A stretch of 63,929 nt of DNA, counting the filler, from Hyphochytrium catenoides (Eukaryota > Protista > Hyphochytriomycota), in NCBI GenBank assembly GCA_900088475.1. It is 10 parts of 10 records of this genome, joined end to end, with 100 filler letters (N's around TTAATTAATTAA, not from the genome) between each part and the next. Parts side by side here need not be neighbours in the genome. Positions count along the whole stretch, not along the records: positions 33,572 to 60,953 come from FLMG01001643.1; 9 more parts are not named here. One strand, 5' to 3'. Within the stretch, counting starts at the first letter, position 1; the number at the start of each line of letters is the position of its first letter. The notes beneath the pieces are model-generated. The model was not told the origin of the DNA. It saw only the letters and a program-made list of their open reading frames with translations, and did no database searches. The position numbers were made by a program, and so were the translations under genes. Below, in pieces: positions 1 through 63,929 of the stretch.

Positions 1-14
1 AGAGAGAGAGAGAG

Positions 15-45
<31 letters not shown>

Positions 46-166
46 GGAGAAAATGATTAAAGAGAAATTGTGAAGACAGAGTCAGCGTCCTCTAGGGCGT
101 ATTCAAAGGTTCTTCGGGAGAGAGAAAGCGCAATGGCAAGGAAGAGAGTCAAGCTATTTTACTTAC

Positions 167-765
167 CTCCTCGCTGTTGGTGATGAGCCTCGAGTTAACG
201 TATCTGTAAAACAAGAGAGAGAGAGAGACAAAAAGAGAGAGAGAGACTATAAGTTGAACGAACATCAAAATCCCAACGTAGTTACATAACGGACTGAAGG
301 ACAAACCTTATCTCCACACACCGACACATGCACATACACCGCCTGTCTCTCTTTCTCTCTCTCTCTCTCTTTCTCTTTCTCTTTTCTTCTTTCATCCTTT
401 CCGCTTATTCTCTCTTTCTCTCTCTCTGTTCTCTCACCTAAAGTTGCCCTCAAGCTTCTGTTCATTGACAGTGAACTTGCCCGTGGGCTGGCGAAGGAGA
501 GTGAGGAAGAATCCTATGCACAAGAAACAAAGTATATGTGTTATCCAAAGCGACAAGACAAATAGCTAGAGGAGGAATGAGGAAGAGAGAGAACCAGAGA
601 GAGAGACAGAGAGAGAGAGAGAGAAAGAGAGAGAGAGCACAAAGCACTTACCGCTTCCGATCAAGTAGGATAACATTGTCACTGGACCTTGCGCACCTGT
701 AACGAAATAAAGATGTGGCATAAGTCAGAAGTGATCATCCGTTTACTTTGGGCATCACCCCTCTT

Positions 766-803
<38 letters not shown>

Positions 804-2124
804 TACCTATAGAAGAGCTGAGGCTGCGTGAGTAGATAACAATGTCCAAGAGAGGCTTGGTCACGTTGGAATAGAGATCGGACACCGATGTGCAGAACCG
901 CTCCACATCTTGAGTCAACAACTAGACAAACAGACAGTGGGGAAGAGAGAGAGAAAGAGGAGAGAGAGAGAGGAAAGAGTGAAAGAGAGGAGAATTTTAA
1001 AAATGGCTTACAATAAGGATGCAACGGAAAGAGAGGCGAGAGGAAGAGAGGACAGACAAAGAGAGAAAGAGAGAAAAGGAAAACTCAGAGAGAAGAAGGG
1101 CAAGAGCAAGGAGAGACAGTTGACAAAGATGCCCATGTCACTGACTAGAGAACTTTGACGAGAGACTAGCGCAAGGACGTAAGAGAAAAGGAAAGGGAGG
1201 CCTCTCCCTTTCCGTACCAAGGACTAGAGAAGAGAGAAGAGAAAGGAACACAGAGAGAGAGATAAAAAAAAAGAAAAAAGACGAGAGAGAGAGAGAGAGA
1301 GAGATCCCTCCAGAGATAGATGGATATTCACCTGGTCAGCGTTCGTAATTCTGTTGTCCAGATTGGAGATGCGATAGTAGGTGAAGCCCTAGGAGATGCA
1401 AAGGAAGAGAAACAGGGGACGGGAGAGAAGACATGAGATGGGGGAAAAAAGAGAGAGAGACGACCTGCAAGAGGGAAGAGAGAGAGGACTCGCAAGAGAG
1501 AAGAGAGAGAAAGAGTGAGTGAGCGAGAGAGAGAGAGAGAGAGAAAGAGCAAGGGGCCGAAGCGAGATCATAGAAAAGGCCGAAACTTTTAAACAGAGAG
1601 AATCATAGAAAGAGTGCTCCCAACAAAGAAAAGGAAGAGAGAGAGAGAGAGAGGGAGAGAGAGGGAGAGAGACCGCCAATCCCAGCAAGCAAAACTAATT
1701 TGGATTCAAGAAACATGGAAGAGGGAAACGAAACCAGAAGAGAGACATCAACCAACAGCTCATGTATCACGCCCCAATCTACAGGGAAGAAGGGCGAGGA
1801 AGAGAGAGAAGAGAGGGAGAGGGAAAGAGAGAGAGGGAACAAGAAATAGAGACCCGTACAGAGAGAGAGAAAGACCGAGAAAGAGAGAGAGAGAGAGAAA
1901 GAAACAAAGAAGAAGGATCTACCTGCAGGTATCTGTCATAGAGATACTTCGTCAGTCTTGTCCTGAACCTGAGGGCGAGCTCGAACTGTCCGTATTTCAA
2001 GAGAGAATTCACGCAAGAGACAGGAACCATCGCCAGCAGGAAGCGGATCAGATGGCGGCTGAAGGACGCGCCATCCCGGCTCGTGCTGAAAGACAAAGAG
2101 AGAGAGAGAGAGAGGAGAGAGAAG

Positions 2125-2158
<34 letters not shown>

Positions 2159-2813
2159 ACCATAGAAGCAGAAGAGAGAAGAGGAGCGACAAGGCCATAT
2201 GAATGATTTGCGAGACCATAGACGTGAAAAGCAAGAGAAGGTTCTAAGGAGAGAGAGAGAGAGGGGATAATGTTCAGCGGGAGAGACAGAGACCACACGT
2301 GAACTGGATTCAAAGTTGGGACAGGAGCCACTCGTCTGTCTGCTGTTCAGAAGAGGAGAGAAAAGAGAGATACAGGACGGACAGACACTATGGGGACGCA
2401 GAGAAGAGAAAGAGAGAGAGAGAGAGAGAGAGAATGGGACATGACCCAGTCGTCTGTCTGCTTCTCAGAAGAGGAGAGACAGACGAGATACAGGACGGAC
2501 AGACACTAAGGGGACGCAGAGAAGAGACAGCGGGAGAGAGAGAGAGAAAGAGAGAGAGGAAGAGAGAAGAAAGAGAGAGAGAATGCAGATTGACCGGCTC
2601 TTACATGGCTCTCTCTATAGAGGTGGTGACCTGTAGGATGAGGATGTCGAAATAGGTTCGAGAGACGAGCAGAAGAGCCACCAGCGCCGCGAAAGCTGCT
2701 TCTGGAGTGAAAGGCCCAGGGAGAATGATCCGAAGGAGACGGACCAGTTGACCGTAGAAGTGCTAACGGGAAGAAGGGAGAGGGGGAGAAAGAGAGAGAG
2801 TGAAAGAGAGAGA

Positions 2814-2857
<44 letters not shown>

Positions 2858-3644
2858 AAGTGTGAGTGTGAGTGGAGAGGAAGAGTAAAAGGAGGAGGGA
2901 AAGAAAGTTGGGAGAACCACTTGAAGTGTGAGATGACGTGAGGGGACAGGAAATTAGAGAAGCCAGCCAACACGAGGAGGAAAGAACAGGCGAAGACAAA
3001 GAAGGAGAGAGAGAGAAAGAAAGAGAGAGAGATCAGCTGAACTTAGTGCTTCCCCTATATTGTGAATGATGATCTCACCCTGTCTACGGCCACTTTTTTG
3101 GAAGAGCTCTTTTTGGGTTTGATGTACGCGGACACCTGGGAACTGCTGTCCGCTCGGTCCGTGCCCCACTTCCGGACATAGAGAGAGACAGCGACCTGGC
3201 CACAAGAGAGAGATGGAAGAGAGAGAAAGAGAGAAAGAGCAGAGAGAGAAGAGAGACAGACAGAGGAAAGAAGACAGAGAGAGGGAAGAGAAATTGAGAG
3301 TGACACAGAGAGATAGAGAAAAAGAGGGAGAGAAAGAGGGAGAGAAGAGAGAAGGGAGAGAGAAAGAGGTAAATTGGGGAGTGGGACGGAAGGGTAAATA
3401 TAAGTCTGTCTCGAGGTAGGGGGCGCGGGTAGCGAGAAAGAGAGAAGAGGGCCTCTTTAGGGGAGAAAGAAAGAGATACGACCCTACAAGATTACTAGGA
3501 GAAATAGATAGAGATCGAGAGAGGTAAGGAGAGAGCGAACGGGAGAGAGATGTTGGGAGATAGGCAAGGACGGACCAAACTGGTTGCAAATGTTGCCACA
3601 GCAACATTTCTGCGTCCTAAGAACTTGCTGAACGCGCCAGGCAT
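167..3644 (-). CDS. ABCD3: Peroxisomal ABC transporter, ABCD3/PMP70 type; N-terminal part, gene continues past the left edge
   Basis: Nine GT-AG-flanked exons stitch in order: MPGAFSKFLGRRNVAVATFATSL / ...KKVAVDR / HFYGQLVRLLRIILPG...LLVSRTYFD / ...VNSLLKYGQFELALRFRTRLTKYLYDRYLQ / GFTYYRISNLDNRITNADQ / LLTQDVERFC...KPLLDIVIY / AQGP... / ...EQKLEGNFR / YVNSRLITNSEE. These are the ABCD membrane-domain motifs. Confidence 0.93.
2317..2528. repeat. Imperfect direct duplication (about 93 bp, period 118) inside an ABCD3 intron
   Basis: tgggaca...tcgtctgtctgct..cagaagaggagaga...gagatacaggacggacagacacta.ggggacgcagagaagaga occurs at about 2317-2409 and 2435-2528, separated by a (GA)n tract. Confidence 0.85.
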
Positions 3645-5129
3645 GATGTCTCTTCAATCGCCGGCTCAAGAGAGAGAGCTCAGCACTCCTAAGGCAGGTG
3701 TTCGAGAGGGAAAGAGACACTTACAGGCAAGACAAAGAGAGAGAAGGAGAAAAGAGAGCTTGCACTAACAACCACTTCCTGGATGATGGTGCCAGCGCAG
3801 GGCCAAGATATTAGGAGAGCTCACTGGTGTCGCCTCCACCTCTACGAGCAAGGGAAAGAGAGAATGAAGGAAGGGGGAATCAGCCTTTTGGAGAAAAGAA
3901 AGATGAAGCAGACCGGTTGACAGAGAGGGAGAGAGAGAGACAGAGAGAGAGAGAGGCAGAGTGACAAAGAGAGAGAGAGAGAGAAAAAGAGAGAGAGAGA
4001 GGAGAGCTTATCGACTGTGTTCACGGCCTTTTCAGAACCAAGATCTGGAGAGGAAGTTGAAGCCTCTCTCCGTCCGCCGAAATTATTAGTTTCGGCCTCC
4101 CAGAACATTACATCGGCCTTAATCCCTCCCTCGCCTGCCCAGACGAGACTCGAAAATAACAGTGGGACGGAAAATCAGTCTTTTCTTACAATAAAAAAAT
4201 CACTAAAGTGGTTTCTAAAGGATGTGATTATCGATCAGTTGATAACCTATTGGCAGTAGTAATCGTTTTATGATTCTATTGTTCAATGTAACGGTAGAGT
4301 GAAAAACAGTAGTCAGGTTCCAGACGCAAGGGAGGAAGAGAANNNNNNNNNNNNNNNNNNNNNNNNNNNNNNNNNNNNNNNNNNNNNNNNNNNNNNNNNN
4401 NNNNNNNNNNNNNNNNNNNNNNNNNNNNNNNNNNNNNNNNNNNNNNNNNNNNNNNNNNNNNNNNNNNNNNNNNNNNNNNNNNNNNNNCGGACAAAGAGAC
4501 GACGCACACAGCAGAGGAGGAAAGAGTGATGATAGTAGGGTAAAGAACAATAAAACTGACAGAGAAAAAGAGGAAAAGAGAGAGAGAAGCCGGCAGTCTC
4601 TTTTTCTCTACTCCCTTGAACCATCTCTTCTCTCCTGTTGAACGTAACCCGTGCTTCTCTCTCCTGACTTCCTTTTATCAGCTGTTGTTGCTATGCCAGC
4701 TGTTTCACGCTTCTCCCCTTCTCTCTTCCTCATGCTCTTTCCCTATTCGCCTCCCTCTGTCTCTGTCTTTTTACTCTCTCTGCTGAGTAGCTCACTCGCG
4801 CGGGTCCTGCTATGGCGTTTGCTCTCTCTTTCCCATCCTCTTCTCTCTTCCAGTCTGCGTCTTTCTCAACAAACACGTCCTATGTGCGCCTGCACATCAA
4901 CGTTCTCTCCCGGTATCCTCTCTCTCTACCGCTCTCCTTCTTTTTCTCACTCTTTTTGTCTCTTTTTATCCCTGTCTTTCTCTCTCTCTCTCTCTTTCTT
5001 TCCCTTCCCTTCTCGTCGTCCTTCCCGTTCCCTCCGTTTGATCGCGGTTGCAGTTGCCACGTTGCTCTAGCGACCGTAAACAGGGTGATTGACCTCTCTC
5101 TCGTTCTCTCTCTAGTGCTCTCTCTAGTG

Positions 5130-5160
<31 letters not shown>

Positions 5161-5618
5161 CTCTCTCTCCCTCTCTCTCTTTCTCCCTCTCTCTCTCTTT
5201 CTCCCTCTCTCTCTCTCTCTTCCTCTCTTCAGCTTCTCTCTCCTTTCTTATTTATCTCTTCTCCCCTCCCGGAGATCCCCATCCTCAGCACCTGCGGTCT
5301 TCGCTGTCGTGGCGTCATTTTCTCGTTCTCTCTCTGTCTTCAATCTCTCCACTCTCTCTCTCTTTCTGCTCTCTCTTTCTCACTTCTCTCTTCCGAAATC
5401 CGTGCCGTCTCGTCCTCTACCTTGGGAGACTGACCAGCAAATAGAGAAGAAGAGATAGTACCGCGCGCGAGACAAGGCATGTAGAGAGAGAAAGAGAAAA
5501 AGAGAGACCACCTGTGCGTCTGCAGACGTGAAGCTCAGCAATAAGACAAGGGAGATCCAAAGGGAAGTACTGACCTGTTGAGCTCAAAGCTGTGGATTGC
5601 TCTCATACACTTCTTGAG

Positions 5619-5654
<36 letters not shown>

Positions 5655-5725
5655 TCTCTCTCTCTCTTCTCCCCTCTCTCTCCTCTCTCTCTCTTTTCTC
5701 TCTCTCCCCCCCAGACGTAGAAACA

Positions 5726-6655
5726 ATGCCCAAGCGGTCAAGACCTTTGTCGCCCATTCCCGAGGAAGCTTGCGCTCCTTCTCTCCCTTACTCTGATCCT
5801 CTCTCTTCTCTCGAACGACCTCCCAGAACGAGGTCGAAAGAGAGGAAAACAGACAGTCTCTCTTCTTCCACTAGCCGAGAACGAGAGAGAGAGGAAGAGA
5901 GACGGCATCGTGTCTCTCTCTCTGCCGTTAACCTTGGTAGTATAGAGGATGGAGAGAGGAGGAACGGGGAAGAAAGCTATGAACTGGCAGGAGCGAGAGG
6001 GAGAGACTTTTCTCTCTCTGCTGCCATCCATCCCTCTCTCTCTCCTTCTGATCCTTCCCTCCCCGTCTCTGCTTCTGATACTGCTATCCCTGGACTCCTC
6101 ATGGTCAAAGTCCATCCTCCTGCAAGGAAAGGAGAAGAGAGAGAAGAAGAGAGACACACACAATTGCTAGAAGAAGGCAGAGGTGGCGGAGGGAGAGAGA
6201 AACCATTCCCTCCTCCTCTTCCAAAAATTGTCTCTCTCTCCCCCGAGCTCTCTCTCTCCGATCCTCGTGTCGACCTGGTCCGTGGTTATCTGGAAAAGAG
6301 ACTGAAGAGACAGAACGAGATGGGAGCAGGAGGGAAGAGAGTGAGCTATGACAAGAGAAGATTTGCTAGAGCAAGAGTCTCTCTCTCTTCCTCTTCCTCT
6401 GCTTTTGAGGCCGAGCTTCGAAAGCAGCAGACAAGGCGCACTCTTCTCTGCCTCTCTCTTCTCTTCCTCTTTCTCATTGCCCTTATCACTCTTCTCTCTC
6501 TTGCTCTTCTCTCGGATTTCTTTCACCCTGCAACGCCTTCAGAACAGCCTTCCCCCTCTTCTTCTTCCGCTCAGGTTCCATCTCTCTCTCCCACAACTTC
6601 TCCCCTTCTCCCTCCCTCTTCTTCTCCTGCCAGAAATCAGAGCCTCTCTCTGTAA
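5726..6655 (+). CDS. Hypothetical 309-aa single-pass membrane protein with a Ser/Pro-rich C-terminus
   Basis: ATG-initiated ORF with a hydrophilic N-terminus, one hydrophobic segment (LLCLSLLFLFLIALITLLSLALL) after basic residues, and a Ser/Pro tail. No family recognised; partly low complexity. Confidence 0.45.
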   Translation: MPKRSRPLSPIPEEACAPSLPYSDPLSSLERPPRTRSKERKTDSLSSSTSREREREEERRHRVSLSAVNLGSIEDGERRNGEESYELAGARGRDFSLSAAIHPSLSPSDPSLPVSASDTAIPGLLMVKVHPPARKGEEREEERHTQLLEEGRGGGGREKPFPPPLPKIVSLSPELSLSDPRVDLVRGYLEKRLKRQNEMGAGGKRVSYDKRRFARARVSLSSSSSAFEAELRKQQTRRTLLCLSLLFLFLIALITLLSLALLSDFFHPATPSEQPSPSSSSAQVPSLSPTTSPLLPPSSSPARNQSLSL

Positions 6656-7214
6656 AAAGCTTAACCTTTCCTCCTTTTGCCCTTTCCGTACGAGGAAATA
6701 TATAGATAAGTTTTGCCATGACTCTCTCTCTCTCTCTTTATTTAAGGTTAGACCGAGAGGTAAAAGATGAAGAGAAAGAGAAATGAGAGAAAGAAGAGGC
6801 TCGAAATAGAGGTGGGAGAGAAAGGGAGACAGACAGAGAGCCACAGGGAGAGGGAGAGGGAGGGAAGATAGGCAACCTTAGCGCAGGCAAGAAAAAAATA
6901 AAGAGACAGAGCAGTAAAAAACGAGGAGGGAAGAATCTCCCTTCTCTTTCTCCTCTCTCTTTGTCAAAATGAGGATACTAAGAGAGAGGCCGTGACGGTA
7001 GGCGAGGGCTCAATAAGAAAATAAAGTCCTCGTTTTTCTTAGGCCTATTTTGCTTCCTTCCCGCTTTGAGACGAAGAGAGAGAGAGACATAGAAAAAGAG
7101 ATACTGGAGTAAAAAAAGCAGAGGCTAAAGGGCGAGAACTGACAATAACTTATTATGACAGAAGGATGAGAGGTCTTCCTTTGTGGCTCTCTCTCTCCCT
7201 TTTCTTTCTCTCTC

Positions 7215-7942
7215 TTATCGACGATAGCGTGGTCTTTTGAAGTTGAAATAGAGAGAAAGCACTCCTCTCTCAAAGACACTCTTGAACCCTCTCTTATGCG
7301 AATGCTCCCACTCGCGATTGACAATCTTAAAGGCAATATCTTCGTACGGAGGCCCAGCATGAAATCTGCAAAAAGATCAAGTGAAGCTCGGTTAATATTG
7401 TGATCTATGCAGGTGGAGATCCAGACGTGGAGGTTATTGGATTTCTTGAGGGGCTAACTCACCGCAAGATGCAGAAATCTGGAGAGTCCGCGGGCTCAAG
7501 GAAGAAGGTGGGTGTCTTGAACTTGTCAATGAGATCTGGGTAGAAGACATTGAACTTATATCCCTGGACAACCTTAGGTGGCGGGTTGTCGTGGTCATAG
7601 TGAGTCTGTGGGGAATGAGAGAAAGTGCGAAAGTTCGTCAGCGGTCGTGGGAGGAGAGAAAGAGAAAGAGAGGCACACAAGAAACAGAGACAGAAATGGG
7701 GCATATCGTGAGACAGGCATAGGTGACATAAAGCGGCGCAGGTCAGCTGCCACGACTAAAGTGGCATAAACAGAGACGGAGAGAGAGTGAGAGAGAGAGA
7801 AGAGTGGAGAGAGAGAGAGGGAGAGAGAGAGAGAGAGAGAAGCGCAGAGAAGGGAGAGTGCAAGACGGTCGAATTGGGGAACATAGCGACGACGGGGATC
7901 CAGAACTTAAAAAAAGAGAGATCAAAAAAGAGACATATATAT

Positions 7943-7979
<37 letters not shown>

Positions 7980-8309
7980 AAGAAAGAGAAAAGGAGGGGC
8001 TGACCTGGTTGTATTTATTCCAGTCATAACCTGTCTTGACACGATTGAAATACCGCGGCTTGCGAGGCCTGTACTTGTCCTGCCATTTGTACTGCTGCGT
8101 CAACAGAATCTCGTCTCGAGACGTCAGCTTCTCTTCTGACTCATCCATGCCCTTGTCCTCCTCAGCCTGCAATCCAGAGGGAGGAGAGAAAGAGAGAGAG
8201 AAAGAGAGAGAGAAAGAGAAAGAAGAAGAAGGAGGAAAATTGGAAAAAGCAGAGTTTGTAAACGGGTCAGGAGGTGCAAGGCAGCTTTCTTCACCGATAG
8301 TAACTACAA

Positions 8310-8376
<67 letters not shown>

Positions 8377-8647
8377 CGCGGGAGTCTTTGTAAGTGTTTC
8401 TCTCTTCCATGTCTCGGTCCTCTCTCTTTCCTTCTACTCCTTCACATATCTCCCTCCGTCTCCCCTTGTCATTGTACTCACCCTTTGCATGGCCACGGCC
8501 ATGTCTGACCCGTCATAGTTCTCTCTTCCAGCGACATCTGCAGCCGCGGTGACGGTTCTTCCAGAGCGGCGTGCAAGGGAGGAGGGAGAGGGAGGACCAG
8601 ATCCTCTCTCTCCACGGCCTTTGACTTCTCTCTCTCCATCTGTCCGT
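7215..8647 (-). CDS. CACTIN: Cactin, C-terminal part (5' end cut by the scaffold edge)
   Basis: Exons give YKWQDKYRPRKPRYFNRVKTGYDWNKYNQ / THYDHDNPPPKVVQGYKFNVFYPDLIDK / FHAGPPYEDIAFKIVNREWEHSHKRGFKSVFERGVLSLYFNFKRPRYRR-stop, the conserved cactin C-terminal domain. Confidence 0.96.
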
Positions 8648-8747
8648 NNNNNNNNNNNNNNNNNNNNNNNNNNNNNNNNNNNNNNNNNNNNTTAATTAAT
8701 TAANNNNNNNNNNNNNNNNNNNNNNNNNNNNNNNNNNNNNNNNNNNN
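8648..8747. other. Artificial scaffold linker
   Basis: 44 N + TTAATTAATTAA (stop codons in all six frames) + 44 N. Confidence 0.98.
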
Positions 8748-8765
8748 GGCCACCAAAAAGCAAAA

Positions 8766-9770
8766 ATGAGTGCCCTCTTTCGTCTTTTGCAGCGTCTCTG
8801 CTGTCTGGTGGCATTCGTTGGGCTGGCTGCTGGGGCCGCGATACCAGGGGACAGTGCAAATGCACTTATAGGTCTACCTACCGTTGATGTTGAGGTTAAA
8901 AGAGCAGCACAGGCAAGTATGGGAAGTATGGGTAGAGCAGATTCTGTGAGGAGCTAATTGGTGCTTCTGACACCGAGGTTCTGTTCTTGCTCTTTATCGC
9001 GATCTAATTCACGCTTGCTTTCCGGCGATGTCTGCTCGTGATGCTTAACTTCCCCTATGTACCTTCCTGGGCCTTCAGCTGGCCCTCAAGGAGCTGCGAA
9101 GAGTCTCCGGAACTGGAGTCTACGACACGATAGAGCTGGACTCCATACTTCAGGCTGGAAGGCAGGTAATGTGAGACGGGATCCTGCGATTGATCGGCTG
9201 TTTATCGCCCGTGCAGTCACATATATCTTCCTGTCTCTTCATCTGTACTTTCCTGTTATACTCATTTCCTCCTTGGCCTCTTCTCTCTTGGCGTTGGTTC
9301 TCGTCCTCCACAAAAGTCCCAGAGTCCACGACCAAAACGATCATATTACGGCTCATCACAACCTCTCCTGACACATCGCGATTATATAGGATGGCATCTA
9401 TCATGAGAACCTCTTTCTACTTCTGGCCCTGAGAAGCCCGTTTTTCCAGAGTGGCAAGCAGGTTGAGCAACACGAAGTCATAGTCATGAAGCACAAAGAG
9501 ACCGGCATCTATAATCTTGCCATTGAAGAGTTTCCAGAGATGACGGAAAGAGCGAAGGAGGTGTATTGGAAAAGATCGGTGGAGAAGCATAGGCAGTGGC
9601 GGGCAAGAGCATTCAAGGAGCTAGGTGTGGAGCTTGAGTCGGGAACAACAGTAAGAGACACAGATTTACCGCATGCAAACGACGACAAGCACGATCATCA
9701 AGAGAAACCGAGAAGCGAGGGGGCATCAGGAGGGGTGACTAGGGTAGGATCACTAAAAGATGAGCTCTAA
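8766..9770 (+). CDS. Uncharacterised ER-lumenal protein, about 204 aa, with signal peptide and C-terminal KDEL
   Basis: Exons 8766-8912, 9079-9165 and 9390-9770 join in phase 0. Hydrophobic N-terminus (LCCLVAFVGLAAG); ends GSLKDEL-stop. Confidence 0.8.
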
Positions 9771-10074
9771 CACTGACGAACTTCAGACCAAAATGGCACG
9801 ATGCACAATGCAAAAGGATAATATTTATGTGCAAAGCACGCGCGGATTCTGAGTCTCCTGCGTTAACAAACTAGCAACCACCGATAAGAAAGGCTTCCTT
9901 TGATGACGGATTGAGCCTTCCTCTGTTTCACTCTTTCTTCCCACCTCATTTCAAGAGGCGAGACATTTCCTACCCTACGGTATATGCCTCTTTCTTTCTC
10001 CCCTGGGCTGTGCACCACTATCATACGCCCTTCCAAGAGCAATTCAGGTTCCTCCTCTTCCTGTTTCTCCTTCT

Positions 10075-12104
10075 CTAAATAAGATCCGCGACGTTCATTG
10101 GCATCTCATCAATCTGAGTGGAGTAGTACTGCTCGATATCCCTCAGGATTCGGATGTCATCGTCCTTGACGAAGTTGATGGCAACGCCCTTGCGACCGAA
10201 ACGGCCGGACCGACCAATTCTACGGGCAAAAAATAGAGCATATGAAGTTTAGCCCGGATTTTAGAGGTTGGATCGAAGAGCAATACGCAGCCATCAGCAA
10301 CCGTGCCGCATATTGGTCGGAAACGAGCATGCGGCGCGGAGCAAGCAGGGATCAACGGCAAAACAGAGCAAAGAGGAAGTTGAGGCGTCACATGACACAG
10401 ATAAAGACGCCATCAGTAACAAGAGGAAAGGAGGGAAAACAACCAGCGGCATGGGCACTACGAGCTTTGAAGGGTCAGAGCTTTTTTGTACCTGTGGATA
10501 TAGAGCTCACGATTGTTGGGCAGATCGTAGTTGATGACCAAAGAAACCTGTTGCACGTCCAGTCCTCTTCCCCAAACATCGGTCGTGATAAGCACACGAG
10601 AACCGCCCGAGCGGAACTCTTGCATGATGGCATCTCTTTCTTTCTGAGGCATATCTCCGTGCATGGAAGACACCGTGAAGTTTGCTTCCCGCATTTTTGT
10701 GGTGAGCCAGTCAACCTACATTTTAGATGCGGTGAGCGGACGAAGCGGAGCTAATCTCATACTAAAGAAGAGAACTACTTGGCCTGGGCCCGGCCTGCAG
10801 ATGTGTCACGGGGAGACGAAACGACAGGAGAGCCAAGTGTGAACCAGGAAGCAGAATAAGGAGAAGCAAAGCGTTGATAAGCCACGTTACTAAGAATCAA
10901 AGTTCGGGTAATGAGAAAGGGTGACCAAGAGGATTATTTTCAGCAGAGAAGTACCCACCTTGCGTTTAGTATTACAGAAGATGACTGCCTGTGTGATCGT
11001 TAAGGTGTCATACAGGTCACAGAGTGTATCAAACTTCCACTCTTCTCTCTCCACAGCGACAAAAAACTGCTTGATGCCCTCAAGCGTGAGTTCATCACGT
11101 TTCACCAAGACTTTGACTGGCTCATTCATGAACTTCTTGGTCATCTCAAGCACCTCTTGCGGCATGGTGGCGGAAATAAGTAGGACCTGGCATGATTGAA
11201 GGTGAGGGTCAGAGATAGGGGACCATATTAAGGACAATAGGGAGCAGGAAAGGACGACAGCGACAGTTTTAAAGCAGGACGGTCCAACATGCTTCGCAAA
11301 ACGTCTACGTCTAAGGGCGAGAGAACAGCCAACGCTGCTCTTCAGCCAACACGCCTACTCTTCACACACCTGAGTTGAAGGAGGGAGATATCTGTAGATG
11401 TCATATATCTGCTCCTTGAAGCCCTTGTTTAGCATCTCGTCCGCCTCATCAATCACAAGCATCTTAAGGTTTCTAGTTCGCAGATTTCTTCGTCTGATCA
11501 TATCGAAGACGCGGCCCGGAGTACCAGATACCACTTGAACTCCGTAGTCTAGACGACGGATATCTTCACCAATGCTCTTGCCACCAATACACGCATGACA
11601 CTGTACATTCATGAAATCTCCAAGAGACAAGAGCACCTACATTATCGGGAACAGGTAAGCACCAACTACTGTCACGTGGCAACACGCTGAAGCCAACCCC
11701 TACCTTTTGGTTCTGTTCAGCTAACTCTCTGGTTGGAGAAAGAATGAGAGCCTGCGTTTCATTGCTGCTCGTGTCTAGAGTCTGTAAAATCGAGATACAG
11801 AAAACCGCAGTTTTGCCGGTTCCTGACTGTGACTGTGCAATGAGATCTCGGCCCTGAATGGCGGGCTTGATAGCGCGCTGCTGAATAGCAGACGGCTTTT
11901 CAAAGCCTATGGAGTTACCGATTAGAAACCTCTTGAAGGCATAATTGCCAAGAACGCGAGAAGATCTGATCTAACCGCACCATAGGCATAGATTCCCCTC
12001 AAAAGCTCTTCCTTCAAGCCCATCTGATCAAACGAACTGATGACATCAATGTTCTTGCTGGTAGTAAACTCCAGCTTCTTGTCCTCTTCATAATCTGAAG
12101 GCAT
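10075..12104 (-). CDS. EIF4A3: Exon-junction-complex DEAD-box helicase eIF4A-III
   Basis: Six exons: [89 protein letters not shown], ending [10 protein letters not shown]-stop. The IGG..GEDIRRL and PQKER motifs mark eIF4A-III rather than eIF4A-I. Confidence 0.96.
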
Positions 12105-36041: not shown

Positions 36042-36674
36042 TCACCGCGAGATGCAGAAGATATCACTATCTTTATACAGCGAGCTATCATCGACGGCCG
36101 ATATTCTGATATAATAACCGTCCCCAATGAGCATGCCCCAAGGCACTCGCGAGTAGAGGAACCGTCCGCAGTTGCTGGTGCTCTTGGCCACAATTGTTGT
36201 TGCTCGTGAGCCTTTTCTTAGCAGTTCAATACGCACGTCCTGCACACTGGCATCGTCTAGCTGCCACTCCACTACTGCTGGGGATCCTCGCTGCCACTTG
36301 GTCTGCGCAGACGGCTGAGAGATGATATTCGCTACTGAATATGCATTGGCTCTACCCCCAGGGTTGTTGGCTGTGCCGACAACAAGAGAGCAAGATGCCG
36401 AGTTGTCCATGCTTGCCAGGACTCTGGAGCTGTAAGGGCTATTAGCTTCGTTGTCGCTAATTTTTGAGTTCTTTCCTATAACAGGATTCTGCGCCTTGAC
36501 GCCCTTGCTGCTGCTTCCTAGGGATGCCGCAAGGGAAATCTTGGCGTTGAACGCCTGTGAGTTGGCAGCTGTTGCGTCTAGCTGCTTAATCTGCAAAAAC
36601 TTGGTCTCAATGAGGCACGAGCGCCCTCCTTCACTTGGAACTGACGGGCGATGAGAGATAACCGTGCGAGACAT
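36042..36674 (-). CDS. 210-aa protein with a C-terminal Ig-like domain of Kre9/Knh1 (Ser-Thr-rich GPI family) type
   Basis: IISQPSAQTKWQRGSPAVVEW...VRIELL...NCGRF...VPWGM..GDGYYIRI...DSDIFCI follows the P-x4-W-x2-G...W...N.G...P...Y.I.I...S..F.I pattern. No signal peptide is visible. Confidence 0.7.
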   Translation of the reverse strand: MSRTVISHRPSVPSEGGRSCLIETKFLQIKQLDATAANSQAFNAKISLAASLGSSSKGVKAQNPVIGKNSKISDNEANSPYSSRVLASMDNSASCSLVVGTANNPGGRANAYSVANIISQPSAQTKWQRGSPAVVEWQLDDASVQDVRIELLRKGSRATTIVAKSTSNCGRFLYSRVPWGMLIGDGYYIRISAVDDSSLYKDSDIFCISR

Positions 36675-38599
36675 GAGCTAACACGCCTGGTAAAGTGCCC
36701 CGATAGCCCTGGAGGAGATAGGCTACAAGGTCTTGATGCAACTCAAAGAGGCTAGGGCAGGCTGAAATACAAAGTGAAACTCTTGGTCTTCGTAGTAGGG
36801 TGGGCTCTTTCCTCCTTCCGCTCCCAATAATGGAAGCATTGAGAGGGATTGCTTAGGAGGAAAACGGAAAGTCAGGGACTGAATGAGATCTCTGTCGGTT
36901 AGTGCAGCTTCGCACGGCTTTGAGAATTGTTCTTTTATAAAGATGCAAGCACGCACTTCTTGGTGCAGTGACTTCCGCTTCAGCAGAAATGGCGTGAAGA
37001 AGGTAATCGGAGAAAGTTTTCCCCCAGAAAGATGGATTATGGACTTGGTTTGCCTTTGGTCTCTCTATCCTTCCCTCCCCTTCTCTCTATCTCCCGCTTT
37101 CTCCTCTTTGTTCTCTCTCCTCCTCTTCAGTAAGAACGCTTCAGGTCGTCAGGGGGTTTTGGCCTTGTTATCTCTGTGAGGCAAGGGGGGAGAATTGTCC
37201 ACAGGAATGGCGCCACTGCCGGCTGAAGGGCTACTGTACTACAAGGGATGCGAGGTGATGCACCTCACTTCCCCTCTCCCTCTCTCTCTCTGTTGTTCTG
37301 GGTTCTGTCTTTCTTTCTCCTTTCTTATTCCTCAGGCGGCCGTAAGTCTGAGAACCCCATCTCATCTGTCCACAGCCTTCTCTCTAACGCCACCCTCCAC
37401 CCTCCATGGCGGGCTGGATACGAAGGGGTGGAACGAGGGAGAGGGTGGACGCATTAGACAGTCATTTCTAGTAGTTTTTGTCACTGGATGAGGCTTCTTG
37501 TTTGCTTGTGGAGGTCCTAAGATCGGTGCTTCAGAGTTGAGCTGTCATACCTCTGGCATCAGGATGTCCCTTGCTTTGTCTCTCTTCACATTGGACGACA
37601 ACAAGAGGGAAGTTTAGAGGAAACAAGAAAGAGTGGATGGAAACCGCGAGAGAGTAATAGAGAAACACAGCTGTGGCGAGTAGAGAGAGAGACAAGGAAT
37701 GACCCAAGAGAGAAGTAGAAAGGAGGCTAATGGCGAAGGAGACCTACACTGCTAGACAGACGGACATCCAAAGACAGGAAACCAAGGAGCATGGAGAGAA
37801 GACAACCTCCCCACAAACACAAACCCTTACCCCTCCTTGTCCCTGTGTTTGGCATATAAATGATAGCATATTAGACTGCTTGGGTTTGTGGGCACTTTTG
37901 GGTTTGTCAAGTACGGAGTAGGATTCAGCACTCGCGCCACTCTGTCAACACCTCAAAAACCACCGTTCCTAACCGCCTTAGGCTCCAAACCTTCCTTTAA
38001 TTCTATTATTGTTGTAAAGAAATAATATTGTCTCACAGATGAAGGTTCATTTTATTTAAAAGGGTCTCTAGAAATGGCTTCATCAGTGGCTCTCTGTCTC
38101 ACCCTTCGATCGATACGGTAGAAAGACAGATACTCGCGTACCTCATCTTTGGTGTAGATTCCTGCCCACCCATCCCCACCCTTCGTCCCCTCCCACCTCC
38201 TGTCGTCCCCTTTCACAAAGGCAGCCCTTCTGGCGTCAGTGGGGCAACCTTCTTTCTTTAACCTCATGAACGTGGGGCTACTATCAAGATTGTAGCATTT
38301 AGTAACTACCTTTGCCATGTAGGGGTAGGGGTGACGTCTTGGCAGTTAATGCTCTGTGATTGATCGATGCTGTAGCAGCTGATAGGAGCAGAGAGCTTCA
38401 ACACCATAATCCATAATCCGTCCAGTTCCGATCCCGAACCGCCAATCTCCAGATCACTCCACCAATGACCCTCACACATAACGTATTCTGGATGACGCTA
38501 CCTTTGGACACCATGCCTGGTCCGCACTGGTGCAAGGCACGGCTTCCGTTCTCAAGGCCGAAACATTCACAGGCCCATCGCCATTGTCGCACCGCCAGG

Positions 38600-39750
38600 A
38601 AGATCTCTCAGTAACTTTATGGGCAAAGAAGTCAGAAAGGGTGGTCTCCATTGATGGACAGACACACAGGCCTGGGCCTGGGCCTTGATTGAGCGGCAGC
38701 GGCGGCACACAGAGGGCCGGTGGAGTTCTGGGGCCGCTGCATCAGTCAAGTTGCTGTCCAGTAAAAGCTGCTGTCCTTAGGAAGTTGAAGGGCAAAGAAA
38801 GTCCAAAAGAAATGCAAGGCGTCATATCTAGAGAAGACTTCATGATGATAAAAGCTTACTAGCAATATAGTCAGCAGCGGCGTGGTATCATCGCCCCTTC
38901 CTTGCTCGAAAAGAAGCGAATGCGTTCGGTTGGCCGTCGTACTGCAGGTGCACAGTATCCTAAGCTCTCCTTTCTAGAAGACTGACATCATCTAAGGCAG
39001 CGGCTTCTGCTGGGGAGCTTCTGCCCGCCATGGGTGACTGCGAAGAGAGGCAGCGGCGCTTCTATATGTGCTGTTCAGTTCCAAGTTCTTTGTTCTTCCA
39101 TTGTGTATGACAGAATGCAAAGAATATAGAAGTTGAGGTCTCAGCAACGAGGCGGACTCGCCTTACCTTCACTCAGCCGTGATAACCTCATACTCAACTC
39201 CATGAGAGGCATAGAGAACAGCAGCTGTCACTGAATAATGTGCCTCTTGAACCTACATTGTGAGATGCTTGAACACAGCTTCTTTGTATCTTCCTCCTAC
39301 GACTACCTGTACAGATCAAGCCGTAGTGATCAGCTCCCTGCCACCCAAACCTAAGGATTCGCATTCCAAGATACTCTCAGCACTCAGTGAGGAGAAATGC
39401 TTAGCCAAGTAGCCTGTACTTGGGCTTTTCAAGTTCTACAATGTTAAGTTTTCTCTCGCTCGGTCGTCATTGTGCCATAGCCGCGGTTACGTCAAAGATA
39501 TTAGGAAGCGAGGGCGTTGAAGCAGCGTACTGCTAGCACTGCGTAACAACCCTGCCCCCGCAGGTACTGATCAGCGATAAGGCATCCACAAAGCTTTTTC
39601 TGCCCCCGAAGTGCTTCATCTATGATAGAACATTTATCAAACCTGTCGTGCCATTCTGAAACCCACTACCCTTGTACTGTTCTCTGCGGTACCACTCTTT
39701 CCTCGTGCCAACTGTGATGCGGGGCGGCGGGCAGGTCTAGCATGATTGTG
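38600..39750 (-). pseudogene. Possible heavily decayed DDE transposase
   Basis: HDRFDKCSI (39627-39650) is followed downstream by FYW..QLD*CSG..QN (38733-38753), resembling the LQLDNCxGxNKN catalytic motif. Many stops and frameshifts. Confidence 0.28.
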
Positions 39751-40404
39751 CTCTGGACCACTGATGTGCTGACAATGTGATCACTGAAATCGTTGAAGGT
39801 CTGCCACGGTGTCGGCAGGTGGGCCTTTCATCGCCCTCGTATGACTGTCAGCCGAGCCGAAGCGTTCCTACCTCACTCTAATCTCAACTTTCTCTCCTCT
39901 TCCTTCCTGTCTCTTTTCTCCTTAATAGCTCTCCTCTCTCGCTCAGATCCATTTCCTCCTGATCTCTCTCTCTCTGACCGCTCTCTGCATCAGCGCTTGG
40001 TTCTAACTCTTAACAGCCAAACACTTGTGACTGTTATGCATGCTGAACGGATGGAGAGACCTAACCCTAAGCCAGACTTCCCACTAGTCCCGACCAAGGT
40101 GTAGCATATTGAGCCCGGGCTCTTTACATATGATTAAGTTACCTGGAAGCCCTACGGTTTACTTAGGTTGGAGAGGTACAAGGTTATGGCGTACTGCGCT
40201 GCGCCGTCCCAGCCCAGGCACTGAGTCGAAGGCCCAACTAGGAGGCAACAGAGCGAACGTGGGCAGCGTGTTTCCATGCAAAGTGAGCGTCAGCGAGCAG
40301 CTTAGAAGAAGGCCAAGGAAGAATAGCCCCTTAGACCTTAAGATTGAAGCAGACTAGATGTGAATGATGGAGGATTATAGCGTCTCCCTGATCCATTGTT
40401 TTGC

Positions 40405-43400
40405 CTAAGTCCCTCGCCCTTCAATGCTCATCTTTATAGATCTAGACTCTTTCTTCTTCGATAACTTGCGTTGATCCTGCAGACCAACGACATGAAAGAA
40501 GAGACACGAGGATTGAGAAACAGCCCATACCGCCAGCCAATGAATAGTTGGACACGAGAGAAGGGGAAAGACAGTGGGAGAGAGAAAGAAACATAGAAAG
40601 GGAGAGAGAGAACATTGAGAGAGTCTATCGACAATTTAGCCAGAGAGGGAGATCAACACCGACGAACCTGCATCTTCTTGAGAAGTTTCCCTTTCTTGGA
40701 CTCTGGATCTACCTTCTTCGTCTTCAGGTGGTCTAAACTTGGGTTCTCAGGTCGAGAAATGAAGTCCAACGGACGAGCCTGAGGAACTCGAGCACGGATG
40801 GACGATTCTCCTTTCTGCGTATATACGATAAGAACGATAGCAAGAGCAAAGAGGCAAGTCCAAGGAGCAGTAGCGCGAAGGGTTGGCGTTGACAAGCCGA
40901 CAGATAGATACCGCGAGAAAAATAGAGAAGATTTAGTCAAAACCCATGAAGAGCACATCGTTAACTTTGCTATAGGCATACAGCTAGGGACTGGAAGCCG
41001 GCTGATGTCGTCCAAAAAGAGAGTCAAGAGTAGAATGAGGGTATATCATATAGACAGACCATAGATTGAGGAGCACAAGCAATCTGATCCTACAGCCTCC
41101 CACTCTCACCTTGTTGTCCTGAGGCCTCCCAAACAGTGGGTCGCTTCTTGTCTCTGCTCCTTCTCTAGGCGAGGCGGAGGGCCTCCTCTGCATTGCTCTA
41201 AGGCGGGCTAATCTCTCCTGATTCATCTCTCCTGACTTGCTATAGTCTGCAGACTTGTCGAAGACCGTCCGGCTCCACTTTTCTATTAATCGTTGGCAGA
41301 GCGCTTTGTTCTCACTTGTCTGAGGATTATATTTGGGCAAAAAATAGAGAGCGGAGTTGAGATCTTAGCCTTCTCTGTATACACAGCCTAGAGACCCTTG
41401 TTAAGTGCCTCTCCATGAGCTTCCTTCTTCTCCTACTTCCACATTGTCAGCCCTCTATTACGGCTGTTGGAACTGCGCATTGCCTTGTTACTTTTTCTGC
41501 TTAGGAGGACTCCGACGTACCTCCTGCGGGTGTTTCCAGAGTGCCATGACTACCTTGCCCATCCCACTCCTCTTGAGATGTTCCTTGTCAACTGAGCAAA
41601 CATGAGGACAGACGAAGTGTCAACCACTCGACTGACTTTGGTACCGAGGAGTATGATATATGAAAAGATCTAACAAGCGGGCGCCTCGCCCCAAGACAAG
41701 ACACGAGAGTGTGACAGAGGATAGCATTAGAATGTATCCTAAAGGGCCATCAAGAGTAACAAAGAGCCATGGGCGTTCTCCTACTTGGTAGCTTGCCCAT
41801 GCTCTCAAGGATTGCCGTGCGGACGCTAAGGTTCGGGAGAGTTCCATCCTCCATCGGCTGAATCCACAGCTTCAACACCTAAACCGGCCGGTTAAAAAGG
41901 GCAGCGTGGAAACAGGAGGTACGCGAGAAGACTAGTGAAAGGAGCTATTAGATAGCCGAGCTGGACAGAGGCAGATCATTGAAGACGGAGCTGAAAATTA
42001 AGAAGGTTTCTTACCCCAAGCAAGTCGTAATCCAGAAACATTTGCTGCAATTCTTTCTTTGAGAGATAGTGCTTCACGCGATCCAGCAGCTTTATCTATG
42101 AACATCGATGATGTGAGGGAATAAGAGGCCGCAAGAGGGGAGTCTCCACTTAGCTCAAGGGCATTTGACAAAAAGGCATTCACATCTTGGAAGTAAAGAA
42201 GGTAAAGCTAAGAGAGAACGCAGAGAGAGAGAGTCACACAGAGGACAAGAGACGTACGAAGGGAGACAAAGAGGAGGAGAGAGAGAGTTAGGAATGACAG
42301 GAATAGCATCGAGCAGCAAAGGAATAACTGTCTTCGGTGGACTTCTAGTAGAGAGCTTTACCTTATGGATAGCTGCCTTCCCCTGCTTCAGTGCTTCTAT
42401 GTCTGCCTGAGCTGTCCTCTGGATAAGGTGGAGGAAATCCTGAGGCGTTGATGTGAGGCTTGCTTCTGCTCTTCTCTTTTTCCTCTAATCCTAGTCTTAA
42501 AAGTGTGCCCTTGCTAATACTCAGGCTCTTCCTCGTCCATGGATGTCTTTCTTCAACTTTAATACTAGACAACATGTAGAGCTGCACCTGCTCCTTACCT
42601 GCGCAATCTGGTCCTGGACATCAGCGCTGAGTCTCTCCGTCAGCTTTCCTCTACTCCTCTTAGGCTTCAGAGCCGCGACAGCTCTATCAAAAGGGTTGGA
42701 CATGTCCAGACCGCCCTTCTTCCCTTTCCTCTCTGCGTCCTCTTCGTCATCCGAGTACTCGTCAGGCCGCTCGTCATTGAAGACCTTATGGCCCTCATGT
42801 CAGCAAAATGTTTGTCTTTATCCCCCCTCCTTTCTCTCCCTCACCTGTTCCTTATTGAACTCCTCATCCAGACCTAACTCCTTGAGGTTCTCGTGAGTAG
42901 TAGTTAAGGAGCCTGAGTCTTGAACGGTAGCACTTCTAAAGAAGGCAGCATGGAAAGAACACGAGGAAAATTGGCTATGGAGAAGGATATGTCATCTTTG
43001 TCAATAAAGTCGTCATCGTCCTTTGTCCGCTTCACCTCATCCCCAGAGTCATATTCGTCGCCTGAGCCCTTGGCCCCTGCCAAACAACATGTATACATAA
43101 ATATAGAGTAAAGCAACGCTAGCAGCTTTGCTCGCATGAGAGATAGAGATGGGGACAAGCTTCTATAGCTGAGTGAGCTATAGAATATAGTACGGATGGC
43201 ATCTAGAGCACGACACGATTCAGCTTCACAAGAGGCACCCTTGAGGGGCAGAAAGAAGTCTAACTCCAAGCTGACAACAAGAAACGGGTGCGACTTACAG
43301 AGGTGAGAGACGTACGCCCCTTCATGAATCTCTCACCTTTAGCCTTCTTGTTCGCTCCTTCACTGTCACTGCCATCGCTAGCCGCTCTCGCCCTCTTCTT

Positions 43401-44057
43401 CCGTGACGTTGTGGTGCCTTTCTTCTTTCGTTCTTTTTTCTTCTTAGGCTCTGCCTTCTTCTTGGAGGAGGATCATCCAAAGGCGTTAGCCGCCCGGGTG
43501 GGGACAGAGCTTGTGAACCTAGTGAAGGGCTGTGCCTACCTTTCTTCCCTTTCCCTTTTGAAGCCTACGGCGTGCGGCACTCTCCACCTCATCTTCACTA
43601 CTAGAGTCAAGGCCCAGATCGTCGTCATCTGCTCCACCGACTTGACCAAAGCCTTTCACTTCTCGGCAAAGGATTCGAGTGCAGCGCATCATGCCGTGCA
43701 GAGAAGAGAGGGCAATGAAGGTTAGCGGCGGAACGTAGTCCAACTACCACCTCAAACGGTAGGCCAAGAACCGTACAAGTAGCTCACCTTGCGGACCCTC
43801 GTCATCGTCGTCTGATTCATCACTGTTGGCGTCGAAAATCTCCTTCAGAGTCCTCTGCTTCTCTGATAGAGCAGCATTATTTCCCTGGTAGCATTATCGA
43901 CCAAGGAACCACTACCAGATGGGTCTCTCAAGGTGTAAGAACCCCTCCTCGTACTTCCACATACGTTCCCTGCTTCTCTAAAGCTGCCTAGTCTCAACTG
44001 TTGCTATGCTTCAATGGCTCTTCATCGTCCTACAGTCTTACCGTCATCCTCAGCCAT
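40405..44057 (-). CDS. IWS1: Transcription elongation factor IWS1/Spn1
   Basis: Acidic/basic N-terminus, then AAIHK / IKLLDRV...FLDYDLLG / VLKLWIQPMEDGTLPNLSVRTAIL / VDKEHLKRSGMGKVVMALWKHPQE / ...LIEKWSRTVF / RARVP..RPLDF..RP / KMSIEGRGT-stop. The start (MAEDD, 44057) is inferred from splice phase. Confidence 0.93.
42893..42990 (-). other. U12-type (minor spliceosome) AT-AC intron, 98 nt
   Basis: 5' end ATATCCTTC; branch site TCCTTAAC at 42910-42903; 3' end CAC. Removal joins FIDKDD to ENLKELGLDEEFNKEQ in frame. Confidence 0.92.
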
Positions 44058-44834
44058 TATCTCCTCGCAATGTGGCAGGCTTCGCCCGCGGAAGGGTACA
44101 GTCACGAATCCTTGCCTGCCGCCAACCGGGTACAAGGTGAGCTGGCAAAGGCCCTGGCGTTACAAACTGCTTGCGAATGTAGAGGTAACAGAGGCGGAGC
44201 GTCGCAGAGAGAGGAGAACCGAGAGAAATGGCGCTAGTGCAGCTTTGCACAGATGCTGATGAGATCTCCGATGTGGGCTCAGCCTCTTCTTCTGCCGCCA
44301 ATGCCAACGCCACAGTGGAGACACGCTGCAGAAGCGCTAGTGGGGGAGTTATGAGCTCCTAGATCAAAGAAGAATCAAAGTGTCACATATCAATAGTACT
44401 AGTTTCCCATGGCCATGGTTCTCAAGATAATTCTAAAGAAGCTCTGTATTGAGCCAGCTGCCCATCAAAAAACGGCCAGACCAACTTCTCTTGAAACGAG
44501 CGTTAGCGGCTATCTTCTGTGGGGAAGCGCTTGGCTGGATATCCGTTTTGCCGTTGGCGGCTCATTCACTGTTCCTCAGTTGCTCTCGCAGGTCATCAGA
44601 GCAGCAGAAAGCTGATGATGCTGACTTTATCTTCATCAGGACTGCTCGTGGCTTGACGTCTCATGTCCCCGCTCTGGCGCATCTGAAGCCCACGCTGCCG
44701 AGCCTACTGGCCCCTGAGAGCGTCTTAGAATCTACCAGCTATCTTATTAGCTACTGCTTGGCGATCAGCGTCCTGTATAAGCTTCTGAGCTCAAAGCGAG
44801 GCAGAGAGGAACAGAGCTTAAGTTGGTGGGCAGG

Positions 44835-45386
44835 ATGGCCTCTAACACTGATGCAGAGACAGCACCGTCACGAGCAGACGAGACGACAGAAGCAAACATC
44901 GCTCATTACCGCAAACATATAGAGAATAGGCTGAATTGTACCTATCGCTTTGATGAGCTTTATTATTGTGCGAGTAAGTTGAACATAATCACACATCTCT
45001 CGTTTCTCTGCGTTGCTGTTTGGCTTCATCTTGGTTTCATGACTCACCAATTCTATGGATTAACCTCTTTCCCCCCTTACTCCTGCCATGGGAACACATA
45101 TATGTGTCAGCCCCCGTAAATCAGTTTTTGCAGCTTTACCGGCATGGCAAGTTTGATGATTGCTCTACTGTCTTTCATAACTTCCGTCTATGCATGATGG
45201 CCAAGCTGAAGTCGACTGAGGAGGAGAAGAGGGTAAGTTCTAAAGATTTTTGAAATGCAATTTTGCCTCTAAACGCCATCACTTATCCTTATCCAGCTCT
45301 ATCTGAAGAATACACCTCTAGATGTGGAAAAAGAGATATCGTCATCGCCGATATGGCAGTTCAAAGCCACGCCTTCCTGGGACTAG
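44835..45386 (+). CDS. EMI1/C22orf39-like small Cys-motif protein
   Basis: Exons 44835-44973, 45111-45232 and 45297-45386 give CTYRFDELYYCATPVNQFLQLYRHGKFDDCSTVFHNFRLCM...IWQFK, with paired Cx9C/Cx9C spacing and YRxG. Confidence 0.75.
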
Positions 45387-45581
45387 AGCACTTTATTCTT
45401 CGTTGACGAACAGCACTTTTGACTGTAATACTGACAAAAGGATGGAGGCCGTTCCTGATGTGAAAGACAGGGATTCCCGAGAACTTACAAGGGCGCAAGG
45501 GCACTAGTCCTTGCTGTCTCTTCTGCCTCCCTGTCCTTCTGTTCATGTCAGAGTGCTCGTTTTGAGCTCGGCAACCAGAGT

Positions 45582-46869
45582 CTACCCTCGATACCAAGGG
45601 TTTTTCAGCTTGTAGGCACTCTCGTAGAAGTAGTAGAACATGACAAATGCAGCTATGGCACCCAAGGCAGCATTAGTCCTGACAGTGCTATCCTTGATGG
45701 TAGGGCAGTATAGCACTAAAGTAATGACGGCAGAAGCAGCCAACACGTTCAGCGCACCAACGTAAAGTCCCTCAAACACAAATTGTGATCTGCTTTGAGG
45801 GTGGAAGATTGATATTCTCTTGGAAGCGTAGTCCTGTGGACCAAAGAAAGGGTACATAGAGGACCGCTTAGACATATACAGTCGCATACTCTTGCTGAGA
45901 GCTCTTCAATGACTATTAAGAGTTCTCCGCTTTTCGAAGGAGGCAAAGGTTGAAAAACACGCTTTTGCAGGGACAGACATCGGAGCTTATTAACGGTCAA
46001 AGTAGCTGGCAAACGACCCAACTCAAGGTCAGGGTAACACTGAAGGATTGTCTAAAGCACGTGCGAAGGGACAGTGAGTAGGTGAAAGCTCAGAGAGTCA
46101 TTTGTACCTGGTGGAACATGGGCGGGTTGCGAATAATGCAGTAGACCATTCCGGAGATAGACATCCAGTAAAGAAAAAAGCTAGCGGCCACCCAGACTAC
46201 TTTCGTCCGAGCAAGTCCCAAGAAGAAGTCGAAGTTGCTGATGACAGCATAGCCTAAACCACCCAGGCTAACAAGGACAAGCACTATGAGGCCAATTTTT
46301 GCCAAAGGAGACCGATAGATAGGAACGGTAACCCCTGCCTTGTCCATTACAAAGTCTGCGAGATAGTCCGCATCAGTACCTCGGCGGTAGAGATCAAACT
46401 TATCCTCTTCGAAGAGCTCCACCTTCTCTAGTGCTCTTTGATCATCACTACCGTCATTGGTAGGCTTGACGTAATAGAGGAGAGGGGCCATTGTCAGGCC
46501 ATACTTCTTGAAGGCTCGCTGGTTAAACTTGTATTGGGCCCTCAGAAAGAAAATTGGTTTCTCAGAGCTCTCAGACGTTTGGGTCAACCGATAGGAATAA
46601 GCCAGGCGATCAAACTCCGGCTCCGCCTCGCTGCACTTGGGGCAGACTGCTTTATCGTGGGTGAATAACACGAATAAATGATAAGGCCTAGGGGCACCAA
46701 AGACAAGGGTTTCGTAGCGGTCGTCCGAGATGTTGATCACATCCCCTTGCCTAGTTTGGAGCTTTTTGAGCTCCTCGAGCCGTTTGTCTCCTGTTTTGCC
46801 AGAGGCAAAGATCGTGTTGGACGTGGCAAGCACCACAAAGAGCCATACACAGAGACGGCGCAGCCCCAT
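45582..46869 (-). CDS. OST3: Oligosaccharyltransferase subunit OST3/OST6 (MAGT1/TUSC3 family)
   Basis: Signal peptide, thioredoxin-like domain (PRPYHLFVLFT...CPKC), TM helices, SISGMVYCIIRNPP, then an exon with SQFVFEG and K..WY at the end. Confidence 0.92.
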
Positions 46870-48820
46870 CTTATTGAGGTTTCTGAGGCAGGACGAGGAT
46901 CAATGATTAGGGTTGCTGCCAAGTTACCTCGCGTTAACAGGTTAGTCCCTCCAAGGATCCGCCTCTGCTCAGCTGTTGGACTTGAGCTCGCTCATTGGAA
47001 TGCTGTTCATGAAAGAAGATTGAGAGAGAGATTGAGATCCGCAGACTGATCTTCTACGAAGTACAAGCAGCAAGCGAAGATTCAGGGTCCGGTAACGCTT
47101 ACTTTTGCCATCTCCGAGGGGACGCGTGAGATGCCAATCTTTCAGAAAGGTTTCAGACAGAAACCTACGAAAGAAACGCGCCCTCGCCAAGGCAGTCATA
47201 ATACTGCTTGTGGGGTTGTGGCCTGTCAACAGAGACAATTGAAAGGGCATCATTCCTGAAGGGCAAGGGCTTTTGGACAATAATCTTGTAAACGGTCTTT
47301 GAGGACTGTGAGATCGTAAATTTACGGATTAGCCTCAAGAATTAGTAGTTGGCTGTGGACTGATCTGTGGTCAAAATTGGAGGAGGGAGATAATATTATA
47401 CGGTTTCCAGATTGTGCAAAGTCGGTGCTTTTGAAATATTGGAATGTCAGTCCTATGACCAGCCCTTTCCGTTTTTGATCTTTTTTTTACTTGCGCAATA
47501 TGGTCGGGCTTGTTCTACAATATTCGCATTCTCCTTCCATGAATATATCCTGGAAAATTAGTAGCTTGTTGAATCTTCAAGCAGCTGAGCCTAATAAAGG
47601 TTGTGGGCATAGCGGCACTATGCTATGTGTAATAAAGGATTAAGAAAGATATGTGCCCTTTTATCGTCGCATTAGTGCAGGAAAGGGCATCTAACCTTCC
47701 CTCTCACACATGAAGTACGTGCGCTACCAGACGATAGACGGGACCTCGTGGGAGAGACAGAGTTGGTCTGAGAGAGACAGAGCAGAGATATATATATTGC
47801 CTTTGAAAGAAACAACAGTAAGGAAGAGACAGAGCGGAGTGATAGAGGAAATAGGAGCGAGATAAGCAGGCGTCATAATAAAGAGTGAGTGCGGCGAGGT
47901 CGGACACGGCGTCAGTGGTCATCAGCCTGCTTCCTTTCGTCCCTCTCTCTCTNNNNNNNNNNNNNNNNNNNNNNNNNNNNNNNNNNNNNNNNNNNNNNNN
48001 NNNNNNNNNNNNNNNNNNNNNNNNNNNNNNNNNNNNNNNTCTCTTTCGCTCTTTCTCCTTTCGCACTGGGCCATTGGCCGCTCTGTCACGGGTCTCTCGT
48101 CCAGGTGCTCCCTCCTCCCTCCCGCAATCCCTTCCTGCACCTCCATCCTGGCGCCATCTCTTGCTCTTCTACTTTCCTCTTGCAGAGAGTGTGAGGGAGA
48201 GAGAACGAACGAGCGAGAGGACAGAAGAGAGAGAGAGAGACGGAGGGGGAGAGAGAGAGGAACGGACAGAGAGAGTAAGGATGATACAAGAGGGGTTATG
48301 GGAGAGAACAGGCAAGAGAAAGCACGCCAAGGATTGTCAAATCTGCAGCACCGCTCCGGCTTTGATAGATACTCCTGCACATTCTCCACCGGGCGGACAG
48401 TTCTTTTGTTTGCTGCTTCGTCCTTTGTATCTATAAACTTCCAACCTCTGTCGGTCGTCCGCCCTCTCACCACTTGGTTTGAAGCCTAGCTTCTCTGTTC
48501 GATGAGGCCGGCCAGGTTAGGTCTTAAGGCTGTTATTGGGGCACTCGCCCAACCATTGACCGACAGAGTCACGCTTGGTTCCAAACGAGGCTAGCTGCAG
48601 ACAACAAAATCGCCGCAGGGTCATAGACGTGAGCTGGCGCCGCGCATCTATCTGATTCTCCTGCTGTGCTGCTGTCCTCAGTTGGTGATAATAGCCGTCT
48701 CATCTCAGAGGAGGAAAGTACAACTTACCTCGCGGTACATAATAAAACAAGACCCCATAAACGAAAGAGGTCTTTTTAACTGCCACTGTCAAGCTTTTCT
48801 CTGCAGCAGTGACAGGCAAG

Positions 48821-51030
48821 ATGGTGGCAGATAGCGACGTTGCTGCTCACACCGCCTCCTCGCCTCGGAAGGACGCAGTAGACACCGCCATCCAGAAAAT
48901 GTCGGTTGAGGAAGGCTCCATCGAGGGCAGTACAAACCCCGGACAACCAGGCAACCCTGATAAACTGTCGCACAATGTCGTCTCTCTACCCTTCTCCTGG
49001 AATCAAACGGCTGTCAATGAAAGCCAGACAGAGACCGACTTGCAGCGCCTCCGTATATCGAATGCGGTCCGGGGCAGGAACCCTGGGTCTCTCAACACCA
49101 TGTTGAAGCTTAACACCAGTAGCAGTAAAGATAACCTGTCAATCTTGCCGCGGTTGGACGAGGCAATCTTTGATGTCTTTCTTCCCAGTCCTAACCCTTC
49201 GGCACCTGAGGTTGAGGTGGCTTCCCGCTCTAACAATGTGAAGGTCTCTGGATGGCTGGTCAAGCGCGGCCACACCCGGCAGAACTTCAAAAGGCGCTTC
49301 TTTGTCCTCTGTGGGTCTATCCTCGAGTACTTCGAGGACAACACGTGTTCAAAGAGAAGAGGAGGGGTAGATATCTCGGGAGATGATGTGTCTTTGACTG
49401 TGCTAGATAACAATGGGACACTTTTGATGAAGGGAGGCTATGAGCTTCTGTTCTACGCCTGTGACGGCAAAGACCAGAAAAGGTGGATCTCGGCCCTTCA
49501 TAAGGTTAACCATGACATCAAACTCATGAGGAGAAGAAGGAGCGGCGACTCTTCCCAAGAGGCAGACAGTGTCCGGTGCGGCTGGCTCACAAAGAGAGGA
49601 CATCTAGTCAAAAGCTATCAGCGCCGCTGGTTCGTTCTAAAGAACCAGAACCTGGAGTACTTCCTGGACCCAAACTGTGTGACAAAGAAGGGAGAAGTCC
49701 ACTTGTCAGGGGACGGCGTCTCTGTGTCCTTTGTCGACATCAGGGAGACCAAAAATAGCTTCTCTTTCGGTATCTTCAGGAACGATGAGTGCGTGCTCAT
49801 GTGCTATGCCGACAGCCAGGAAGAGAGGGAAGAGTGGGTCGCTGCTCTTCGTCCCAATAACTGTCAAACGAGAAGCTTTGGAGACTCAGAGGGAGATGAG
49901 GAGGACTTGACAGCCAGCCCTGTAGGCTCTCCTTCCCGCAGCTCAGAAGGAGACAAGAACTTCGTGGATGACGACAAGAGTCGGGAGATTCGCAAAGAAA
50001 TTCGTTCTCTTCTAGCTTCTCCCTATGAACCAGAGGGCAAGACTTTGTAAGTCCTCAGTCCTCCACATCTTGCACTTAACACTGTTACTATCTTAGGTTG
50101 AGTATTCACGGGCATTGGCCAATTCTCCTATGCTTTGGTCTGCCTCTCTCTTCGCTAGTTTCTTTTCCTCGACAACCTAGCCTCTCACCTCTCTCTCGTA
50201 CCAGTGCAAGTAGTATGCCTTTTTCTAAGCTTCTCTCTCCCTACTTTTGCAGACAAACCTTTGTCAAGGACTTCCTAGCTGACCATCGAAGGAAAGGGCT
50301 CGAGCTGATCTCTAATTTTGTTAGAAGTCTCAGCGACTTTGTGACTGAGTCTCGATTGAAGGGGCTCAAGCGGGAGGGCAAAGAAGAACTAGTCACAGTC
50401 GCAGACAGAGAGACCATTAAAGGAATCGCTATCCAAGAGGTAGAGGCAGCCGTCTTCTATCCTCTGCAGGCTATTATCTATCGGAAACTCTCCGCAAAAG
50501 GGAAAGCTGGGAAAAGTGTAGTCTTTCAGGAAAAGAGGAGCTTCTTAAGGCAGAAGCCCCAAGCGTACTTTGAGATAGAGGAGAGCAAGACGTCTCCAAC
50601 AGATTGGAAGTCGGTGGTTCTCAAATTCAACGAAATCAGTAGGTTTTCCAAGCCTTCATCTAAGAAGGCGGCCTTAGTGGCGGCAGCCAATGAGATCTAC
50701 GCTTGTTACAAAAGAGAGCACCCTTGTGAGGACGCTTACAGAGAAGGCGGAGAAGCGTCGTTTCTTGGAGGTGATGACTTCGTTCCCATCTTCATCTTCT
50801 CTCTTCTGCGGAGTGACATTGAGGATCTTCTGACGCTCAAGCGGATGCTCGTTGCCCTGAATGTAACAAGAGCAGGGGAGGACGAGTACTACCTGGCCTG
50901 CTTAGAAATGGCCGTAGAGTTTATATCAACCTTTGACCTTGCAAGAGAAGGTTTGCCTAGTATTCCAGAGATTCCCAGGTTGATTCAGCAGGAGATCGAG
51001 AAAATGAACAATTCGCCCAGAACCAACTAG
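48821..51030 (+). CDS. Tandem-PH plus VPS9-domain protein (putative Rab5-family GEF)
   Basis: Two PH domains (GWLVKRGH...FKRRFFVL...W; GWLTKRGH...YQRRWFVL...W). One intron at 50047-50252. VPS9 motifs GGDDFVPIFIF and GEDEYYL. Confidence 0.88.
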
Positions 51031-51738
51031 ATTTATGGTCAGGGAGAGGCCCAGAGAACGTCTTTGCTATAAATATCTGTCCAGCACTATATTTATTTAT
51101 ATGACTGGGATCCATCTCAGGATTGAGCCGTCCCAAAGTAATATACACTTCCCAATCTTTATACAAAGGTGTCCTGAATCGTCATTCCACCTTGAAGGCG
51201 GCGTCTTGGTGCAACATAGTTCCCTAAGAAATGAGGACTTTAGCATTAGCATTGCCATCAGTTAGCATTGGCATGGCATGAAGTGCATCTCATCCCTAGC
51301 CCTTACATGAGTGAGATGACATGCTAAGCCACGATAAGTCAGGGCACACCATTATAAAGAAACTTTATGTTCCTTTCTTAGGCAGCCTTATTCTTCCTTT
51401 CAGGTCTTCTTTCGGGCTTATAAGTTGATGCTTTATTTGTCCTCATCATAGGCTTCCTACGCCTGCAAAAACAGCAACACGTCCAACGCGACAACAACAG
51501 CAAAGAAGGGGCAACCGACTAGAGATAGAGGAGGAAGGAGGAAACTTACAAAGGAACGATACATAAGACAAGAGTCAAACTAAGACAAGGCTGACGCTTC
51601 ACCTGATAACCGCAATGTGCAGCGCTAAAAATCGAATAAGTTAGAGAGGACACTAATACCGCTGATTAGTTGTCTGTTCATGGACACAGACGACAAGAGT
51701 GCTTCTTGACATCAAGAACCAAAAGAGGCAAGACTCAA

Positions 51739-52947
51739 TCACTTGCTGGTAGGATGCAGCCGGGCACTCTGGCTGAAAAATATCTCCATCTTCTGCTGGC
51801 CGCTGCCAGGGGCATCCTCCATCTTGAGACGTCGCTTCGCTCGCTCCCCTCTTGTCCTTCCTTGTTCTCTAAGGTTGGCGGTCTTTACTGCCACCCAATT
51901 GGCGACTCCAAGCCCGTTAACACCAAGAAGAAGCTCTAAACCCTCCTTGAAAAGAGGGTCAGCTAGATCAACAATTGCGTCGGGGTCATACTCCGCGGTG
52001 GGCCTTAGCACCAGAGGCAATAGCTTCTTATAGACGTAACAAGTGTGGCCCTCGCTTGAACCGGCCATAGAGGTACCTATTTTCCCTCCTTCAAGGAGTT
52101 GGACACGGTATCTGTACTGCTCAATCACCTTCTTGGGCGGGTGAAAGCTAATAAGATACTTCGCCGTCTTGCTCTTGTTGAAGGCGTCTGCCATAGCACT
52201 CATTGCATCCGGAGGAAAGCCAACGTCAAAGCTGTAAATATGAGTGAAAGGGTTGAAGGAGCTGGCCTGCACTATATTCCCGTGACCGAAGAAGATTGTA
52301 GGCTTCATTTTTGGAAACGAGTGTAGAACGTGCTGCAGATTGTGCAGGGACAGGTGCCACCGAAGCTCTTCTAACTCTACACCATAGGATAAGGTGCAAC
52401 CAGGATCGATGGCCGCATGGAAGCTCGGTTTACCCAGTCCAGACCCAATATCAATGAATCTATACGGCCAATTTCAGGAATTCCCGAGGGACAAATCAGA
52501 GAGAATTGGGAAGCACCATTATCAGTGTCGGGATGATGATGAGCCCGTTCAGGCATAACGTATAAACACTGACCTGCTCTCCCTGGTGAATTCGCATGAT
52601 TCCTTTAAGAAGTCAACTACTTTCTGGAAGCTTCCCATGGTGAGCTCCCCGTATATAGCCCCACCTCCAGCATTGCCTCCTAATGCGCCAGTAGCTCTCT
52701 TGATAAGCTTGTATACTGACTGCAGCTGATGATCGAGAAACGCTTTTTCATTGAGCTCTACCGCTAAGCTGCTAAGCTCTCGTACAAGCCCATGGGTGCG
52801 ATCCTTCAGCGCCCTCTGGGACGTTCGGTTCCTCTTTCTAAGATTAGGCGAAAGATTTGTGACTTCTGAAGTCCTCTTGCGCTTCAAGGTGTTCTTCTTC
52901 AGCGGAGTATCATAACCACCGGCAACAGCAACAGTAAGTGCGGCCAT
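51739..52947 (-). CDS. DOT1: DOT1-like histone H3K79 methyltransferase
   Basis: Two exons: AIYGELT...FIDIGSGLGKP...SYGVE...THIYSFDVGF. These are the DOT1 YGE motif, SAM-binding motif I and post-I/II motifs. Confidence 0.82.
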
Positions 52948-53135
52948 CTTGGAGACGTTAGAGATGTCCTCCTATGCCAACAGCTTCACAAGCTTTGTTA
53001 CAGATTATCGTGAGCAATCTGGCAAACAAGGATCTTTCGGTGTGGCTGTAACGAAGGCGGAAGTATGGCAAGTGGCTGCCTGTTGGAGACGGCGGCGCGC
53101 GGTGACGATGATGATAGCGCACTCAAAGATCTAAA

Positions 53136-53460
53136 TCTCCCGCCTTTCCACCAACCGAGTAACCTACGGACACACCTTTTGGACGGTGCTTGGCTTCAGT
53201 AATCACTTAGCCTAGGTAGTAATGAGCAACCCCCAATACGTGTGGTCCTCTTCCGCGTCCGGACTCTTTATGACAGCCACTGTCCAGAAGTGCTGAATGC
53301 TACTTAGGGAAGACCAGAACCTTCTGTTAAAAGGGCAGATTCGTCCAGACCGTAATTTGGCGCTTTAGGTGGTCGGGCATTTGCAGCGTTTGGCGTCAGC
53401 TAAAGGCGTAAAGTTAGGTTTGATTTCGTTTCATACAATCTCAGTTTTGGCGGGAAAACT
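53136..53460. promoter_or_regulatory. Cluster of E2F-like sites in the divergent DOT1/NOA1 promoter region
   Basis: TTTGGCGC (53356-53363), TTTTGGCGGGAAAA (53445-53458), and the variants TCTCCCGCC (53136) and TTTGGCGT (about 53389). Confidence 0.5.
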
Positions 53461-53804
53461 AGACTGAAGAAAGATGATGAAAATCTCAAAGAGTGATAAT
53501 CCTTCTTGCCTCTTGCTCAGTATATTCAAGGTGTGATCCATCACGGTCTCAACCAACAAATGAGCTCAATGAAGCTCAAAGCTCTGTGGAGGCACTGTCA
53601 CGCGCGGTAAAAAGCTCTCCCAAGGTACATGGCGGAGGTAGTTCTTCCTACTCCTTATCAGCTCATCAGCTCCTGATCGGCTCATCGGCTCATTGGGCAT
53701 CATTGCTGCGCTACTGACAGCCATCTTCCCTCCTTTAGGCTAAAGGTTTCTGAAGGAGCCCGACAGTAAAAGGGGAAAGTTCCCGACAGTAGGAGGAAGG
53801 AAGT

Positions 53805-56800
53805 ATGCAGCTGAAACGCATGTTTCCGCTGAGGGCCATACCAAGCCTAACCCTTAGTCGAGGACTGAAACGAGCCCATCCAGGGCAAGTTGCTGCTACA
53901 GCCAAGCTCAACTCTTCCCAACCATCGGCCCCTCGTCAGCATTTATTCTGTAGTCACTTTCGAACTTCAGCATCCTCGTTGGCCTCCAAGCGCAAAAACC
54001 CGATCGGAGCTCTTCACACCGGCTTGCTAGATGAACTAGAGGTTATCAGCCGCTGCAATGGTTGTGGAGCGGAGTTACAATGTGAAAATCCTACTGGCAT
54101 AGGATATGTACCTGCTAGCAAGCTCAAAACAGTAGGAGCACTTGGTGTTTCAGAGTTGAAAACTCCCGATGGGATGGAGCTGGTGCTGGTAAGTGCGGTC
54201 TTACTTGGTGAAATCATCTCGAAAACACTAATGGGATGGCTCGCTGGGAAGGGCAAACAGGGTGAACAAGATCAAGGGAGCGCTCTCATAGCGCCATCGA
54301 AGAAGGCGCAAGCACCTCTTATTTGCCAGCGGTGTTATAAAATTCAGCACAATGGACAGATCTCTGTAGTGGACATTCCTCTTGGAGCTTTCAAGCATGC
54401 TCTTATGGAGCTCAGGACCAGAAACATCCTTGTGATCTTGGTGATGGACATCCTTGAGTTTGAAGGCAGCAACATCCCAAAGTAAGTAGTAGAAGATTGG
54501 GCGTCTCTGAAAGAGTGTTTGATGATCGCGGGAGAGGATAAGATAATCCGGATTGATTGAAGCAAGAAGTAATATGACCTTCTGCTCTTCTTCAGGTTAG
54601 ATGCTCTTATCGGAGCGAAGGAGAAGCTTTTGGTCCTGACGAAGTCGGATCTTTTGCCCAAATCGGCCGCTGTGCCTAGGCTCCGTGCTTGGGTCAAGGC
54701 CCAAATAAAGTAAGTGGTTTCTTGCCCTACTTCGTTAAGAATCGATGTTGAATTCTTACGTTATAAGCTCTAATGTGCTTTGACACACCTTCCGACCCTG
54801 CCCGACACCTCCATCATCCCCTTTCTCTTTGTTACTGTTTGGCCCTTGTGGACCCTTACTCACCATTGACAACCTGCACGCAGAAACTTAGGGATCACAG
54901 GCGTAACATCCACCCACTTTGTGTCGCCACACAGGAGAGAAACTTATACGGATTTAGTACATAAGCTCCAGGTCAGACCTCCTAACGTGATGACGAGGAA
55001 CCGCAGCCCGGGGTCTAAGAGACGGGCGCGAGGAGTGGTAGTAGGAGTGAACTATGGGCTAATTCTTTGCAGAGTGAAAGACACATTGTAGACTTTGCTA
55101 ATCGTGACTGTGCCTGCAGGAAACTCATCAAGGTCGGGATATTTACGTCATTGGAGCTGCCAATGTCGGGAAGAGCACACTGATCAACGGCTGCATAAAA
55201 GCCTTGGAGAGGATGGCTGCTACCCGACGCTACAAGCGGAGCAATAGGAAGAAGGCAACATCGGTCAGTAAACAAGAGGTAACCGCCTCTCATTCCCTCT
55301 CTCACCTGCGTTACACTCTTTGCAGGAAGGGGAAGAGCATAACAACCAGGAAGAGGAGGAGGAAGAGCCAGAGCCAATGAGCGGCACAAATTTTGCGTCA
55401 TTGACTGCTTCTCCACTTCCTGGCACTACCATTGGTGAGCGTCCATCTTCTATAATGCCCTAACATAACAGCTTTTCTCTTCCTTCTCTCGCCCCTAAGC
55501 TGCAAATACCTTGTCACTGCACTTTATATTCCTCGATCCTTTTCTCCTCCTTGCTCTTCCTGCACTGAAGTTGCGCCCTCCCTCTCCTTTAGGCATGACG
55601 CTGGTGCCAGTTCCATCTGACATTCTAGGAGACATAAAGATTGTCGACACGCCGGGAGTTATCATCAACAAGAAGGTAGATTGGCCGATGGTTCTTTCAT
55701 CGCTCATTTTATCTCGAGAATCCAATCTGATGTTTGATCTCCGTACACATCAACCCGCTGTAACCTGGTCTTTCCCTCCGTGCCTCTCCTCTCTATATGC
55801 GTAGAAGCAAAAGGTGATTGAGGCTTTACTTAAGAGCTACCAAAATTTAAGGAACATTCTTCCAACGACGAAGCTGAAAGTAGGTCAACGCCCGATGACA
55901 CCATGCTTACCGTTCCCTTAAACATCCTCCGACGCTGCTTCTCATCCGCTATAGGTCCATCATTTTCGTCTTCAATCGGGACAAACTCTTTTCTTAGGTG
56001 GTCTAGTCCGCGCGGACTGGGAACATGAAGATGAGAAGCCTATCATCTTAACCTACTACGGCCTTCTGCCTTGCCACATAACAAAGACCAGCGGTAAAGG
56101 AGTTACTTTGTGAAACTCGCCTTCCTTCAATAACTCTTTTGCTCTCTTGCTAATCACCTCCGCTTGCACATTTCTGCTCTATCTGTTAAGAGATGTTGAA
56201 GACCACCCTAGATGTATTTGTAGATGCAAAAGAAAGACCGTCATTACCGTTTAAGATCAAGTTATATACTTGGTGGTTGTCATTCAACCTCCTGTTGAAC
56301 TTTTACAGCGTGGTATTCGTCTGGTCTGCTAATCCCAATGGTCGTCTCTCTAGGTGCATCTGAGCTATATGAGAAGCACGTTGGCGGTCTTCTTTCTCCT
56401 CCAACAGAAGAGAGTACGAAGCTTATCGGTGGTCTCAAGGTGCACCAGAGGGTAGAGCTTAGACCCTACATGCGGAGGCTTTTAAAGCTAGTGGAGCGAG
56501 GAGGCACTTCCAGGTAGGAACCATAGGATGGCGCAGCCTATCTCGTCCTGATTGTCGGACTTTGTCTCTCTTGGTCTCTCTCTTTGTCGTCTATGACTTC
56601 TAAATCCCTCCGTTATTGTTCTGCAGAGAAATGCGTAACAGAACTCTTAGAACTAGTCCTTTAGACCTTACTCTGGGTCCTTTCGGCTGGCTGGCCGTGA
56701 CATCCATGGATCTGGACGGGTCTTTCGGCGCTGTGCACACTTTTGAAAAGGGATATATATCCCTCCTGACTTGTGAGGGGATCGACGTACAAGTGAGGGA

Positions 56801-56858
56801 GCCACTGATGCCCTTTGAGGTCTCGGGAACGATGAAGAACAAGTGGAAGAGTGCTTAG
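53805..56858 (+). CDS. NOA1: Circularly permuted GTPase of the NOA1/YqeH family, probably mitochondrial
   Basis: Basic presequence-like N-terminus; CNGCG...CQRC zinc finger; G4 TKSD precedes G1 GAANVGKS; G2 PGTT; G3 DTPG; GQTLFLGGLVRAD. All exon phases join. Confidence 0.9.
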
Positions 56859-57087
56859 ACTGAGAAAGACTAGTCGGCAGGAGGAGGAGAGGAAAAGAGC
56901 AATGAGGTCATTGGTAGCTTACATAGCTTATAAACTGATTAGGTAACTTGGCGGTCCTTCGCGGTGTATTGAGCTTACATAGCTCTATTTTATCGGCAAA
57001 TGCTCTACATTTCCCTATGGTTTGACAGCCGCCTGAAGCGGCTTAAAAAGGCTTGAAGAATGGGAAAATGGGAAAGCTATCACTACT

Positions 57088-60000
57088 TTAGATCCCTCTT
57101 TGCTGCATCTTCAGCCAAGTGTTCTGAGCTTGGCACTCCAGTGCTAGCAGCTCCCCCACCACAGGCTGCATGTTGAGAATTCTTTCTGTCATTCCCTCAT
57201 CGACCGCCTCGGTAGCGGAATAGCCAAAAGCAAGTCCTACACAGAAAGAGACGTCAGACGGCGGTTGTACGCTAGCTCCTTGAGCCACTGCTTCTTCACT
57301 CCTTTTCTTCCTGGTTGGCCGATGTTCCTACCTTGTGCCACTGCTGGAGGCAAGTCCAGGCTCTGGCCGATGGCATGCAGTTTCTTTCCCAGCCGAACCT
57401 CTATCTGCTCCAGATATTTTCCTTCATTGTACCTATAGATATGTCACGATGAGAGTGAGACAACTACATTCATTATAATTCTTTAGGTTTAAGATGAGAG
57501 GCGAGGGGATAGTTGCTAAAAAGATGGTAGCTGCTGTACGAAGCTACTGAACAACAAGAGTAACATGAGACCCAAGAGCTTGTTAGCGGAGGACGTCCTA
57601 CCATATCGTGCAGCCTCCTTCCTCTAGCAGCTTTCTGTTGACACAACCTCTACCTTTACTGGGACACTTGTGGAACCAAACCTTTTCGCGATGACCTTGA
57701 CGCCATGGAGAAGGATGAGGAGAAAGTGAGTCAGTTGCGGAATAGGCTGCGGGTTATAGCAAGACCATTGGAGTATGCTGCCCATCTCCATATAGGCAAA
57801 ACGGCCAACAAGGTACCTGGCGCGGCAAGAATGGATATGGCCAATCCTCTCCGCTCCGCTCGACCCACTCTTCCGACGCGGTGGATGTATTCATCTGGCA
57901 AGGAGGGCAGGGTCATGTTAACGACGTACGGAAGGCCCTAGACAGGTGAGGAGTCAGTACGCACCAATGGGAAGACCTAAGGCCCAGACAGAGCGTCACA
58001 GAGCCTCTTTAGAAGACAGAAACGTGCTCTGTAGATGATTTGAAAGTGCCATACAAGCAAGAAATTTCGTTAAGTCAGGCAGTGAGCAAAGTCCAATAGA
58101 GAGTGGTGACGTTAGAGCACCTGTATGTCGATGCCGCGCGCTGCCACGTCTGTACAAATGAGGAAGCGTACTTCTCCGTCTTTGAACGCCTGAAGGTTCC
58201 CCCTTCTCTCCTCCATCGATCTCTTCCCAGCCAGGACGCAGCAGGAGTATGGATTCTCCTTTCCTGTCTCACTCTACAGTGACAAGGAGAACATAGCGCC
58301 GGCAGATGGTCAAAGCGGGGGCTGAAGCGCTGCCGGGCAGGAAAGAAGAAGAGCAGGAGAAAAGACAGGACAAAGATGTGACGAACCTTGATCCTGAACC
58401 TCTTCCCTCCTCCAATATCTGTCAGATATCTCTCCAGAAGATCGCAATCAAGGTTGGTCCGACAGAAGACGAGACACTGCTGCATCTCAAGCTTATCTGC
58501 TAGAGCCACTAACACCTACGATGAAGGATGACGGTGTTCACGGGTGATATCGAGTCATATGTTAGTGCCAAAGTGGGCGCTTTGTCCTGAGCGAACAGCG
58601 AGCAAGTATCACATGAGCTACCTGAGGTTTGAGACGCTTGATCCTCTCTGAGAGTTCTTCATGTTCTTGAGCAGACTCTTGCCAGCCTGATCTCCCTACC
58701 TTCACCTCGTGATGCAGCTGATGAACGCCATCGGTCCCAGGAGTCTGTCCGGGTAGCTACGGGTAAAGGACATACAAAGAGAGGACAGTAGTGAGAGAGT
58801 GGAGTTTGAGCGATGGGCAGGGGTTTCTCTGTCCATAGTTCGTCCTGCCATTGTAGCTCGAACACAATCCCGTCTCTCACGCTAGCTCACTTTAATGCGT
58901 CGTCTGCACCTATAACCCACGCCAGTTTACCTTCCACTCGTCATGTTCGAGCTTTGGGTCAACCGTCACCCGAACGTGCTCAACAGTGTCCGGCACAAAG
59001 TCTGCTCCTTTGAGATCCACCCAGATCGGATGCTGACAGAGGATCGACGAGAGTTCCTTTACCTCTTTTGAGTGCAAGGTAGCTGAGAAGAGGCACACCT
59101 GTGGCAAAGAAGTGAATCAATATGAGCGTCCGACTCGGTCATTCTTCCCAGGCCAGCCTTATCCGCAGACTCCTTGGTGTGACGCTCTCGTTTTCGGACA
59201 CGCTCTCTCCCTATCTCTTTTCTTCGGACCCAAGTATGTTCCTGCCGTTGCTGTCCTTCGCCCTATCCACTTCGCAAACAAGCTTCTATTGGCTTTATGG
59301 TGACCTGATCCCTAATGTACGCTGCGGCTCCTCCCAATGCCTATCGTTCTTCTTCTGTCGCCATTCATTCCTCTATGTACCTGCAGGCGGTTGACTCCCA
59401 CCGCAGACTGTCTCAGCTCTGCAACCTTGGTGTAGATCTTCAGGACAGGTTCGCGCATCCCGGGCTCGGCCAATCTGTCGGCCTAGGAAAGGGAGGAGGA
59501 AGAAGACTGAAGTCAGGAAGTGTTTGCTTAATTATCCGACACCATTTCTCGACATCTTCTCTCGTGGAGAACTAATCAGCTCAGATCTCTCGATAGCCGT
59601 CAAGTTGCTCGTTCTCCCTAACTTAGCTTCCTTCAAACCAGAAGAGACTCTCCCTTCTTCTCTTCTCTCTTTTCGTCTTTGCTTGCACACGCGCTGTGTC
59701 TCCAAGTACCTCGTCAAGCACCAAGAACTGTACAGCTGACAATGCAACTTTTTCATTCTCAATAAGATCTAACAGCCTCGCAGGTGTTGCGACGATGACG
59801 TCCACGCCTCCCTGTAGAATCCTAGACTATAAAGATGCGTCAGAGAGAGATGCGGACAGAAGAGATACAGACAAAAAGAGAGAGAGAAAGGGAGAAAATA
59901 AAGCATCAGATTACGGTTTGTCAAGGAGCGCTGAACAGGACAAGGTGGGCTTTGTAACGTGACTTGTTAAGTTCGCAGCTGCCGCCACACGATAGGCATA

Positions 60001-60109
60001 GAAGTATACGCCCAATGGGACCCGGAAGAGATGAAAGAGGATGAGCAACCAATTGAAGAGAGAGAGAGAAAGAGAGGGAAGGAGGAAAAAGGAGAGAGAG
60101 ACACAGAGG

Positions 60110-60144
<35 letters not shown>

Positions 60145-60734
60145 GAGGGGTGAGCGCGAGAGAGAAAGAGTCCGGAAAGATGTACAGCCCTGAGCTCCAG
60201 GAAAGTTGACGATCGTCCGGGTCCCTACCTGCTGCTTGCCGTCTACTCCGCCCACGAATGTGCCGCATAGAATGGAGGGACTCTGCAAGTGTTTCTTGTA
60301 CGCCTCTAAATTTCCCTGAACTTGCTCCGCTAAGTCGCGCGCTGGCTCCAGAATAATGGCACGCGGCGTCCTACGGGGCGCTGAGGATGGGCGGGCTGCA
60401 AGTCAAAGACACAGGGTCAGAGAAAGCAGATAGACAAAGAAAGAGAAGTGAAAGCTGGCTGAAGAGAGAGAAAGAGAGAGAGAGAGAAAGAGAGCAACAC
60501 ACAGACAGGTAGGAGACGAGGATACGGACAAAAGACATGAGAGAAGGCGAGAGAGAGAGAGAAACTGATGACAGGAAAGAGGATAGGAGAGAAGAATATG
60601 AGGTAAGAGCCAGTACCGCCTCTCTTCCTTGTCCCATCTGCGCCTTCTCTCTCTCCCTGCGCCTCTGCCTCCAACAGAGTCTCGCTGATGATCTGAAGGA
60701 TTGGCAAACAGAACGCCGCAGTCTTTCCTGAGCC
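57088..60734 (-). CDS. DDX1: DEAD-box helicase DDX1 (5' end cut by the scaffold edge; no SPRY insert)
   Basis: [34 protein letters not shown]...PIWVDLKG...[51 protein letters not shown]...GGCTIWYNE. SATLH, WVDLKG and KVW.H.C..GC..W are DDX1-specific. Confidence 0.94.
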
Positions 60735-60953
60735 CTGCAGAAGGATAAGGGAGGACCGAGGAGCGTGAGAGATGCGAGGAGAAAAGAGACAATGATAGGG
60801 AAGAGACAAGAGAGAGAGAGGCAGGCAGAGACGGACAGAGGGAGCGAAAGCGTGCCGAAGAGAGAGACACCCAGAGAAGGACAGAAGAAAGGTGACGGCA
60901 CGAACGTGCTCGTAGCATATATGTTCAGCAGCAGAAGAGAAACAGAAGAGAGC

Positions 60954-61053
60954 NNNNNNNNNNNNNNNNNNNNNNNNNNNNNNNNNNNNNNNNNNNNTTA
61001 ATTAATTAANNNNNNNNNNNNNNNNNNNNNNNNNNNNNNNNNNNNNNNNNNNN
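60954..61053. other. Artificial scaffold linker
   Basis: 44 N + TTAATTAATTAA + 44 N. Confidence 0.98.
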
Positions 61054-61394
61054 GAAGTAGGCGCTGGTGAAGGCTGCGAAGGATAAGAATCTGGGGATGG
61101 AGTTTTCGGGCTCGGTGTTGGGATTGGAGCCGGTGTGGGGCTGCGAGCAGGTCTCTTGCACTTCTTTTTCTTCGTCGTTACTTCGCTCTTTAGTTTGCGG
61201 ACGCCATGATTATAAGATCTACTTGCCGGTCCGCTGGAAGCAACCAAGTTACCTCCATCAATACCCCGGAGGGAGGACAAAGTCGTGGATTCGCTTTCAA
61301 TTGAAGTTCCACCGGCAAGTGGCGAGGCTCTCAAGGAGCCACATGACAGGGCAATGCACAAGAGCAATGAAGCTGCAACATTTAGAAACTTCAT
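61054..61394 (-). CDS. Secreted or surface protein with Pro/Thr/Ser repeats; N-terminal fragment
   Basis: Signal peptide MKFLNVAASLLLCIALSCG, then SSLRG...VRKLK and PTPAP/PSPAPT repeats running into the gap. Confidence 0.7.
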
Positions 61395-62789
61395 CTTCGG
61401 TGATAGTCAGTGAGGCGGCTACGCGTCTCAACTATCGGAGGGTGCGGACGTGGTGAAGTCTAACCCTCGTTGTTTGAGAAATGAAAGTTAAATTGTGAAA
61501 GGATTTTGGAGGATCGGGCTTTTTCAGTCCACGGCCTCATCAACTAGCAGCCTTCCGAGTGTCTCGAAGGTCTAGCCCTTGAGAAAGCACATAAAAATTG
61601 ACTGTGCATTTCTAATCTCTCCGGTTCGTGTCCTACTATTGTTCGGTTCGATGCGGCTGTCTGGCAAGAGTGTCCTCCCTCCTGTTTCACTCTGGTTGAT
61701 AACANNNNNNNNNNNNNNNNNNNNNNNNNNNNNNNNNNNNNNCTCAGGTGACAACTTTTGCTTCTCTCCTTGTTCATTACAATGGCAGACTTATGTAACC
61801 TGCTGCGTGCAGCGCACAAGAGGTGATGGTTAGCACAGTGCGTAGAGAGAAAGAGCAGGGAAGGGGTCAGTTATTTGGCCTAAGTCGTTCCACTCCTGAA
61901 TGAGGGAATACTAGGGTCGAAGTAGTATAATAATCCTGCTTGTCCTTATTTGTTATAGGTGCAATAATGCAGAGCCAATGCAGGACAAGTGACTGGCTCA
62001 GGGACATGAACCCACGTCGTTCACCGTGCCACCCAGAAAAATAGTCGGCCCGCCGTTTGGGTCAAGCAAGGCCTAGCGTTCATGTAACCTTCTCCGCCAC
62101 ATAGCTTCAGAAAGAGTTCTCTGCCTTCCTGGCGTCCTGGTCATTGGGCCAGCTCGCAGTACTGTTTCTTCTCCAGAATGTCGTAGACTTAGAAACGGTA
62201 CTCCTCTCCTTACACCACGTACAGCGGTTCTTGGAAGCTCCTTCAACGTGTTGTCTCTCATCAGAGTTAATGTTTATAAAAACATAGTTCTTTTTTCATT
62301 TCTTGCGCGTGGGTCTCAGGGAAGGCATCTTCCTTCTACGTTGTCGAAGTACTGCTAGAACTAAGAACTACACTTTTGTTCCTGCTTAGGAGAGGTGGCT
62401 CTTACTTCCGCCTCCCCTTCTTCTCTGTTCCCTCTCTGTTGCTCCTGTGCTCTATCAATACTCATCAGGCAGGCCTCCGCATTAGGATGGGCAAAGCGTT
62501 ATTATAGAGTCCTCCCAAAGTGGAAGAGAGACGAGGCGCTGAGTAGTTCTCCAATATTTTACAGGCTGCCTTGTCCCTTCCGCTGCATGGTCATCTTTAC
62601 CTGCCCTCTACAAGTACTACTGGAGCGTACATCCTGTGCTAGCGATCTCTCCACGTGAGACCTGTATGCTTTGACTTCGAGGAAGCAGTACTTTCTAGTA
62701 CTTCGCTGCTGTAGGGATGATGTGCAGGTCGTGGCACGGTTATAAACTCGTAATCGTTCACTAAGGTCCAATCTTAATCGACCCCTGTT

Positions 62790-62889
62790 NNNNNNNNNNN
62801 NNNNNNNNNNNNNNNNNNNNNNNNNNNNNNNNNTTAATTAATTAANNNNNNNNNNNNNNNNNNNNNNNNNNNNNNNNNNNNNNNNNNNN
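62790..62889. other. Artificial scaffold linker
   Basis: 44 N + TTAATTAATTAA + 44 N. Confidence 0.98.
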
Positions 62890-62890
62890 T

Positions 62891-63224
62891 GGCCCTCAGG
62901 AGCCAGAGGGTGGGACTGCTCAGGAAGAACCGACGAAGATAGCAGCAGTACCGCAAGGGAGAAAGGCAAAGAAACGAGCAGAGTCAACGAACATCAAAGA
63001 GCGTAAGCAAGCACCGTCGAGACCTGTAGGGACCTCTGTCAGCCAAAGCTTTGCTGGCAAGAGGAAGGAGGGAGCCAAGCACGACACATCTTCTGCCGCC
63101 ACAGACTTAACGCCGAACTCAAGAAGAAGGAGAGTGTCTGCTTTAGCGGCGGAGGCAAAGATTGCTGCACAAATGGCTCACAAGTACGCAGCCATTGCTG
63201 AAGCCTCAGCGTTTAGCCCTCCAG
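62891..63224 (+). CDS. Exon fragment of an unknown basic, low-complexity protein
   Basis: A stop-free frame of about 110 codons runs from the scaffold edge (GPQEPEGG...RRRRVSALAAEAKIAAQ...) to a CAG/GTACTC donor, followed by a pyrimidine-rich intron ending TGTAG. Confidence 0.45.
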
Positions 63225-63484
63225 GTACTCTCGCAATCTATTTCACTTACTGCGCTTATTTTGCTAGTCTGAGCTTAACTTAAACACGGGCTCTTTTCTC
63301 GTGCTTGTAGAGAAGACGCGGGGACGAAGGGAATCCAAACCTAGCTAGCAAAGGGGTCCGTTTCTCATCACTATATCCGCAGCTCACCCTTCTGAGAACG
63401 ATATATTTTTTACCCTTGGCATGGCGCCGCCTGCGTGTTACGCCTACTCCCCATTCTGTATGATCTTGCATAATAAAGACATCT

Positions 63485-63929
63485 TTACTCGCTCCCGAGC
63501 ACGCTTAGCTGTTCGAGAAACTTCTCTGGTGAGAGGAGCTCTGTGCAGCCATAGATCACATTACGAGGCTGGACTTGAGCCTGTAAGAGAAGAGCGATGC
63601 GAGTCGACACAGGTAAGACAGGTTACTTTCAGTGGATCAGAGGTAGTATTCGTCCCGAAACCTGACAGAGGGACGGAGCACAGTAACCTGCCCAGGCAAA
63701 AATGGACAAACTTTTTTACGCACCGCGCAGTAGTCCTGAAGGTTCTGGAACTCAACATAGTTTCCACCTCCGATAACGAAGACAATTGCGTCACGGAAAG
63801 GGGTTCGAAGCCTAGGCACCTCGCCTGAGGCCGTCGGTTTCACCTGCAGCAGTGAGGGCAGTTAGGCGGGGCTATCGCTCTTAAGTTAATCCTCCTTCAC
63901 TCGAGTAGTATTCTCTCTTCACCTTGGGG
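63485..63929 (-). CDS. SCFD1: Sec1/Munc18-family protein SLY1/SCFD1; C-terminal exons
   Basis: PK / [40 protein letters not shown] / [31 protein letters not shown]-stop. Confidence 0.92.

Follow-up and report, generated by a model that had tools for sequence, protein, structure and literature searches.

Minor introns in stramenopiles

Phytophthora has two AT-AC minor introns and one GT-AG minor intron (PMC2846911), Saprolegnia has dozens of minor introns (PMC10639083), and U4atac is known in Achlya (PMC11347168). Hundreds of minor introns, mostly AT-AC and unusually often of phase 0, are described in Blastocystis (PMC10639083). For Ochrophyta, the same paper gives no evidence of minor introns or minor snRNAs, and brown algae are described as lacking the minor spliceosome (bioRxiv 10.1101/2024.02.19.579948). 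Among the genes named in the consulted passages as carrying minor introns, in oomycetes or elsewhere, IWS1 does not occur, and no paper in the literature searched links hyphochytrids with U12 splicing.

Since minor splicing is documented in Phytophthora, Saprolegnia, Achlya and Blastocystis, a minor intron in a sister lineage of the oomycetes is expected under parsimony. A candidate of this kind was found in a 63,929-nt stretch of DNA (below, the window) as intron 5 of a gene encoding IWS1/Spn1. Judging from its sequence, we set the probability that it is a genuine functional U12-dependent (minor-class) AT-AC intron at roughly 0.87.

The candidate belongs to the same class as the U12 introns of oomycetes (the peptidyl-prolyl isomerase intron of Phytophthora sojae and P. 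ramorum, and the introns of Saprolegnia), having the same arrangement ATATCCTT ... TCCTTAAC ... AC; it comes from the same broad lineage (Pseudofungi/Gyrista stramenopiles) and is likewise rare among many GT-AG introns (PMC2846911, PMC10639083). Unlike these introns, it resides in IWS1; the IWS1 distance tree places its host outside the crown oomycetes, and no intron occurs at this site in the Saprolegniales and Pythium-like IWS1 genes that were compared. With the minor introns of Blastocystis it shares the stramenopile host, the AT-AC termini that most of them have and phase 0, which is unusually frequent there, whereas their length is about 39-42 nt (PMC10639083) as compared to 98 nt here. 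No Blastocystis sequence was present among the matches of the IWS1 and OST3 searches.

Intron 5 would provide a clean, homology-anchored marker of minor-spliceosome retention in an oomycete-related lineage, and an extra data point for the patchy stramenopile minor-intron map, where oomycetes and Blastocystis are marked as present and ochrophytes as absent. This leaves the general picture unchanged, since the closest known relatives are already established to have minor splicing. The original prediction that the intron matters for its lineage was overstated in this respect, as minor introns and snRNAs had been reported from the oomycete lineage (PMC10639083, PMC2846911, PMC11347168). The finding extends what the relatives already show, and it is sound but fairly ordinary.

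Structure of the IWS1 gene

The gene has the following structure. Exons 1-4 were placed by the reading frame, splice signals and weaker homology.

40405..44057 (approximate), minus strand: IWS1/Spn1 gene, ATG at about 44057, stop codon at 40405; 14 exons, 13 introns, CDS of 1410 nt including the stop codon
44057-44042, minus strand: exon 1
43862-43788, minus strand: exon 2
43661-43540, minus strand: exon 3
43460-43337, minus strand: exon 4
43076-42991, minus strand: exon 5, encoding (G)AKGSGDEYDSGDEVKRTKDDDDFIDKDD, which corresponds to the acidic GDEYDSG...RTKDDDDFID block conserved in stramenopile IWS1
42892-42845, minus strand: exon 6, a micro-exon of 48 nt (16 codons) encoding ENLKELGLDEEFNKEQ
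42785..42844, minus strand: intron 6, GT-AG, 60 nt, at the position ..KEQ^.F.DERP (here and below ^ marks a splice site)
42784-42599, minus strand: exon 7, encoding VFNDERPDEY...DQIAQ
42439-42362, minus strand: exon 8
42095-42015, minus strand: exon 9
41878-41785, minus strand: exon 10
41591-41521, minus strand: exon 11
41319-41110, minus strand: exon 12, used as a 70-aa query in the protein search
40814-40668, minus strand: exon 13
40476-40405, minus strand: exon 14

Each exon was translated on its own and also served as the unit for homology searches and identity counts; the tree described below was built from the counts summed over exons. By its sequence, the gene is IWS1/Spn1, as had been predicted: the exons are homologous to IWS1/Spn1 proteins carrying PF08711, ten of them being 43-48% identical to oomycete IWS1 proteins with this domain (Med26/TFIIS_N), and the gene has both the acidic N-terminal region with GDEYDSG...DDDFID and the ...MSIEGRG C-terminus that the stramenopile orthologues show. 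The Pfam model PF08711 applied to one exon alone scored below the cut-off (E=0.014), because the C-terminal, TFIIS-N-like helical domain is spread over three exons.

Twelve of the 13 introns are GT-AG, 60-295 nt long, with donors resembling G^GTRAG, and only intron 5 is AT-AC. Cutting out 98 nt (or 101 nt) at intron 5 is required for the exon lengths to add up to a multiple of three (1410 nt).

Splice signals of intron 5

All sequence elements of U12-type AT-AC introns listed in the original prediction (5' splice site, branch site, a tail of 10 nt and the terminal CAC) were found:

42893..42990, minus strand: intron 5 of IWS1/Spn1, probable U12-type AT-AC intron, 98 nt, phase 0, 44% GC
42982..42990, minus strand: 5' splice site ATATCCTTC, fitting RTATCCTT at positions +1 to +8
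42903..42910, minus strand: branch-point sequence TCCTTAAC, fitting the consensus TCCTTRAY, unique in the window
42893..42895, minus strand: 3' splice site CAC^, with no preceding polypyrimidine tract

Read directly on the minus strand, the exon-intron-exon sequence is ...GACAAAGATGAC^ATATCCTTCTCC...GGCTCCTTAACTACTACTCAC^GAGAACCTCAAG..., and the flanking codons are GAC AAA GAT GAC ^ ATATCCTTCTCC ... GGCTCCTTAACTACTACTCAC ^ GAG AAC CTC AAG. Within the window, RTATCCTT, the rule for minor-class 5' splice sites (PMC2846911), is matched only by the octamer ATATCCTT at 42990-42983. The region 42990-42982 would presumably pair with U11 and then with U6atac, and TCCTTAAC is presumed to pair with the U12 snRNA. 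The branch-point sequence is separated from the 3' end of the intron by 10 nt (TACTACTCAC), so that the distance between the branch adenosine (42904/42905) and the final base of the intron, 42893, is 11-12 nt. This distance is typical of U12-type introns, and neither the tail TACTACTCAC nor the upstream sequence TTCAAGACTCAGGC is a pyrimidine run. A second in-frame 3' site, GAG^, occurs at 42890, 3 nt downstream of CAC.

Excision of 98 nt between the AT and AC termini leaves an in-frame CDS of 1410 nt colinear with the homologues. The predicted in-frame product FIDKDD^ENLKEL agrees both with this CDS and with the separate translations of the flanking exons (42991-43074 gives AKGSGDEYDSGDEVKRTKDDDDFIDKDD and 42845-42892 gives ENLKELGLDEEFNKEQ). 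The unspliced reading frame, ORF 42904..43269, ends at the TAA within the branch site, again in agreement with the prediction. One feature counts against a minor intron: intron 5 has phase 0, which as a rule is under-represented among minor introns.

Both motifs are short, and single occurrences are expected by chance (mean numbers 1.4 for the 5' site and 0.76 for the branch site). RTATCCTT and TCCTTAAC each occur once in the window, on the same strand, in the right order and 72 nt apart. Of 1500 sequences simulated with a first-order Markov model of the 27-kb piece carrying the gene, 25 (1.7%) contained the ordered triple of the 5' site, the branch site and YAC or YAG at 6-13 nt after the branch site; this figure ignores the coding strand, the placement between two conserved exons and the preservation of the frame. 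Intron 5 is the only full-consensus U12 candidate in this piece by a scan with a relaxed 5' site and the branch site.

The same relaxed scan returned some further U12-like candidates in the piece, all of them weak, and these were dropped.

Homology test of the splice boundaries

The boundaries were compared by tblastn with 137 proteins, mostly IWS1/Spn1 homologues carrying PF08711, collected by the exon 12 search and by a word search with a Pythium-like IWS1 protein (P0005). More than 40 stramenopile IWS1 HSPs on exon 5, with 63-83% identity, all end exactly at 42991, the last residues before this boundary being ...DDDDFIDKDD. In the alignment, no element in the N-terminal half of stramenopile IWS1 is better conserved than GD(E/S)YDSG..(V).RTK(D/E)DDDFID.

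Downstream of the intron, the micro-exon is matched by one homologue (P0107; ...EDEELVKEYYKEQ^IFDDERPD, in the longer comparison ...FIDVEGEDEELVKEYYKEQ^IFDDERPD) and by diatom proteins (...ALKELYAEQ.FDDERPD), and the beginning of exon 7, VFNDERPDEY, fits the.F.DERP motif of nearly all homologues. The micro-exon and exon 7 are colinear with IWS1 proteins of Pythium, Saprolegnia, diatoms and others. The AC site retains the Glu codon, and DD-E-N is aligned with DD-D-L/N of the homologues without gaps. The homology with more than 40 IWS1 proteins fixes the 5' boundary of intron 5 at 42991^42990, and the micro-exon downstream is supported by it as well.

Alternative readings of the region

The main competing possibility is that the major spliceosome removes a larger, 147-nt GT-AG intron (approximately 43037^43036 to 42890^42889), the U12-like motifs being coincidental or relics. 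The corresponding pair GAG^GTGAAG ... CACGAG^AAC, named in the original prediction as the outcome that would contradict it, is in frame; TTAAC within the branch motif also fits the U2 branch consensus YTNAY and is followed by AG 14 nt later; and a gene finder restricted to GT-AG introns would choose this pair. However, such splicing would delete VKRTKDDDDFIDKDD(E), containing V.RTKDDDDFID, the most conserved block of the region in all stramenopile IWS1 proteins compared, and for this reason we reject the pair as the main form. The segment to be lost is 63-83% identical to the homologues and is therefore coding; the donor GTGAAG is weaker than the other donors of the gene; and coincidence of the U12 motifs is improbable given the simulations described above. 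Overall, we consider this reading very improbable, though the pair could be used to produce a minor alternative isoform. The intron is of practical use for annotation: models admitting only GT-AG introns would truncate IWS1 or drop its most conserved acidic motif.

Even if the intron is of the U12 type, it might end at the downstream AG (42891-42890), yielding an AT-AG intron of 101 nt and the product ...FIDKDD-NLKEL... with one Glu fewer. This variant also preserves the frame, places the branch adenosine 14-15 nt from the 3' site, inside the usual window of 10-15 nt, and has a precedent in the known non-canonical termini of U12 introns (PMC10639083). Still, CAC is the first candidate site downstream of the branch point, and the homologues retain an acidic residue at the position of this Glu. 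Moreover, AT 5' ends are paired overwhelmingly with AC 3' ends. For these three reasons the AT-AC form is favoured, and we regard the AT-AG form as quite improbable. As to the intron being non-functional, because of a pseudogene, misassembly, or intron retention with truncation of the gene, the scaffold is indeed a draft containing a run of Ns at 47953-48039, but this run lies 5 kb from intron 5, the reading frame runs undisturbed through the 14 exons, which have canonical signals and end in a proper stop codon, and conservation extends over ten exons on both sides of the intron. This makes the non-functional explanation extremely improbable.

Possible mechanism of splicing

Returning to the AT-AC intron, IWS1 is conserved, its unspliced frame is interrupted by a stop codon, and the exon upstream of the intron is conserved at the protein level; hence the organism would have to remove intron 5. 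The need for its removal in turn implies, as we infer from these observations, a working minor spliceosome in the host, including its snRNAs and actual splicing of intron 5.

Following the established model of minor splicing, the U11/U12 di-snRNP would recognise the 5' site ATATCCTT (by U11) together with the branch site TCCTTAAC (by U12). The U4atac/U6atac.U5 complex would join next, and at the 5' site U6atac would take over from U11. Located 11-12 nt before the 3' end, the branch adenosine would then attack the 5' site, and the exons would be joined at GAC^GAG, giving ...FIDKDD-ENLKEL... in frame.

An Rfam scan found no snRNA genes in the 27.4-kb piece; there are few such genes per genome. 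The scan returned three sub-threshold miRNA-like matches on CT/GA-rich low-complexity DNA.

Intron positions in IWS1 orthologues

Comparison of the intron position with IWS1 orthologues, suggested in the original prediction as a check, showed no U12-type intron at this site in any of the IWS1 genes compared; in brown algae, a GT-AG intron interrupts the gene one codon further upstream. The genes of Aphanomyces invadans and Saprolegnia diclina have no intron at FID.DD^, although both have the two flanking introns. The IWS1 genes of a Pythium-like organism from a metagenome and of the diatom Thalassiosira profunda are intronless, and the gene of the liverwort Calypogeia has no intron at the site. 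Scanning metagenomes for RTATCCTT preceded by DDFID-x(2-3) produced 24 loci, none of them encoding IWS1; this number is close to a rough chance estimate of about 20.

Other intron positions of the gene are shared with oomycetes. Five of the 13 coincide exactly with those of Aphanomyces invadans (after ..KEQ, ..IAQ/LVQ, ..IHK/FEK, ..LLG/LLE and ..KLP/RLP), the position of intron 6 (..KEQ^.F.DERP) being common to A. invadans and Saprolegnia diclina, and one further position, before T[S/P]ENK, is shared with S. diclina. Ectocarpus shares at most one or two IWS1 intron positions.

The brown-algal intron was observed in Ectocarpus sp. 6 (L004:1910-3345) and Hapterophycus (L008). It is a phase-0 GT-AG intron at FIDD[A/T]^DD, which in the alignment is one codon upstream of FIDKDD^E. 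Like intron 5, it has phase 0 and interrupts the same conserved motif; on the other hand, it is of the U2 type (GTGGGT...CTTAG), about 1.4 kb long, and its position is not identical. A common origin of the two introns, with subsequent conversion in brown algae, is a possible but unproven hypothesis, since nematodes provide a precedent for a change from U12 to U2 type in which the splice sites moved by a few codons (PMC2846911). The pair of neighbouring introns provides a small testable case of possible conversion from the minor to the major class.

A broader scenario would have a deep pseudofungal host, similar to hyphochytrids or bigyromonads, from which minor splicing has not been reported. 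Intron 5 would then be a surviving minor intron of the common ancestor of ochrophytes and Pseudofungi, converted to the U2 type in brown algae, once these had lost the minor spliceosome, by a one-codon shift of splice sites; crown oomycetes and diatoms would have deleted it. We consider this scenario rather doubtful.

Lineage of the locus

When ten IWS1 exons are counted together, the identity amounts to 43-48% with oomycetes, 33-37% with brown algae and diatoms, and 28-30% with a liverwort and a fish; between Saprolegniales and Peronosporales it is 57-60% over the same columns. In the neighbour-joining tree constructed from the summed distances, which is based on one gene and has no support values, the IWS1 of the window is sister to all oomycete sequences. 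The named best matches of the neighbouring OST3/OST6 gene all come from Peronosporales, with about 34% identity. These data weakly suggest that the host belongs to the oomycete lineage of stramenopiles and branches outside Saprolegniales plus Peronosporales. It may be a hyphochytrid or a bigyromonad, Pirsonia diadema (PMC13524835) being one candidate among the latter.

No near-identical protein was found for exon 12 among 1.84 billion representative proteins (nine weak matches), and none was returned by the searches with OST3 and with the Pythium-like IWS1 P0005. A model from Pythium oligandrum contains a PH-domain part fused to IWS1; the PH gene of the window matches this part weakly, with 23% identity. 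Gene density in the 27.4-kb piece is about one per 3 kb, and most introns there are 60-300 nt long.

Introns of the IWS1 gene

The IWS1/Spn1 gene of the window contains a number of GT-AG introns whose positions are found again in oomycetes. Five of them coincide in protein position with introns of the Aphanomyces invadans gene (locus L006), and intron 11 has a counterpart in Saprolegnia diclina (L007):

42785-42844, minus strand: GT-AG intron, position matched in A. invadans
42440-42598, minus strand: GT-AG intron, position matched in A. invadans
42096-42361, minus strand: GT-AG intron, position matched in A. invadans
41879-42014, minus strand: GT-AG intron, position matched in A. invadans
41592-41784, minus strand: GT-AG intron, position matched in A. 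invadans
41320-41520, minus strand: intron 11, counterpart in S. diclina

These matches in position support an origin of the window in the oomycete lineage, although Pythium-like IWS1 genes and those of diatoms are intronless. A clade of intronless IWS1 genes is also formed by ENA/Logan metagenome proteins (P0003, P0007, P0047-P0049; locus L003), and in a neighbour-joining tree, built from this single gene with distances summed over exons and without support values, its branch lies between that of the window and those of the named oomycetes. The source of these genes may be uncultured oomycete-like lineages that diverged early.

The IWS1 genes of two brown algae, Ectocarpus sp. 6 (L004:1910-3345) and Hapterophycus canaliculatus (L008, after position 1972), contain a long phase-0 GT-AG intron. 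Its site, FIDD[A/T]|DD, is one codon upstream of the AT-AC intron of the window. The brown-algal intron may have arisen by minor-to-major conversion with a shift of the splice sites, or else it may be an independent intron.

Public IWS1 models of Pythium oligandrum (P0023), Peronospora effusa (P0035), Achlya hypogyna (P0040) and Thraustotheca clavata (P0009) are joined to PH-domain or PAP2-domain parts. Probably, these fusions are neighbouring genes merged by annotation. The PH part matches the PH gene of the window weakly.

Other genes of the IWS1 record

Of two adjoining long ORFs on the plus strand, one (48809-50050) codes for two PH domains and the other (50098-51030) for a VPS9 Rab5-GEF domain; they probably constitute a single PH-PH-VPS9 gene in which a short intron separates the two. 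The OST3/OST6 gene (oligosaccharyltransferase subunit / Mg transporter-like; Pfam PF04756, E=7e-41) is a single ORF at 46090-46869, minus strand. Its closest named relatives, from Phytophthora, have only about 34% identity; identity to the Logan protein P0010 is 54%. A 210-aa ORF (36042-36674, minus strand) has a C-terminal Kre9/KNH-like N-terminal Ig-like domain (PF10342); the match, at E=2e-5, clears the cut-off by a small margin. A DEAD-box helicase gene with multiple exons occupies about 57700-60800, minus strand, with fragments 59623-59805 and 57731-57916 matching the DEAD and Helicase_C models. It is enclosed by CT/GA-rich low-complexity DNA around 59900-60900, the source of sub-threshold miRNA-like Rfam matches at 60537-60672. 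An N-run of 87 bases at 47953-48039 is a scaffold gap within the record, and thus the assembly is a scaffolded draft.
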